Virus record (IMG/VR): IMGVR_UViG_3300022935_000010
Location: 32,001-96,000 of that record
DNA from: a virus
DNA length: 64,000 nt
Strand: one strand, 5' to 3'
Numbering within the stretch: the stretch's first letter is position 1; the number at the start of each line of letters is the position of its first letter. The translations under genes were made by a program, and so were the position numbers. Below, in pieces: positions 1 through 64,000 of this stretch. Below the pieces are notes generated by a model. That model searched no databases. It worked only from the letters and a program-made list of their open reading frames with translations, and had not been told where the DNA came from.

Positions 1-306
1 ATATCAATTCCTTATTACAATCCATTAGATAAGAAAGAGCATCAGTATAATGTGGATTTTTATATGCAGGTCCTTAAAGATGATGGACAAACACAGGATT
101 GGATAATAGAGGTAAAGCCAGAAAAGCACTTTAAGAGACCGATTCTAGAGGGAAATAGCACACTCAAAAAGCTTAAGTCTTATAATCACAAGATGCAAAT
201 ATGGATTACCAACCAAGCAAAATTTAAAGCGGCTCAGAGATGGGCAGATGCTAGAGGCTATAAATTCGGCGTGGTTGATGAGAATTTTTTATTTAAGAGC
301 AAGTGA
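1..306 (+). CDS. gp4: Head completion nuclease, T4 gp4-like (5'-truncated by window edge)
   Basis: Frame is open from base 1 (ISIPYYNPLDKKEHQYNVDF); has the PD-(D/E)xK-type DF...IEVKP motif and the gp4-like C-terminus NQAKFKAA..WA...GYKFGVVDE; next to gp2 and portal genes. Confidence 0.8.
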   Translation: MSIPYYNPLDKKEHQYNVDFYMQVLKDDGQTQDWIIEVKPEKHFKRPILEGNSTLKKLKSYNHKMQIWITNQAKFKAAQRWADARGYKFGVVDENFLFKSK

Positions 307-908
307 AATCCTTTGAAGAGCAGATAAAGGATTTGAGGGATGGATCTAGTTCGGTCTCTCAGGTTTCGACCGATTCAAACAGATACTTTTTTGGTAAGTA
401 TGGCCCAGGCGGTGATGGTGGTAATATGAAATTTGATGGAAATTTTATACCTGGGAAAATTTATTCAGCTTCATATAAAACCAAGACAATGGTTTCTGAA
501 AAACATCCATTCATAGATAGGTCTCCAATATTCATGTTTGTAAAGAAGGAAAGACATAACGGTTCTGATATTCTGATTTCTCTAGATCTTAATGTTATTC
601 CTCCCGACTATAGAGGGAACATTTTATTCAAATTATGGGAACAGTACTTTCCCCTATTTAAGGAAAATTCCCAGCTTCCTTACTCCTCTCAAGCTCCGGT
701 AAGAAATATTACTCAATCTTTTGACAGGCTCCTAAGCGGGACTGGGTGGAAAACATCTTTAACGGGCTTTAAGAGGGATTTTATAGCAGAAGTGAGCGTT
801 GTAGATTATGAGGATTGGGTCAGAATCCCATATATTTCCGATTTTAGGATAGAGGGTCAATCTACCAGTGGGATATATAATGATTATAGATCGAAATTAA
901 ATGCTTAG
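303..908 (+). CDS. gp2: DNA end protector protein, T4 gp2-like
   Basis: IPGKIY..Y.....PFIDRSP...LDLNVIPP.YR resembles the gp2 core; GTG start overlaps the gp4 stop; gp4-gp2 synteny. Confidence 0.6.
   Translation: MKSFEEQIKDLRDGSSSVSQVSTDSNRYFFGKYGPGGDGGNMKFDGNFIPGKIYSASYKTKTMVSEKHPFIDRSPIFMFVKKERHNGSDILISLDLNVIPPDYRGNILFKLWEQYFPLFKENSQLPYSSQAPVRNITQSFDRLLSGTGWKTSLTGFKRDFIAEVSVVDYEDWVRIPYISDFRIEGQSTSGIYNDYRSKLNA
872..879 (+). promoter_or_regulatory. Putative late promoter GATATATA upstream of the portal genes
   Basis: The same GATAWATA octamer recurs upstream of about 15 structural or late genes in this window; analogous to T4 TATAAATA. Confidence 0.65.
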
Positions 909-942
909 TCTCTAATACAAAAACTAGATCATATTACTATAA

Positions 943-2553
943 ATGGCCGGATTTAACGAAAATCAAGAAGGAAGCCCAATATTCCAGAGAATACGAGAGT
1001 CTGTAAAGTCTCTTAGTAACTTTGGTATGAGATATGGTGATATGGTGATTAAGAACTCGCAAGCTATCGGGTCGATAGAAGCTGAGTTCATGAAAAAGCA
1101 AGCTATTGACGATGAAAGCTTGCTTTATTCTTTAGGAAGGCAAGACACTACAACCAGGCAGTTTATTAGTTATTATGATAAAGATTATGCTGGTAAAAGG
1201 GATTATCTAAGAAAGTTTGCTTTAAATCCTGAAATTGAGTACATCCTGGATACCGTTTGTGATGAAGCTATAACTTTCGATCCCCAAAACTTCTTCGCAC
1301 ATCCTGCATTCCTAAACTTAACTGACGTAAAGGACAAAGTAAAGGATAGAATCGACGAAAACTTTAAAAAGCTGTACGACATGTTCGGCTTTACTGATGA
1401 TATAAGTGCTTGGCAATACTTCAGGCAATTGATGGTTGATGGATTCCTTGCCTTTGAGATTGTATATAATGACAAGGGTAAGGAGATAATAGGATTTAAG
1501 GAATTAGATGCTACAACTCTAATGCCTTCTGTTGAAAAACAGCCAGACGGAACATATCTAAATGTTTGGTATCAGTATCCTAATGATATTAACAAGAGAA
1601 GGATGCTCTATGATTCTCAGGTTATTTATATTTCTTTTGCCAAAGGTAATACAGTTTCTCGGGTTAGTTATGTTGAAAGACTTATTAGGCCTTACAACAT
1701 TCTAAGAATTATAGAATACACCAGGGTTATTTGGTCTGTAATGAACGCATCTTTTAGAATGAAGATGACGGTACCAATTGGATCGAGGTCACCTCAAAAG
1801 TCAATGCAGACCTTAGGTGAATTGATGAGTATCTACAAAGAAGATATTAGGTTTAATGATGAGAGCGGGGAATTAACTGTAGATGGTAGACCTAAAATAC
1901 AGTTCTACAAAAATTACCTTATGCCTTCTGGTGTAAATGGTACTCCAACTATAGAGCCTATAAATAATGCTGGACCAAACCTTAACGACCCTCAACCGCT
2001 TGCTTACTTTTATGACAAGCTGGTTCAAGAATCGAAGGTTCCTTTTTCTAGATTCCAGGGTCCTGACGGCGGATCGATTGGAAATTATTCAAATGGCGCT
2101 GAAGGACTTGATAAGGAAGAAATAAGATTTGCCAAGTTTATTACTAGGCTTAGATCTATTTTCCAAGATGTCCTTGTTAAGCCACTTTGGATACAGATGT
2201 GTAAAGACTTCCCCGAGCTGGAGAAGGATTATTTGTTCAAGAGTCAGTTGGGCTTGGAATTTGTTTCTGATAATCCGTTTAGGATAAACCAGGAGATAGA
2301 AACCATGCTTAAAAAGAAGGAGCAAATAGATGGCATGTACACTTTAACCGACGACTCCGGTGAGCCCTTCTTCTCTTTAGCTTATTTAATTGAATCCCAT
2401 CTGGGTATGAATGCTGATGATATTAAAGGTAATAAGGAGGCGATTCAAAAAAGGAAGGAAGAAGAAGCTAAAAAGGCTGAAGAAGAAAAGGATGAAGATG
2501 AAGCACAGGAACCCGCAGAGGAATCAACGGAGGAAGCCCCTCCTCAAGAATAA
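943..2553 (+). CDS. gp20: Portal vertex protein, T4 gp20-like, paralog A
   Basis: 536 aa; gp20-like blocks (LNPEIEYILDTVCDEAI, FRQLMVDG, SYVERLIRPYNILRIIE, YFYDKL...KVPFSR, EEIRFAKFITRLRSIF); acidic C-terminal tail. Confidence 0.9.
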   Translation: MAGFNENQEGSPIFQRIRESVKSLSNFGMRYGDMVIKNSQAIGSIEAEFMKKQAIDDESLLYSLGRQDTTTRQFISYYDKDYAGKRDYLRKFALNPEIEYILDTVCDEAITFDPQNFFAHPAFLNLTDVKDKVKDRIDENFKKLYDMFGFTDDISAWQYFRQLMVDGFLAFEIVYNDKGKEIIGFKELDATTLMPSVEKQPDGTYLNVWYQYPNDINKRRMLYDSQVIYISFAKGNTVSRVSYVERLIRPYNILRIIEYTRVIWSVMNASFRMKMTVPIGSRSPQKSMQTLGELMSIYKEDIRFNDESGELTVDGRPKIQFYKNYLMPSGVNGTPTIEPINNAGPNLNDPQPLAYFYDKLVQESKVPFSRFQGPDGGSIGNYSNGAEGLDKEEIRFAKFITRLRSIFQDVLVKPLWIQMCKDFPELEKDYLFKSQLGLEFVSDNPFRINQEIETMLKKKEQIDGMYTLTDDSGEPFFSLAYLIESHLGMNADDIKGNKEAIQKRKEEEAKKAEEEKDEDEAQEPAEESTEEAPPQE

Positions 2554-2563
2554 GTAATAAAGG

Positions 2564-4159
2564 ATGGCAGGATTTTTAGATTACGTAGCAGAAAGATCTT
2601 TCCTTGGGAATCTTTATAAGAATTTATCCAAGGTGGGGAGATTTGGTATGGAGTACGAAGACATGGTTATTCGTAACTCCCAAGCTATTGGTGCTACAGA
2701 ATCTAATTTCTTTAATGAGCAAGGTACAGGATTCACTGAGAATAATGCTTTTTATTGGACTCTTGGTTATCAAGATACTAAGGTAAGAAAGTATATAGCA
2801 TATTTCGATAAGGACTATTTAGGCAAAAGAGACTTCCTTAGGAAATTTTCCCTTAACGGCGAAATTGATTTTATCTTAGATACACTTACAGACGATGCTA
2901 TAAATTATGATGACAAGAATTTTATTGGGTATCCATCTCTTTCTAATATAGACCTAAAGCCTAATATTATAGATAAACTAGACGAAAACTATAGAAACAT
3001 GTATATGCTTTTTGGTTTTCAACAGGGAATACTAGCTTGGCAATATTTTAAGCAATTTCTTATAGATGGATTTCTTGCTTTTGAAATCGTATATTCCACC
3101 GACGGTAAAAAAATAGTTGGTTTTAAAGAGCTAGACCCTACTTCATTGCAACCTGCTACACAACCTCAACCAAATGGTGAGTATCAACAAATATGGATTC
3201 AGTATCCTGGTGATAGCAAGATGACCAGAAATCTTAAAAGCGAGCAGGTTATCTATATTTCTTACGCAAAGGGTAATACTATATCTAGGGTAAGCTATGT
3301 AGAACGTTTAATTAGATCCTATAATATTCTAAGAATCATGGAAAACACCAGGGTTATATGGAATGTTATGAATGCATCATACAGACTAAAATTTGTAATT
3401 CCTGTGGGTTCCCAATCTCAACAAAAGGCAATGCAGACATTGGGACAGCTTATGTCTATTTACAAGGAAGAAATGGAAATAAACGATTCTTCGGGTGAAC
3501 TCACTGTAAATGGTAGACCGAAGGTTCAATTCTATAAGAACTACTTATTTCCGGAAAAAGATGGGCAATCTCCCCAAATTGAAACATTAGATCCTAATGG
3601 TCCTGATTTCAATGTAATGGATAACGTAATTTATTTCTACAATAAGCTTAAACAGGATTCAAAGATACCATATGCAAGGTTTGCTTTCAGAAACGGAACT
3701 CCTGCTAATTATCAAATTAGCATCGACCAATTGGAAAGGGATGAGATTAGATTTGAGAAATTCCTAACAAGGCTCAGATCTATTTTCCAAGAAATATTGG
3801 TGAAACCCTTGTATATACAAATGTGTCTTGATTTTCCTGAATTATCTAAGGACAGATCTTTTAAATCAAATTTAGGCCTAACTTATGTTAGGGAGAATCT
3901 TTTTGAAGAATTTATACAGCTTCAGAATTATACTAAGAGAGCACAGTTTGTAAATGATCTTGGTGAGATGAAGCAGAAGATTGGTGAAGAGGAAGAACCT
4001 TATTTTGATAAGAATTTCCTAATAAAGAGGTATCTTGGACTTACGATGGACGAGTATAAGAAAAACGAGAAGTATAAGGAGATGGAGCAGAAAAAGGCCG
4101 AGGAAAAGGCTAAGGAAGCTGGAGGTGAGGAGGAATCTTCAGATAGTTTCACACTATAA
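2564..4159 (+). CDS. gp20: Portal vertex protein, T4 gp20-like, paralog B
   Basis: 531 aa; colinear with paralog A along its whole length (LNGEIDFILDTLTDDAI, SYVERLIRSYNILRIME, RDEIRFEKFLTRLRSIF). Confidence 0.9.
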   Translation: MAGFLDYVAERSFLGNLYKNLSKVGRFGMEYEDMVIRNSQAIGATESNFFNEQGTGFTENNAFYWTLGYQDTKVRKYIAYFDKDYLGKRDFLRKFSLNGEIDFILDTLTDDAINYDDKNFIGYPSLSNIDLKPNIIDKLDENYRNMYMLFGFQQGILAWQYFKQFLIDGFLAFEIVYSTDGKKIVGFKELDPTSLQPATQPQPNGEYQQIWIQYPGDSKMTRNLKSEQVIYISYAKGNTISRVSYVERLIRSYNILRIMENTRVIWNVMNASYRLKFVIPVGSQSQQKAMQTLGQLMSIYKEEMEINDSSGELTVNGRPKVQFYKNYLFPEKDGQSPQIETLDPNGPDFNVMDNVIYFYNKLKQDSKIPYARFAFRNGTPANYQISIDQLERDEIRFEKFLTRLRSIFQEILVKPLYIQMCLDFPELSKDRSFKSNLGLTYVRENLFEEFIQLQNYTKRAQFVNDLGEMKQKIGEEEEPYFDKNFLIKRYLGLTMDEYKKNEKYKEMEQKKAEEKAKEAGGEEESSDSFTL

Positions 4160-4186
4160 ATAAGTAAGGTTCTTAAATCAATTTTT

Positions 4187-4957
4187 ATGTTAAAGGTTTT
4201 AGTAGTAGGTGAACTCTGTATAGATCGGTTTGTTTACGGAGAGGTAAGTAGAATGTGCCCAGAAGCTCCAGTTCCTGTTTTTAACCCAATCGAAATTGTA
4301 GAAAATAATGGGATGGCGGGGAACGTCGTGGATAACCTGAATTCTTTAAGTGATGACATAGAGGTTGTTCATTGGCATCAGGCTAATAAGATAGAGAAAA
4401 TTAGGTTCGTTGAGAAGAAGAGTAACCATATGATTGTTCGGGTTGACGAGGGCGAAAGTTTTCCAATGGATTCTTTTTCCTTTATGTCTTCTAGAAAGAG
4501 AGGTACGATTAACGAGTCTGATCTGGTAATAATCAGCGACTATAACAAGGGATTTCTTACCACATCTCATATAGAGCAAATAGCTAATCAGGGCAGCTTG
4601 GTTCTTATGGATAGTAAGAAGAAATTGTCTGAAGATCTTATACAGGAAATAACATTCGTTAAACTGAATGAGATAGAATATGAAAACAACAAGGACCTGG
4701 CGGATAAGTACCCAGAGAAGTTTATAATAACCCTAGGTTCCAATGGTGCTATGTTTAACGGAGAGATCTACCCAAGTTCAAATCCACAGGATACCATCGA
4801 TGTAAGTGGTGCTGGAGATACTTTTATATCTGCCTTTTCGCTGAAGTACTTATCTACTGGTAATACTGGTGAATCTATTGAATTTGCTAATAGCGCTTGT
4901 GCAAATGTGGTAAATAAAAAGGGGGTAGCAGTACCAGATTCTTCGTTTAGGATATAA
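4187..4957 (+). CDS. PfkB-family sugar kinase, HldE/RfaE (heptose-7-phosphate kinase) domain-like
   Basis: VLVVGE.CID.FVYG.V.RMCPEAPVPV, GMAGNV..NL, IISDYNKG, DVSGAGDTF ribokinase-family signature. Confidence 0.85.
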   Translation: MLKVLVVGELCIDRFVYGEVSRMCPEAPVPVFNPIEIVENNGMAGNVVDNLNSLSDDIEVVHWHQANKIEKIRFVEKKSNHMIVRVDEGESFPMDSFSFMSSRKRGTINESDLVIISDYNKGFLTTSHIEQIANQGSLVLMDSKKKLSEDLIQEITFVKLNEIEYENNKDLADKYPEKFIITLGSNGAMFNGEIYPSSNPQDTIDVSGAGDTFISAFSLKYLSTGNTGESIEFANSACANVVNKKGVAVPDSSFRI

Positions 4958-4985
4958 TAATCCGTCTCAATTTTTTAGCTAATTA

Positions 4986-5013
4986 AATCCACTTTGCTGT
5001 GGATTCTTTTTTT
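4986..5013 (+). terminator. Intrinsic terminator after the portal-kinase operon
   Basis: AATCCAC-TTTGCT-GTGGATT hairpin followed by a T-run. Confidence 0.7.
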
Positions 5014-5026
5014 ATTTGCGTTCTTA

Positions 5027-5045
5027 TTGCTTAGTTTTGTTTAAA
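5027..5045 (+). promoter_or_regulatory. Bacteroidota-type housekeeping promoter (-7 element TAnnTTTG) upstream of DNA ligase
   Basis: TTGCTTAGTTTTGTTTAAA, with a near-identical copy at 12118-12136; TAGTTTTG at 5032-5039 matches TAnnTTTG. Confidence 0.65.
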
Positions 5046-5055
5046 ATACACTGAT

Positions 5056-6402
5056 ATGCTTAAAGAGCTAGAAATATTTTGCCAGCTGGAAGAACTTACA
5101 GGTAACGGTTCACAAAAGGAGAAACAGAGATTGATCTCACAAAATCTCACCGAGGAGATGTCTTATATTCTGGATATCTGTTTTAATCCATTTGTAACAA
5201 CCAAACTACACAAACTAGACCTCTCAGAGGAGCAACCAGTGAGAAGTTATTCAACAAATCCCGATTCATTTTGGGATTCCTTTGTTTCTCTCATAGAGGA
5301 TCTGAAGAATGCTCCAGCAGCCAATGATTTATTGAGAGGAAGGGCGCAAGATTTACTGGACCATTCTTTTGTGCAATACCCAGATCAGGATCTCGAAATA
5401 AGAAAGATGCTTATGAGGATCCTCACTAAGAGAATGAATGTAGGAATTGGCGCAAAGCTTATAAACAAAGCTGTCGGGAAGGAAATCATTCCGGATCCTT
5501 CTTTAATGTTAGCTACGGATAAGCAGGAGGAAATTGAAAAGTGGGATAAAATATATTGCGAGGAGAAATACGACGGTGTTCGTGTTATTGCCATGATGAA
5601 TCCTGATAGATCATTCTCTTTTTATACTCGTGCTTTTAATGAGTTGGATGCCTCTAAGCTTAGTAACATTGCTAAGGATCTTTCCCTTATCTCTGATGCA
5701 GCTGGACATACTGCTATTTTCTATGATGGCGAGTTAACAGATTTAAACAGAAAGTCTGTTTCGGGAAAGGTGACACAGATTCTTAAAGGCACAGCCCCAG
5801 ACAATATAGATGCAAATTTCCTTTTTAATGTGTTTGATATGGAGGATAATTCAACCCTCGAAAAAGGAAGGGGCTCTGTTCTTTATATTAAAAGGAGAAA
5901 GAAGCTATCAGAAACGCTGGACCTTCTACCAGAGGGATCAAATATTAGGTTAGGTCAGATGTGGGAGGTGGATTCTATGGAGGATACCTTGGTCATTTAT
6001 AAAGACATTGTAAATCAAGGTGGAGAAGGAGTTATATGTAAAAACGACCACCTCTATGAATGTAAAAGAAGTAAAAGTTGGATAAAACTTAAAGAGGTCA
6101 ACGATTGTGATCTCGAAGTTGTTGGGTGGTATCCAGGCGAGGGTAAAAGGGAGGGATTTATAGGTGGACTGGATTGCACTGATAAATCAAAAACTCTCAA
6201 CGTAAAAATTGGTTCTGGATTTACTGATAAAGATCTAGAAATACTAAGCGAAAATCCGAATGATCTTATAGGTAAGATTGCAGCTGTGCAGTATAACGTA
6301 ACAATTACGGATAAGCACGAAAATCGAAGTCTTTTCTTACCCAGGTTTATAGAAATTAGGAACGATAAATCCGACCCAGACGACATGTCTAACTTGTTCT
6401 AA
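5056..6402 (+). CDS. lig: ATP-dependent DNA ligase
   Basis: Motif I EEKYDGVR, motif III YDGEL, FNVFD, EGVICK, KRSKSWIKLK; C-terminal OB domain (GSGF, SLFLPRF..IR.DK). Confidence 0.95.
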   Translation: MLKELEIFCQLEELTGNGSQKEKQRLISQNLTEEMSYILDICFNPFVTTKLHKLDLSEEQPVRSYSTNPDSFWDSFVSLIEDLKNAPAANDLLRGRAQDLLDHSFVQYPDQDLEIRKMLMRILTKRMNVGIGAKLINKAVGKEIIPDPSLMLATDKQEEIEKWDKIYCEEKYDGVRVIAMMNPDRSFSFYTRAFNELDASKLSNIAKDLSLISDAAGHTAIFYDGELTDLNRKSVSGKVTQILKGTAPDNIDANFLFNVFDMEDNSTLEKGRGSVLYIKRRKKLSETLDLLPEGSNIRLGQMWEVDSMEDTLVIYKDIVNQGGEGVICKNDHLYECKRSKSWIKLKEVNDCDLEVVGWYPGEGKREGFIGGLDCTDKSKTLNVKIGSGFTDKDLEILSENPNDLIGKIAAVQYNVTITDKHENRSLFLPRFIEIRNDKSDPDDMSNLF

Positions 6403-6406
6403 ATGG

Positions 6407-6434
6407 GAAACTTAAGGCTCTTTTTTCTGTACAA
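6407..6434 (+). promoter_or_regulatory. Putative middle (phage sigma) promoter GAAACTT-N16-TACAA
   Basis: Same bipartite motif with an exact 16-nt spacer at 11185, 25799 and 29808. Confidence 0.65.
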
Positions 6435-6451
6435 GGATAAAGAGCTTTTTT

Positions 6452-7399
6452 ATGATAGACCAACTCCTTACTGAGAAGTTAAGACCGAAAGAAATTAGAC
6501 ACATGATCCTCCCTGATAGGATCCGGTCTTTATTTGATAATAAGGGACTAAATCACAATGTACTTTTAGCAGGATCTCCTGGATGTGGGAAAACCACTCT
6601 GGCAAAGATACTTTCGAACGGTCTCCCGCACATCTTTATAAATGTTTCTGATGAGAGTTCAGTAGACACTATCAGAACAAAGATAAATGACTTTTGTTCC
6701 ACCATGAGCATTATGGATGGTAAGTCTTCTAAAAAGGTTGTTGTCCTTGATGAGTTTGATGGTGCTTCCGATCAATTTTATAAGGCTCTTAGAGGTACAA
6801 TAGAAAAATTTGCTTCTAATACAAGGTTCATAGCTACTTGTAATTGGCTCAATAAAGTACCAGATGCTATACAAAGCAGATTTGAGGTAATTAACTTTGA
6901 TCCGATAAATCAAGCGGAGGAAGAGAAGATACGGACAGAATGGAGATCCCGAATCAAGCTAATTCTGGGCAAACTTTCTATTTCAATAGATGATGCTTCA
7001 CTTGATGAGTTTGAGAAGGAGTACTTCCCAGATCTTAGATCTTCTCTTAACCGTATTCAATCTTGGGTGATTGAGGGAGTTAAAGAGATAGATATATCAA
7101 GGGTACGAGATTCTGGATGGTCTTACGAGGATCTTTATAATATGATATTTACATCTAAAGATCCAATAGGAAATTACCAAATAATCGTTGGTCAATACTC
7201 ATCAAAGGTTGATGACGTAATGGCAGCACTCGGGGAGGAGTTTATTCAATGGATTATGAAGAATAAATCATCTCACTCAAATATCGTACCTGCTGTGGTA
7301 GTTGAGGTTGCTCATCATCAGGCCCAAAGACAGTTGGTAATAGATCCTGTTGTTAGTTTACTTTCCCTCATTTTTAAGATACAAAAATTTATAGACTAA
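6452..7399 (+). CDS. gp44: Sliding clamp loader AAA+ subunit (T4 gp44 / RFC small subunit-like)
   Basis: EKLRP, Walker A GSPGCGKTT, Walker B VVVLDEFD, FIATCN, AIQSRF (SRC-like motif). Confidence 0.92.
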   Translation: MIDQLLTEKLRPKEIRHMILPDRIRSLFDNKGLNHNVLLAGSPGCGKTTLAKILSNGLPHIFINVSDESSVDTIRTKINDFCSTMSIMDGKSSKKVVVLDEFDGASDQFYKALRGTIEKFASNTRFIATCNWLNKVPDAIQSRFEVINFDPINQAEEEKIRTEWRSRIKLILGKLSISIDDASLDEFEKEYFPDLRSSLNRIQSWVIEGVKEIDISRVRDSGWSYEDLYNMIFTSKDPIGNYQIIVGQYSSKVDDVMAALGEEFIQWIMKNKSSHSNIVPAVVVEVAHHQAQRQLVIDPVVSLLSLIFKIQKFID

Positions 7400-7689
7400 T
7401 GGATTTATTACCAGAAGAGATTCGAAAAAACACTTACCTCTATAAGTTTTATAAAAGAGGTGAAAAAGCCATTATGTATGAGCAAACAGAACCAGATAGT
7501 GGTATTACTGTTGCTTACGAGGTATTTAAAAGAAAAATAGATAAGCCAAAGATTGTTTTTGGAATTCAGCTCAATGAAAGGGAGATATTCCCAGGTAACG
7601 AGGATTTTGGTAAATGGGCTTGGGCAATTTCTGACGAGGGTAGAGCCTTAGAAAAGTTTGATTTGATAGAGAACCAAGTGGATGAATAA
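7399..7689 (+). CDS. Hypothetical protein
   Basis: 96-aa ORF coupled to gp44 by a TAATG overlap; YEVF and FP.NEDFGKWAW motifs. Confidence 0.7.
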   Translation: MDLLPEEIRKNTYLYKFYKRGEKAIMYEQTEPDSGITVAYEVFKRKIDKPKIVFGIQLNEREIFPGNEDFGKWAWAISDEGRALEKFDLIENQVDE

Positions 7690-8026
7690 ACAGGGTTTAA
7701 TATTTTTTTTAATTATTGCTTTAGCACAGTCGGGAGCTTGGTTCCAACAATTTTCTCAAGTTAGGTGGGATTGGTTTAGAAACAACACCTGGTTTAACAT
7801 TGGGATTTTAGGAATTGTCCTATCTATACTTTTTGTCTATGGAGCTAGAGTAGGATACGCAGCATGGGAAAGTGTGTGGAAAGTAAGATTAATACAATTC
7901 TCTATCGGTGCTTTTGTTGTTTCTTTTTGGAGTTGGATAATCTTAGGTGAGGGTGTCAATTTAAAAACATTTGTTTGCCTTTTACTAGCTTTAATGATTA
8001 TCATCATACAGGTTTTTTGGAAATAA
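7682..8026 (+). CDS. Small membrane protein (about 4 TM segments, SMR/DMT-like)
   Basis: Four hydrophobic stretches in 114 aa; ends in ILGEGVNLKTFVCLLLAL, as in DMT-family proteins. Confidence 0.6.
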   Translation: MNKQGLIFFLIIALAQSGAWFQQFSQVRWDWFRNNTWFNIGILGIVLSILFVYGARVGYAAWESVWKVRLIQFSIGAFVVSFWSWIILGEGVNLKTFVCLLLALMIIIIQVFWK

Positions 8027-8027
8027 T

Positions 8028-8549
8028 ATGAAGAGACTTATAATAGTTGGTAAAGGTGGCTCTGGTAAGGATCACTTAAGAAAAATACTACAGGGAAGGG
8101 GACTTAGGTATTGTGTTTCCCACACCACTAGGCCCCCAAGGGAAGGAGAGGTAAGCGGTAAAGATTATCATTTTATATCTTCAGATACCGCACATCAGGA
8201 GTTTATTAGATCTGGTAATTACTATGAATACGTAATTTTTAACGGGTGGATTTATCTTACCTCCCTGGATGAATTCAATGCTAGTAACCTGTTTATTATG
8301 ACCCCCTCTGGACTTCTTTCTATGAAGCCTGCGGATAGAAAAGAATCCGTTGTACTATACTTAGATATTGATGAAAAAACAAGGAGATCTAGGTTATCTA
8401 AAAGGAATGATGCAGATAAGCTCGAAAGGAGATTAGAAGCTGATTATAATGACTTTGAGGATTTTATTGATTATGATTTTAGAATTACAGACCCTTATTT
8501 TAAGGATATTGGTGAATTTGGAAATTTAAATTTTTATAGAAATGATTAA
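8028..8549 (+). CDS. gmk: Guanylate kinase-like
   Basis: P-loop GKGGSGKD; VSHTTRPPREGEVSGKDYHFI guanylate kinase signature. Confidence 0.9.
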   Translation: MKRLIIVGKGGSGKDHLRKILQGRGLRYCVSHTTRPPREGEVSGKDYHFISSDTAHQEFIRSGNYYEYVIFNGWIYLTSLDEFNASNLFIMTPSGLLSMKPADRKESVVLYLDIDEKTRRSRLSKRNDADKLERRLEADYNDFEDFIDYDFRITDPYFKDIGEFGNLNFYRND

Positions 8550-9678
8550 TATACTTATAGATGGCAATTATATCTTCCATAAGACCTTTGGTGTTTTTGG
8601 TGGATATGGAAATAAGAATCCCATGGATATCCTCGGAACTTCCAATGAGCAATCCATGTTCATTCGCAAGATTTCAACTGATCTTACATCTTCTTTAAGA
8701 TCTATCCCAACTGGTGGTAGGTTAGTTTTTGCTGCTGATAGTAGAAGCTGGAGGAAGGATGTTGAGATTGAGGGTGGTGGTTATAAATCTAATAGGGTAA
8801 AGGACGAAGAGGTTGACTGGAGCGTATTTTTTAACCTCCTTACTTCTTACGGGGAACATTTGGAAAAAATGGGATTTATTTTTTCTAAGGTAAATGGAGC
8901 TGAAGGTGACGATTTGTTATATTTCTGGGCTGATTATCTAACCTCGAAGGGTGAAAATTGTATCATAATCTCTGGTGACAAAGATCTACATCAGCTTGCA
9001 AGGTGGAAGCAAGACAATTGGACAATTGTGTGGAACGCTAATTCCAAAAATAATATACTCTCAGTTCCCAAAGGGTGGGAAGAGAAATGGTTAAATAAGA
9101 ACTCTGAGGCATCTGTTTTTGACATGGGAAGCATAATGGACCCAGATAAGGAAAAGCTTAAGGAGTTTAAAAAGAAGGTGGATGTTAATGAGATATCCCC
9201 CCGGGATTTTGTTTTTGTAAAGATGCTCGTTGGTGATAAAGGAGATGCAGTACCTGGTATTTGGGAGGTAAAAAATGGTTCTAGAATCCAGAGGGTTACC
9301 CCAAAAAAGGCAGAAGTTGTATTGGAATCCTTGCAAACCACTAAGTGGGCAAAGCTGCCTTTTTCTTATTTAATTGACGATGATGAATTTTTGGAATGGA
9401 CTGCTGGATATTGCATTAGGTTACTGAAGGATATAGACAGTAAGGAAAACAGGGAGAAAGCAGCTAACAACCTAAGGAGAAACTATAAACTTATGTGGCT
9501 GGATAAAACTGTTATACCCTCTGAAGTTATTAGTGGAACTATAGAGGAGCTAAAGAGAGGAATATCCTTGGAGAAAAAGTCTATAACGTTAGACAGGGTT
9601 AAGATAATTGAAGGGACAAATTGGGTAAGTTCCCAAAATGCTCCCAGCCAGTTTGACCCATTTAAAGACTTTAATTAA
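8542..9678 (+). CDS. rnh: 5'-3' exonuclease / RNase H (T4 rnh, FEN family)
   Basis: ILIDGN, DSRSWRK, YKSNR, AEGDDL, ISGDKDLHQL, GDKGDAVPG (H3TH). Confidence 0.9.
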   Translation: MINILIDGNYIFHKTFGVFGGYGNKNPMDILGTSNEQSMFIRKISTDLTSSLRSIPTGGRLVFAADSRSWRKDVEIEGGGYKSNRVKDEEVDWSVFFNLLTSYGEHLEKMGFIFSKVNGAEGDDLLYFWADYLTSKGENCIIISGDKDLHQLARWKQDNWTIVWNANSKNNILSVPKGWEEKWLNKNSEASVFDMGSIMDPDKEKLKEFKKKVDVNEISPRDFVFVKMLVGDKGDAVPGIWEVKNGSRIQRVTPKKAEVVLESLQTTKWAKLPFSYLIDDDEFLEWTAGYCIRLLKDIDSKENREKAANNLRRNYKLMWLDKTVIPSEVISGTIEELKRGISLEKKSITLDRVKIIEGTNWVSSQNAPSQFDPFKDFN

Positions 9679-10103
9679 TGGAGCTTTTTGACGTAGTAAA
9701 AACCATATTCAAAAAAGATCAGGACTGGGATAAGGTTTCTAGAAATGATAAGGTGAGAAATTTTTTCATGATTAATAGGATTATGTCAATCCAGTTCCCG
9801 ATACAGGCAGACCAATTCAATCACACTAAAATCTTACCAAGACCTGTAGTTGATTGGTGGCACGGAACCCTAAGCAAGCACTACACCAAAATTCCAGGAT
9901 GGATATTTACGAAAACTAAAAAAAGCAAAAAAGGTTCGGCTGCTAATACGAACTACGAAGCTTCGCCAGATGTTGAAAAGTTTGTTATGAATAGGTTTGA
10001 AATATCCAGGAGAGAATTAGTGGACCTTAAGAAGTTTTACCCAGAAAAATATCAACAGTGGATGGAATCAATTAAGGAACAATTAGATATGACAAAGAAG
10101 TAG
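9678..10103 (+). CDS. Probable clamp loader small subunit (T4 gp62-like)
   Basis: LFD....I, FFMINRIMS...Q.N, W....K pattern typical of gp62; in the same operon as gp44. Confidence 0.55.
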   Translation: MELFDVVKTIFKKDQDWDKVSRNDKVRNFFMINRIMSIQFPIQADQFNHTKILPRPVVDWWHGTLSKHYTKIPGWIFTKTKKSKKGSAANTNYEASPDVEKFVMNRFEISRRELVDLKKFYPEKYQQWMESIKEQLDMTKK

Positions 10104-10141
10104 GTTCGATATATAACATATACGCTCCTAATGGACATGAT

Positions 10142-10684
10142 ATGAGAAAGGATTTCAGAAAACTTATAGAAAAGGTAATTCAGAATTTAGACTGGGACAC
10201 AATTTTCGAAATACACAAGGCCTTCAAATTTGGTATTGGTGAAGGGAGTGAGGTAATACCTGGATTGAAAAGAAAGATTTTTAGCGAAGATCTTACAAAA
10301 AATGATGTAAAGAGCGAACTAAAAGCATTGTTAAGATTTGTAATCAATAATGATATTTCTAAGTTTTCTTACGGCCCTTGGATGCTATTCTGGTTTAATC
10401 AAGATTGGGATATAATGTTTGAAGATCCTGAGGTTGATGACCTGACCGAGGCGGAATTGGAGGAATTTAAAGTTGATTCTAGATTGGAGGTAATCTTTTC
10501 TCCCCAAAGGATTTGTTTGACTGTTGATGCTAGACCGGAAGTAAACGGGGATGAGTTATCAAGTGAAGAGGTAATTCTAACAAAAATGCTTAAAAGAGCT
10601 TTAAAATCTGAAAACTATGAACTTGCTGGAAAAATACAGGAAGTCTTGGATTCAAATAATTCTGAGTCAACAACAGATAAATAG
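10142..10684 (+). CDS. Hypothetical protein with C-terminal UVR-like motif
   Basis: LKRALKSENYELAGKIQEVL resembles the UvrB/C (UVR) coiled motif; GATATATA at 10108-10115. Confidence 0.6.
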   Translation: MRKDFRKLIEKVIQNLDWDTIFEIHKAFKFGIGEGSEVIPGLKRKIFSEDLTKNDVKSELKALLRFVINNDISKFSYGPWMLFWFNQDWDIMFEDPEVDDLTEAELEEFKVDSRLEVIFSPQRICLTVDARPEVNGDELSSEEVILTKMLKRALKSENYELAGKIQEVLDSNNSESTTDK

Positions 10685-10702
10685 ATAAAATAAATTCAAA
10701 CC

Positions 10703-11185
10703 TTGAGGTATATTAAAACTATAAATGAATTTTTTGATGTTGGTGTATTTGGTGACACTTATGGATATGGCGGAGCTAATGGTATCTTTAAGGTTCAGTA
10801 TAAACCCTACAAGGATCTTTCAGTTTCTGTTGGTCCTGACCCAAATCAAAAAAGGAATGTAAGAGGGTCTCAATTTCAGGTTGGTGATTTAGTTATAGGT
10901 ATTCCTGTAGATTCCAAAGACAAAGTTGCGGGAATGATCGTAAGGGCGGAAAGAACCCCAGATAACAAGTCCTATAAGTACTTCGTACAGGTTCACTCGA
11001 AAGGTAAAGATAGCGAGGAGGTTTTGGAGCTTATCCCAGACTCCGTTGAATTTATTGATAACGGGGATAAAGGACACAAGCAAATAATATCCCACTTTAA
11101 ACTAGATACTATGCCCTCTGGTGTTTACAATTCTCCTACGGTATACAACAACACTAAGCTTGGAATCGAAGCTATTGGAAGTTAG
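10703..11185 (+). CDS. Hypothetical protein, putative head-internal protein
   Basis: TTG start; N-terminal YIKTINEFF motif; GATAAATA at 10676-10683. Confidence 0.6.
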   Translation: MRYIKTINEFFDVGVFGDTYGYGGANGIFKVQYKPYKDLSVSVGPDPNQKRNVRGSQFQVGDLVIGIPVDSKDKVAGMIVRAERTPDNKSYKYFVQVHSKGKDSEEVLELIPDSVEFIDNGDKGHKQIISHFKLDTMPSGVYNSPTVYNNTKLGIEAIGS

Positions 11186-11212
11186 AAACTTTTGATCGTT
11201 TGCCTGCTAAAA
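11185..11212 (+). promoter_or_regulatory. Putative middle promoter GAAACTT-N16-TAAAA
   Basis: Matches the bipartite motif; ATG at 11220 lies just downstream, suggesting a near-leaderless mRNA. Confidence 0.6.
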
Positions 11213-11216
11213 CACT

Positions 11217-12098
11217 TTGATGATACTAGGCAGGAATTTAAATCGGATAGGTTATACTAGCAAGGTAATTGGTCCAAAGACCAAGGACGTGTCTATTTTT
11301 GCCGAAACTGTGTTGGGACTAGTTTCAGAAAATCAAGAAAGAGGCATATCTGTTACCTGTATAGAGGTAGAACAAGGATTCCATCCTTTGGACTTTTCCG
11401 TCATCGAGGACGGTAGCCAGGAATCTGATGTTATCTGGGAAGTTTTCCAATTTTTGAAGTCAAATCGACATCGTCTTTTCTTCTTCCTGCCAAGTTACTA
11501 TTTTTTGGGGAGTCAAATTCCTGAAGTTGTAACTGGCACAAAAGAAGTCTTAAAATCCCTATCTGTATTCCTTGACCAGGTTGGTGTAAGGGAAACGTCT
11601 ATAATTCTTAGGATTGGTAGCGCTTATGGTGCAAGGAAGCCTACTATGGAAAGATTTTGTGATGTGATAGAAGGGCTTGAGAGTTCAATAGGTGAAAAGC
11701 TTTCGGTGTGTAATGACGAGAAGCCAAGCCTTTTTTCTGTAACCGATTTATTAAGTGGGATATTTTACAGGATTGGGATCCCTATAGTTTTTAGATTTTT
11801 ACCACATCAGTTTAATGCTGGTAGCCTTTCTACTAGGGAGGCTTACTTTCTAGCGGTTTCAACTTGGGTTAAAGGAAAGGTACCTATTTTTATGCATTCT
11901 GAATCCTCCGAGGTTGATGAGAATGGTATTTCCCTTTCCCCAGCACCCTCTGATTATCTAAGACATCGAATACCAACTTTTGGTTTAGAAATAGATGTCA
12001 TCATAGATCTCCCAACAGGATTGAATGGGTGTATGCATTACTTGGCTAATTCGATTTCTTTCAAGCCAATGGTAATCAACAAAATTGGAAAGAAATAA
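11217..12098 (+). CDS. UV-damage endonuclease (UvsE/UVDE) homolog with degenerate metal-binding site; start may be ATG 11220
   Basis: UvsE scaffold (NDEK..FSV.DL, IPIVF, N.G.LS.REA..LA.STW, P..HSES, SDYL, P.FGL.IDV) with most His/Glu/Asp ligands replaced. Confidence 0.7.
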   Translation: MMILGRNLNRIGYTSKVIGPKTKDVSIFAETVLGLVSENQERGISVTCIEVEQGFHPLDFSVIEDGSQESDVIWEVFQFLKSNRHRLFFFLPSYYFLGSQIPEVVTGTKEVLKSLSVFLDQVGVRETSIILRIGSAYGARKPTMERFCDVIEGLESSIGEKLSVCNDEKPSLFSVTDLLSGIFYRIGIPIVFRFLPHQFNAGSLSTREAYFLAVSTWVKGKVPIFMHSESSEVDENGISLSPAPSDYLRHRIPTFGLEIDVIIDLPTGLNGCMHYLANSISFKPMVINKIGKK

Positions 12099-12117
12099 TT
12101 TTTATTGTACGCTTCCT

Positions 12118-12136
12118 TTGCTTAGTTTTGTCTAAA
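12118..12136 (+). promoter_or_regulatory. Bacteroidota-type housekeeping promoter (-7 TAnnTTTG) upstream of fpg/nei
   Basis: TTGCTTAGTTTTGTCTAAA, 18/19 identical to 5027-5045. Confidence 0.65.
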
Positions 12137-12144
12137 TTCTAAAT

Positions 12145-12939
12145 ATGCCGGAATTAGCTGAATTGAAATTAACCTCGGATTTTGTAAATCTAGCATCTGA
12201 GAATAAAGCCTTTACTCACATTAGTAAGAACCCGGACCACAAGTGGAATGAAATTGACTTTGGTGAGGATTTTACAATAGAATCCCAAAGTAGAGGAAAG
12301 GAAATTAAACTGGTGTTAAGATCTACACAAACAGATAGAACAAGTAATCTAATGATGACTATGGGTATGGGAGGGCATTTTCAATGGGCAAATCCAAGGG
12401 AAAGCATTAAGCACACACATCTTTTTTTCCATGCTAAAAATGGAGGACACCTAGCCTTTGTTGACGTTCGTAGATTTGGTAAATGGAAATGGGGAGATTG
12501 GAATAAAGATAGAGGCCCAGATCCTACCACCGAGTATTTTTTGTTCTGTAACAATATATTGAAGAATTTACATAAACTTGCTTTTGATCATCCTATCTAC
12601 GAGGTTTTAATGAATCAGAGATATTTCAATGGGATTGGGAATTACCTTAGAGCTGAAATATTGTTTCGAATACCCGATGAGGATCCGTTTGTTCCTGCAC
12701 GAGATTACATAAAGAGGAATACATGGGAGCTTTTTGAACTCTGTCGGGACATCCCAATTAAAGTTTATGAAATTGGTGGTGGTACTATAAAGGACTGGAA
12801 AAACCCTTTTGGGGAGGTTTCATCAGTTTCAGATCTTATGTTATGCTATGGAAATCCACATATGCTCAAAATTAAAGACAGAGGTGGGAGGATGTTCTGG
12901 TATGACCCAAAATGGAAAAGAATAGAATATGATAGATAA
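12145..12939 (+). CDS. Fpg/Nei-family DNA glycosylase/AP lyase, zincless-finger (NEIL1/Nei1-like)
   Basis: Catalytic N-terminal MPELAE, RGKE, FVDVRRFG, H2TH motif FNGIGNYLRAEIL; no C4 zinc finger, ends with GRMFWY. Confidence 0.9.
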   Translation: MPELAELKLTSDFVNLASENKAFTHISKNPDHKWNEIDFGEDFTIESQSRGKEIKLVLRSTQTDRTSNLMMTMGMGGHFQWANPRESIKHTHLFFHAKNGGHLAFVDVRRFGKWKWGDWNKDRGPDPTTEYFLFCNNILKNLHKLAFDHPIYEVLMNQRYFNGIGNYLRAEILFRIPDEDPFVPARDYIKRNTWELFELCRDIPIKVYEIGGGTIKDWKNPFGEVSSVSDLMLCYGNPHMLKIKDRGGRMFWYDPKWKRIEYDR

Positions 12940-13636
12940 AAGAATTTTAGAGAATTGTCTCTTCTTAGATGTTGAGACTGCAACAGGCTGTCCTGATTTT
13001 GAAACCCTGTCTGAGGTGGATCCTAGACTAGCGGAACTTTGGAAAAAGAGAGCAAAATACTACAGAACTGTATACGAGGATATGAACGGACTTGCTACTT
13101 CTGAGATTTATAAAGAAAAAGCAACTCTGGAGCCGGAATTTTCAAAAGTAGTTTGTGTGTCCTTTGGTGTACATCAAGAGAATGGGCAGTTTCGTATGAC
13201 TTCCTTCTACGGAGAGGACGAGGAAGATATTCTCATGAAGACTGCTAAGGTTTTTAATAATGCTCTTGCTAAGAACATGAAGCTCGCAGGACATAATATA
13301 AAGGGCTTTGATATTCCCTGCCTTGGTAAGAGGATGATTTATAAACTAAGTTCTCCTGTGCTTCCACAAAACCTTGTTATTTGGGACAAAAAGCCATGGG
13401 AGATTCCATATTTGGATACGTCGGAGGTTTTCTCATTTGGTAGTTGGTCGCACCAAAAGTACCTTTCACTAGACCTTCTTGCTTGTTCGTTAGGAGTTGA
13501 CTCCCCTAAGGGTGATATGGACGGATCTAAGGTTAGTGAAGCCTACTGGAATGATAGAGATTTTGAAAAGATTAAAGAATATTGTGAAAGGGATGTCCAA
13601 ACCGTAATAGACGTCCTAAACAAAGTAGCAACATAG
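12929..13636 (+). CDS. DnaQ-like 3'-5' exonuclease (PolB-exo2 type)
   Basis: ExoI FLDVET, ExoII GHNIKGFDIP, ExoIII YCERDV; KKPWEIPYLDT and SPKGDMDGSKV resemble the stand-alone family common in Bacteroidota. Confidence 0.88.
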   Translation: MIDKRILENCLFLDVETATGCPDFETLSEVDPRLAELWKKRAKYYRTVYEDMNGLATSEIYKEKATLEPEFSKVVCVSFGVHQENGQFRMTSFYGEDEEDILMKTAKVFNNALAKNMKLAGHNIKGFDIPCLGKRMIYKLSSPVLPQNLVIWDKKPWEIPYLDTSEVFSFGSWSHQKYLSLDLLACSLGVDSPKGDMDGSKVSEAYWNDRDFEKIKEYCERDVQTVIDVLNKVAT

Positions 13637-13660
13637 AATTTCCTTTTTCTATTTCCTTCG

Positions 13661-13701
13661 GGGATTGTTTGGATATATAAAGTCCAAATAATCCCTTTTT
13701 T
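13661..13701 (+). terminator. 13-bp hairpin plus T6, overlapping the late promoter GATATATA (13672-13679), which lies mostly in its loop
   Basis: GGGATTGTTTGGA-TATATAAAG-TCCAAATAATCCC-TTTTTT, directly followed by the GTG start at 13702. Confidence 0.75.
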
Positions 13702-14493
13702 GTGGGCGCAGTTTTAGATTTTAACAGATTTGTTTTAAATGAGGATAAGATTGGTTCTTTTTATAACGATGAACTAAATCCAAAGTTCTGGGACAAATAC
13801 AAAAACAAGAATGGTGAAACCCAATGGGTCTTTGATAGGCTAGTAAGAAAAAAGCTGCTTAAGATAGCCGAAGACTTCTATGAAAAATATAGTGATCTAT
13901 TGGGAGACCTACCTATCGAGGATATACAACTCACTGGATCACTAGCTAATTTTAACTATACAGATAAGTCAGATCTTGATGTTCACGTGCTGGTTGACTT
14001 TAATAAGGTAAAGTCAAAACCAGAGATGGTAAAAGCAGCAGTTGATGGTATTAGGTTTGTTTGGAATCTAAGACATGATGTTGTTATTAGAAACCATGAC
14101 GTTGAGCTTTATCTCCAGAATATACACGAGCCACATACAGCTTCTGGCCTTTATTCCCTGCTTAATGATAAGTGGATTAGAAAACCAAAGTTTGATCCCC
14201 CGGAGGTAGACGAGCAAGATGTAAGAAAGAAGTTTGATGGATTAGCATCCGAGATTAATCAAATGGAATCAAAGCTTGTTATTTCTGCATCACTTCCCAA
14301 AGATGCAAAGGAGATGTATAAAAGACTTCTTAGGCTGAAGGAGAAGATACAGAAAATGAGAAAAGACGGACTTTCAAAGGACGGAGAATTCTCGATAGGT
14401 AACCTCGCCTTTAAAATGCTAAGAAACGAGGGATATATAAGTAAGCTCATAGATTTAATTTCAAAAGCTTACGCTAGAATTTATTCAGAGTAA
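13702..14493 (+). CDS. Pol-beta-superfamily nucleotidyltransferase, putative virion protein
   Basis: GSLANFNYTDKSDLDVHV (GS..DxD motif) and a later acidic residue in DVELY; N-terminal LDFNRFVLNE motif. Confidence 0.82.
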   Translation: MGAVLDFNRFVLNEDKIGSFYNDELNPKFWDKYKNKNGETQWVFDRLVRKKLLKIAEDFYEKYSDLLGDLPIEDIQLTGSLANFNYTDKSDLDVHVLVDFNKVKSKPEMVKAAVDGIRFVWNLRHDVVIRNHDVELYLQNIHEPHTASGLYSLLNDKWIRKPKFDPPEVDEQDVRKKFDGLASEINQMESKLVISASLPKDAKEMYKRLLRLKEKIQKMRKDGLSKDGEFSIGNLAFKMLRNEGYISKLIDLISKAYARIYSE

Positions 14494-14511
14494 AAACTTT
14501 ATTAGAATAGC

Positions 14512-17211
14512 ATGATACTAGTATTTAGAAAGGGCCTTGAATATAATGGGAGCATGAACGGCCTCCCAGAAAACCAAGACGAGAACATTTTCCCAATCAT
14601 GTCGGTTCCTCTTGATTTAGAGGGCGAAGAAACTGACCTTAATGATTTTCAATGGTGGGCATATTCTGACAAGTGGAATGAGTGGCTAAAAGATAACCCA
14701 AGAGAATGGAAAGCTGAATCTCATGACGTGAGGTTTGATAAGGCTGAGCAAATTTTAGAAGGTATAGTAACTGCTAAAAATCCTGTTACCGAATACGTTT
14801 CCCACCAGGCTAAGAGTTTATGGAAAAACGGTGAGGTTTCTTCCTTTTCTGATTATGTAAAAATGTTAGAAGCAGAAAGCACATCTGGATCTAGAGATGC
14901 TGCTAAGAAGTTTATTAAACTCGGGTATGCTTTAGAAAAACTTTCAAAAGAAGGAAAGCTTAAAGACGTCTTAAAGATGGAAGATCTCGAAGATGATAAG
15001 GAATATGCGGTTGTTGTCGATCCAATGACCGAGAGCGGTGACCCAGTTCAAGAGGCAAGACAGGCTTTGAGAATAAAGAAAATTGGGGATTCTGCCGGTA
15101 TCATTATAGCTGAGGTTGATTACAGCATCCCATTGGGTGAAGTAGAGGACACTAAGGATTTCATGGACAAGGTCGCAGAATTTGCTAAAGATGTAGCAAT
15201 TGGAGGTGCAGGTCTTGCGGCACTTTATGGTGTAGCTCAAGTAGCTGGGTCTCTGTTCTTAGGATGGCAACTTTTAAAAGGAGCACGTGGTATTTACCGT
15301 ACGCTCGGAAGGGCTAGAAGAATTCATAGCGCTGTTGCCGGTGCAAGAACTGCAGGAGCACCTGCTTGGAACACGGTTAGATCTTTTGCTACAAGAGCTT
15401 TTACAAGAAGAGCAGGGGCACAAGCAGTTGCAAATGCTGCTAGAATTACCTTACCTTCCGGTGCATTTGTTGAGGGCGGATTAGCTTACTCTACAAGAGC
15501 AACTGGAAATGTTCTTTTAAAAGGTGCAGCAGAAAAATCCGTTAAGTCAGCAGCACAAAGACTGGTAGCTCAAGGCGGAGCAAGAGCGGCAACAGCAGTA
15601 GCTGGTAGAGGAGCTGTAGCTGCTGGTGCAAGCTCAGCTGTAGCTGCTGAAGCTTCTAATCCAGTCGGATGGATTTTGCTAGCAGCTCAGGCAGTCGGTT
15701 CTGGAATTAATCAACTATGGAATTGGTATAGTGATAAACAAGCACCTAGGTACGGTGAAGTTGAGGACTTTGCATATGGAAGTTTTAATCCTAAAAATAT
15801 TCCTGTAGGAAAGGCAATAACCGTTTGCTGGACTAGCGACGGTGGTGCAGGATGGGGTGAATATATCCTGGATATCTTAACTATGTCTAAGGATGATACT
15901 AGAACAACTATGGAATTGGTCAAACTTGGTGAGTTTGATGATAGGTCAGTTTTTGTAATGCTTCAAGTAAACTCAGAAATGTTTGAAAAGGCTATGAAGG
16001 ATAACGACCTTATACTACTGTCTTTTGCTAACAATGATAAATTTGAAAGAGGAACATTTGATAATGATGATCTGGAATTCCAAACTATAGTTATTCCTGA
16101 TATTACTGAACTTACAATTGGTACATCCTTTGTTGGATACTCAACATGGACCGAAATGAAAGAGGCTTATAAAGAGAGCCCTGATAGCCCAATTTACGTA
16201 CCAAGCGGAGCAAGAAAGGATTATCAATTCCATTACACAGACAAGGACGGAAACGATGTAAATGTAACTGGAACCCTTGTAAATGAAAATGAGATAAGTG
16301 ACACAGTCCTACAGGATTTAGTTCCTGGTGCAGCTGGTGCTGTTGAGGAATCTGCTAGTCCCGGTCTAGATTATTCGCACCTGGTAAATGAAAGCAAGGT
16401 ATTATCATTCAACGACTTCTCAAATAGAGCTAATCCTATAATGGAAGAAGACGAAAACTCTCCAGAAGAAGATGGGAATACAGAAAATGCTGAGAGTACA
16501 GAATCCACTGAATCCACAGAAGGGAATACTTACGAGGAAGATTTGCTAACCTCTCTTTCTGCTGCATCTCCACTCGAGACAGAATATAGTCAAATACCAG
16601 TATTAGCATATAGAGTTAATAGAATAAGTTTTGTCGACCCAACTGTTAATGAAGATGTTGATCAGTTTAACTACTTTATAATCGGCGAGCAAAGTATGGA
16701 TCCTAAACCAAATCAGCCAATCCTGGTTGAATCCGCTTCGGAGGATGCTATTGAAGAACCTAGATTTGGATTGAAAACATACGTACCTCCAGTAGAGGAT
16801 GATGAAAAAAAGGATGATAAGGAAGATGAGATTGATGACCCTGAAGTAATTGATATCGAAGACGTCGATGAACCATCATCTAAAATGGTAAGAACACAAA
16901 GAGGCGATGTTCAAATAAAAAGCAAATCAGGATCCCTAACTATTAAAGATAGAGAAATGGAAGGTGGCATTAACATCTTTGATGAATTTGCAAACTCTAG
17001 CTTGAAGAAAAAACTTAATATCGATGATTGGAAAAACATAACTAGCGTAAAGGTTAGGTATGATAATGAGGGAGAACCTAAAAAGGTAATTTTGAAAAAC
17101 AGGTTTGCAAAAGTTGGTGATAGGAGAAGGGTTTTACAGAAAGGGGAGCAAGGATTTGAATCTGCTTTAAAATTTGCAGAGTCTGTAGAAGATGGTATAT
17201 CTTTCTCCTGA
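14512..17211 (+). CDS. Large putative head-internal/ejection protein with hydrophobic Ala/Gly/Arg-rich core
   Basis: 899 aa; GATATATA at 14432-14439; SSFSDY..MLE and LVNES..LSFNDF motifs; two hydrophobic segments; directly upstream of gp21. Confidence 0.6.
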   Translation: MILVFRKGLEYNGSMNGLPENQDENIFPIMSVPLDLEGEETDLNDFQWWAYSDKWNEWLKDNPREWKAESHDVRFDKAEQILEGIVTAKNPVTEYVSHQAKSLWKNGEVSSFSDYVKMLEAESTSGSRDAAKKFIKLGYALEKLSKEGKLKDVLKMEDLEDDKEYAVVVDPMTESGDPVQEARQALRIKKIGDSAGIIIAEVDYSIPLGEVEDTKDFMDKVAEFAKDVAIGGAGLAALYGVAQVAGSLFLGWQLLKGARGIYRTLGRARRIHSAVAGARTAGAPAWNTVRSFATRAFTRRAGAQAVANAARITLPSGAFVEGGLAYSTRATGNVLLKGAAEKSVKSAAQRLVAQGGARAATAVAGRGAVAAGASSAVAAEASNPVGWILLAAQAVGSGINQLWNWYSDKQAPRYGEVEDFAYGSFNPKNIPVGKAITVCWTSDGGAGWGEYILDILTMSKDDTRTTMELVKLGEFDDRSVFVMLQVNSEMFEKAMKDNDLILLSFANNDKFERGTFDNDDLEFQTIVIPDITELTIGTSFVGYSTWTEMKEAYKESPDSPIYVPSGARKDYQFHYTDKDGNDVNVTGTLVNENEISDTVLQDLVPGAAGAVEESASPGLDYSHLVNESKVLSFNDFSNRANPIMEEDENSPEEDGNTENAESTESTESTEGNTYEEDLLTSLSAASPLETEYSQIPVLAYRVNRISFVDPTVNEDVDQFNYFIIGEQSMDPKPNQPILVESASEDAIEEPRFGLKTYVPPVEDDEKKDDKEDEIDDPEVIDIEDVDEPSSKMVRTQRGDVQIKSKSGSLTIKDREMEGGINIFDEFANSSLKKKLNIDDWKNITSVKVRYDNEGEPKKVILKNRFAKVGDRRRVLQKGEQGFESALKFAESVEDGISFS

Positions 17212-17245
17212 TAAAAAAACGTCAAATTTTCTGAAAAAGAAAATG

Positions 17246-17253
17246 GATATATA
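17246..17253 (+). promoter_or_regulatory. Late promoter GATATATA for the protease/scaffold-MCP operon
   Basis: Intergenic, 26 nt before the ATG at 17280. Confidence 0.7.
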
Positions 17254-17279
17254 AAGTTAAATAATAGCAAAGTCAAGAA

Positions 17280-19295
17280 ATGAACGAGTCTTTATTGAAT
17301 GGGAACCTTCTCTTCATCCTTGAAAAGCAAGAAAATAATCTTGCAGTTTCAAAGGACGGTAACTCGGATGGTGGTGGTTATATACTCAAAGGTATTGCTG
17401 CTCAGTTTGGGAAAGAGAATAATAACAATAGAATATACGAGGAAGGTGAATACCTACCTCACCTTGAGTACCTAAAGGATAAGATAGGACAAAAGAGATT
17501 AGTTGGTGAATTAGATCACCCTGAAAAATTCGACGTATCTCTTAAAAACATTTCTCACGTTGTAGAAGATCTTGTTTATGACAAGGACGGAAGAGTATTA
17601 AACATTAAGGTTCGTTTGCTTGACACACCAGCTGGACAAATTGCTAAGAAATTAGTTGATGCTGGTATACCTCTTTCTATTTCTTCTAGAGCAGCTGGAA
17701 ATGTAGGTCCAGATAAGAAGGTACAGATCAAAAAGATCTTTACTTATGATTTGGTTGCAGATCCAGGTTTCCAAGACGCTCAACTCGAGAGAGTTTATGA
17801 AAGCGCTGGATTTGATGCTTTTGAATTTGAAGAAAGATCAAAAAAATCCGTTGTTAACAACTTAGAGTGTGTAAATGAGTCACTAGGTATAGAAAATGAA
17901 TCTGGGGTAAAGATATATAAAGTTGAAAATAGCGAAGAATTCGAAAAAATCCTTAATCAAGAAAAAAATAAATCCAACATTATGGAGGCCAACAAAGAAT
18001 ATGTTACTGCTGACGAGCTTAATAAGTATTCTATCTTTTTGAAAAATAAGATGGATGAGCTGGAAACGCAGATTTCTGAAATGAAACAACAAGAAGCTCA
18101 AGTTTCCGAGAGCGAAAGTGAATCTGTAGATTGCAAAGCTTTGGAGGAAAGAGTTGCTAAGCTAGAAAAGTACTCCGAGTATCTTGCTGAAAATCTAGAA
18201 AGTGCTATTAAGTACGGTGAGTATTTGTCAGAAAACCTAGATAGCAGCATTACGTATTCTAAGTACCTTGCTGAGAATCTAGACAAGACTATCTCTTATT
18301 CTAAGTATTTGGCCGAAAATGTTGATAAGGGTATTTCTTACACTGAATATGTAGCTGAGAATGTTGATAAGACTATCGACTATTCTAAGTATTTGGCAGA
18401 AAAACTAGATGATGGTATTCAATATACAGAATACGTGGCTGAAAATCTTGATAAGAATATCGCTTACTCTGAATACTTAGCAGAAAATGTTGATAAGAAC
18501 ATTGCTTACTCTGAGTATTTGGCAGAGAATCTAGATAAGGGTATTTCTTACTCTGAATATCTAGCAGAAAACTTAGATAAGGGAATAGCTTACTCTGAGT
18601 ACATTGCAGAAAAACTAGATCAAGGAATAAACTACACTGAGTACCTAGCAGAAAACCTAAATAAAGGTATTGCTTACTCAGATTATTTAGCTGAAAAGCT
18701 AAATGGAAATATAGCTAACACTGAAGCTATACACGAAAGCGTTAAAGCAGAAAACTCGCCAACACTTAACGAAAGTGCTAGGGAAAATGCTGAAAGCGCA
18801 TCTAAAACTGAATTGGTTGAATCAGGATTTGCTGGAGATTATGAAAATCTCGGAAGCAAGATTGATTCTCTAATTGAATCAGTCAAAACACAAAAGACTG
18901 AGGAAAATATAAATGAGGCACAAACGAAAGTTGAGCCGACTGCTCAAACACAAAAAGCAGATGAGGCAATCAACGAAGCCGAAGAAGAAACATTGGCAGG
19001 ATCATCAGGTCACAAATTTATTGATGAAATGCCAGAAGATTACTCTCCGATTTGGGAGTCACTAAATGAAAGTCAAAAGCAATCAGTAATTGCACAATCA
19101 GCTTTCTATAACTTAGAGACTGCTTATCAGATCAAGAACTTCTGGTCAACTCGTCAGCTTGGTGCTAAACCAGTAGGACTTCAGAAACTTCAAGAGAGCC
19201 AAGAAACACCAGAGCCTAAGACGGCTACTAACCCTCAGGGGTATTCAAACGATTACCTTAATTGGGTCGCTAAGTCGCTCGAAGGTAAGTTTTAA
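17280..19295 (+). CDS. gp21: Prohead core protease (gp21) fused to scaffold/core protein (gp22-like)
   Basis: N.NNRIY, GELDHP (catalytic His), LLDTPAG, ISSRAAG (catalytic Ser), TYDLVADPGF; long coiled-coil repeat C-terminal half; directly upstream of MCP. Confidence 0.92.
   Translation: MNESLLNGNLLFILEKQENNLAVSKDGNSDGGGYILKGIAAQFGKENNNNRIYEEGEYLPHLEYLKDKIGQKRLVGELDHPEKFDVSLKNISHVVEDLVYDKDGRVLNIKVRLLDTPAGQIAKKLVDAGIPLSISSRAAGNVGPDKKVQIKKIFTYDLVADPGFQDAQLERVYESAGFDAFEFEERSKKSVVNNLECVNESLGIENESGVKIYKVENSEEFEKILNQEKNKSNIMEANKEYVTADELNKYSIFLKNKMDELETQISEMKQQEAQVSESESESVDCKALEERVAKLEKYSEYLAENLESAIKYGEYLSENLDSSITYSKYLAENLDKTISYSKYLAENVDKGISYTEYVAENVDKTIDYSKYLAEKLDDGIQYTEYVAENLDKNIAYSEYLAENVDKNIAYSEYLAENLDKGISYSEYLAENLDKGIAYSEYIAEKLDQGINYTEYLAENLNKGIAYSDYLAEKLNGNIANTEAIHESVKAENSPTLNESARENAESASKTELVESGFAGDYENLGSKIDSLIESVKTQKTEENINEAQTKVEPTAQTQKADEAINEAEEETLAGSSGHKFIDEMPEDYSPIWESLNESQKQSVIAQSAFYNLETAYQIKNFWSTRQLGAKPVGLQKLQESQETPEPKTATNPQGYSNDYLNWVAKSLEGKF
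17912..17919 (+). promoter_or_regulatory. Internal late promoter GATATATA, probably driving a nested scaffold ORF (in-frame ATG 17982)
   Basis: Lies after the protease domain; followed by an A-rich leader (GAAAAAAATAAATCCAACATT) and in-frame Met235. Confidence 0.55.
18168..18713 (+). repeat. 13 tandem 42-nt (14-aa) coding repeats, consensus xYSEYLAENLDKGI
   Basis: Counted directly in the translation, from KYSEYLAENLESAI to AYSDYLAEKLNGNI; synonymous sites are diverged. Confidence 0.95.
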
Positions 19296-19321
19296 AAACT
19301 AAAAAAATAAAAGATAGTAAA

Positions 19322-21043
19322 ATGAAACTAATCAACGAAGCAGAAATCTTCGAAACCTGGTCTCCTATCATCGAGCAGAAGGCCGGTATTCAAGATGCTG
19401 AAAAAAAAGGATGGTTGAGCAAGTACTGCCACTACCATTCATTAAACGAGTCTGCTGGTGCATATCAGTCACTAGCAACTGTAAACGGTATGGGTGCCGT
19501 ACAACCACCCGCATACCCAGGTGGGTATAACTCCACTGGTTCTGCAGTAGGTACGCAAGCAAATTCTGCTTTCTATAACTCTGCTAACCAAGGTTCAGGT
19601 GATAAGTTTCCTTCACTTCTTCCATTGGCAATTCAGGTTGCTGCGAAGACTGTTGGATTCGATATCGTTCCTGTAATTCCTATGTCAGGTCCTACTGGCG
19701 TACTTTCTTACCTAGATTACGTATACTCAGGTGGTAAAATCAGTCCTGCATCTGCTGGCGCAACATCTGCTGAAGCTCTTGCAACTGCACCTTCTATGAT
19801 CAAGGTAGAATTGACAACCCCTGCAGCAGGTTATCCTGCTAACTTTGCAGTAGGTACTACTTACTACATCACTAACGCTTCTTCAGCTGGTGCATATATC
19901 ACTACTGAGTTTGTTGGTCTATCTAGAATCGATGCATTCCCAATCTTTAGAGTTATGGGATTAACTGCTGGTGAGACTATCTCTGCAGTTCTTGATGGTA
20001 ACGCAGCTAAAATTGGTACTGCAGTAGATGGAAACCAAGCTGGTACTACAACTGCGAGAGCAGAATTGGTTAAAGCTCTTGAGGATCACATCCAAGGATT
20101 CTCTGGTGCTGGTTTCAACAACGACCAAGACTGGCAAGGACCATTCGTAGATGGTACTAAGACTTACAACCCAATGCTAAGAGGTGTTGGTGAGAGCACT
20201 TACTACCAATCAATGGGTCTATCAACGTTCACTAAGTTCGTCGAAGCTGATACTTTCCAAGTAGCTGCTTCAGTAACTACTGAGCAGATCCAAGACCTTA
20301 ACAAGCAATTCGGTATCGACGTAATTTCTATGATCGAGAACGCATTGGTTAATGAGGTATCTCAAGCTATTAACAAGCACATCCTATCTAGAGCATTCGC
20401 TCTTGGTTGGTCTAACCACGACGAATTCTTGACTACAGAAGGTCAGAACTTGAACCTAAACCTCGTTATCGGTGGTACTGCTGGTTCTTACACTATTCCT
20501 TCTTACATAGGTAAGTCTGACTCTGGTATCTCTATCGCTTCTGTTGCAGGTCCTGCTTCAGGAACTTACGAGAACTTGTCAACTCTACAGAGAAGACTAT
20601 TCTCTAGAATTCTAGCATCTGCTAACGTGGTTGCTAACAGAGGAAGAAGAGGTCCTGCTAACTTCATCGTTACTAACGCTAACGTTGCAAGTGCATTGCA
20701 AGACATCTCTCAGTTCACTTTCGCACCTTTCTCTAACACTCTAACTCAGAACAACGGTACACTTTACCCAGTAGGTTCTCTTGCTGGTATGACCGTATAT
20801 GTTGATCAGAACATGAAGTTCGGTGATAACAGAGTATTAGTAGGTAGAAAAGGTGGTGACGACGAACCAGGACTTAAGTTCATGCCTTACATGATGGCTG
20901 AGTCTATCCAAACAATCTCTGAAGGTACTATGTCACCTAAGATTGCGGTTAAGTCTCGTTACGCACTAGTAGAAGCTGGTTTCCACCCAGAAACTATGTA
21001 CTTCTGTTTCCACGTGAACGTTCCTGCTGGAGGTCTATCCTAA
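19322..21043 (+). CDS. gp23: Major capsid protein, T4 gp23-like
   Basis: W.P....., PMSGPTG, T.EQIQDL....GID, E..Q.IN..I, RGRRGPANF, G.LAG.TVYVD, FMPY, PKIAVKSRYAL; strongly biased codon use typical of high expression. Confidence 0.95.
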   Translation: MKLINEAEIFETWSPIIEQKAGIQDAEKKGWLSKYCHYHSLNESAGAYQSLATVNGMGAVQPPAYPGGYNSTGSAVGTQANSAFYNSANQGSGDKFPSLLPLAIQVAAKTVGFDIVPVIPMSGPTGVLSYLDYVYSGGKISPASAGATSAEALATAPSMIKVELTTPAAGYPANFAVGTTYYITNASSAGAYITTEFVGLSRIDAFPIFRVMGLTAGETISAVLDGNAAKIGTAVDGNQAGTTTARAELVKALEDHIQGFSGAGFNNDQDWQGPFVDGTKTYNPMLRGVGESTYYQSMGLSTFTKFVEADTFQVAASVTTEQIQDLNKQFGIDVISMIENALVNEVSQAINKHILSRAFALGWSNHDEFLTTEGQNLNLNLVIGGTAGSYTIPSYIGKSDSGISIASVAGPASGTYENLSTLQRRLFSRILASANVVANRGRRGPANFIVTNANVASALQDISQFTFAPFSNTLTQNNGTLYPVGSLAGMTVYVDQNMKFGDNRVLVGRKGGDDEPGLKFMPYMMAESIQTISEGTMSPKIAVKSRYALVEAGFHPETMYFCFHVNVPAGGLS

Positions 21044-21068
21044 TCAGTAGTTAGTACACACTAATATT

Positions 21069-21098
21069 AAACCCCAGGTTTTTGCCTGGGGTTTTTTT
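21069..21098 (+). terminator. Intrinsic terminator after MCP
   Basis: AAACCCCAGG-TTTTTG-CCTGGGGTTT followed by a T-run. Confidence 0.9.
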
Positions 21099-21138
21099 AT
21101 TGTCCATGGATATATAGAATAAATGTGATGGTTGCATA

Positions 21139-22239
21139 ATGAGGAAAATAAGCTCACATAAACAGTTCCTTATTGAAAGGGATCTTTCGGTAGAAGTAGA
21201 TCAGGTGGTGTTAGCTGAAATGCTTCTGGACTATTATGGATTAAACGAGGGAAAGGCATTGGATACTCTTAAAAATTCGATTTCTAAAGCTTTATTTGGT
21301 CCTTTCTCCAGATTGTCTGTTATAGACACAATCAGGAAAGGAAATCTCGATATACAAAAGGAGATCATTAGAAAACAGTATGATGTGGAAGATGAAATCC
21401 TAGATCTGGAGGATAGGATAGAGGAGCTGAGAAAGAGCGGATCCTCTAGGAGCGATATTTCACGAATTCAAACACAGATTGAAAGAAAGAGAAAGGAATA
21501 TAGATCTTTTGTTAAAATGAAGAAGGAGCAGACCAATAAAGGGATGAAACTTCTTGAGAAAACAATAGGTAAAAATCCAAGAAGGAGAGAATATTACGAG
21601 GCTGGATTCTTAGACGATAAATACGAACTTGCAAAGTTTGAATTTGAACTTGCACAACAGAAATCTGCTGAAGCTGGAAATCTAAAAGATCTAAAGAAGG
21701 ATCTTGAAGACGCTGCTAAAAAAGCAGAATCCTTTGTAGTAAAGACAAAAAGCTCTGCACAAACTAAGGGGAAAATAAAAGACTCCGAACTTGAGGATGT
21801 ATCTGCTTTGAGAAAGAGAATCTCAGCAAATGATATGGGCGTTATAATATCTCTAAGAGAAAAGTCTAGGGATAGAATAAAGGAGCTTAAATCACAAATG
21901 TCCAAGATTCTTAGCGATATGAAGGGATTTATTTCAAAATCTCCTACATACGAGGAGGTTAAAGCTTCTGGAAAAATAACAAAGGGTATAAACGATCTCG
22001 AATCCAAAGCTAATGAGATGGATTCATTAGATAACCTTTCTAAGGTTTACTCTGATGTTATTTCTTCAAAGGGTAAATCTATTTCCAATGAATCATCATT
22101 GACTAGCTTATTTGGTAAGATTAACTCTGCTATTTCCGATGGAAATGATGCAGGATCTGGTGTTACTAAAGATGTTGTGGATATGAAATCGGACATCACA
22201 TTGAAAAAGATTGGAAATCTAATAAAAAAATTGTCCTAA
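21139..22239 (+). CDS. Coiled-coil putative head-internal protein
   Basis: GATATATA at 21109-21116; ISSHKQFLIE and GLNEG motifs; K/E-rich helical. Confidence 0.6.
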   Translation: MRKISSHKQFLIERDLSVEVDQVVLAEMLLDYYGLNEGKALDTLKNSISKALFGPFSRLSVIDTIRKGNLDIQKEIIRKQYDVEDEILDLEDRIEELRKSGSSRSDISRIQTQIERKRKEYRSFVKMKKEQTNKGMKLLEKTIGKNPRRREYYEAGFLDDKYELAKFEFELAQQKSAEAGNLKDLKKDLEDAAKKAESFVVKTKSSAQTKGKIKDSELEDVSALRKRISANDMGVIISLREKSRDRIKELKSQMSKILSDMKGFISKSPTYEEVKASGKITKGINDLESKANEMDSLDNLSKVYSDVISSKGKSISNESSLTSLFGKINSAISDGNDAGSGVTKDVVDMKSDITLKKIGNLIKKLS

Positions 22240-22241
22240 AG

Positions 22242-23135
22242 ATGCTTTTAAAATTTAAAGAGTGGGAATCACAAAACATAAATGAAGGGGATGTTAGCCT
22301 TGATAAGATTATGAATTGGCTTAGCTCTAATTTTGGTGGTACAATATCTAAAATAGATTCTTTGCTTTCCAAAATAAGTTCCATAGAAACCCAATATTCT
22401 AAAGACTGGAATGATATCCAGACTGATATAGATGCACTGGAGGTAAAGAAAGCTCAAACAAAGAGCGATCCTGCTGAAGCTAAGAAGCTGGAAAGAATGA
22501 TTGATAGGAATCAGAAATTGCTTACAGCTTTAAACAAGAAAAGAAAAGCGGACATAGCTAAGGTTGATGATAAAGTAGAAAAATTAACTAAAGGTAAAAC
22601 AAGACTTGTTTCTTATTGGAATTTAAAGAAGGCTGAATTGGAAGCAGATCTCGCCGAGAGTATGTACAAGATGGCTAAAGATCTTACTGACGAATCTGTT
22701 GCTGATGAATTGTACGACAAATACAAAGAGGCAGCACTTCAAGCGAAATCTAAAGATGAGAAGTTTAGGGAAAGGTTTGGTAAGTTGGAATTAGCTAAGC
22801 CCTCCACTCTTAAATCAGATACTGAGTCTAAGGCTATATCAGGTGCTAACTTTTCAATGGATCCTATCTTTTCAATGAACGCTCCCCAATTTACTAAATT
22901 CGTTCAGGATTTGGAAAAGAGTCAGGTAAGCGCATTAATCAAAGCCATGCAATCCGAAAGAAATGAAAGATATGCTACTTTAGATACCGAAAGAGATAGA
23001 CTTGAAGCTCAAGCTGAAAAGAAAGGTTTGTCTCGGGATAGTGTGAAGAGGGATCTTTCAGATCTACGTGAAACTCTAATGAGACAAATTAGGGATTTGA
23101 GAACTAAAATAACTATTGCTAGAAGATATGCTTAA
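22242..23135 (+). CDS. Coiled-coil putative head-internal protein (possible paralog of the upstream gene)
   Basis: LLKFKEWESQNINEG N-terminus; FGG.IS.ID parallels FGP.SRLS.ID in the upstream ORF. Confidence 0.6.
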   Translation: MLLKFKEWESQNINEGDVSLDKIMNWLSSNFGGTISKIDSLLSKISSIETQYSKDWNDIQTDIDALEVKKAQTKSDPAEAKKLERMIDRNQKLLTALNKKRKADIAKVDDKVEKLTKGKTRLVSYWNLKKAELEADLAESMYKMAKDLTDESVADELYDKYKEAALQAKSKDEKFRERFGKLELAKPSTLKSDTESKAISGANFSMDPIFSMNAPQFTKFVQDLEKSQVSALIKAMQSERNERYATLDTERDRLEAQAEKKGLSRDSVKRDLSDLRETLMRQIRDLRTKITIARRYA

Positions 23136-23397
23136 TCGTATTAAAAAACTAAATGAGTTTCCCTTATTGGAAGGTGTAAACGAGGATTTGGTAAAAGCAA
23201 AGGCTGATGTGAATGAAAAGCAAGCAGAAATTGCCGAAGAAATAGCAAAGCAGAAAGAAACCACAGATCTTAAGGAAAAAGCTGCTAGTATAAGAAACCA
23301 GGCTAGACTTGCTGGTCAGATGCCTTCTTTATTGAATGCGCTGGCAAATGCAATGGATGCAAAGGCTGATTCTGGTGACACAACAAATATTTATTAA
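23128..23397 (+). CDS. Small putative head-internal protein (start moved to ATG 23128)
   Basis: ATGCTTAA overlap with the upstream stop; IKKLNEFPLLEG motif. Confidence 0.6.
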   Translation: MLNRIKKLNEFPLLEGVNEDLVKAKADVNEKQAEIAEEIAKQKETTDLKEKAASIRNQARLAGQMPSLLNALANAMDAKADSGDTTNIY

Positions 23398-23400
23398 AAG

Positions 23401-25794
23401 ATGGCAAACAATTATCTTAGGAATAACCCAGTAGCGAATCAATTGTCGATTGACACATTTAGATTGTTTGAAAATCAGGATGTTGACAAAGCTCTTGAAA
23501 TAGCAGTCGATACTCTTTTAGGGGTCTTCAAAAAAATCACTTTTGATCTAGCTTCGGATAGGAATAGATCTTTTGAATCTTTTTCTAAAAAGCTTATGGG
23601 AGTGGGCGAGGCATCTTCTTTTAAATCACTGATTGCTAACATAAAAGACGTTTGTGGGGATATTGAGCTTGCTGATCCTATTTTGGCACCACTTAAAAAG
23701 ATGTATCTTGATTCTATCGATACGTTGGGTGATGCTATCAAAAGAATGATAGAGTTAGATCCATCACTAGAAGCAAAAGCTATTGAATATTTCAAAAAAG
23801 CTAGCAAAAGATTGTTGGAAACAATTAAAAGAGTTGCTGACCAATACCAGGAAAGGATAAACGAATCCCAAGCTATTGGTGTTCCTGGCAGAATGGAGAG
23901 GCTTAAGAGAATCTTGGTAAATCACATTATGGATTCAAAGGGAAAGGATGCAAAAGCTGGTTATGGTAGGGATTGGCACAGATTGTTTACTACTTTGGAA
24001 CAGAAACTTTCTTCCATAAATGCCGATAAAGCAACATTCTCAGATGGTGATAGAAAAAATCTCGCAGAACTTGAAAAGAAGACTGATAGCTTAACACAAG
24101 AGTACAATCAGTACAAAGTTAGAGCGGCTGAAACCGTGATGAGCAAGATTATCAAGGATCCTGACCTAGAGTCAAAATTTGCTGATTATATTGAGATCAT
24201 GACTAATGCCTTAGATGGTGTTACGAAAGCAAATACCGAGGAGGGCCTTATCGAGGTAAAAGTACGTGAGATCCTTGATGATAAGGAAACTAAAATGCAG
24301 GATAGGGTATTCCCACTGAAAGTTGGTGATAAGGACAATGACGGTAAGCTTAAGGGTTCTGGCTTGATTCAGACAGTCCAGAAGGCACTTATTGATGCCT
24401 TTATACCGATTAAAAATCTTTTGGATCCTAGAGGTGGTGCTAATGGTAAATTTGAAACCCCAACTAGTGTTGCTGTAAAGTCTATACAAGCTTCACTTGG
24501 AAATAAAGATGTGAATGGTACTTTGGATAAGCCTTTATTGGATGTTATTTTAAAGCTGGATCAGGTGTCTGGAGAAAATAAAGATGCAATAAAAGAAGCT
24601 ATTTCAAAGCTTAGGGTTTCTTATTCATCAATGAGTGAGTCTACAAGCGCATTAAGTGTTACCGAATTTATGAGGCTGATGGAAGCTATGACTTATATAG
24701 ATCCTAATGAAATAGAGGATAAAATCAAAATGTACAGTGAGGAAATAACTGAAGATGATGATTCTGTTGCACAACCAACTACCTCTGACTACACCATGGC
24801 TGAAAGACTGGCTAAGATGTTAAGGACTAAGAATTACAACAAAAACGCGGAGACAGAAGATTTTCTTAAGGAGGATGGTACTTTAAAGGGATCTTGTCCC
24901 CAAGATTTTATTGACGGCTGGACAAAAGCAATATCTGGTGATAAGTCTGTTTCCTTCTTTTTTATAGAGGATGAGAATGGAGGTTCACTTTATCCTACTA
25001 AGAGATTATCTTGTAATGTGAATAAGCCATGTAACTGGAAAAGGTATAAATCTATTGCTGGAGATGAAACAGACGACGTTCACAATTTTGGAAAATGGTA
25101 CACGACATACTGGAAAAATTTTGGTGGCGTTGGTTCTGAAATCAAGTCAAAAGTTTTGGATGATGTAATGAAGTCCAATTGTTCATTGGCTAAAGAGGAA
25201 AAACTTTCCGATGTTATAACGATCTACGAAGATCTTGAGAACTCTTTCATGCCTCATAAGGATGAAATATCACATGGCTATCTTAGACCAAATTCAATAA
25301 AGGAGATTTCTTCTGGAATAAAGGGTATGTTAGGTAATGATGGTGTTTCTAATCTTAGTCCTGCTGAACTAAGAGCTTTATATAACTCAGTTGTCCTAAT
25401 TTCTCCCCTAATCACATTTGATAGAGAAAGAGATGAATGGGTACCAGCACTATCCTTCCTATGTAAGACACTGGATTTAACTGAAGATGAGCTATTATCT
25501 GGGATTAAGAAAAGTAGTTCCTTAGGAAAGAAAGGCAAAATGAGTTCTGAAAAAGTAGCTTATCTTGATACTAAATCCTTACAGGATGGAGGTGATAGTG
25601 AAATTTTGAAATCAACTGTTATCGGTAGCACAGAGGATCCAGAGAAGATAAACAACATGAAATCAACACTAGATAAGGTTAAGTCTGTACTAAAGAGTCT
25701 TTCCAAACACACTAAGAGAATTAGTATAAGCGATGTTGGTGATATTACTCCTGATATTTCTGATTCTGTTGTTGTTATCTCTATGGCCAAGTAA
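23401..25794 (+). CDS. Large putative virion protein with a central peptidoglycan-binding-like domain
   Basis: PLKVGD...IQTVQKAL...ANGKFETPTSVAVKSIQ...V.G.LD resembles PG_binding_1; LFE, INES and LME motifs. Confidence 0.55.
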   Translation: MANNYLRNNPVANQLSIDTFRLFENQDVDKALEIAVDTLLGVFKKITFDLASDRNRSFESFSKKLMGVGEASSFKSLIANIKDVCGDIELADPILAPLKKMYLDSIDTLGDAIKRMIELDPSLEAKAIEYFKKASKRLLETIKRVADQYQERINESQAIGVPGRMERLKRILVNHIMDSKGKDAKAGYGRDWHRLFTTLEQKLSSINADKATFSDGDRKNLAELEKKTDSLTQEYNQYKVRAAETVMSKIIKDPDLESKFADYIEIMTNALDGVTKANTEEGLIEVKVREILDDKETKMQDRVFPLKVGDKDNDGKLKGSGLIQTVQKALIDAFIPIKNLLDPRGGANGKFETPTSVAVKSIQASLGNKDVNGTLDKPLLDVILKLDQVSGENKDAIKEAISKLRVSYSSMSESTSALSVTEFMRLMEAMTYIDPNEIEDKIKMYSEEITEDDDSVAQPTTSDYTMAERLAKMLRTKNYNKNAETEDFLKEDGTLKGSCPQDFIDGWTKAISGDKSVSFFFIEDENGGSLYPTKRLSCNVNKPCNWKRYKSIAGDETDDVHNFGKWYTTYWKNFGGVGSEIKSKVLDDVMKSNCSLAKEEKLSDVITIYEDLENSFMPHKDEISHGYLRPNSIKEISSGIKGMLGNDGVSNLSPAELRALYNSVVLISPLITFDRERDEWVPALSFLCKTLDLTEDELLSGIKKSSSLGKKGKMSSEKVAYLDTKSLQDGGDSEILKSTVIGSTEDPEKINNMKSTLDKVKSVLKSLSKHTKRISISDVGDITPDISDSVVVISMAK

Positions 25795-25798
25795 CCTA

Positions 25799-25826
25799 GA
25801 AACTTATCAAACACATAACTCTATAA
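25799..25826 (+). promoter_or_regulatory. Putative middle promoter GAAACTT-N16-TATAA
   Basis: Intergenic, upstream of the GT-like/kinase/asnB operon. Confidence 0.7.
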
Positions 25827-25845
25827 CTCCTAAAGGTGTTTTTTA

Positions 25846-26778
25846 ATGTGTAAGGCAGTTAAGTTATATTTCTTGAGTTTTTGTAGACAAGGTCCACCCT
25901 ACGATTCGGGTAAAGACCTCACTAGTAACGTGGATAATATAAAAGCTCTACTTGGTGGTTTCTTTGACGATGTAATTATTTACTCCCCAGCTTCTCTTAA
26001 AGAGTGTGAGGGTAGCGATGGATTTTGTGAGTTCCACGATGGTGATTTTCCACTTAACGCCGGTTTGAATGCAAATGGATGCGGGGATTTTAAATCTTTC
26101 ATTATAGATAAAACTCTCGGTGAGATTGATGATGGTGATATTCTGGTTTACCATGATTGCAATTTTGCTAAATATCCACAATACTGGCAAACAGATTGGG
26201 AAAACCTACACGATATTGTAAATTTCTTACTTTCTGAAAATGGTTCGGATTTTTTTATACCCTTTGAGCATGAGGCATTTGGCAAAAAACCTACAGTTTC
26301 TCTTCACGGAAAAAGATATACTACAAATAAAATCATAACAAATTCTACTGAGGCTGAGATTGTTTCCAGATGCTATGAGATCGCTTCCAGTAGGATGATA
26401 ATAAGGAATTCTGAATCCTCTCGTGCTTTCTTTGGTGATTATAAAAGGCTGTGTAGCCAAAAGGATCTACTAACAAAATATCCAAATCCAAATCCATATC
26501 CGGAATTTACCCATAGCTGCCCAGAGCAACATGTGTTAAATTGTTTAATTTACAAGTACATTTTAGACGGTAAGCTTGATAAGCATTTTCCTAGGTATTC
26601 ATTTCCCAACGGGAGACTTTCAATCCATTCTGGAGTTGAATATAGAATAAACGAGGAACTGTCGAAATATATGAAGGTTAAGACCATAAAAGAATTTGAA
26701 AAAAGGAACAACAATGTCGGGGAAAATAAAGATATTCGAGGGACCAAGGAATTCGGGGAAGACATTTTTAGCACGTAG
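25846..26778 (+). CDS. Putative glycosyltransferase-like (nucleotide-diphospho-sugar transferase fold) protein
   Basis: FK..II...L..I.DGDILVYHDC and H..EQ.VL..L resemble GT-A-like viral proteins. Confidence 0.5.
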   Translation: MCKAVKLYFLSFCRQGPPYDSGKDLTSNVDNIKALLGGFFDDVIIYSPASLKECEGSDGFCEFHDGDFPLNAGLNANGCGDFKSFIIDKTLGEIDDGDILVYHDCNFAKYPQYWQTDWENLHDIVNFLLSENGSDFFIPFEHEAFGKKPTVSLHGKRYTTNKIITNSTEAEIVSRCYEIASSRMIIRNSESSRAFFGDYKRLCSQKDLLTKYPNPNPYPEFTHSCPEQHVLNCLIYKYILDGKLDKHFPRYSFPNGRLSIHSGVEYRINEELSKYMKVKTIKEFEKRNNNVGENKDIRGTKEFGEDIFST

Positions 26779-27262
26779 GTATTCTGAGATCCACAGTCTT
26801 CCTATTTATCAGTTTGACTTCGTTGGGTGGTTCAATAAGTTAGAATTTGATAATGGCTCCCGAGAGACCCACTCATTTGCGCTTGGTAAGGAACTGATGC
26901 TGCTCCAGCTTTCGAGGGATAAACTACTTCCTACCTTTATACTCGATCGGGGTATAATTACTGTGCTTTCCTGGGGAATATTATCAGGAAGGATAACGGA
27001 AGAATTTGCTCTAAATCAGCTTAAAATGATTGCTGGAGAGGGTTTGCTTAAAAACTGTGAAATCTATTTCGTAACTGGAGATAATCCAGACAAGTCCCCT
27101 AGAAATAAGGACAATTGGGATTTTACTGAGGAAGACAACAAGGAACTAGAGATAGTTGAAAATTTGATAGGTTATATTCAAAATCAACCTTACAATGTTT
27201 ATACCCAACGTATTTTTAATAGCTTCAGTGATAAAACGATAAACGATTTAAAACATATTTAG
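26714..27262 (+). CDS. Thymidylate/dNMP kinase-like P-loop kinase (start moved to ATG 26714)
   Basis: IFEGPRNSGKT P-loop; FILDRG motif of TMP kinases. Confidence 0.75.
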   Translation: MSGKIKIFEGPRNSGKTFLARRYSEIHSLPIYQFDFVGWFNKLEFDNGSRETHSFALGKELMLLQLSRDKLLPTFILDRGIITVLSWGILSGRITEEFALNQLKMIAGEGLLKNCEIYFVTGDNPDKSPRNKDNWDFTEEDNKELEIVENLIGYIQNQPYNVYTQRIFNSFSDKTINDLKHI

Positions 27263-28666
27263 ATGTGTGGAATAATAATTACGAAAACTCCAGGTGAGGA
27301 TGTTTTAGACTCTATTAAACATAGGGGGATTGAGAAAACTGTGGTTGTGAAAAACGGACTCAGTATTTGTCACCACAGGCTCCCAATTCAAACATCTGAT
27401 GGTGATAATTGGAATCAGCCTATAGAGGTAGCAGACGGCATTTATTTGCTGTTTAATGGTGAGATATTTAACTATGACACAGTAAGGTTTGATTCTGATA
27501 TAGAATATCTAACCAACTTATTTAGAAGATACCGAGGCGGGAGTTTTGAGATGTTCTGCTCTCTTTTTATTCCTATTATACAAACTTGGGATGGATTTTG
27601 GGCAATTACAATCTATGATTCTTCAACCAACGATATAATTGCATTTACGGATCCTTTGGGTAGAAAATGTCTTTATTACAATTCACTTGGTGAAATTGCA
27701 TCCGAGATTAAGCCTTTGGTTTATGAGAATTCCCAGATCGATGAATCTTTTATTAGTACTGTGAGAAAGTGGGGGTACAACACCGATGAAAGAACACCAT
27801 ACAGCGACATTAAAAGGATCCTACCGAACAACATTTATCACTTTAATTTAGATAAAACTCCTGAGTTTAAAAATGTTTATCAAACTTACTATAAGGGTTT
27901 TGACTACCCAATTCAAGAATTGGTTGGTAAAGATTATGATGCCCATATGGAATGGCTTTGGTCTAAAATGTTCGAGTCTGTTAGGAATAGATTGATCTCT
28001 AAAGATTATCCGATTTCACTTCTAATCTCAGGGGGGCTTGATTCTTCAATTATTGCATCAATTCTCAATGAGCTTGGTGCTGATGTTAGGTGGTTTAGTA
28101 TTGAGAATGGCGAGAAGGAGTTTGTTGACATTCTCGCTTCAAAGCTCGGTAAAGAGGTTTCCTTTTTGGACTATTCAATGGATGAATCTATGAATGAAAA
28201 AATCTACAAGAAGTGGAACGAATCACCGATAGATCTGGGTTCTGTAATACCGCAATACCACTTATTTGATGCGGTAAAAAGATTTGGTGGATATCGTATA
28301 GTTCTTTCTGGTGATGGTGCTGATGAGCTATTTGGAGGGTATAAAAGAATACACGAATATGATTCTCAAAAGTCAGATGTTTTTGATGAGCTTTCATACT
28401 ACCACTTGCCTAGGCTTGATAAAATGTCTATGGCGCATACACTTGAGTTAAGAAGCCCATTTTTAAATCTTGATCTAGTAAGGTTTGCTTTACATCTTCC
28501 CCTTGAATGGAGAAAGGACAAAAAAATTCTTAAGGACACTTTTGCACCGTTACTCCCCGATGAGATTATTAATCGTAAGAAGGCACCACTAAAAAATCCG
28601 AAGATAAAGGAGGATAAAATTGCATATAGATATAAAGCAGTTGATCTTTTTCTAGGTAATAGATAA
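27263..28666 (+). CDS. asnB: Asparagine synthetase B-like glutamine amidotransferase
   Basis: Ntn Cys in MCGI, HHRLPI, FNGEIFNY, D.E, ISGGLDSS, VLSGDGADELFGGY, RLDKMSMAHTLELRSPFL. Confidence 0.93.
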   Translation: MCGIIITKTPGEDVLDSIKHRGIEKTVVVKNGLSICHHRLPIQTSDGDNWNQPIEVADGIYLLFNGEIFNYDTVRFDSDIEYLTNLFRRYRGGSFEMFCSLFIPIIQTWDGFWAITIYDSSTNDIIAFTDPLGRKCLYYNSLGEIASEIKPLVYENSQIDESFISTVRKWGYNTDERTPYSDIKRILPNNIYHFNLDKTPEFKNVYQTYYKGFDYPIQELVGKDYDAHMEWLWSKMFESVRNRLISKDYPISLLISGGLDSSIIASILNELGADVRWFSIENGEKEFVDILASKLGKEVSFLDYSMDESMNEKIYKKWNESPIDLGSVIPQYHLFDAVKRFGGYRIVLSGDGADELFGGYKRIHEYDSQKSDVFDELSYYHLPRLDKMSMAHTLELRSPFLNLDLVRFALHLPLEWRKDKKILKDTFAPLLPDEIINRKKAPLKNPKIKEDKIAYRYKAVDLFLGNR

Positions 28667-28706
28667 ATTACTTCTTGGAGCGATATATAAAGAAAAAATC
28701 TCCAAA

Positions 28707-29387
28707 ATGGCTAATAATATTAAATCCTTTGAGGATTTTAAATCTGATATAGCTCAGGAAGTAAACGAGAGCTGGTTCTCTGATATACTTGGGTATGCTG
28801 GAGGTGCATTTAGCGATGTTCTAAAAGGTAAAGCATCTGCTTACCTTATGAGTTTCTTTGGTATTGGTGAGCAATCTATATTTAGTAAACTTGTACAGAA
28901 CTTTGTAGAACAAATTCCAATTGCAGATTTAACCAAAATTATATTTGCTGGTAAGGCAAATTCTGCTTACCTTGCTCCAAAAATGGCTGACGCAACTATA
29001 GAATTCCTTTCTGAGAAAGGTCTAGACGGGATAGCAGAGGATCTCCATATAGAGCCTTCTGGATGGATTTACAGGACATTATCAGAGATAATAAGCAACC
29101 AAGCAAGAAGGGAAAATTTCAGGGAATCCTTGGTTAAATTTTACTTGCAAGCATTTAATGGATTTGAAAGTCCTGATGTCGAGGAATTTAAAAGTTCTTT
29201 ATCTTCCATGGATAAAAGAAGTCTGGAAAGGGGTCTAGAGGATGCTTCCAGAAGATCTGGTGCTGATTTAGATGTGGCATCTAGCGAAGCTGGAAGGGAT
29301 ATGGTTACTGACTTTTTATCTGGATTAGCTGGTGATGGTCAATCAATGCAATCTCTCGGATTAAGTACTGGGGGAACAATACAATAA
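28707..29387 (+). CDS. Putative head-internal protein
   Basis: GATATATA at 28682-28689; NNIKSFEDF...EVNES N-terminus. Confidence 0.6.
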   Translation: MANNIKSFEDFKSDIAQEVNESWFSDILGYAGGAFSDVLKGKASAYLMSFFGIGEQSIFSKLVQNFVEQIPIADLTKIIFAGKANSAYLAPKMADATIEFLSEKGLDGIAEDLHIEPSGWIYRTLSEIISNQARRENFRESLVKFYLQAFNGFESPDVEEFKSSLSSMDKRSLERGLEDASRRSGADLDVASSEAGRDMVTDFLSGLAGDGQSMQSLGLSTGGTIQ

Positions 29388-29400
29388 AAATACTAATATC

Positions 29401-29766
29401 ATGAATATAAATGACGTAGCAAAGAGAGAGGTTTTAGACTTTGATCAATTTAAGAAAAAGGTACACGACGAAACATACAAACCATTCGCTGCTGAAAATC
29501 AAGAAGGTGGTGAAGGAAAGACTGGACTACATAGGATAAAAAGAGAGCCTGCTTACGATTGGGTTGGCTATGCTGATGCAGTATTTAGCCCAGAAAAAGC
29601 GGGAATCGAGGTTCCTGGATATAATGCTGATGGTGACAGAGAGTACAACATTGCAAATGCTGGTCCTTCTATAGTAAATGCCCCAAATTCTTCTATCTCT
29701 GGATTGGGAGAATCTGAAACACCAGTTAATGAATCGTTTTCAATTAAGAGGTTAGAAGATTTCTAA
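29401..29766 (+). CDS. Small putative head-internal protein
   Basis: VLDFDQF near the N-terminus and VNESFSIKRLEDF at the C-terminus. Confidence 0.6.
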   Translation: MNINDVAKREVLDFDQFKKKVHDETYKPFAAENQEGGEGKTGLHRIKREPAYDWVGYADAVFSPEKAGIEVPGYNADGDREYNIANAGPSIVNAPNSSISGLGESETPVNESFSIKRLEDF

Positions 29767-29791
29767 CATAACCGGTTTTGATAAATCTTAT

Positions 29792-29824
29792 AAGACAAGT
29801 TTCACCCGAAACTTGTCTTTTTTT
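29792..29824 (+). terminator. Intrinsic terminator whose 3' arm doubles as the -35 of a middle promoter
   Basis: AAGACAAGTTTC-ACCC-GAAACTTGTCTT plus T-run (perfect 12-bp stem). Confidence 0.8.
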
Positions 29825-29835
29825 ATGTAATATAA
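29808..29835 (+). promoter_or_regulatory. Putative middle promoter GAAACTT-N16-TATAA
   Basis: Exact motif and spacer, 25 nt before the ATG at 29861. Confidence 0.65.
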
Positions 29836-29860
29836 AAAAAACAAAGATCCGGATCTCACA

Positions 29861-30529
29861 ATGAATATTAAATTAGTTCACATACTGACAGAGCCCGAAA
29901 CAAGAAGAGAGCAAGCTTCAATAAACTCCTTATCTCCACTTGGAGAAATGTGCTTAACTTATCAACAACAGGTTAATGAGAGATACAAGGGTGAAGCATG
30001 GAAGGAAGTTCCTGCTCTTTCCCAATCCCCTGCTACAAACCATGGACCTGGACACTATGGTGCTTTCCAATCCTTCAAGAAAGCAATGTTAGAGAATTTC
30101 TCGGATGATTTGGATGCTTTGGTTTTATGCGAGTGCGATTGTGTTCTTGAATGCTCCCACGAAGACTTTATGAATAAGCTGAAGAGGGGTATTGATTTCT
30201 GTAATAGGAATGACCTTAAATACCTTTCTCTGGGTTCCAGATTTGTTAACGGTGTTTTACAGTCCCCAGAGATCGATTCTGATGATGAATACAAAGACTT
30301 TTATGTTACCAATAAGGTGATCTTGGCTCACTGTATTGTTCTCCCCGCATCTTCTAGGGATCTTATCCTAGGTGCCCTTGATAAATTCAGTTGGGATAGT
30401 CCGGACATCTGGTTTAATGAAGCTTTGTGGAAGTCTGGTATAAATAGATTTGGTATTGTAAAAGAAAGGCTTGCTAGACAGCACGAGGGCATCTCGCTTA
30501 TAGATAATGTCTGGAAGGAGTCTCAGTAA
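29861..30529 (+). CDS. Glycosyltransferase family 25-like protein
   Basis: R...., G.YGAF.S...A, LVLCECDC (ExD motif), AHCIV, PD.WF, ARQHEG.S.ID follow the GT25 layout. Confidence 0.65.
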   Translation: MNIKLVHILTEPETRREQASINSLSPLGEMCLTYQQQVNERYKGEAWKEVPALSQSPATNHGPGHYGAFQSFKKAMLENFSDDLDALVLCECDCVLECSHEDFMNKLKRGIDFCNRNDLKYLSLGSRFVNGVLQSPEIDSDDEYKDFYVTNKVILAHCIVLPASSRDLILGALDKFSWDSPDIWFNEALWKSGINRFGIVKERLARQHEGISLIDNVWKESQ

Positions 30530-31258
30530 TTACCTTCTTTCCCTCTCTTCCTTACTTACCTCTCTTATGAATAGCTCCTTTGCTATCTTTAATGTTACTG
30601 AATCCTCAGTAAAATCTTCGTATATCTCCATCACATTAACTGCAGGATCAATGTGTCTATCTAGATCCATTGCTTCTAATATTTCGTTAACTATGAATTC
30701 ATAGGACATTGAAAAATAACTGTTCCTTAGGAAAACCCTTTTCATTAATGTTCCTTGTGGTCCACTGTTATTCTTTCCGTTTTGCCACCAGTAAGCGATT
30801 ATATTGTCTGTTGCCATGTTTCTAAAGATCAGTATACCACTATCTTTGTTTTTTACATCCCCAAATTTCCCTAGAGAAAATGCTTTGATCCTGCTTTCGA
30901 TGTTCTTCCAGAGTTCCATACCGAGGTCTGCATATTTATAGAGGATGTTAAGTGACATCTCTATGATTTTGAAAATTTCTTCGTTCTCAAAATCCTCTAT
31001 TTCAGAATTTTCGTAATACTCAACCAGTTTTTTAATATTTAATGGTAGATCTTCTGGTATCTGATTAAATTCGTTTTCAATCCAGACTTTAATTGAAGTG
31101 ATTTCCTTGATCATTGAGAATATTCTCTTTATGGGATAATAAATATCCTCCTCTGCAATGTCCTTGTTTACAGTGGATAGAAAATCTAATAAAACGTATT
31201 GTTTGTATTCTTGATCGATTGGATGTTCGATGAACCATGTGGGTTTAATATCTTTCAT
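30530..31258 (-). CDS. Conserved hypothetical protein
   Basis: 242-aa ORF; WF.E.PID.EYKQYVLL.FL N-terminus recalls an uncharacterised Bacteroidota family (from memory, unverified). Confidence 0.7.
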   Translation of the reverse strand: MKDIKPTWFIEHPIDQEYKQYVLLDFLSTVNKDIAEEDIYYPIKRIFSMIKEITSIKVWIENEFNQIPEDLPLNIKKLVEYYENSEIEDFENEEIFKIIEMSLNILYKYADLGMELWKNIESRIKAFSLGKFGDVKNKDSGILIFRNMATDNIIAYWWQNGKNNSGPQGTLMKRVFLRNSYFSMSYEFIVNEILEAMDLDRHIDPAVNVMEIYEDFTEDSVTLKIAKELFIREVSKEERERR

Positions 31259-31373
31259 GGTAAAGAAGAATTATGTTTGATATTCTATATATTATCCCCG
31301 GGGTATACTTCTGGACTTTTAAAGAACCCATTTTAGGTTGTGATATATAATACATAAAAATAGTGGTCCCATC

Positions 31374-31811
31374 ATGCCAAGAATAGACGATTATATTTCA
31401 TTCAGCTCCAATAAGAAAAACAACGTTTCTAGCGAGTTTATTTTTTCAAAAGAACTGGGCTTGTTAGACGTTGAGGTTGTTAATAGGCCTCCTGAGATTT
31501 CTGATGTTGATTCGTTAGAATGTGAAATTGAATACAAGGTTGGCATAGAAAGAAGAAAAGATGGGATACAGGACCTGAACTTTTCTATAGAGGAAATAGA
31601 ACTTGAAATTAAAGTCGACGATTATCCAAACGAACAGAAGGAATTTGAATTTGATATAGTACCAGATGTAAACATCGCTATTCCTTCCATTGTAATCCAG
31701 AAGGGGTCGAGATTAGTCCCAACAGATCCTTCTTTTGCAAGAATTGATATGAGAAAGTCGATGAATCCCAAAGACTTCAGAATCCAAATACTCTTTGGAA
31801 CCAATGAATAA
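31374..31811 (+). CDS. Hypothetical late protein
   Basis: GATATATA at 31342-31349; 145-aa acidic ORF. Confidence 0.65.
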   Translation: MPRIDDYISFSSNKKNNVSSEFIFSKELGLLDVEVVNRPPEISDVDSLECEIEYKVGIERRKDGIQDLNFSIEEIELEIKVDDYPNEQKEFEFDIVPDVNIAIPSIVIQKGSRLVPTDPSFARIDMRKSMNPKDFRIQILFGTNE

Positions 31812-32721
31812 AGCACTTAAATTTGGCCAGTTTGGGAGAATTTTTGAATCTCGGGGGATATCTAAAAAGGATGTTGGACTAATTGGTCCAAATATGTCTG
31901 GCGAAATAAAGCTTAGAATACCTAATCCTGGTATCACATTAAAGAGAATAGACGATGGTGATAACTTTACTTTTCAAATGGGTGAGAAGTCTTGTTCGGT
32001 GCCTAAAAAATATGTAGGTCTCACCACTCAACCTGGGTATGACATTATTTCCTTTGATACTAATATGAACTGGTTCAGGGAAGACGATAATGGTGAAAAA
32101 ATTTCGGATATCATAGAGGAATATGTTTCTTCTCAGTATAAAGAACTTTCAAAGGTTGCTAATCAACTTGAGGATGATGCTAATATGATTTTAGATATTT
32201 TGGGTATTAAGGAGGATGTAAAAACATTTAATTCTAATTCACCCTTACAAATGGACGGGCAAATTTCAAATGGGATGGAATTTGAAATTGAAAAGGAGAA
32301 ACCGGAAGACTTATTTAAGAAGATCTTTATTTATAAAACTACTGATGAGATACATCCTTTGATTTCTATAAAAAGAAAAGGCGGCAGATTTAATTGTGTT
32401 TATAGAACTCCAAAGGGAAATTTTGAATGTAAACATGATTCTATTAAGGGAATGCTTGATAACCCAGTTGATAAGTATTTGCTCTCTGTGTGTAACGGAG
32501 GAGACAATAATAAAAATCAAAGGGATCTCGTGGACCACCTCATGAAGCTTTTTAAGTATCATTCCTGGGATAAATCCTCTTCACCAAAGAAGGATGATAA
32601 GCATCTTGATGAAAGGAGGGAGATTAAAAAGGTAATGAACATTCTTAAAAATACTATTCCTGAACAGCACATTGAGGAAATGTATTCTGATGCTAGATCC
32701 AAATTTCTGGGTAATTCATAG
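31804..32721 (+). CDS. Hypothetical protein, putative head-internal (start moved to ATG 31804)
   Basis: ATGAATAA overlap with the upstream stop; ALKFGQFGRIFES motif. Confidence 0.6.
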   Translation: MNKALKFGQFGRIFESRGISKKDVGLIGPNMSGEIKLRIPNPGITLKRIDDGDNFTFQMGEKSCSVPKKYVGLTTQPGYDIISFDTNMNWFREDDNGEKISDIIEEYVSSQYKELSKVANQLEDDANMILDILGIKEDVKTFNSNSPLQMDGQISNGMEFEIEKEKPEDLFKKIFIYKTTDEIHPLISIKRKGGRFNCVYRTPKGNFECKHDSIKGMLDNPVDKYLLSVCNGGDNNKNQRDLVDHLMKLFKYHSWDKSSSPKKDDKHLDERREIKKVMNILKNTIPEQHIEEMYSDARSKFLGNS

Positions 32722-32840
32722 AACCCGGAACACTTTTGTACATTTTCCATATAATTTTTAAATCTAGCAATGCTGCCCAGTGAATTGTTTTTACACATAC
32801 CTTTTCGATTTTCGATTAACCTCTTAATGATTGAAAGTAA

Positions 32841-33506
32841 ATGGGATGGCTGAGCCGAATATTTAAGAAGAAAAAAAAGATGGATCTAAAGGAAAAAACT
32901 TTACCTGAGATTAAAGAAGAACTCTCCAAGGTCGATTTTCAATGGATTAAGGGAGACAAGATGGGCAACATCGAAAAATTTGATGGTGTCACAACGGACG
33001 AATCCACTGGGATGACCTTTATTGATTTTAAAGGAGGAGGAAGAATTAACCTGGAGCTTTTGGAAGAATATCTTGAATCCTTTCCTGCTTCAAAGGTCGA
33101 CTTTGGTGATACACAAATTTCTCCTGACGTTCCGGTAAATCCGTTGCCAAAAGATGTTCAGACACAGCCTGCTGCTTCTAAGAGAAATACAGTTTCTTCG
33201 GTAGCACTTGAAGAATCTCCGATATATAAGCTACTTAAGCAGCAAAAGGAGAATTGGGTAAATGTGAATATTTCCCTAAAATTAAATCTCCCGCCAAAGA
33301 GTCTTTATAATGTTCTTATAAGTTCTTTTGATGGTGCAAACGAGGAAATAATAAATTATGTTACCGAGGGTATTGATATTGAGGATATTAGGTCTGCTTT
33401 AGCAGAATCTATTACCAGCTATTATGATGCTTCTCAAAAGTCAACAAGTCAAAGAGTTAAGAACAAGAAAGAAGAAAACAAACCGGTAGAGGATGGAAAC
33501 GAATAA
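32841..33506 (+). CDS. Hypothetical protein
   Basis: 221-aa ORF; weak middle-promoter variant GGAACAC-N16-TATAA at 32727-32754. Confidence 0.65.
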   Translation: MGWLSRIFKKKKKMDLKEKTLPEIKEELSKVDFQWIKGDKMGNIEKFDGVTTDESTGMTFIDFKGGGRINLELLEEYLESFPASKVDFGDTQISPDVPVNPLPKDVQTQPAASKRNTVSSVALEESPIYKLLKQQKENWVNVNISLKLNLPPKSLYNVLISSFDGANEEIINYVTEGIDIEDIRSALAESITSYYDASQKSTSQRVKNKKEENKPVEDGNE

Positions 33507-34071
33507 AGTCTTATACGAAACACCTGGCCTAAATTTAGTCGAAAGGGATGGTAGAATTGGTGTAGTCCCAACATTTATGAATGTTGTTGTAATGCCATTT
33601 ATATCTGATGAGCAAGGACTCCCTTTGGCAATTGGTGTTTTAAAGGAGCCAAATCCTTTTAGAGAAGGTGGTATGACAGTGTCTCTTATCACAGGAACAA
33701 GTGACGACGAGGATCCTGATCTATTAACTACAGCAAAAAGAGAACTTATGGAAGAAAGTGGATTCCAAGCGGATGAAAATGAAAGGTGGTACTATCTTGG
33801 TTCCGTTACGTCATCTAAGTTTGTCGACCATGAACAACCTTGCTTTGCAGTAGATGTCACTGGTTTACAAAAGGGTGAAGCAACAACAGACGGTAGTCCA
33901 GAAGAGCAGGAGATGGAATTTAAGTTTATTCCCGCTAATGATGTGGTAAAAGCTAAAGACATTTTCATCCCCGGTCTTTTTCTAAAGTTGTTTAAATATG
34001 TTCTTGGTATTGATATACAAGGATCTACCGAGGAATCTAAAGAGGATGCGTTTAAATTTTCAGCAGAATGA
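33493..34071 (+). CDS. Nudix hydrolase
   Basis: G..D.ED......AKRELMEESG Nudix box. Confidence 0.85.
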   Translation: METNKVLYETPGLNLVERDGRIGVVPTFMNVVVMPFISDEQGLPLAIGVLKEPNPFREGGMTVSLITGTSDDEDPDLLTTAKRELMEESGFQADENERWYYLGSVTSSKFVDHEQPCFAVDVTGLQKGEATTDGSPEEQEMEFKFIPANDVVKAKDIFIPGLFLKLFKYVLGIDIQGSTEESKEDAFKFSAE

Positions 34072-34409
34072 GTCAATCTAGAAGACAAAGAAGACAAATG
34101 GCCAAACAGTTTGGTCTACTAGGGAAAAATGAATCCTTCGATGAAATGAGGGAAAGAATACGAAGAGCCCAGCAGATGGGACAGCAGATTCACCTAAAAA
34201 ATCTTGAGAATAACAAGAACAGTCAAATAGAGGCTCAGAGAGCTAGAGAGGTTGCCATCCAGGAAGAAATAGCAAAAAATTTATCCACTGAGAAAGAGGA
34301 TAATCCAGACGATACCGTTAAATTAAATACTAGTTCCTTTAATTTCTTAAAGGATGTAAATGAGGGTCCTCAGGCTTCTGGTGAAAAAGAAACCAAAGAT
34401 AATGCCTAA
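34068..34409 (+). CDS. Hypothetical basic/coiled-coil protein
   Basis: ATGA overlap with the upstream stop; SRRQRRQMAK N-terminus. Confidence 0.6.
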   Translation: MSQSRRQRRQMAKQFGLLGKNESFDEMRERIRRAQQMGQQIHLKNLENNKNSQIEAQRAREVAIQEEIAKNLSTEKEDNPDDTVKLNTSSFNFLKDVNEGPQASGEKETKDNA

Positions 34410-34734
34410 GGAAATACCAGATACTAGATTTCTTCTTACATCAAGTTCTTTAAAAGAGGCCAAAAGAAAGTATTGCTCTGATAAAACCTATTATATTGTG
34501 GATATAGGAAAAATCATAAGGGAGCTCGGCTATGATGTTAACGAGCTTTCCCCAGAATCAGAGTTTGTCATCAATTACGCAGTTCAGAAGAAAATAACCC
34601 AAGGAATATATAGTACAAGATGTAATGACATCTTGGTGGTGTATAGAAACATCTCACAAAGGTTTGCAGAAAACCTAAATCATTTCTTAGAAGAAATGGA
34701 AGAGGAGTTTGAATTCACCATCGAGGTAGAATGA
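34402..34734 (+). CDS. Hypothetical protein (start moved to ATG 34402)
   Basis: ATGCCTAA overlap with the upstream stop. Confidence 0.55.
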   Translation: MPKEIPDTRFLLTSSSLKEAKRKYCSDKTYYIVDIGKIIRELGYDVNELSPESEFVINYAVQKKITQGIYSTRCNDILVVYRNISQRFAENLNHFLEEMEEEFEFTIEVE

Positions 34735-34755
34735 AAAAAAATCTTGTCTATATAA

Positions 34756-36726
34756 ATGTCAACAGGGACAAACTCAAGAACAGGATCCCAATCCTCTACT
34801 GAATCTTATGCAGAAAGGGAATTAAGGTATTCCGTTGGTAATTCCTCAGGTAGCCCAACCACAGCTGCGAACAGTTCTATTCACGGATCGAGAGAAGAAC
34901 AATTAGATAGTGCATCCGCGCAATTAACTTCGAGGATGTCCAACCTTGGATCTGTTAATCCTAACAAAGGACCAACACCAAGAACTCTATTTTATAATGG
35001 TGGTTTTTATTCCTCTGACGATGCTAAATATGGTCAGTTCCTTTTCTATTCTTTTGGAAGCAATCAGAACACATTTATACAGGAATATTATAAATCCGAG
35101 AATAGGGAATTTAACTCTTCTATTTCTTCGGTATCCAGTGTTACTGGAAGAGGCGCTAGTAAGAACCCCTCTGCGGGTCAACTTGTTAGAATAACACAAG
35201 AAACTCTTAATGAGATCGATGCTTCCATGGGAGAGGACGGACAAGATTCTTCCGGAAGTCTTGGTACAAGAGGAAATAAATCACTTGTTATAGGGGGAGC
35301 TTCTGCTCCATATTACTGGAAAGACTTTTTGTACTGTAAGTATTATGGTGCTATCCCAAATAATTATATGGTAACTCTCAGAAGGTTCCCTGCTCCAATG
35401 AGAGATAACCTTTCTATACCAGATCAGCTTTTAGCTTCTGATTTATATAAAAAACAAGGTGCTGGTAGACCCGTTGCCCAGGCAGTAACCTGGTGGGGAG
35501 GAAACACAGATAACTCTTTGGATGAGATAATTGGATTTAGTGCTGGTCTAACATGGCAAGACAAATATCAAAACGACGTTGGCTACCAAAAAGGATTTGA
35601 CCAAGGATTTTTCAAAAGTGTGCTCGGAAGAGCTTTTGCTGGTGCTGCTAGTGGTGCAGGGGCAGGTGAACTTTTAGCTACTTTGGGTGACGTTGCAAAT
35701 ATAGCAGTTGCAGCAACCGAAGGTGGTAGGGATGAAGTTACCGTTCCTAAAATAAACTATGCATTGAGGGACAAAATGATCTCTGAAGGCGGGCCTCTTT
35801 CTGACTTTATATTCGTTTCTGTAGATACTGTGGATAAAACATGGGTAAGAGGGAGAGGACTGACTTTTACCGAAAACCCAATAAGACTTAAGTTCCATTA
35901 TGAGCTAACATCCGTTGGTGAAGTAAACACTAAAGCTGCAATGCTTGATATCATAGGAAACTTACTTGCTATTGGTACTAATTATGGTAATTTTCTAACC
36001 CCAGATATTAGATACGATAACACTTTCCCAGCTATTGGATTTCCTGGTGGAGATGAGGGGTTAAGGGCTTTTTATTCAGATCCTATTAAATGGACTAAAA
36101 CTGCTATTAAATATCTTTCAGATCCTGACGGATTAACAATGAATGATCCACAAGCACAGCAATTTAAAGAGTCTGCAGATTCTGTTGAAAAAGCAGTTAC
36201 TGAGCTTCAAAGTGCAATAAAACAATTAAAGGAAACCGATATTGGTGGGTTAAACGAACTTATAGAATCTGACGCTGCAATTGGTAACATTATTGCTTTC
36301 GCTCTTGCTGACGATTTCGTTGAGAATATACAGCTTCCGATAGCTATTCAAACCGGTGCACCAACAGGTGAATGGCATTTAGTGGTTGGTAATCCAATGA
36401 ATCCGATAGCGATGATAGGCAATCTTGTTTGCGATGGTGTAAATATAGAATTTAATGAAGTTCTTGGTCCGGATGATTTTCCAACAGAGGTTATGGCAAC
36501 TTTCACGTTAAAACATGGAAGAGATAGAGAAAGAGGTGAGATTGAAAGTATGTTTAATAGAGGTGATGGAAGGCTTTACCAAAGTACAATACCAACTTAT
36601 GCAAACAATCAATCTATCTATAACCAAGGACTTTCCGATGGAACTGTTGTTCAGACAACCAAGGATGGAACTACACTCACTGATCCTTCGAATGTGGTGG
36701 CTCAGAACGGTGGACAAACAAACTAA
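34756..36726 (+). CDS. Putative baseplate/tail-tube initiator protein (gp48/gp54-like)
   Basis: First gene of the baseplate cluster; C-terminal WHLVVGNP..PIAMIGNLVC..V.IEF...LGPDDFPTE....TLKH looks tube-like. Confidence 0.5.
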   Translation: MSTGTNSRTGSQSSTESYAERELRYSVGNSSGSPTTAANSSIHGSREEQLDSASAQLTSRMSNLGSVNPNKGPTPRTLFYNGGFYSSDDAKYGQFLFYSFGSNQNTFIQEYYKSENREFNSSISSVSSVTGRGASKNPSAGQLVRITQETLNEIDASMGEDGQDSSGSLGTRGNKSLVIGGASAPYYWKDFLYCKYYGAIPNNYMVTLRRFPAPMRDNLSIPDQLLASDLYKKQGAGRPVAQAVTWWGGNTDNSLDEIIGFSAGLTWQDKYQNDVGYQKGFDQGFFKSVLGRAFAGAASGAGAGELLATLGDVANIAVAATEGGRDEVTVPKINYALRDKMISEGGPLSDFIFVSVDTVDKTWVRGRGLTFTENPIRLKFHYELTSVGEVNTKAAMLDIIGNLLAIGTNYGNFLTPDIRYDNTFPAIGFPGGDEGLRAFYSDPIKWTKTAIKYLSDPDGLTMNDPQAQQFKESADSVEKAVTELQSAIKQLKETDIGGLNELIESDAAIGNIIAFALADDFVENIQLPIAIQTGAPTGEWHLVVGNPMNPIAMIGNLVCDGVNIEFNEVLGPDDFPTEVMATFTLKHGRDRERGEIESMFNRGDGRLYQSTIPTYANNQSIYNQGLSDGTVVQTTKDGTTLTDPSNVVAQNGGQTN

Positions 36727-36737
36727 TATTTTATGTT

Positions 36738-37322
36738 ATGCTTGAAATAGACATATTAGCAAGAAACAAAAACATATTTAATCCCGATAGCAAGGAACAG
36801 CAGAGAAACTATGGTATCTGGGACCTGGCAAGATCTAGCATATCATATAAAAATGTGGATGTAAGATTTAAAAAGTATTTTGTTGTAAAAGAAGACGAGC
36901 AAATGAGACCAGACCTAATGGCATATAAAATGTATGGTTCTATGTCTTATACTGGTAGTCTTTTAAAAGTAAATGGCGTGTGTAATCCCTTTGCCATAAG
37001 TGTTGGTGAAGTTTTTGCAGCTCCAACTACCAAGTCTATTGACAGCATGTTATCAACAAAAGCTTCACTACTACGGAAAGACGAAGCAAATAATAATCCA
37101 AATTCTGAGTTTAGAAAGTCACAGGAGCAAAGGAAATTTAAGGTAAGTGATTCTAGAAAAGATTTCTTAGACCGAAGGTCAAAGGCAAAAAATCCTACCC
37201 CACAGATTTTGCCACCTAACATATTACAAGACGGAGAAAGGCAGACAGTTAGGACTAATTCGGTTATTGGATTGGCACCGGATGTAAGTAACGCGGCTCC
37301 TAATCCAAACGCTAATATTTAA
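36738..37322 (+). CDS. Baseplate wedge protein, T4 gp53-like (LysM-like)
   Basis: RPDLMAYKMYGS......LLKVNG..NPF motif. Confidence 0.7.
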   Translation: MLEIDILARNKNIFNPDSKEQQRNYGIWDLARSSISYKNVDVRFKKYFVVKEDEQMRPDLMAYKMYGSMSYTGSLLKVNGVCNPFAISVGEVFAAPTTKSIDSMLSTKASLLRKDEANNNPNSEFRKSQEQRKFKVSDSRKDFLDRRSKAKNPTPQILPPNILQDGERQTVRTNSVIGLAPDVSNAAPNPNANI

Positions 37323-37327
37323 AACAT

Positions 37328-38821
37328 ATGGCATCTGACCAGATTATTATAAATAACTTTTCCAAAACTAGTATTAGGTTAGATGAATTGGTTGTTCCTA
37401 ATAGAACTGGCGAACAAACACCCAATTCCTCGTTAGCAAGTGATGCTGATGATAAATCATGGGGTGCTTATAGGCCCGTGGTTTTTATAAATGGGTATTA
37501 TGTTGATCAGCAAATGGATTATTTTGAGTTTTTACAAATTGATTTTCTACCCACTGTAAGGCTAAGTTTTACGATGAACGATCCAATGTTTGTTAGTGTA
37601 AATTATCCTAAGGATGGTGATATAATATCGATGTACATTAGGTCTAAAGAGGAAATTTACAAACCTATTAGGATGGACTTTAATATCTTGAATGTTCGCT
37701 CCTCACAATCACAGGACCCTGAGGGTAATAAAATAAGATATACGATTCTTGGGGAAACTAGAATCCCTGGTTTATACTCGGAGGTTTCTAAAGCTTTCCG
37801 TACTATGACATCATATGATGCTCTTTTTGAGGTTTCACAAGATCTAAATTTAGGTTTTTCTTCGAACGATAGCGCTCTCGACGATACCATGACATGGATA
37901 TGCCCAAACTTTTCATATTATAACTTTATACATGAAATTTGCGAGAGATCTTATAAGAATGACGAGAGCTTTTACCGTGTTTGGATTGATCCGTATTACA
38001 ATTTAACTTTTGTAAACATGCATAACCAGCTAACTGCTGATGATTATGTACAACAGGTAAAGGTTATTAGAGGTGGTGATACTGCTAATGATACATTCTT
38101 GGCCGAAACTGAACTTGATATGCAAGAAATGCCTTTGGCCTTAACCAACCAAAGGGGATCTGGTGATCTTCCCTTCTTTATTAATAACTTTACATTACTT
38201 TCCAAATCTGGTAACACCTCAAATAAGTACGGCTACATCCAGGAGGTCCAGTTTTATGACGAGGCGATAGTTCCTGAAAAATCCTTTGCTGAGAAGTATG
38301 TCAAATATACTATTGAAACAAGTACCTCCGATTTTGTTGGAGAGAACCAGGTATTGCAAAAAGGTAGACCTAAGGAGGATTTATACAAGGTTGAGGTTAG
38401 AAAAGCATGGTATGGTTCACTCAACAACTCCACTAGTGGAGTGCATGATAACTTCATCCAAGCTCTTATACAGAACGAATTTAATTTGGGGGACCTTGAG
38501 AAATTTACACTTAAGGTTGAACTCAGCGGTTACTATGCTGGAATTTATAGAGGGCAAGCAGTGCCGGTCATCCTTTATGCAAACGAGCAGGGGAAAAGAA
38601 AAGAAAATACTGGTGTATCAAATGACCAAAAACCCGAAAGTGAAACAAATCCAGTACTTGATAGATTCCTATCCGGAATTTATGTGGTGAGCGCTATGGA
38701 AGTTAGGTATGATATCCTCAGAGGTGTGTACCAAGTGCTTCATTTGAATAAGAGGGAATGGACATTGAATAGCGCTGGAGCTTTCCCTAAATCTTTCCCC
38801 ATTAATCTCCTAACTGGATAA
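37328..38821 (+). CDS. Baseplate hub protein (gp27/gpD-like)
   Basis: Position between gp53-like and gp5-like genes; WIDPYYNLTFVN and C-terminal RGQ.V.V...SGIYVV hub-type motifs. Confidence 0.55.
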   Translation: MASDQIIINNFSKTSIRLDELVVPNRTGEQTPNSSLASDADDKSWGAYRPVVFINGYYVDQQMDYFEFLQIDFLPTVRLSFTMNDPMFVSVNYPKDGDIISMYIRSKEEIYKPIRMDFNILNVRSSQSQDPEGNKIRYTILGETRIPGLYSEVSKAFRTMTSYDALFEVSQDLNLGFSSNDSALDDTMTWICPNFSYYNFIHEICERSYKNDESFYRVWIDPYYNLTFVNMHNQLTADDYVQQVKVIRGGDTANDTFLAETELDMQEMPLALTNQRGSGDLPFFINNFTLLSKSGNTSNKYGYIQEVQFYDEAIVPEKSFAEKYVKYTIETSTSDFVGENQVLQKGRPKEDLYKVEVRKAWYGSLNNSTSGVHDNFIQALIQNEFNLGDLEKFTLKVELSGYYAGIYRGQAVPVILYANEQGKRKENTGVSNDQKPESETNPVLDRFLSGIYVVSAMEVRYDILRGVYQVLHLNKREWTLNSAGAFPKSFPINLLTG

Positions 38822-38845
38822 ATATAGTAAAATAATAGAACCCCT

Positions 38846-41101
38846 ATGGGAATCAGAGCAACAGATAAGAATAGAAATTTATTTTTAAAGGGTTTTAAGT
38901 TATCCAATTCAGGAAAGAACGAAGACCCTACCTATTTGGGTTTTAAGATCGTGTTTGATCCTGGTATACTTCCAATCAATCCTGATTATGGATGGGCTCC
39001 AAGTCCATTGTTAAGAGCCCAGAATTATACGCTTGATTCCGGTGCTGGAGCTGCTACTAATTTGCAAAACCCCTTCGGACAACCGCAGTATTTGAGAAGA
39101 CAGAGCGACGTAACTTATTACTCTGCTTATAATTACCTTCTAGAAAGGGAAGCAAATTTCCCTGGAGGCGACACACAAAGAAGAGCACAAGCATTAAGGC
39201 AATTTCAAAAACTTTTGCAGGAAATAAATACAAATTCTCCTTGGTTTTTCCAATCCATAGAAGGACTTAATACACTTGATAAAATATCTAAAAGCGGATT
39301 TCAAGACCAAGAAGATGTAGACACATTCGATCCACAAAGAACTAGAGACAAGGCTTTGGTAATAAATTGTCTGGAATCTTTAAACCTTAGAATAAGTGCC
39401 CTAGCAGATCTTTATAACCAAGCAACTTTTGATGCTGATAATATGAGGTATTTGGTTCCTAGAAATCTAAGAAAATTCACCATGTGGATTTTTGTTACTG
39501 AGATTAGAAATTTTTTCAAGACAAGTAGGTTAACAGCATCTAGTACAGCTTTATCTGCTATTGACAACTTAAGCTCTTTGCTTTCTACAAATAACAATCC
39601 AGGGTCATCTATTGTTTCACAAGAAAGTGGTCAATATAGTGTAGATGGATTTAATCTTGGTTCTGAAACATCTCAAGGTGGTGGAGGTGGAGGTGCTTTT
39701 TCATCTTTTGTAAATAATGTTTTTAGCGGATCCGGTCTTCAAAACGACGTACAGGCTTTAACGAATCAGCAAGATCAAACCGGTATAAAGCCAGTTTTAA
39801 TTTATGAGTGTAGCCAATGTGAGTTTGATTTTAGTGACAGTACTCCTCTAAAAAGCACTATAGATATGGGATCAAGTAATGCCGATCCAGAGGATCAGTC
39901 TTTTAGGATACATGTAGGAAAGGTTAGAACGAAAAACCAATACCCAAATATTAGGGCTGACAAAAAGCCTTTGGTTCTTGCGGATGGTTGGGATCAAAAC
40001 AGATCGAGTTACCAATTCCTTGGGGACGATACACTTTCTTTAGAGAGTTTTCTTGGACTTGGTCAGCAAGCTTTAACTAATGTGGTTTCGAATGCAGTAT
40101 CTGATTTGGTAAACGAGGGCATTAATCAATTTATAGATCCTGCTTTAAGTGGAATCGACCAGTCTTTATTAGGAAACATATATTCGTTTAACCCATCACA
40201 ACTTGGTAGATTGACTAGTCAAAACGGATCTTTCGGTTTTAACAATTTGGAGAATTTTTTAAACGGGGCAGCTGAAACCGGAATTGATAATATATTCAAA
40301 GGAAACTTGCCGAACCCACAAACTATGGGTGAAGGTGGTCCGAAGGAAAGAGTGTATCCTCCAGTTCCTCCAACTGACGTATATGAAGGAGTACCTGGCG
40401 AAGATCTAGGAGTTCCTGATAGAGTGTATCCTCAGGTAAATGATGACGTTTACGAAAATGTTCCTGGTGAGGATCTAGGAGTTCCTGATAGAGTGTATCC
40501 TCAGGTAAATGATGACGTTTACGAAAATGTTCCTGGTGAAGATCTCGGAGTTCCTGATAGGGTGTATCCACCTAGTAGTGGTGATGCATATGATGACGTT
40601 CCTGGAACTGATTTAGGTGTTCCTGATAGAGCATATCCACCTAGTAGTGGTGATGCATATGATGAAGTTCCTGGAACTGACCTTGGAGTTCCCGATAGGC
40701 AATATAAATTCGAAAGATCTGGGGATGTTTATGACAATGTCCCTGGCGCTGATCTTGGCGTACCAGATCGAAATTATACTTCTAACCTAAACGATGACGT
40801 TTACACGGATAGGAATTTCACTACCGATTCTCTCGAAACCTCAAAAGTGTATGGTGAAAGTTCACAAGTATCCTCCAGAGGTGAATTAAGATCCCCAGAA
40901 AATAACTTTACACAACCTCCGGGAACAGTTTATTCTTCTTCAAGAAAAAACCCGACCTCTGGCGAAATTGGAAACGTTTATCCAGTTACTAATGGTGATT
41001 TTATAATTGAGAATCCACTTAATTTGGGGAACTCAAAACCTGCTGATAAATATAATGTTAGCCTTGGTGATTATAACCCAGATGATTACGAGGAGCAATA
41101 A
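38846..41101 (+). CDS. Tail-tube-related/baseplate protein with C-terminal 23-aa repeats
   Basis: EDPTYLGF, PWFFQSIEGL, CLESLNLRI..LADLY, RNLRKF.M.I.V.EIR, CEFD; GATAAATA at 38817-38824. Confidence 0.5.
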   Translation: MGIRATDKNRNLFLKGFKLSNSGKNEDPTYLGFKIVFDPGILPINPDYGWAPSPLLRAQNYTLDSGAGAATNLQNPFGQPQYLRRQSDVTYYSAYNYLLEREANFPGGDTQRRAQALRQFQKLLQEINTNSPWFFQSIEGLNTLDKISKSGFQDQEDVDTFDPQRTRDKALVINCLESLNLRISALADLYNQATFDADNMRYLVPRNLRKFTMWIFVTEIRNFFKTSRLTASSTALSAIDNLSSLLSTNNNPGSSIVSQESGQYSVDGFNLGSETSQGGGGGGAFSSFVNNVFSGSGLQNDVQALTNQQDQTGIKPVLIYECSQCEFDFSDSTPLKSTIDMGSSNADPEDQSFRIHVGKVRTKNQYPNIRADKKPLVLADGWDQNRSSYQFLGDDTLSLESFLGLGQQALTNVVSNAVSDLVNEGINQFIDPALSGIDQSLLGNIYSFNPSQLGRLTSQNGSFGFNNLENFLNGAAETGIDNIFKGNLPNPQTMGEGGPKERVYPPVPPTDVYEGVPGEDLGVPDRVYPQVNDDVYENVPGEDLGVPDRVYPQVNDDVYENVPGEDLGVPDRVYPPSSGDAYDDVPGTDLGVPDRAYPPSSGDAYDEVPGTDLGVPDRQYKFERSGDVYDNVPGADLGVPDRNYTSNLNDDVYTDRNFTTDSLETSKVYGESSQVSSRGELRSPENNFTQPPGTVYSSSRKNPTSGEIGNVYPVTNGDFIIENPLNLGNSKPADKYNVSLGDYNPDDYEEQ
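40349..40803 (+). repeat. About 6.5 tandem 69-72-nt coding repeats, consensus RVYPxxxxDVYExVPGxDLGVPD
   Basis: Read directly; copies 2 and 3, and copies 4 and 5, form near-identical pairs. Confidence 0.95.
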
Positions 41102-41113
41102 AATATTGAGTGA

Positions 41114-41788
41114 ATGCCTTATAATCCGCCTAAAATATATCTTGGTGAAATAGTAGATATTGATGACCCACTAAAAGATGGAAGGGCAAAGATAAAGGTA
41201 TTTGGACTTTTCGATGAGCTGGAAACTGAGGATATACCATGGGCAAGCCAAGTGAATGGTATTTCGTTTGGTGGGAGTGGTAACGGAAGGCTTTCTGTTC
41301 CTAGAGTAGGTTCTGTTGTAGCATGTGAATTTGATGGGCAGAACTATTACAGAATGGTTTACTATGGTGAGTGGGAAAGCTCACCAGAGATGCTAGCTGA
41401 GATTAGTGATTCGTATGAAGGGGCACACTCATTTGTTTATGACGTTGGTGCGGAACCAGGTCCTTTAAAAATATTTTATACCAAGAAAAAGGGATTGAAT
41501 CTAGCCCTTGGCGATGCTAAGGTTCAATTGGACACTCAAGACGGAGGTCAACTTAGGGTAGTAATTGAGATGGGAAGTGACCAGATTAGGATGGAAAATA
41601 ATAAGGTCATTATCAATTCTAATAATATAGAATTAGGAGAGGCAGCGATAGAATCCGTTATTAAGGGGAACACGTTCCAAACATATTTTAATAACCATAC
41701 ACATATTGGTAACCTTGGTGGTCCAACCTCACCCCCTGTAATACCTTCGGATCCAACACATTTGTCCAACATATCTAAAACAAAGTAA
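41114..41788 (+). CDS. Baseplate central spike (gp5 OB-fold / P2 gpV-like)
   Basis: G.IVDIDDP...GRAKIKVFG...IPWA, SVPRVGS.V..EF; C-terminal HTH metal-binding tip (NNHTHIGNLG.PT.PP); no lysozyme domain; GATAAATA at 41045-41052. Confidence 0.85.
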   Translation: MPYNPPKIYLGEIVDIDDPLKDGRAKIKVFGLFDELETEDIPWASQVNGISFGGSGNGRLSVPRVGSVVACEFDGQNYYRMVYYGEWESSPEMLAEISDSYEGAHSFVYDVGAEPGPLKIFYTKKKGLNLALGDAKVQLDTQDGGQLRVVIEMGSDQIRMENNKVIINSNNIELGEAAIESVIKGNTFQTYFNNHTHIGNLGGPTSPPVIPSDPTHLSNISKTK

Positions 41789-41791
41789 TAT

Positions 41792-44758
41792 ATGCCTGTT
41801 TTACCGGACAAAATATTAGAGGATTTTGAAATAGATGCATTTTTTGATAGAGTAAACGTTTCAGCGGAAAAGATAATTAGTGACCCTAAGTTTAAGTTAA
41901 CAACTCCGAATTTACCTGGACTTTCTTTACTTCTTAAACTTCAAATAAGGGTATTTGAGAAAAGTTTAGCCTCTTCTTTTGCTCCTATATTTTTAGGCAA
42001 AAAAGCTTTAACCGGTGGATTCAAAGAAATTAAAGATACTTTCGAAGCCCTAAAGAGTCTTTTCCAAAACCCATTGCAGTTTTTACTAGATGAAGGAGTA
42101 AATAGCGTGCTTAATGAATTCCCATTTCCTATAAAATTGGAGATAGGAGGTGGACCTGACATTAATTATAATCCACCAGAGGGCGATGGTAGGGCTTTTA
42201 ATTCTTTTGAGGATTATTCCTATGTGGGTGTTTTTAATTCTAGCGGGTTACCTTCATCTGGGCAATATACAACACAACAATCATCTATACCTAATATTTC
42301 TGAGGTTACAATTAGTAAAATCACAAACAGCGGATTTGATAACACATTCCTAGAAAGGATAGTTTCAGGTGATGAGATTCAAATATCTGATGATAATTTT
42401 TTAGGTACCTTTATAGTAAACTCTTCAATTTTTCTTAGCGAAGACCAAAGTGTAAGATTGAATCTTTCAGTTAAGTCCATTAAAAATCTAAAAAATGGAA
42501 AGGGTGAAAACACTATACCTGGTTTTAACCTATCAAGTTTAAAGCTTAATGGGTGTCAGTTAGCTACTCGGTCTTTTTTGCAAGCTGATGGAACACTAAG
42601 AATGCCTTTAAGTTCATTGGGATTAAACATTCCTTTATTATCCTCAGTTTCTTTTGTACTTGGTGATTTTGAAAATGTTCAGGACTCTTCACCTACAAAG
42701 CAGTATATTAAAAAGCTGTCCGATGAAACTGGTGTGGAATTTCAAGAATTATTGGGTGGTGTTTTGGAGGGTAAATTTCCATCTTTGGATTTTGCAAAGA
42801 TTCAGGAGGAAACCCAAGCTGGTATTGAAAATTCTAATGAGCAAAGTAAGAAGGACTTAATAGTACTTGCTAGGTTATTGGAAATTGCTGTAACCAATCC
42901 TTGCTTTTTAATAGCAATAATTATAAATTATTTAAAATTACTTCTTTTGCCAATTAGGGTTGTCGTTGGGGTTCTAAAGGGTCTTGGCGAATTGATTTCA
43001 GGTCCAATTAAACTCATCAAGACGGTAATTAAAGGAATTACAGACCCAATAGGATTGATTTGCGATCTTGTATCGAAATCATTTTTGGAGGTATTACGAC
43101 CCTATATTCAAAGTCCATTACAAGCTTCTAATATTACATGGGAAGAAGCACTCAACGATCCCGATGATCCAAGTAGGGGTTTACAACCTTTGGTTTCTGA
43201 TATGGTTTGTGGAGATTTTTCTAAGAAGTTAAAAAATTATGTTCCTAATCCAAGTTTCTTTGAAAATTTAAATAACAGTTTAAATATTGAAAGTGAAAAA
43301 GAAAATGGCCCCCAAATTACATTTGATCTAATAACAGAAGGGGATTTTCCAAAGGAAGGACAAGTTTTAGTTAATTCAGATAAAATATCTAAGATAACTA
43401 ACTTCAAGGTTTCTTCTTTTTCAAATACTGTTGAAAATGCATTACCATATCTAGCATATCTTACACCGGGGGACGAGTTTAGTTTTCAGTTTGATGATCA
43501 AAGTGGAAAATATAGAATTAGTACGAAGAATTTCGTTAGAAATGAGGGATCATCTTATTTTGATATAAATGTTGTACTAGTTAAAAGTATATTGGATTTA
43601 GCAAAGGAAAAGTCTATAGGGGATTTATTACTTGCTGGTATTAATATCGATTCTTTAAAAGCTAGTTTAAGTATTACAAATCCTGATAGGGAATTCTTAT
43701 TTATAATAGAAAGGTATCTGCCAATTAAAGTAGTGGTAGCTTGGGAAGCTATAAAAGGAATAATAGCTGTTTTTGGTGGATTAGCCCAACAGGTTCCTTC
43801 CCTAATACCAGCTGTACTTAGAAGTATATTAGGATTGAATGAAGGCAAAAGCAGGGCTGAAATTGAAAGTCAACTGGATGGTGGTTTTAACTCTCCTGAA
43901 ACATTGATTGATTCTACATCGGAAGTTCTTCAACTTTTATTTAATGTCCCAATTGATTCTTTTTTGCAGACTTATTCTACCGAGTCAGATAGAGTTATGA
44001 GCTTGGATAAGCCTGGTTTAATATTGGAGGGCAATAACAAAAGGGGAAGAAGAATAAGATTAGTAAATAGGGGAGTGTTTCCAATTAGGAGAAATGAGAA
44101 TCAAAAAAATGCATTAGATGCTGCTTATGATGTTGTACAAAATGAAAAAAAAGATTTGGAGCCTGGTGTGGAGGACATTTTTTATGACCTATATGATCTT
44201 TTAGATTCCAACGGCTTGGATACTGCTATTTATAGAAACAAGATTTCTCCTCTTCCGGGTGTAGCTACTTACCGCTCTTATAGCTTCGGTCAGCAATTTT
44301 TGAATTTTAGTAAGGATGGAGTTGGTGGTGGATTATTTGAGGGAAAAGAACCATTTTATCCCTTCAGACTTCGAGGAAGGCAGGATTTTTATTGGGGAGC
44401 TTTAAATGTAAAGGAGCTTGGGGATAGCGTTAAGATAAGAGCTTGGATTTTATTAATCATAAATAATGTTCCTTGGTTTAACGATAAAAGAAAAAATTTC
44501 ACTTTTGATAGCTCCCTTTCCGCAAAAAAATTTAACCTGGAAGACACGAATATAGTTGTTTATGGAAATGATTATAACCAGGATGAAGTGAAAAGGAAAA
44601 TAATATTTAGTGGATCTGTTTACGATGCATTAAATAAATACAAGATTACCAAATTATCGTATGATAAAAAGGAGTCCTATTACAAACTTAGGGTTAAAAT
44701 TTTGCGTGAGATAGTTTTCGTTACTGATTTTGCTCTTCCTTCCCTTCTTGAAAGCTAA
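41792..44758 (+). CDS. Large hypothetical protein with internal duplication and a hydrophobic segment
   Basis: 988 aa, starting 3 nt after the spike gene; two similar beta modules; CFLIAIIINYLKLLLLPIRVVVGVL. Confidence 0.6.
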   Translation: MPVLPDKILEDFEIDAFFDRVNVSAEKIISDPKFKLTTPNLPGLSLLLKLQIRVFEKSLASSFAPIFLGKKALTGGFKEIKDTFEALKSLFQNPLQFLLDEGVNSVLNEFPFPIKLEIGGGPDINYNPPEGDGRAFNSFEDYSYVGVFNSSGLPSSGQYTTQQSSIPNISEVTISKITNSGFDNTFLERIVSGDEIQISDDNFLGTFIVNSSIFLSEDQSVRLNLSVKSIKNLKNGKGENTIPGFNLSSLKLNGCQLATRSFLQADGTLRMPLSSLGLNIPLLSSVSFVLGDFENVQDSSPTKQYIKKLSDETGVEFQELLGGVLEGKFPSLDFAKIQEETQAGIENSNEQSKKDLIVLARLLEIAVTNPCFLIAIIINYLKLLLLPIRVVVGVLKGLGELISGPIKLIKTVIKGITDPIGLICDLVSKSFLEVLRPYIQSPLQASNITWEEALNDPDDPSRGLQPLVSDMVCGDFSKKLKNYVPNPSFFENLNNSLNIESEKENGPQITFDLITEGDFPKEGQVLVNSDKISKITNFKVSSFSNTVENALPYLAYLTPGDEFSFQFDDQSGKYRISTKNFVRNEGSSYFDINVVLVKSILDLAKEKSIGDLLLAGINIDSLKASLSITNPDREFLFIIERYLPIKVVVAWEAIKGIIAVFGGLAQQVPSLIPAVLRSILGLNEGKSRAEIESQLDGGFNSPETLIDSTSEVLQLLFNVPIDSFLQTYSTESDRVMSLDKPGLILEGNNKRGRRIRLVNRGVFPIRRNENQKNALDAAYDVVQNEKKDLEPGVEDIFYDLYDLLDSNGLDTAIYRNKISPLPGVATYRSYSFGQQFLNFSKDGVGGGLFEGKEPFYPFRLRGRQDFYWGALNVKELGDSVKIRAWILLIINNVPWFNDKRKNFTFDSSLSAKKFNLEDTNIVVYGNDYNQDEVKRKIIFSGSVYDALNKYKITKLSYDKKESYYKLRVKILREIVFVTDFALPSLLES

Positions 44759-44806
44759 TTTTGTTATTAGATATATAGTTTAGTTAACTTTCTAATACAA
44801 AAATAA

Positions 44807-45973
44807 ATGAACACATCCGAAAACAAAGATAACATCCAGGAAGAGTTTAACTGGAACATCCCTAACAGAAGAACAATCAACAGAGACATAGAAGTTTTTG
44901 ACGATTCCAAAGTTTACTGTAGGGAAGACTATGCACAATCTTTGTACTATCAAATGGCTGAAAGCCTGAAGGGAATAAATTCTTCCAAAGATCTAAGAAC
45001 TGGGAATTCTTACGAAAGCACAATTACCACTCTAACTGAAAAATACGCTATTGCACAGACATACGAGGGGCAGTCAATTTATATTGACCTTGTAAAGGAA
45101 ACAAAGGATGCAGGCAAACTTGGAATCACTGGGGTTGAGTTTGAGATAGGATCAGAAATACAGACGATTGTCAGAAACGTAAACGGCACTTATTATGGGT
45201 CTGTAATCGATTGCTTCATAGAGAATACCAAACAGGAATTCTTTGAACAAATTAAGAAAGAATCTCTTGCATATGAAGCTAGAATTGAATCCATTAATAA
45301 TGGTGGCTATATCGTTGACGTTCAGGGCATTAAATGTTTCCTTCCTGGATCTTTAGCAGCTGCTAACAAGATTACAGATTTTGAATCCTATTTAGGCAAG
45401 GAAATCTATGTGATGATCGACGGGTACGTACAGAAGAAAGACATTTTCGTAGTTTCTTATAAGAAGTATCTTAATAAGATTATGGACGAGAAGATACAAG
45501 AACTCGATCTTACCAAGAAATATAAAGGACACGTTACAGGAACCTCGAGCTTTGGTATCTTTGTTGAATGGGAAGACATTTACACTGGACTTATACACAA
45601 GACAGAATTTGACAACCAGAAGGTCCAAGGATTTACCGCTGGCGATGAGATTGAATTCTACGTGAAGGAAGTAAAAGATGACAACAGACTTACATTGACC
45701 TTTGGCGAACCAGTAGATAAAACACTTAAGATTTACGATCTTAAGAAAGACATCGATGAAGGATCAAATCCAATTTCGAATGCAAGGGTAAAGCACAAAA
45801 GAAAAAATGGTGCTTTAGTTGAACTTCCTGAAATGGGTTTAATGGCTATGATTCCACAAGGAAGACTTAGTAGGGACCATAAAAATCTCAAAAGTGGAGA
45901 TCAAATACTCGTTTCCGTTTATGAGGTAGATCCAGTGATGGGTAAAATATTTGTAGAACCACTTAATGAGTAA
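44807..45973 (+). CDS. rpsA: Ribosomal protein S1 (bS1)-like protein with about 4 S1 domains
   Basis: GGYIVDVQGIKCFLPGSL, G.VTG...FGIFVE....TGLIHKTE, GALVEL...LMAMIP; late promoter GATATATA at 44770-44777. Confidence 0.8.
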   Translation: MNTSENKDNIQEEFNWNIPNRRTINRDIEVFDDSKVYCREDYAQSLYYQMAESLKGINSSKDLRTGNSYESTITTLTEKYAIAQTYEGQSIYIDLVKETKDAGKLGITGVEFEIGSEIQTIVRNVNGTYYGSVIDCFIENTKQEFFEQIKKESLAYEARIESINNGGYIVDVQGIKCFLPGSLAAANKITDFESYLGKEIYVMIDGYVQKKDIFVVSYKKYLNKIMDEKIQELDLTKKYKGHVTGTSSFGIFVEWEDIYTGLIHKTEFDNQKVQGFTAGDEIEFYVKEVKDDNRLTLTFGEPVDKTLKIYDLKKDIDEGSNPISNARVKHKRKNGALVELPEMGLMAMIPQGRLSRDHKNLKSGDQILVSVYEVDPVMGKIFVEPLNE

Positions 45974-47363
45974 TTACACCCACTTTGATAAAAGACAGGT
46001 ACTTTCCTCTGCTGTATTAGGATTTGAGTTTGAATTCTTTTCTGAAATGGTTAGGGGAAGGATTACCGAGTCTTTGTCAAAATTGTTGGGTAAAAAAGTG
46101 ATGCTTTCCAATAAGTATCACTCGAAGGATCCAGTTAGCTCAGAGGTATTTAAGCTAGAGCCAGATTACTCTGGTGGTAGTAAAATGAATGAGTTGGTAA
46201 CGGGTCCTTTACCATATGCTGAAGCAATTCCCGTACTTATAAAAGTTCTAAAATGGATTGGCGAGAATGGGTGGACTACAGATAAATGTGCATTCCAATT
46301 TTCACTAAGTTTTGACAAGTTTGATAGATCTTTGAAAAGGATGGAGGAACTTGATAAGCTTAAATTTATACTAGGCATAGACGAGGGACTAATTTACTCA
46401 AAGTTTGGTAATAGAAAAAATAACGTTTACGCTAAGTCTATTAAAAGGGTAATTCCTAGAAATAGATTTTCGATACTAGAAAATGTTTCTTATATAGATC
46501 CAAAGCTTTTCAAGATACCTGAGGAGAAGTATTACGGTGCTAATTTTAGTAAAATTCCAAAGGGATACGTTGAGATAAGATATCTTGGTGGCAGGGATTA
46601 CCAGAAGAAAATAGGTGCAATTAGAGAAGTGATTGATTATGTCATTCTTTATACTCATGATATTCTTTCCGGTAGGTCTGTTTATGACAAAAATGATCTT
46701 GAGAATCTCAAGAAGATGATGAAAGAATATTCTAAGGTTGTTAGAAGTTTCTCAAATCCCGAAAGCTTCTTTAGCAACTTCCCAGATTTCCATCTTCTTG
46801 TAGATCTTAAGGGCTATGAAGAAAATATCAAAACCTATTTCCCTTACATAAGGGAAAAGATATTTGATTTGATAGTGGAGGGAAATGTGAGGAGCGGATT
46901 CTTCAATTATGATACCACCAATGGTAGATTCCAATTGAAGGATGCTAAGGTAAAAAACGCTTCTTATATAGACGATATGGATTTGGTTAATTGTAAAATC
47001 AGATCTTCAAAGTTGGATAATTGTAGATTATTCGGATCCGATATAAGGAATAGTGAAATATACAATTCAGAGATAACTAATTCGAATAGCATCCAAAAGT
47101 CTAAAATCAAAGATTGTAGCGCAGACTATGGAAATAAACTTATTGAATGCTACGTTGATTGTCCCGAAAAGATGATCGATTGTGAAATTACTGGTGGTGT
47201 CCTTAGAAAGGCAGATATCGGTAGAAATGCACAAGTAAGTAAGGAGACTGAAAAAGCAAAAGACTTTAATGAAATAAGGAAAAGTCGATTTATAACTGAT
47301 TCCAGACTAAAGAATCTGAACGATCCTATATCTAGAATAAAGTTTAAAAATCAGAATTACTAA
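45966..47363 (+). CDS. Putative amidoligase (COOH-NH2 ligase, Amidoligase_2-like) with C-terminal beta-helix-like repeats
   Basis: GFEFEF, EPDYS, ELVTGPL, T..KCAFQFS, KY..AN, VEIRYLGG; about 5-residue periodic I/L..S/C repeats at the C-terminus. Confidence 0.7.
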   Translation: MSNYTHFDKRQVLSSAVLGFEFEFFSEMVRGRITESLSKLLGKKVMLSNKYHSKDPVSSEVFKLEPDYSGGSKMNELVTGPLPYAEAIPVLIKVLKWIGENGWTTDKCAFQFSLSFDKFDRSLKRMEELDKLKFILGIDEGLIYSKFGNRKNNVYAKSIKRVIPRNRFSILENVSYIDPKLFKIPEEKYYGANFSKIPKGYVEIRYLGGRDYQKKIGAIREVIDYVILYTHDILSGRSVYDKNDLENLKKMMKEYSKVVRSFSNPESFFSNFPDFHLLVDLKGYEENIKTYFPYIREKIFDLIVEGNVRSGFFNYDTTNGRFQLKDAKVKNASYIDDMDLVNCKIRSSKLDNCRLFGSDIRNSEIYNSEITNSNSIQKSKIKDCSADYGNKLIECYVDCPEKMIDCEITGGVLRKADIGRNAQVSKETEKAKDFNEIRKSRFITDSRLKNLNDPISRIKFKNQNY

Positions 47364-47364
47364 C

Positions 47365-48141
47365 ATGACCTTAGAAGAACTAGTACAGGAAATTAAGGAC
47401 GATCTTTCAGCAAGTTGCTCTTTACCCTATAATCTTAATGATGATGAAATACACAGAATCATAAGAAGGGCAAAGTTGTATATGTATGACAACTATCAAT
47501 ATGCTGCTGAGGAAAGGGTTTTTATCCTTGCCAACAACCTATTCGGTCATGAGGAGTTTAGAAGAACCCGCCAGATAAAACTGCCAGAGAAGATTGTCAG
47601 TGTTTATGATGTAAGAGAAGTTAATGGAATGGGTATTGCAGGAACTCCAGATAGGGATTTTGGTGACTCTAAACTTCTTGGGTCTGAACTTCTGTTATCT
47701 CCTTTTACTGGGGATAACCTAGTTTATAGGACAGTTATGTATTCTTACTTTGATCTTGCACAAGCATATCTACTACCGACATTTGCATTTAAGTTTAATA
47801 AAAACAATAAGAAACTTACCATTCTAGGTAGAGATCCAAATAGATCTGGATCTGGTGGCGTAGGCACAGGCTATAACCAAAACGGTATGGATGTGGCTGT
47901 AAGATGTTTTATTGCTATTGATGATTATGAACTATACGACGACGAGTTGTTTGTTAGATACTGCTTAGCTAAGGCAAAGATTTCTCTCTCCAGGGTGTTA
48001 AGCGCTTTTGATTATAACCTTCCTGGTGGTGTAAGAGTAAATACGTCGGAACTTAGATCTGATGGAGAAAGAGAACTTCAAGAGGTCATGGATATGATCA
48101 ACGGGGAGAACACTCCTTCTTATTTCTTACAGTGGAACTAA
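47365..48141 (+). CDS. Neck/head-tail adaptor protein, T4 gp13-like
   Basis: L.D.EI..II..A, FNKNNKKL.I, Y..AKAK....RVL..F...LPGGV.VN..EL..DG..E match the gp13 pattern. Confidence 0.75.
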   Translation: MTLEELVQEIKDDLSASCSLPYNLNDDEIHRIIRRAKLYMYDNYQYAAEERVFILANNLFGHEEFRRTRQIKLPEKIVSVYDVREVNGMGIAGTPDRDFGDSKLLGSELLLSPFTGDNLVYRTVMYSYFDLAQAYLLPTFAFKFNKNNKKLTILGRDPNRSGSGGVGTGYNQNGMDVAVRCFIAIDDYELYDDELFVRYCLAKAKISLSRVLSAFDYNLPGGVRVNTSELRSDGERELQEVMDMINGENTPSYFLQWN

Positions 48142-48172
48142 TCTTGATATATATGGGGAATTAAAATTTCCC

Positions 48173-48544
48173 ATGGTAGAGATTTATAACAGAGACCCTT
48201 CTGATCCAAATTACAAGGAAAATATTGTTGAGATAACTCAACCGGTTGAAATTTGTATAGGTCAACTGAAAATGCTTCTCCTTACTAATAAGGGAGAAGT
48301 CCTTGGTGACCCTAAATTCGGACTTAATCTTGAGGATTTGGTTTTTAGTTTAGAACTATCCGAAAAAACGTTAAGAGATGAAATAGAGAAGGGACTTAGA
48401 TTCTATGTACCCCTGTTTGCTCAATTGGGTGGATATTTTGATTTGAAATTTTACCAGGGTACCGAAAGGGACATCTGTTTGCTTGATTTTTATATACCAA
48501 GTTCGGGTGACCAAAGCCCAACAATATCATTGAAAGTAAGTTAA
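48173..48544 (+). CDS. Baseplate wedge subunit, gp25-like
   Basis: LLLTNKGEVLGDPKFG.NL..LVF signature; GATATATA at 48146-48153. Confidence 0.85.
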   Translation: MVEIYNRDPSDPNYKENIVEITQPVEICIGQLKMLLLTNKGEVLGDPKFGLNLEDLVFSLELSEKTLRDEIEKGLRFYVPLFAQLGGYFDLKFYQGTERDICLLDFYIPSSGDQSPTISLKVS

Positions 48545-48548
48545 GAAG

Positions 48549-50318
48549 ATGGCTAACAATATTTTTAGAAAAAATAACATCCTTATCAAAGGGCTTCTTG
48601 GGGATTCCTTTGAATTTCTACAAAGGACCTATAATCAGACAAGGAACGTCTTTACTGTATCCTCTGCCTGGGGACAGATACTTTTTGTTCTTGAAAACCT
48701 TTCCCAACTTATTCTTTACTTCATAGAGGATTCTATCACTGAACTTAACATGCAAGAGGCAACTAGAAGTTATTCTATAAAAAGTTTGGCCAGAATTGCA
48801 GGATATGATCCAGTAAGGGGTATGTCTGCACAAGGGGAAGCATCTGTAGCCTGGAACTTGAGAGAAGATGATGCAGGCGGCGGCGCTGTCATACTAAGTA
48901 ACAACCCAAAGATACAAAGTATCCAAAATGGTCTTCCATATACAATTGTATTGAATTCACCTTCTGTAAAGATACCTTTAACAAGAGGAAAAAAGTACAA
49001 TTTTAAGATAGTCCAAGGTTCCTTTTCTACCTCCACGTTTACTGGAACTGGACTTTCATTGCAGAGCTTCAATCTTCCATCTAAAGCTGGTGCATACATT
49101 GATCAGTTTTATGTGGATGTATATGTTAACGGTAACAAATGGGAAAGATATGAATCCTTATATGACATACCATTAAATGGAGAGGGCTACTTAGTAAAGA
49201 GTGGAATTGGTGAAGGTATAGACATATATTTTGGAAATAATAATTTTGGTAAAATACCACAATCTGGGAGTATCATAACTGTAGAGTATTTGCAAACCTC
49301 GGGGTTCAGTGGTAATCTACAATCAAGATCTGATACAAACCTTACTTATAGATTCCTTGATAGTGGCACGGATCTTTTTGGTAATGACGTAAATCTTAAT
49401 AACTACCTTACAGTAACGGGATTGCTTGATCCAAGCTTTGGTGCAGATCCAGAACCCATAGAACTGACAAGATTAGTTGCTCCTAAAACAAGTAGGTCTT
49501 ATGTTTTTGCTAATTCTGAGAATTATGAGATTTATTTGCAAAAGCTAAATATATTCTCACAAATACAGGCTTTCTCAACTTTTGATGATGAATACCTGGA
49601 TGACGACAATGTTGTTTACATTTTCTTAGTCCCAGATGTAACTATTTCTCTTACCTCAAACCAAGACTACTTTGATATACCTCAGAGTCAGTTTTTGCTT
49701 ACACAGTCTCAAAAGCTTTCTTTACTTAATTTGATAGAAGATTCTGGTAGAATGATAGCAACTACTGTTGTTAAAATATTAGATTCTGAGATAAAAAGGT
49801 TTGTTGGAAATGTGTCTATGTCTATTTTCGAAGGATATGATCCTGAGATTCTTAAGGATATTATCAGGGAAAGAATATCAGAATACATGCTTAATCTTAA
49901 AAGGAGGGATAGGATACCAAAGTCTGATATAATTGCTATTATAGAAGGCGTCGAAGGTGTAGATTCAGTTTCTTTCTTCTTTGTAGGTGAGGACAATGAA
50001 AGATATCATGAAACTGTGGATAATCTATCGAACGCATCTAATGCACAGCTTGAAAGACAAATTGGGATGGATGAGTATGGTGATATAATTATAGGAAGGG
50101 GTGAACTTGTTCTTCTTCGAGGTGGATGGTCTGATAGATATGGAACTACTTATGAAGAGGGAATTGTTACTGGTAAGCCCTCCGCATTAAATATTTCAAT
50201 TTCGAGCATTAACCCAAGAAACTTCTTGAATGAATTAAATGCTAAAGCCAAAGCAAATCTCGTAAATGCTGATAGAAATTCGCTTAGTAATACGAGATCA
50301 ATGAGATCAACGCTATGA
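48549..50318 (+). CDS. Baseplate wedge subunit, gp6-like
   Basis: A.R.YSI.SLA.IAGY.P, V.VNG..W, IYFGN..FGKIP..G..I.VEYL.TSG..GN, GADPE.IE..RL.AP. Confidence 0.85.
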   Translation: MANNIFRKNNILIKGLLGDSFEFLQRTYNQTRNVFTVSSAWGQILFVLENLSQLILYFIEDSITELNMQEATRSYSIKSLARIAGYDPVRGMSAQGEASVAWNLREDDAGGGAVILSNNPKIQSIQNGLPYTIVLNSPSVKIPLTRGKKYNFKIVQGSFSTSTFTGTGLSLQSFNLPSKAGAYIDQFYVDVYVNGNKWERYESLYDIPLNGEGYLVKSGIGEGIDIYFGNNNFGKIPQSGSIITVEYLQTSGFSGNLQSRSDTNLTYRFLDSGTDLFGNDVNLNNYLTVTGLLDPSFGADPEPIELTRLVAPKTSRSYVFANSENYEIYLQKLNIFSQIQAFSTFDDEYLDDDNVVYIFLVPDVTISLTSNQDYFDIPQSQFLLTQSQKLSLLNLIEDSGRMIATTVVKILDSEIKRFVGNVSMSIFEGYDPEILKDIIRERISEYMLNLKRRDRIPKSDIIAIIEGVEGVDSVSFFFVGEDNERYHETVDNLSNASNAQLERQIGMDEYGDIIIGRGELVLLRGGWSDRYGTTYEEGIVTGKPSALNISISSINPRNFLNELNAKAKANLVNADRNSLSNTRSMRSTL

Positions 50319-50845
50319 GAAACCGTAACTATACACCGTACCTACCCCCAGTAGAGACTAGTTATACAGTAAGAGGATTTAAGTTTAGAACTTATACTAC
50401 TGACTTTGAAACCTCTGATGATCTCTATAAAAGCATTTCAGATGCTGAAGAAAGAGCATATAATATAGGATGCTCTGGCTATAGAAAAGTTACAACGGAT
50501 GCTTTAGGTACACAGCTTTATGGACCTTGTTCGGACCTTAATACATATGTAAATATTACAAAAGATATTAAACCGAAAGCAATGGAAAGGAGATATTATG
50601 AATTTGATCCAACCGAAAATATCTATGATGTAAGGGCTTCGATAAATGATGATGTGAAAGAGGGATTTGATTATAAAAACCAAATTTTTGAAAAAACACT
50701 ATCTAACGTGCTGTTTAGAGACCCACAAAAGATAGCAATCCTGAATAATATGCAAAGGGTAGTTTTTGCACTTATTGAGTCTGTTAAGCAGATAAGGAAT
50801 TTTTTCAACTACACAGTACCTTTCAATAATAAAAGAGTATTCTAA
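50315..50845 (+). CDS. Hypothetical baseplate-associated protein
   Basis: ATGA overlap with gp6; AEERA..IGCSG...YGPC two-Cys motif. Confidence 0.6.
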   Translation: MRNRNYTPYLPPVETSYTVRGFKFRTYTTDFETSDDLYKSISDAEERAYNIGCSGYRKVTTDALGTQLYGPCSDLNTYVNITKDIKPKAMERRYYEFDPTENIYDVRASINDDVKEGFDYKNQIFEKTLSNVLFRDPQKIAILNNMQRVVFALIESVKQIRNFFNYTVPFNNKRVF

Positions 50846-50847
50846 AA

Positions 50848-53800
50848 ATGGCTGATAGGCATTTAAGATTTTATAATAAACAGGGAAATCCTTTAAATTT
50901 TGAGTATGTTGGAGCTACAGCTTCAACTCCCTTAACTTACACTTTCAATTACGAGACCTCTTCTGGAAATACAACACCCGCTGCTGGTAAGGTTTCTTTG
51001 ATATCTTTATCTAGTAATGTGATCTATTTGAACAGTGTTGATCTTAACGGTTTTAACATTAGCCAATGGGCAGAAACAGTAAATACCAAAACCCAGCAGG
51101 GCGGAAAAATAAGTTTAAAGCTTAATATACAACCTGCTAATGTAATTGTTGCTGCTATATCTTCAGCTTCGGTTGCTTCTGGGATTGTTACACTAAACCT
51201 AAGTTCGTTTACTGGACCCTCCGCAATATCGAATGGGAATATTGCTTATTGTGAAACCTTGTCGCAGGACCTTCCTGGCGGTTATTTTAAGGGAAGTATA
51301 TTCTTTGAACCCGTTTCTGCTGGTCTGTACGAGAATGAGCAGATTTTTGTTTTGCAAGAGTTTAAGGATTCTTCGAGTGGATTAAACTTTATAGGGTTTC
51401 CACATACTGGTGCTACGGGAGCTACCGGATCACCCTTATGGAGATCGAGATGGGAAAATGATTCCTATGGTGATGTAGATGTTTCTAATGTTATCTTCAC
51501 GTATAAGATAACTGAGAATGATCCCGAACTTGGGGGTGATCCTACTATAACAAACTACCAAAATATAGTTTTTCCGGTAGTTCAAAATGCTTCTGATCTC
51601 TATTCAAACGGTTATGTTTCTACTCCAGAAGCAGCAACACCTTCAAGGTCTCTTCAGATAAACATCGCAATTAATGCCCCTGAGCAGGGAGCAGAGGTAT
51701 ACGAGAGAAAGCTTATAGTAGAAGATATTACTTCAGGATCCCCCTCTAAGGTTGCTGAAATAGAATTCTATGGACAGGTGGTTGGTTCTGACGAAAGACT
51801 TGACGTACTTACAAGAAATCTTGGTAGAGCATTTTTGGCTGAAGATTCAACTATTCTTAGAAATCACGATCCAGATGAACCACTTCCTGATTACATTGAG
51901 ATAAATGAGAAAAGAAAGGAATTGATGGTAGCTGGGGAAGAGATCTTCCCCTACATAGGAAGTTATAAGGGATTAATAGGTGCTCTTAAATTCTTTGGTT
52001 ACCAAGACCTGAGGATAAAGGAATATTGGCTTAATTTAAATTACCAAAGAGTAAATCTTACACCTCTCCAGGAAAATAAAATATTCTTAGACAATTACAA
52101 CAATACCAAGACGCCAAACCAAACGGTTTTGATTGCTGACGTCCTTGATAATGAAAATAGTGGTAAGTACAGGCTAGAGCAAACATATGGACCTAACTCG
52201 GATGGTGAATATGTACTTGATGTCTCGTCTGAAAATACACTTGTTCCTTCAAGGACTTATAAGAAGACCTCTTTATTTGGTCTCTATTATGACATCAATA
52301 CTACTTCCTCCCAAGAGGATCCTTATGGATATCCTGTCACCCCAGAATCCTTTACCTTTACTCAAGAGGAAGTCCTTGTTAAACTTTTTGCACTTAAGGA
52401 AAGACTTAAGCAAAGTTATCTTCCACTCAATGCCAGGATAATTGATATAACTGGTGAGGGTGTTTATTATAATGTTTATAACACAAAAGCTTGGTCCGAT
52501 ACTTTAGAAAGAGATGAGATTGACTCCGGTAACAATATTAATTTTATAACTAATCCAGATTTTGGGTTTATAGAAGATCTTAGAGCATTTGGTATAAGAA
52601 CTGACGCTAAGTCTATCCAATCCCCTATGAACTATAATAATGTGGTTGATATAGATGTGCAAGTTATAGGGCCTTCTGGAGATGCTTTTAGGTTCTCCAC
52701 AACAAATACATTAAACCCGACACTCTCAATACAAAGGGGAAGGGAATATAATTTCAATCTTGTTACAAGCGGATTTGATCTTTACTTTACTACTGATGCT
52801 TCTTTAGCTCAGGTAGATCCTGTTGGAATTTCAAATAATGGTTCAACCGGCGGTGTTGTTAGAATAGGTGTTAATCCTAGTGCAACTGGCCCATATTATT
52901 ACTACTCCTCCGTTAATCCTTCTAAGATGAATGGAACCGTAACAATTACGGATTCTCCGGTTTCCGATTTTGGTAATGTAGTTAAACCGCTTCATAATAA
53001 CCAAAGATATACCGCAAGTCAAAATGCAAGCCTTTTAACTGCTATTTCTAATTTTTACACCAAGAAAATGAATGGTGAGATTAGAAACCTTGGCGATAAC
53101 ATTTCGACATCATTCCCTATTGAAGATTGCGGGGTTGATATAGGAATGCCTGTGGTGCTTGAATTTATTCCTGACACCTGGGATTGGGATGAAATGGGCA
53201 TGTCTTGGGACTCTTTAGAACTTCCTTCTTTTACTTTGAGTGATAGTAGGTCACTTACTTGGAGAACAATAGATTTCTCAGCTTACAACGAGATAGAATG
53301 GGTTATAAACAAGTCCCAAAACCAGGTTGGTTCTGGTTATAATTTTTCATATAGGGGCTATGCAGTTGATTTTTATAAGTTAGCTCACTTTTTACCATAT
53401 ACCGGCGAGTATGACGTTACCTGTTATCTGTATGATGCTTTTAACTTTAAAAATAGGAAAATTGTTAAATCCTCCATCACAGTATCCCCCAGGACAACAT
53501 TATTGGATGGGTGGACAAGATATAGGGAGAATGAGAAATATTCTTGGGATTTAACCATTAGAGATTGGGATAGCTATGACTCCATGTGGGAATATCCAGC
53601 AGAGGGTAAAACCTATGATGAAACTAAAAAAGAAATTCCAGAGGCAATATTAGATTTCGCTGTTTATGGTAATAATGCAATAGACGGACAGATATTTAAG
53701 GTTGGAAAAAATGTACCTGCTATAGGTGCTTCGGGGAATATCCGACTAAATCAGAACATACTAAGTGTTTCGAGGATTTATTCTACTTTGATATCTGGTA

Positions 53801-54879
53801 GTCAATATGGCTTTGCTAATGTGTTTACTACACAACCTCATAATTTTGTAGAAGGATCTGAGGTGTTTATAACTGGTAGTATTGACGACTTGAATAAATC
53901 TTGGAAAGTGTCTATCCCATCTGGGGCCACTGGATATTCTTTCCAAATTCCCTATATCTTGAGTAATCAAGCGGGTGTAGGTGCTACGTCTGGTCCTTCC
54001 TCGATTGCTGGGGGTACTGGATATTATGTACTTCCCGATTCATATCCAGCACAAAAGGTAACTGGTGGTGGATCTATTAGTGTTTCCATAAATGGTAGAG
54101 TAATAGGTGCAACATCTTCGGGTTCTAATTTGCAATCTACAGCTAACTCGATTATTAAGGAGATAAACTCAGTTGTTACACAACCCGACTATTTTGCCCA
54201 GACTTTTGATCCTACAGAGAATCCAGTAAATGTGAATCTAGTTGCTGATACTGAAAGTGGCAATATTGGAAATGGTGATAAAATAACTGTTGCCCTAACT
54301 GGATCTTTAATTCTGGCTTCTGCAGATAGTGAACTTTCTGGTGGTGCTACTGGAGGATTTAGATATGTCGATTGGGATGCTTCTTCCGGAACAAATCCGG
54401 TTGAGAATTTAAAATACTTCGGTACTAAAAACCTTAAGTGGCAAACTTTTACCAATGCTTCTTGGGATAATGCTTATGCACATTCTTGGGATGATTTTGA
54501 ATATGAAAACGGATGGCTTGGTGGATATGAAATCCACAGTTCAAAGCCTGGAGATAACGTAAAGGCAAGTGTTGGCAATGAGACATTACCTTTCCCAATT
54601 GGTGTAACCTTTACTGCTAGCTCTGGTACTGGTGCTTCTGCAAGTTTAACTCTTGGATCAGCGGCAAGTCAATTAAATGCTTCTAATGATCCTAACATTA
54701 CTAATTTTTACTATAGAGTAATTCCAGAGACATCAACTGCTACATTAACTACTGCAGGACCGACTTCGGTGTCTATTTATCCATTTGCTGCTACTGGAGG
54801 AACGGGGGCTGTTCCAGCATCAGTTCCTGGTGCACCACCGCCTTTGTTAGTATCCTTCACGGTAGCAACAGGACCATAA
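50848..54879 (+). CDS. Large baseplate/tail structural protein (gp7-like core with accessory beta domains)
   Basis: IGSYKGLI.AL.FFGY..L.IKEYW resembles the gp7/tail protein I motif; G/T/S-rich domains and Trp-periodic segments. Confidence 0.6.
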   Translation: MADRHLRFYNKQGNPLNFEYVGATASTPLTYTFNYETSSGNTTPAAGKVSLISLSSNVIYLNSVDLNGFNISQWAETVNTKTQQGGKISLKLNIQPANVIVAAISSASVASGIVTLNLSSFTGPSAISNGNIAYCETLSQDLPGGYFKGSIFFEPVSAGLYENEQIFVLQEFKDSSSGLNFIGFPHTGATGATGSPLWRSRWENDSYGDVDVSNVIFTYKITENDPELGGDPTITNYQNIVFPVVQNASDLYSNGYVSTPEAATPSRSLQINIAINAPEQGAEVYERKLIVEDITSGSPSKVAEIEFYGQVVGSDERLDVLTRNLGRAFLAEDSTILRNHDPDEPLPDYIEINEKRKELMVAGEEIFPYIGSYKGLIGALKFFGYQDLRIKEYWLNLNYQRVNLTPLQENKIFLDNYNNTKTPNQTVLIADVLDNENSGKYRLEQTYGPNSDGEYVLDVSSENTLVPSRTYKKTSLFGLYYDINTTSSQEDPYGYPVTPESFTFTQEEVLVKLFALKERLKQSYLPLNARIIDITGEGVYYNVYNTKAWSDTLERDEIDSGNNINFITNPDFGFIEDLRAFGIRTDAKSIQSPMNYNNVVDIDVQVIGPSGDAFRFSTTNTLNPTLSIQRGREYNFNLVTSGFDLYFTTDASLAQVDPVGISNNGSTGGVVRIGVNPSATGPYYYYSSVNPSKMNGTVTITDSPVSDFGNVVKPLHNNQRYTASQNASLLTAISNFYTKKMNGEIRNLGDNISTSFPIEDCGVDIGMPVVLEFIPDTWDWDEMGMSWDSLELPSFTLSDSRSLTWRTIDFSAYNEIEWVINKSQNQVGSGYNFSYRGYAVDFYKLAHFLPYTGEYDVTCYLYDAFNFKNRKIVKSSITVSPRTTLLDGWTRYRENEKYSWDLTIRDWDSYDSMWEYPAEGKTYDETKKEIPEAILDFAVYGNNAIDGQIFKVGKNVPAIGASGNIRLNQNILSVSRIYSTLISGSQYGFANVFTTQPHNFVEGSEVFITGSIDDLNKSWKVSIPSGATGYSFQIPYILSNQAGVGATSGPSSIAGGTGYYVLPDSYPAQKVTGGGSISVSINGRVIGATSSGSNLQSTANSIIKEINSVVTQPDYFAQTFDPTENPVNVNLVADTESGNIGNGDKITVALTGSLILASADSELSGGATGGFRYVDWDASSGTNPVENLKYFGTKNLKWQTFTNASWDNAYAHSWDDFEYENGWLGGYEIHSSKPGDNVKASVGNETLPFPIGVTFTASSGTGASASLTLGSAASQLNASNDPNITNFYYRVIPETSTATLTTAGPTSVSIYPFAATGGTGAVPASVPGAPPPLLVSFTVATGP

Positions 54880-54892
54880 AATACAGAAAAGA

Positions 54893-56515
54893 ATGGCTTC
54901 AAATATTCAAATATACGAGACACAATCAGTTATCTATACGGATACAACCTCTGGTGGATTTCCTCCGTATTCTAGAAGATGGAACTTCACAGGTGGAAAT
55001 ATTTCAAGTGCTACTGGTGCCACTGCTTTGGTTAGATATAACAACCCCGGTACATATACCGCAACATTAACTGTAACTGATTTTAATAACATAACAGCAT
55101 CTTTTTCTTCAACTAATGGTATAGAGGTATTAGCATCTTCTGTTTCTGCATCGTTTACAGTTAATCCGACTTTGATCCTGATGGATCAGTCTACACAGTT
55201 TACCGACACTTCAACAGGTGCACCTGAGGATCCAACTTCTTTTCAATGGGACGTTGGTGGATCATCATATTCTACATCACAAAATCCAACACTTAGCTAT
55301 GATAATTGGCAGAACGTACCGGGAGCAGCTCTTAGTGCACTTCCTGGTGCCACTGTAAGTGTTACTGTTGAATTAACTGCTACTAGCTCTTTTGGTAGTG
55401 ATTCAGCATCTTCTTCCGTAAGTGTAAAAAAGCTGGGGCAAACAACAGTCAACACTATAAACAAGAGTTCTGGAGGACTTTCTTATTACCCGGAGGTTTC
55501 TATTATATCAACTGGAGTTAGAGCTTCTGCTTTTGGATATCCAACTAGCTCTGAAATTTTTGAGCTAGATTATTCGTCCGCTAAAGTCCAGGTTGTAGAT
55601 GGATTCCATTCTACCCAAGAAGAAGCTTACATATTGATGACTGGTCTTGGTGGAATTCCATCTTTTGTAACAGAGGGGGTTGCTCGAGTTAATGGATATC
55701 TAGTAATTGAGGATGCGCTTTATGGTTTGGGTGTTCCTGAAATTTCAGTTGGAAAATACATATGGGACCGTGTTAACTCTGGAGGCCCAGTTACGTCACT
55801 TTACTTTGCAGACGATGGATCAACAGGAAATTTAACAGATCTTATTACCACTACTGGTTATAGCACAACATTGGTTGCTTCGATAATGGATAATCTATAT
55901 CCTCAACTCAACTCTACCCAAAGTGATTATTGGAGTCCTGCTTTCCCGCTCACCACTGTGAGCATAACAGGAAAAAATCCGGTTATTTATGCTACCCAAT
56001 ATTTCACTAATAGGTCCATTACCGGAGTCAACTACGAGGTCTATATTGATATAAATGGTGGAAGTACAAGGATTACATGTGCGTTCAACGCTAATTCGGG
56101 TCAGGGTAACGAAAGTGGTGGTAATTTTGAATACTATGTAATGCAGGATGTTGCTGGTAATAGTGGTGCTGCAACTCAGCTTAATGCCGCCATTACTGCA
56201 ACTCTTGGGAGCACGAGTGATATCGAGTTTACTGCTGTTCAGGACTTTAATATTAATTCCAGTGGAACCCCAGCTAGTTATTATGGGTTAAAAATGGAGG
56301 TAAAGAATACTTCAATTGAATCGGTGGTGTTAGGGGATAACTCTACAACATTAAATGCCACATATAGTCTTAACTTAGCCCCATTCACATACCAATATAG
56401 TAGCGGGTCAGCAGGAATTATTTCTTGTTCTGGAATGCCACCACAATTAAACCTAGGATTTGACGACTATTTTACAACAGGAAAATCCATAAATTATGGT
56501 GGTTCTATATTCTAA
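54893..56515 (+). CDS. PKD-domain virion structural protein
   Basis: W.F.GG.......V.Y..PGTY.ATLTVT and ASF.V......FTDTSTG.P.SFQWD.G....S..QNP are PKD repeats. Confidence 0.75.
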   Translation: MASNIQIYETQSVIYTDTTSGGFPPYSRRWNFTGGNISSATGATALVRYNNPGTYTATLTVTDFNNITASFSSTNGIEVLASSVSASFTVNPTLILMDQSTQFTDTSTGAPEDPTSFQWDVGGSSYSTSQNPTLSYDNWQNVPGAALSALPGATVSVTVELTATSSFGSDSASSSVSVKKLGQTTVNTINKSSGGLSYYPEVSIISTGVRASAFGYPTSSEIFELDYSSAKVQVVDGFHSTQEEAYILMTGLGGIPSFVTEGVARVNGYLVIEDALYGLGVPEISVGKYIWDRVNSGGPVTSLYFADDGSTGNLTDLITTTGYSTTLVASIMDNLYPQLNSTQSDYWSPAFPLTTVSITGKNPVIYATQYFTNRSITGVNYEVYIDINGGSTRITCAFNANSGQGNESGGNFEYYVMQDVAGNSGAATQLNAAITATLGSTSDIEFTAVQDFNINSSGTPASYYGLKMEVKNTSIESVVLGDNSTTLNATYSLNLAPFTYQYSSGSAGIISCSGMPPQLNLGFDDYFTTGKSINYGGSIF

Positions 56516-56536
56516 AATTTTGATAAATACTAAATA

Positions 56537-59500
56537 ATGCCAACAACCTTTTTCTATATCAATACAGCAGCACTTGACTCCTTTGGGGATGTTTGGTGTG
56601 TGGGTCGTGACCTAACCAAGTATGACGGCGAAAGCTGGGACTATTACAATTATCAGAATTCTGTGGTTCCTAGCAACTCACCATATTTTCTAGACACAAG
56701 GTCAATTTCAATTGATAATGAGAACAGCAAGTGGGTTGGATGTGCAGTAACTGCTTCACTTTCACAGGACCTTGTTTTTGTTGCGAAAGGTAGCCAAGCA
56801 GCAACTGGTACAAGCTGGAATCTAAGCCAGTTTGGTGATTATTCTTTGCAATCACCTAACTGGGAAGTACCAACAATTTACGCAAGTCCTTATTCTGAGG
56901 AGGTCATTGCATTTATATCTCCTCTCAATGGTGGTGCAGGGACAGGGGGAACCGGAAATACAGGTGTTACTGGAGGTTACCTTTGGAGATATGATAAAGT
57001 GGCAGAAGAATGGAGTGAGGTTTCTCCTGGATATACTTGGCCCCACATTTATGAAATCACTGCAAAAGGTGATAACGGAGATTACTTTGAATATTATTTG
57101 AGTACTAATGATGGATTACAAACTATACCACAGGGTAATTTGGATCCTATTACTTTGGATAATGGTGAGCTTGCAATAAAGCAGATGAACAAATTTAATT
57201 CGCTTACATCTGGAATAGGTGGTGACACGGTTTATAGTGTTTCCTTTGATGAAGATGGTAATTATTGGGCAGGTACCGAAAATGGTATTACCTACTGGGA
57301 TGGCAAGAAATTCTATAACTGGAATGTTGCTGGAGCAGATGGTGTAACTAAGGTGGTAGCCAGGAAAAATGGACATGTATTCTTTAGGATAGGAAATCCA
57401 TTTGATCAGCCCTCAACTTCTAATGGATTCTATCATTTTAATGGTAGCACATTTACTCATCTAACATCTTCAAACACAAATCTTCCGGATAATAGAGTTA
57501 TCCAGCTGATGAAAGTTGAAGAGAAATCAAATGCTGGCTCGCTTAAAATTTACGAGGACGATCTTTGGATCGTGGCTGGAAATAATATTTGTTTGTTTGA
57601 TTACACGATGCCACATATTTACGGTACATCTAAATACACAGGTACAACAGGTTGGAATTTCGTTTATTATACCCATACAACGGAAGGCGGGACTACAGAT
57701 ACTGCTAGATTACCAAAAGCAGACAAATATACATGGAAGTATCCAACGTGGAGAGGATATGATAACGAATACCTCAAGAACCAACATCCCGGTTTGGACC
57801 CAAGGAATTTATTTCTAGAAACAGATTTCAAGGATATTGCAAGTGGAGTTGCTGGAAGACAACCGTATTGGAACGATGGAGTTATTCCAGAATACGATCA
57901 AGTCGAATTAGCCAAACTTATTCCTGATGCTGAGTGGTTAATAGATACCACGTCATTTACTGTCACCTCAACTTCAAGGTACAAGCATTACAATATTGTA
58001 ACGGGTTATTCCTCAGAGTCATCAATTAACTTTGGGGGGAAAAATAACCTTGAGCCCAATTATACTGTAAGTAATCCAAATCCTACAAACTTTGCTGGCG
58101 GAACTGGTGATTTAGGATTTGTTGCTCTCTATACGGATGGTGGACAAGTGAAGAGTGTAATTCCGTTCAGAGGATTTGGTACAAGAGTTTATAGTGCTGT
58201 CCCAGCGGTAGACAATTCTTCGATCTTTGTTCTTGGTACGTTCAAGAAATTTATTGAGGCAAGGGAACTGGTTTACTCTAGTAAATATCCAGGTGCATCT
58301 GCTATGACTGTAACTGGCATAACCGGACCAACTGGTGGTCCTGTTGGATTCTCAAACATTGCTACTCCTGGTTTAACTGCATCTGCGTCTTCAGAATACG
58401 GATGGATCTTAAATGGAGCAACTGGGGCAACTTCTGGGATATTTTTGCCAGAAACCTCTATATTAAGCGATACTGAAGCAATATTCATTGCTGAGGTCGA
58501 GGCTGATCTTGGGAACAAGGTTAGTTACGGTGACATGGATTTTTCCTCTGATACCTCTCCTTTAAATCAATTCTCGTTGAAGAACTTTAGATATTTCCCT
58601 GGTGCAAGTGGTAGTTTTGATCCATCAGGTGTAATAGATGCTAATTTTTCTCCGCCTTCGGAAATAGTCAATTTAGCCCTTTCAATATCTAACAATTCAG
58701 TAAGAGTAACATCTAATTATATCGGTGGAATATCAACTCTAAAAGATGGATGGTTAGATCTAAGTGATTTACCGAATTCATCCCCCTTTGTTTTTTCAAG
58801 TAAGGACGGCGGAACCTACGATAGGAGTGGTAGTGTGATAGACCTAGATTCAGGTCTTTCTCTTAGAAATGCTTATGGTGTAGGATTGACTGGTAATTCA
58901 ACTTCCAGTCTGGATGGAATTTCATCTCTTGAAAACTCTTTGACTTATTTGCTCTTTGGTACTTCGACAAGGGATGTTATTTCTAGAGGGATAACTTTCA
59001 CACACCCAAACCCCGGGTATTCTTATCCATTTTTTATTCTGAATGATTTTAATCACTCACCTTTAACTGGAGCTTTTGTTAAAAATTCAGGGGGTACTGG
59101 ATCTGGATATACTTCTTGGTATAATACAATATCTGGGTATAAGTCTGGTAATCAGTATTATTTGAATTCCCTTTATACTGATTCACCAACACTTTCTCCA
59201 GCTTCTCCTTCTGGAGTACTTTCTGACATAGGAACGTCAGGCGGAGCTAATATGCTTACAATATCTCTTAAGCCTGGTGGTACTTACATGATGTTATCTT
59301 CTTCTGAAGTTCTCCCTGAAAGTTATGGAAGTCCTTATCTATCATCAATTAGTGACCAAAGCGATGCATTGCCTGACGGTGATCAGTACACGGCAATATA
59401 TTATCCACAGACTGCTGGAGTGACTGGCGGAGGTCATAATATAATAAAGAGAAATGTTACTGGGACAAGTATAGATTCGTTCTCAACTTTTGGACAAGGA

Positions 59501-60205
59501 AATACTGGGGACCAGAGCAGATTAAGGATGTATGTTGGCCATCGTATGGATTTATTTGTAGCTGGGTCTAGTGCTGGAGTAACAGGGCCTCCTGGATTAC
59601 CATACAGTTCTGCTACTGGATCCTTCGTTTCGTTCTTAGAAAGCTATAAACCAGGTATTGGAAAGGATATGGGTAACATTATTTCTAGAGCTGGTTCTGG
59701 GGCTTGGACTTGGGTAGATGTTCACAATTCAAATTCAGACCTTTTTGTACCTATGTTATCAACTGTTTTCTTAAGTAATTATGATTCTAAGATTTTTGGT
59801 AAGAATAGTAATAGATGGAAATTAACCAATGCACTTACCAACGAAGTACTGCTTGACATAAAAGACATACCTTATTTCATATACACATTTGCACAATCTG
59901 GATATTTTTCGATACAAAATATTGTTGAGGATTGTGAAGGTAACGTTTATGAAATATCAAAGCCAGCTTTTGTAAAAGTTGTCGACCAAACGGTTCCTGT
60001 ACCTTCGGATCCAAATCCAGATTATGTAAATTCTGCTGATTATGGTTACAGAAAACAAACTAACTATAACAACACACAGGAATACGAGGATCTAAGCAAA
60101 GATCTAAGTGAGGAACAAAAAAAGATCATGCTAGAAAACATGATCCAGTTTGGATCTTCCCTAATTATCAGGGATAATCCTGATGCAACTTTTGATCAAT
60201 TCTAA
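56537..60205 (+). CDS. Virion structural protein with beta-propeller repeats (putative receptor-binding/baseplate accessory)
   Basis: Repeated D..G..W.G...GL..YDG..W..YN..NS.LP blades (two-component-regulator-propeller-like); GATAAATA at 56522-56529. Confidence 0.65.
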   Translation: MPTTFFYINTAALDSFGDVWCVGRDLTKYDGESWDYYNYQNSVVPSNSPYFLDTRSISIDNENSKWVGCAVTASLSQDLVFVAKGSQAATGTSWNLSQFGDYSLQSPNWEVPTIYASPYSEEVIAFISPLNGGAGTGGTGNTGVTGGYLWRYDKVAEEWSEVSPGYTWPHIYEITAKGDNGDYFEYYLSTNDGLQTIPQGNLDPITLDNGELAIKQMNKFNSLTSGIGGDTVYSVSFDEDGNYWAGTENGITYWDGKKFYNWNVAGADGVTKVVARKNGHVFFRIGNPFDQPSTSNGFYHFNGSTFTHLTSSNTNLPDNRVIQLMKVEEKSNAGSLKIYEDDLWIVAGNNICLFDYTMPHIYGTSKYTGTTGWNFVYYTHTTEGGTTDTARLPKADKYTWKYPTWRGYDNEYLKNQHPGLDPRNLFLETDFKDIASGVAGRQPYWNDGVIPEYDQVELAKLIPDAEWLIDTTSFTVTSTSRYKHYNIVTGYSSESSINFGGKNNLEPNYTVSNPNPTNFAGGTGDLGFVALYTDGGQVKSVIPFRGFGTRVYSAVPAVDNSSIFVLGTFKKFIEARELVYSSKYPGASAMTVTGITGPTGGPVGFSNIATPGLTASASSEYGWILNGATGATSGIFLPETSILSDTEAIFIAEVEADLGNKVSYGDMDFSSDTSPLNQFSLKNFRYFPGASGSFDPSGVIDANFSPPSEIVNLALSISNNSVRVTSNYIGGISTLKDGWLDLSDLPNSSPFVFSSKDGGTYDRSGSVIDLDSGLSLRNAYGVGLTGNSTSSLDGISSLENSLTYLLFGTSTRDVISRGITFTHPNPGYSYPFFILNDFNHSPLTGAFVKNSGGTGSGYTSWYNTISGYKSGNQYYLNSLYTDSPTLSPASPSGVLSDIGTSGGANMLTISLKPGGTYMMLSSSEVLPESYGSPYLSSISDQSDALPDGDQYTAIYYPQTAGVTGGGHNIIKRNVTGTSIDSFSTFGQGNTGDQSRLRMYVGHRMDLFVAGSSAGVTGPPGLPYSSATGSFVSFLESYKPGIGKDMGNIISRAGSGAWTWVDVHNSNSDLFVPMLSTVFLSNYDSKIFGKNSNRWKLTNALTNEVLLDIKDIPYFIYTFAQSGYFSIQNIVEDCEGNVYEISKPAFVKVVDQTVPVPSDPNPDYVNSADYGYRKQTNYNNTQEYEDLSKDLSEEQKKIMLENMIQFGSSLIIRDNPDATFDQF

Positions 60206-60834
60206 TTGTAAGAATATAGAAGCCTAAGTACCTCGTCAATTGACTCGTGCCTATGGTTGTCCTTTAGGGCAATATTATACACGTACATGGAGTCTTTTAG
60301 TTTGGGTACTTCGTGAATTGCTGAGTCATTTGCAAATTTCAAATCTATCTGCTGGCCATCACCACACAAAATCATTGTGGAATATTTACCAAGCCTACCA
60401 AGAACCATTCCTAGTTGCTGTTTGGTCAGGTTTTGGAATTCATCTACAATAACAACTGCGTTATCAAAAGTTCTTCCTCTAAAGTGGCTTAGAGAAACAA
60501 GCTCAATCACTTCATCTTTTTCTAGCTTTTCTAAATGATCCGCTTTATTGTAAACTTTTCTCATATTCGACCTAATTGGAACTAGCCATGGTTCCATCTT
60601 TTCTTCTAGCGATCCAGGTAGGAATCCATTATCCTCATTAGAAACTGTTGGTCTTGTGATAACTATCTTTTCACATTGTTTTTTGAAAAGTCTATCCAAG
60701 GCTATTTGAACCGCTAAAAGTGTTTTACCACTACCAGCTTTACCTGTTATGAAATTAAATGGGTGTGTAAGTATCTGTGATTTTGCAGATTTTTGCTCCT
60801 CTGAAAGTGTGATTGAGAATTTGTTTTTGTCCAC
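60202..60834 (-). CDS. phoH: PhoH-family ATPase
   Basis: GKAGSGKTLLA, ITRP.V....GFLPG...EKM.PW, RGRTF.NA.VIVDEFQN, RLG..S.MILCGD..QIDL, HRH. Confidence 0.95.
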   Translation of the reverse strand: MDKNKFSITLSEEQKSAKSQILTHPFNFITGKAGSGKTLLAVQIALDRLFKKQCEKIVITRPTVSNEDNGFLPGSLEEKMEPWLVPIRSNMRKVYNKADHLEKLEKDEVIELVSLSHFRGRTFDNAVVIVDEFQNLTKQQLGMVLGRLGKYSTMILCGDGQQIDLKFANDSAIHEVPKLKDSMYVYNIALKDNHRHESIDEVLRLLYSYN

Positions 60835-60845
60835 TGAGTTTGTTT

Positions 60846-61607
60846 TTATTTGTTATAGGTGATTTTCCACCCGTAGTTATCGACAAGATCCCTTAGCATA
60901 GGACTTTTAAGATGCTTGACCTGGTCAAAGAGATTGTGTTGATCGCTTCCATTTTTAAATTTAGCTGAGCTTTTTCTGAGAATGTATCCGTGATAGTGGC
61001 TTGCAAAGAAAGATAACCATAAATCCTCTATAAACCAATATTTCTCTGGACATTCAAAGAGTTTTTTGTGCGAGAATATTTCCAGGTCACAAACCATGCC
61101 ACCAGTACCACAATAATCTACGGGTTCTCCCCCAGCAACGTTTACTCTATTGGCTGCACCATAATAGTTTAGTGTTTTAATCCTCCAAGCCCATTGGGAT
61201 GATATTTCACCTTCCCTGGATTCTTTTATAAATATGTCTAGAGAATCTTTTCCAAATGTTTGGTCGTCGTCTACGAATACACAAAAATTCATAAATCCCG
61301 AATTTTTAAGAATGTGTCTTGCAAAATAGAATCTTCCGAATCCCCCTAGATTTTCACTGCTGTGGTATATGGTACATGGGAATTTTGAATTTTCTTCTAA
61401 TATTTTTTGGAACAGACCTGACTTTTCTTTGTTGTTATTCCATACATGAAGATGGAAGTTTTTAAAGTCTTGGTTGTTTAGCTGTTGTACTACATGGAGA
61501 AACCCTTCTTCCCTTTGCCAAGTACACATGATTACTGGAAGTATATGTGAGTCTGTGTTTTTGAGATCAGTATTTATATGTACAAGGTTTCCCTCTTCTA
61601 AGAGCAT
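60846..61607 (-). CDS. Glycosyltransferase family 2-like protein (start probably ATG 61607)
   Basis: VIMCTW.R, WNN, N.GGFGRF, FVDDD (DxD), DYCGTGG, EDLWLS. Confidence 0.75.
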   Translation of the reverse strand: MLLEEGNLVHINTDLKNTDSHILPVIMCTWQREEGFLHVVQQLNNQDFKNFHLHVWNNNKEKSGLFQKILEENSKFPCTIYHSSENLGGFGRFYFARHILKNSGFMNFCVFVDDDQTFGKDSLDIFIKESREGEISSQWAWRIKTLNYYGAANRVNVAGGEPVDYCGTGGMVCDLEIFSHKKLFECPEKYWFIEDLWLSFFASHYHGYILRKSSAKFKNGSDQHNLFDQVKHLKSPMLRDLVDNYGWKITYNK

Positions 61608-61672
61608 GTTTATGTGTTTGAAAATAGTTTGATATATATTCGAAACTAAAGAAATCAAAATAATTACAACAA

Positions 61673-62563
61673 ATGGCTACAGTAAATACTACTTCCATTC
61701 TTGGCTCTGATTCGATTTCTGCATCGAGAACAACGATTAACTCCAATTTTTTGACACTTCAAAATTGGATTAACAATTACAACACTGTTTTCGGTCTAGA
61801 TACGGTTAACGGAATTATTAACTTAACTGGTGCTTCAACCGGTCGGGTTTCGGCTAAAACTGGAAAGTTCGATTCAATCATTGTTCCGAGTGGAGGTACA
61901 GCATTAGCACAAATTAATTCTTCCGGTGCAGGTTCTTTCTCTTCGGTTTCTACAACAAACCTAACAGGGAGTGGGACTATCACGTTTGGTGCTGGTAGCA
62001 CTTTAACACAAGCGGGAACTTCTACATTCTCTGGATCAACAACATTGAGTGGATCTACTACCCTTAATAATACTATGACCCTAGGTCCAGTAGGTAACTT
62101 TGCTTCTCAGAACTCTGTTGGAGCAAGCGGAGCTACTGCAGGTACTGCATTTCCGTCTTCTGCAACAGGAGGCGGTGGCGGTAGGGGAACCTCATCTGCA
62201 AATCCTTATGTAATTACAGCCCAAGAGGATGTGATCTACGCACAATGTTCTTCTGGATTCTATATGAGTGTTGGTACTAATGGAGCAACTGCAGCAAACT
62301 TACCAGCAGGACTTAGAATTACGATCGTGAATACCGAATCTTCGGCTGGTTCGATTAAGACCGGTGTTCAAGGATCAAATTACACGGGTTTTAATACTGC
62401 AAGTGGTTATGGTGAATTCCCATCAACTGGAATTACAGTAGATGCAAATAGACCTTATCAATCCTCTGTACAACTACAATGGGAACCTAGAATAGGAAAG
62501 GGTGTGGGAAGCCAAGAAGGATCTTGGATAGTTCTCGGATCTTCAAATATGTCTTGGTCGTAA
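61673..62563 (+). CDS. Gly/Thr/Ser-rich virion structural (fiber-like) protein
   Basis: I.GSDS.SASR.TINSNF N-terminus typical of fiber attachment regions; GATATATA at 61631-61638. Confidence 0.65.
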   Translation: MATVNTTSILGSDSISASRTTINSNFLTLQNWINNYNTVFGLDTVNGIINLTGASTGRVSAKTGKFDSIIVPSGGTALAQINSSGAGSFSSVSTTNLTGSGTITFGAGSTLTQAGTSTFSGSTTLSGSTTLNNTMTLGPVGNFASQNSVGASGATAGTAFPSSATGGGGGRGTSSANPYVITAQEDVIYAQCSSGFYMSVGTNGATAANLPAGLRITIVNTESSAGSIKTGVQGSNYTGFNTASGYGEFPSTGITVDANRPYQSSVQLQWEPRIGKGVGSQEGSWIVLGSSNMSWS

Positions 62564-62580
62564 TAAAAAAATTAGAGTAA

Positions 62581-64000
62581 ATGGCAAAAACTCCATTTAT
62601 AAGACCTCTTCAACTACAGGGCGGAACTTTTTACGCATTTTCTTCTGCTGCTGAAGATCTGTCTTTTACGTTTAATAATTCGGTAAATAAGTTTAAGTTT
62701 TCCAAGTTTGCCTTGCTAAATATCCCAGATATCAATTCTGGGGATCCTTTAGGAAATAGTATAAAGCTTAATGCTCCTGATAGTGCTTTCCTTGATTATG
62801 CAACTAGCGCTGGGAATATTATTACTGGAAATGCAAATACCGATTTTTCTCAGAGCTTCCAAAGCTATTGTCTAAACTTTGAAACAACGGTATTAAGTTC
62901 GGATGTTTATAATTCAGACCTAAAGCAAAACATCTCCGAAAGGGTGTTTTTCAAATGGCTGAAGGAGGTAGGAGCCATAAGATATCAGCCTGCTGCATCA
63001 AGTCAGGTGGTTTCAACACTTGACCAGAATGTAGTAACTACTGTTAACGGCCTTCCATCTACTCAAAAAAGATATGTTGAAGGAGATCCCTCCGGAGGTA
63101 CTGGATCCTATGGCCTTTCTGGATCCACTTATAATAGGGTAGTCCAATATATTGGTAATCTGGATATAGTAAACTCTGTAAAAAACAATAACAACACATA
63201 TTCTGAAGTCTATGTACATGTTCCTACCAAGGATGGGAATACTCCTACTGTACTTTTTAAAAATGTTGTGGATGAAAATTATTATCCTGACTATCAGTGG
63301 ACTAATAACCCTTCAGACCCTCTAGATAAGGAATATTTGACTGGAAGGTCTTACGATGAGCTCAATCCAAGCGGCCTTACAAACCTTGCAATATTCGACG
63401 ATGACGTTTTAGGATCTCCGTCAGTAACTTTTAGCGATACTACAGATGGAACCACTGGGAGTGGTAACTGGTATTCGCCAAGGGATACAGCAAACACATA
63501 TTTCACAGACTCTTCATTCACTGACCCAACTGCCCTGATTCTTGAAAAATCAGTTTCTGGTGCAACTGCTGGAGTAGGATACCAAAAATATGTAAGAACT
63601 AAACTCGATTCTGTTGGGATAGACTTTGATCCTGATTCATATAAACAGATTGTTGATGACGCATCAATTTCAACTTTGGAAGAATTTAATTCAACCTCAA
63701 TCTCTGAGGATTTCGAATTTAATGCGGTTCTTATTTATTATGATGTTTATGACCCAGCGGATCCAAATAATTCTTCTACAAACCTTTACGGTGTACTTTT
63801 CCTAGATGATGTACAAACTTCAGGAACGGATGTTTATAGCATTCCAAGATTCCAAAAGTACAAGCCAAATATTGTTACTAAACTAAACGGTAATTCCTAC
63901 GGCTTGAAGCTGAATATTAAGTTTGATGTTGACATAGATCAGACTGGTGTGGAACAAGCAATAAACGATTACTCTCCATTCTCTTTAACAATGTTTATGG
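62581..64000 (+). CDS. Large structural protein, 3'-truncated by window edge (absent from the ORF track)
   Basis: Frame open from ATG 62581 (MAKTPFIRPLQLQGGTFYAFSSAAEDL..FSKFALLNIP) to the window end; same operon as 61673. Confidence 0.75.
   Translation, partial: MAKTPFIRPLQLQGGTFYAFSSAAEDLSFTFNNSVNKFKFSKFALLNIPDINSGDPLGNSIKLNAPDSAFLDYATSAGNIITGNANTDFSQSFQSYCLNFETTVLSSDVYNSDLKQNISERVFFKWLKEVGAIRYQPAASSQVVSTLDQNVVTTVNGLPSTQKRYVEGDPSGGTGSYGLSGSTYNRVVQYIGNLDIVNSVKNNNNTYSEVYVHVPTKDGNTPTVLFKNVVDENYYPDYQWTNNPSDPLDKEYLTGRSYDELNPSGLTNLAIFDDDVLGSPSVTFSDTTDGTTGSGNWYSPRDTANTYFTDSSFTDPTALILEKSVSGATAGVGYQKYVRTKLDSVGIDFDPDSYKQIVDDASISTLEEFNSTSISEDFEFNAVLIYYDVYDPADPNNSSTNLYGVLFLDDVQTSGTDVYSIPRFQKYKPNIVTKLNGNSYGLKLNIKFDVDIDQTGVEQAINDYSPFSLTMFM

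Follow-up and report, generated by a model that had tools for sequence, protein, structure and literature searches.

Two tandem forward-strand genes in the window (the whole 64,000-nt stretch of viral DNA that was analysed) encode paralogous proteins of the gp20 portal family, here termed A and B (Table 1). The preliminary description had read this site as two intact gp20-like ORFs lying 10 nt apart, and the ORF positions, BLASTP, the Pfam Portal_T4 profile and phrog_213 all bear this out. Against a cut-off of 22.9, the PF07230 (Portal_T4) profile scored 200.8 bits for A (E 4.3e-59) and 207.1 bits for B (E 5.4e-61), both proteins matched the portal family phrog_213 (E ~1e-57), and phmmer matched T4 gp20 chains at E 6e-13. 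The two are identical at 258 of 505 residues (51%; BLASTP E = 0), and a megablast search of GenBank phages with the locus returned no match. All 14 columns that are near-invariant across the family are retained in A and likewise in B. In 53 single-portal relatives, 98 columns are conserved; 73 of these are kept by both copies, 10 are found in A but not in B and 8 in B but not in A, each copy retaining ~85% of the family-conserved residues. The C-terminal regions differ, as had been noticed before, their acidic tails being dissimilar and unconserved. On these sequence criteria, A and B are genuine and complete portal subunits of the gp20 type, and the contig departs from the pattern of one portal gene per genome in holding two full-length paralogs.

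Table 1. Features of the portal locus and of selected morphogenesis genes in the window.
Feature	Position	Strand	Basis
Weakly gp2-like (DNA end protector) upstream gene	303-908	+	phrog_429, E 0.0099 only
Portal paralog A (536 aa), gp20 family	943-2553	+	Pfam/PHROG/phmmer matches, BLASTP
A channel loop, residues 341-354	1963-2004	+	alignment to T4 gp20
A tunnel loop, residues 368-392	2044-2118	+	alignment to T4 gp20
A-rich spacer between A and B, 10 nt	2554-2563	+	
Portal paralog B (531 aa), gp20 family	2564-4159	+	Pfam/PHROG matches, predicted fold
B channel loop, residues 343-356	3590-3631	+	column counts
B tunnel loop, residues 370-393	3671-3742	+	column counts, B model
Conserved downstream gene, phrog_8133	4187-4957	+	E 2.1e-71
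Prohead protease/scaffold fusion	17280-19295	+	phrog_207 and phrog_138/28442 (listed jointly with major capsid protein)
Single major capsid protein	19322-21043	+	phrog_207 and phrog_138/28442 (listed jointly with protease/scaffold fusion)

The portal genes sit within a T4-like morphogenesis set that comprises sheath, tube, a gp4-like head closure gene, the weakly gp2-like gene, protease/scaffold and major capsid protein, as well as an Ad2 adaptor, a baseplate wedge and a baseplate hub. Sheath and tube lie further upstream, the gp4-like and gp2-like genes upstream of the portals, and protease and major capsid protein downstream, a genomic setting like that of T4. The 3' coding end of the gp2-like gene is conserved among relatives. 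The phrog_8133 gene holds the same slot as the hypothetical gene after the portal in Tenacibaculum phage PTm1, a likeness by position alone; local order in PTm1 (end protector, portal, hypothetical) is that of the window, except that the window has two portals. An all-against-all BLASTP of the contig gave no paralog of the major capsid protein.

The AlphaFold2 model of B (pLDDT 83.5, pTM 0.78) found its best Foldseek matches in T4 gp20 (9mkb, 9lu7, 6uzc, 3ja7; E 5.5e-20 to 3.8e-15, probability 1.0), at a sequence identity of only ~19-20% and with other phage portals ranking behind. As modelled, B has the portal protomer fold with clip, stem, wing, crown and tunnel loop, and residues 377-384 within this loop form the lowest-confidence segment. 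The monomer model of A was poor (pLDDT 46; the input was a shallow 23-row alignment), and the order of predicted helices and strands in A matches that in B. A prediction of the complex of A 60-505 with B 63-510, made from deep alignments and run without controls, gave an ipSAE of 0.01, a value that speaks neither for nor against binding. A and B thus have their family and predicted fold in common with T4 gp20 (PF07230; 3JA7, 6UZC, 9MKB, 9LU6/9LU7), including the clip-stem-wing-crown layout and the channel and tunnel loops. However, T4 has one portal gene whose product forms a homododecamer, whereas the window holds two conserved paralogs of 51% identity. To our knowledge, one portal gene giving a homododecamer is the rule in every characterised tailed phage.

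The pair had also been described as lying behind one late promoter, which we could not substantiate. The only T4-late-like string upstream of A, TATAAATG, takes its final three bases from the start codon and is unconserved in relatives, and TATAAATA is without enrichment in the window (11 found vs 7.35 expected), and for these reasons a T4-type late promoter upstream of A was rejected. On the forward strand upstream of A, there was no sigma-70-like site either. The 10-nt spacer is too short for a promoter or terminator, and among 65 distinct pairs the spacing ranges from -1 to 23 nt. Because it is short in all relatives, co-transcription of A and B is a reasonable inference, and the arrangement would fit coupled, roughly equimolar synthesis.

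In the clade to which the window belongs (clade 1), B follows A on each of the IMG/VR contigs that cover the site; the sample contained 114 loci with a full-length pair, which reduced to the 65 distinct pairs. The same arrangement was present in 79/80 loci of a second clade (clade 2). Loss of either copy was not seen among the sampled genomes of the duplicated clade, and possible defects were limited to two loci, L045 and L074. Orthologues of A, at 65-95% identity, occupy the same position in all relatives. Separate, old A and B clades had been anticipated, and they were recovered as mirrored trees (support of 100 for A, 100 for B and 99 for A+B; stem lengths 0.69 and 0.72). With both clades included, A joined one clade 2 gene (c2g1; 99) and B the other (c2g2; 97), the two groups uniting at 99; this topology of the form ((A,A'),(B,B')) therefore points to one duplication older than both clades. 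By these trees, a single tandem duplication stands at the root of a large clade whose members are uncultured jumbo phages (~270-350 kb). A recent or assembly-derived duplication is ruled out by the 51% identity, the presence of the pair in all relatives and the deep split of the tree. Besides, there was no sign of gene conversion, A-B identity being steady at 49-53% throughout clade 1 and the two clade 2 genes being comparably diverged.

Single-portal lineages branch outside the A+B clade. The nearest of them had one portal in 80/80 loci, and one portal each was found in five IMG/VR genomes of 253-271 kb, in LR756500/501/504, in Sphingomonas phage PAU and in PTm1. The same portal subfamily, at 28-47% identity, covers LR756500/501/504, Lak megaphages, PAU, PTm1 and the 253-271 kb IMG/VR clade; unlike the window, PAU, PTm1 and the other single-portal relatives have one full-length portal. 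In LR756501 and LR756500, partial portal-like ORFs occur in addition. When related loci were sought from neighbouring portal representatives, P0004 led to two partial loci only and P0011 to none.

Across genomes, pairwise identities of A and B are correlated (r = 0.92) with similar means (76.4% for A, 75.8% for B). The dN/dS values were 0.02-0.03 for A and 0.015-0.04 for B, dS being saturated even at 94% orthologue identity. These figures indicate that A and B have evolved symmetrically and under very strong purifying selection, and with dN/dS within 0.015-0.04 for each, the earlier suggestion that selection keeps both copies holds. Nor did we find a single-portal relative inside the clade, a recent duplication or a dN/dS near 1. 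Universal retention and equal constraint thus apply to both genes (relatives, trees, dN/dS), with co-expression read from the spacer. Symmetric divergence is expected of two parts of one structure, rather than of a working portal and a spin-off.

These observations bear on two alternatives. One copy might have become a non-structural derivative that is absent from virions, such as an assembly chaperone, a terminase regulator or a decoy, and portal-derived fragments do exist in related phages. Yet A and B are full length with four domains and all family-invariant residues, they are equally constrained along their whole length, and neither is reduced or fast-evolving, and we regard this option as very improbable. 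Alternatively, each particle might contain either A12 or B12, be it for two particle types, for a stage- or host-dependent choice or as a hedge against portal-sensing immunity. Each copy keeps all that a portal requires, and portal-sensing STAND defences such as Avs4 exist. Redundant copies, however, should be lost somewhere and their constraint relaxed, neither of which was apparent in >140 loci; the probable shared transcript and short spacer offer no obvious route to separate expression; and copies with 51% identity and a common fold are doubtful candidates for evading a sensor that recognises the fold. We therefore deem alternative portals unlikely. The preliminary description had cited Avs2 as the portal sensor, which does not stand, as Avs2 is reported to recognise terminase (bioRxiv 10.64898/2026.08.25.746987). 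More generally, a decoy or escape role for one copy fits poorly because the two are equally, and very strongly, constrained.

The differences between the copies were located on the portal by phmmer alignment to T4 gp20 and the domain limits of the T4 structure, in which the channel loop spans residues 350-359, the clip docks terminase and neck, and the tunnel loops of adjacent subunits touch one another and contribute to setting the 12-mer (PMC4493910). A Gly-rich loop previously seen to differ between the copies is real and corresponds in position to the gp20 tunnel loop (368-392 in A). Fixed A/B differences occupy 30-32% of channel- and tunnel-loop columns, 17% of stem helix alpha5 and 2-8% elsewhere. 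Lineage-fixed differences are hence found mostly in channel-lining, neighbour-touching elements, namely alpha5, channel loop and tunnel loop. Under a strict requirement of 90% identity, the fixed differences common to both clades number just 7 columns, which makes for a small universal A/B signature. Shared-invariant columns are most frequent in alpha5 (62% of 24 residues), followed by the clip (50% of 72 columns), which is nearly unchanged between A and B. Given this share of invariant columns in the clip, both copies probably still face terminase and neck.

One channel-loop position is occupied by Asp/Glu in 35/35 A and by Val/Ile in 35/35 B; single-portal relatives have Asp, Asn, Ser or Glu there, which marks the Val/Ile of B as derived. 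A second position is Leu in 34/35 A (Ile in the remaining one) and Val in 35/35 B; A of the window retains the ancestral Asp349 and Leu353. In the tunnel loop, the first six residues after SRF sum to a net charge of -1 in all A (35/35) and +1 in all B (35/35). This charge is constant per copy although the residues turn over between clades, and the conserved Arg/Lys in B is derived. Taken together, A has stayed acidic in both loops, as in the ancestral state, while B combines a hydrophobic channel-loop residue with a basic tunnel loop. The opposite loop charges suggest a DNA-entry ring made of two kinds of subunit.

The same pattern could arise if A and B each built a homododecameric ring of its own and the two rings did different work. 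One might be the portal for packaging and tail attachment, and the other a portal-like ring at another site of the particle, for instance stacked on the crown, as the nucleus of an inner body, at a second vertex or confined to the prohead. Both copies are complete and constrained, their most divergent parts are the channel-lining loops, as expected if the rings handle DNA or proteins differently, and structural additions are frequent in jumbo phages. The partial portal-like ORFs of LR756501/LR756500 further suggest that portal-derived parts can acquire other roles. Retention, constraint, symmetry and the conserved clip would fit two homomeric rings docking the same partners equally well, and in a pure B ring the basic tunnel loop could just as well be a DNA-gripping adaptation. 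On the other hand, the clip is among the best-conserved A/B regions, and a ring that does not face terminase and neck should diverge there; the copies have diverged symmetrically, whereas the gain of a new function usually results in one fast-evolving copy; and we know of no tailed phage with two portal rings. Overall, we consider two rings rather unlikely. In the literature collection that was searched, nothing relevant on duplication or hetero-oligomers of phage portals came up.

The best reading of the sequence data, which we hold tentatively and at not quite even confidence, is an obligate mixed A/B portal ring. Among the three mechanisms put forward in the preliminary description (mixed ring, separate vertices, alternative portals), the sequences favour this one, though short of proof. 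Both proteins would be indispensable, as read from the retention of A then B in spanning loci and the very low dN/dS, and would be produced from one transcript. They would co-assemble in a single ring, for which an alternating A6B6 dodecamer is the simplest layout. In such an alternating ring, each tunnel loop would pair with an adjacent one of opposite charge, and the chemistry of DNA valve and channel would become six-fold instead of twelve-fold, which could help to retain or release DNA in a very large head under high pressure.

The tail tube may belong to the same arrangement. Its gene is duplicated in exactly those genomes that have A and B, and the single-portal relatives have one tail-tube gene per genome. 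The tube duplication in the same genomes suggests joint remodelling of the entire DNA conduit, although the co-occurrence represents just one evolutionary event for portal and tube each. An obligate alternating A/B heterododecamer with paired, oppositely charged tunnel loops, a six-fold-fixed valve and channel and a co-evolved two-protein tail tube is offered, at slightly lower confidence, as a specific form of the mixed ring. In the T5 tail tube protein pb6, the symmetry of a conduit ring is lowered through a duplicated subunit fold; the analogy is limited in that the T5 duplication is fused in one polypeptide, whereas the tail-tube copies here are two separate genes.

Hetero-oligomers have arisen by gene duplication in the V-ATPase proteolipid ring (Vma3/Vma11/Vma16), the proteasome alpha and beta rings and CCT. 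By analogy, not homology, these resemble A and B in that a ring gene was duplicated, both copies are indispensable (as proposed for A and B) and divergence is symmetric, each copy having given up its own small set of ancestral residues; co-assembly, however, has been demonstrated for them and is inferred for A/B. We know of no portal that works as a hetero-oligomeric ring, and our literature search found no paper describing paired conserved portal genes. In tailed phages and herpesviruses, the portal gene is the single-copy hallmark, and current models of head assembly initiation, the 12-to-5 mismatch, packaging and genome gating assume twelve identical subunits. If correct, a hetero-oligomeric portal would be the first in any tailed phage or herpesvirus and would reveal a route from a homomeric to a heteromeric viral machine. 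Either way, a large clade has retained two portal subunits since before its diversification, with fixed differences in the channel and valve loops, and provides a natural experiment on the function of these loops. In viromics, where portal genes serve as single-copy markers for phylogeny and counting, such use would mislead in this clade.

Sequence comparison indicates that this virus truly has two portal genes, an old state under strong selection that it shares with the other uncultured jumbo phages of a large clade. The window takes bases 32001-96000 of a 107-kb IMG/VR source contig (39% complete by CheckV), and its two portal genes, A and B, lie 10 nt apart and encode proteins that share 51% identity across 505 residues. 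Both matched Pfam Portal_T4 (~200 bits each) and PHROG 213, T4 gp20 PDB chains could be aligned to either, and an AlphaFold2 model of B (pLDDT 83.5, 136-row alignment as input) had T4 gp20 in 9MKB, 9LU7, 6UZC and 3JA7 as its top structural matches. The tandem arrangement of two portal ORFs reported in the preliminary description was thus correct. Both proteins belong to the known gp20 portal family by their sequence and fold, by the residues they conserve and by their genomic setting; however, every characterised portal is single-copy and homo-oligomeric, and from this norm alone the pair departs, in copy number and possibly in oligomeric state. Full-text searches of a library with limited coverage of the subscription literature turned up no account of phage portals that are duplicated or hetero-oligomeric.

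Location of the portal genes, their neighbours in the T4-like morphogenetic core (in contig order) and partial portal matches elsewhere; window positions unless stated
Feature	Location	Strand	Remark
Tail sheath			First in core order
Two tail-tube-like genes	contig G000:C1 18896-19450 and 19468-20046 (L159:896-1450, 1468-2046)		phrog_32623/phrog_45
Baseplate-hub-like gene
Sigma factor
gp4-like head-closure gene
Weakly gp2-like gene	303-908		Just before portal A
Portal A	943-2553	+	536 aa ORF
Portal B	2564-4159	+	531 aa ORF
phrog_8133 gene			Conserved, no assigned function
DNA ligase, clamp loader, guanylate kinase, exonucleases
Protease/scaffold fusion	17280-19295		Before major capsid protein
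Major capsid protein	19322-21043		Single
Ad2-type adaptor, baseplate wedge and hub genes			Last in core order
Locus L156	LR756501.1 142302-142820		Partial portal match
Locus L157	LR756500.1 256118-256330		Partial portal match

Near-identical DNA was not found among GenBank phages; the nearest named relatives were the uncultured huge phages LR756500 (45-47%) and LR756501/502/504 (36-38%), along with Lak megaphages, PAU and PTm1. Among 144 fetched IMG/VR loci related to A or B, A was followed by B on every contig covering both positions; in the 65 distinct full-length pairs the spacer measured -1 to 23 nt, and all began with ATG at one common aligned position. Imperfect copies occurred in only two loci among >140, namely L045:7629-9247, with a possible frameshift splitting B, and L074:6001-7614 (on the same contig as L130), with one in-frame stop in A; both could stem from assembly errors or represent rare pseudogenes. 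Within each genome of this group (clade 1), A and B were 49-53% identical; identity between orthologues ranged from 65% to 99%. A quick IQ-TREE analysis (LG+C20, with SH-aLRT as the only support) covered 5 outgroups and 23 representative pairs, obtained from the 65 distinct pairs and the window's own by greedy clustering at 93% identity, with 43 near-duplicates omitted. It placed all A and all B sequences in one clade each (100 for both), grouped the two apart from single-portal phages (99), and returned mirrored internal topologies on stems of 0.69 and 0.72. When 1.84 billion cluster representatives were searched exhaustively and without a profile, a more distant A-like protein, P0003, was uncovered, whose IMG/VR relatives (clade 2) carried a tandem pair at 79 of 80 fetched loci. 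A joint tree took in 9 pairs from clade 1 and 12 from clade 2, together with 3 outgroups and 21 further representatives; in it, A joined the first clade-2 gene (99), B the second (97), and these groups each other (99). A and B are separate old clades in both trees, and the joint topology indicates a single duplication older than clades 1 and 2, with gene order retained since. The neighbouring P0016-type lineage (clade 3) had a single portal at 80/80 loci and exactly one in five genomes of 253-271 kb (93-100% complete). Besides, the single-portal huge phages LR756501 and LR756500 contain short extra ORFs matching part of a portal, one of 342 aa (residues 68-262, wing) and the other of 190 aa (residues 266-334, clip), which may be portal-derived accessory genes.

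The proposed selective retention of both copies was borne out by dN/dS (Nei-Gojobori) far below 1 in every dS bin (0.018-0.029 for A, 0.014-0.037 for B), with dS saturated already between the window and 92-94% identical orthologues. Mean pairwise protein identity between genomes was 76.4% for A and 75.8% for B, and the two sets of identities correlated (r = 0.92). Of 98 reference columns at least 70% conserved in 53 single-portal relatives, 73 were kept by both paralogs, 10 by A alone, 8 by B alone and 7 by neither, and all 14 family-wide near-invariant positions were present in each. Judged by these comparisons, A and B show no decay and neither resembles a fast-evolving spin-off; that one copy is a non-structural derivative appears very unlikely. 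A further possibility, that A and B form alternative rings of which only one is in use at a time, we regard as improbable. The preliminary description had named Avs2 as an example of a portal sensor, which did not hold, as a preprint reports terminase to be the target of Avs2 (bioRxiv 10.64898/2026.08.25.746987).

To locate the divergence, domain limits were taken from T4 gp20 (PMC4493910) and mapped by phmmer alignment (A241 = gp20 251). The share of columns invariant inside each clade-1 paralog and unlike between A and B was 17% in stem helix alpha5, 30% in channel loop plus alpha7 and 32% in the tunnel loop, and only 2-8% in wing, clip and crown; half (50%) of the clip columns were invariant and shared. 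When clades 1 and 2 were taken together, giving 35 sequences of each type, the channel-loop column at A349 held Asp/Glu in all A-type and Val/Ile in all B-type proteins (mostly Asp/Asn/Ser/Glu in single-portal phages), and the column at A353 held Leu in 34 of 35 A-type proteins (Ile in one) and Val in 35/35 B-type (mostly Leu in single-portal phages). Two homomeric rings with differing channel chemistry would be one reading, albeit a rather unlikely one. Net charge over tunnel-loop residues 1-6 was -1 in 35/35 A-type and +1 in 35/35 B-type sequences, the latter through Arg/Lys in one column (single-portal mean -0.85). The residues differ from clade to clade while the charge is constant, which points to selection on charge and not on specific residues. 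In T4, the tunnel loop serves as a DNA valve and contacts the tunnel loops of adjacent subunits, and its deletion impairs 12-mer formation and retention of the full-length genome (PMC4493910). If both portals acted as two subunit kinds inside one structure, an alternating ring would give opposite charges on the loop touching the neighbouring subunit, which is the pattern observed. Universal retention, equal extreme constraint, symmetric divergence and an unchanged terminase/neck docking domain likewise favour two subunit kinds in one structure. An obligate mixed A/B ring is thus our tentative preference, to which we would give slightly less than an even chance.

All-against-all BLASTP of the contig returned only two substantial paralog pairs, the portals and the tandem tail-tube-like genes, 55% identical to each other, that lie a short way upstream of the window. 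Two tube paralogs were present in 5/5 long clade-1 contigs (mutual identity 54-58%), including a 348,582-bp genome (100% complete by CheckV), and in 5/5 clade-2 contigs; one copy was found in 5/5 clade-3 genomes and in each of LR756500, LR756501, LR756504, PAU and PTm1. The tube pair thus occurred in 10/10 two-portal genomes and a single tube in 10/10 single-portal genomes checked. Since this perfect co-distribution amounts to one event on one branch per gene, a link between the portal and tube duplications is suggestive only. Both tube paralogs begin with MAGLPH (L159:896 and 1468, on the window's own contig). Both portals begin with MAGF (window 943-951 and 2564-2572), a start conserved across all portal orthologues and also in LR756500.

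The single late promoter proposed ahead of A could not be upheld: TATAAATG upstream of A takes in A's own start codon, it lacks conservation in relatives, and TATAAATA was not enriched across the window (11 observed vs 7.35 expected). Portal A has no Shine-Dalgarno-like sequence ahead of it; the leaders are rich in adenine. An exact T4-late-promoter-like TATAAATA lies at 4155-4162, overlapping the portal B stop codon, 25 nt ahead of the phrog_8133 gene start.

The protease/scaffold fusion comprises 671 aa, of which the first ~310 residues match head maturation protease and are followed by a long extension; a similar fusion in PTm1 is annotated 'prohead core scaffolding protein and protease'. 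The window yielded no tRNA genes. Between the capsid gene and the adaptor/baseplate genes (21139-47363) runs a long series of big plus-strand ORFs of up to 988 aa, most without a PHROG match at E <= 0.001, which probably encode novel virion proteins.
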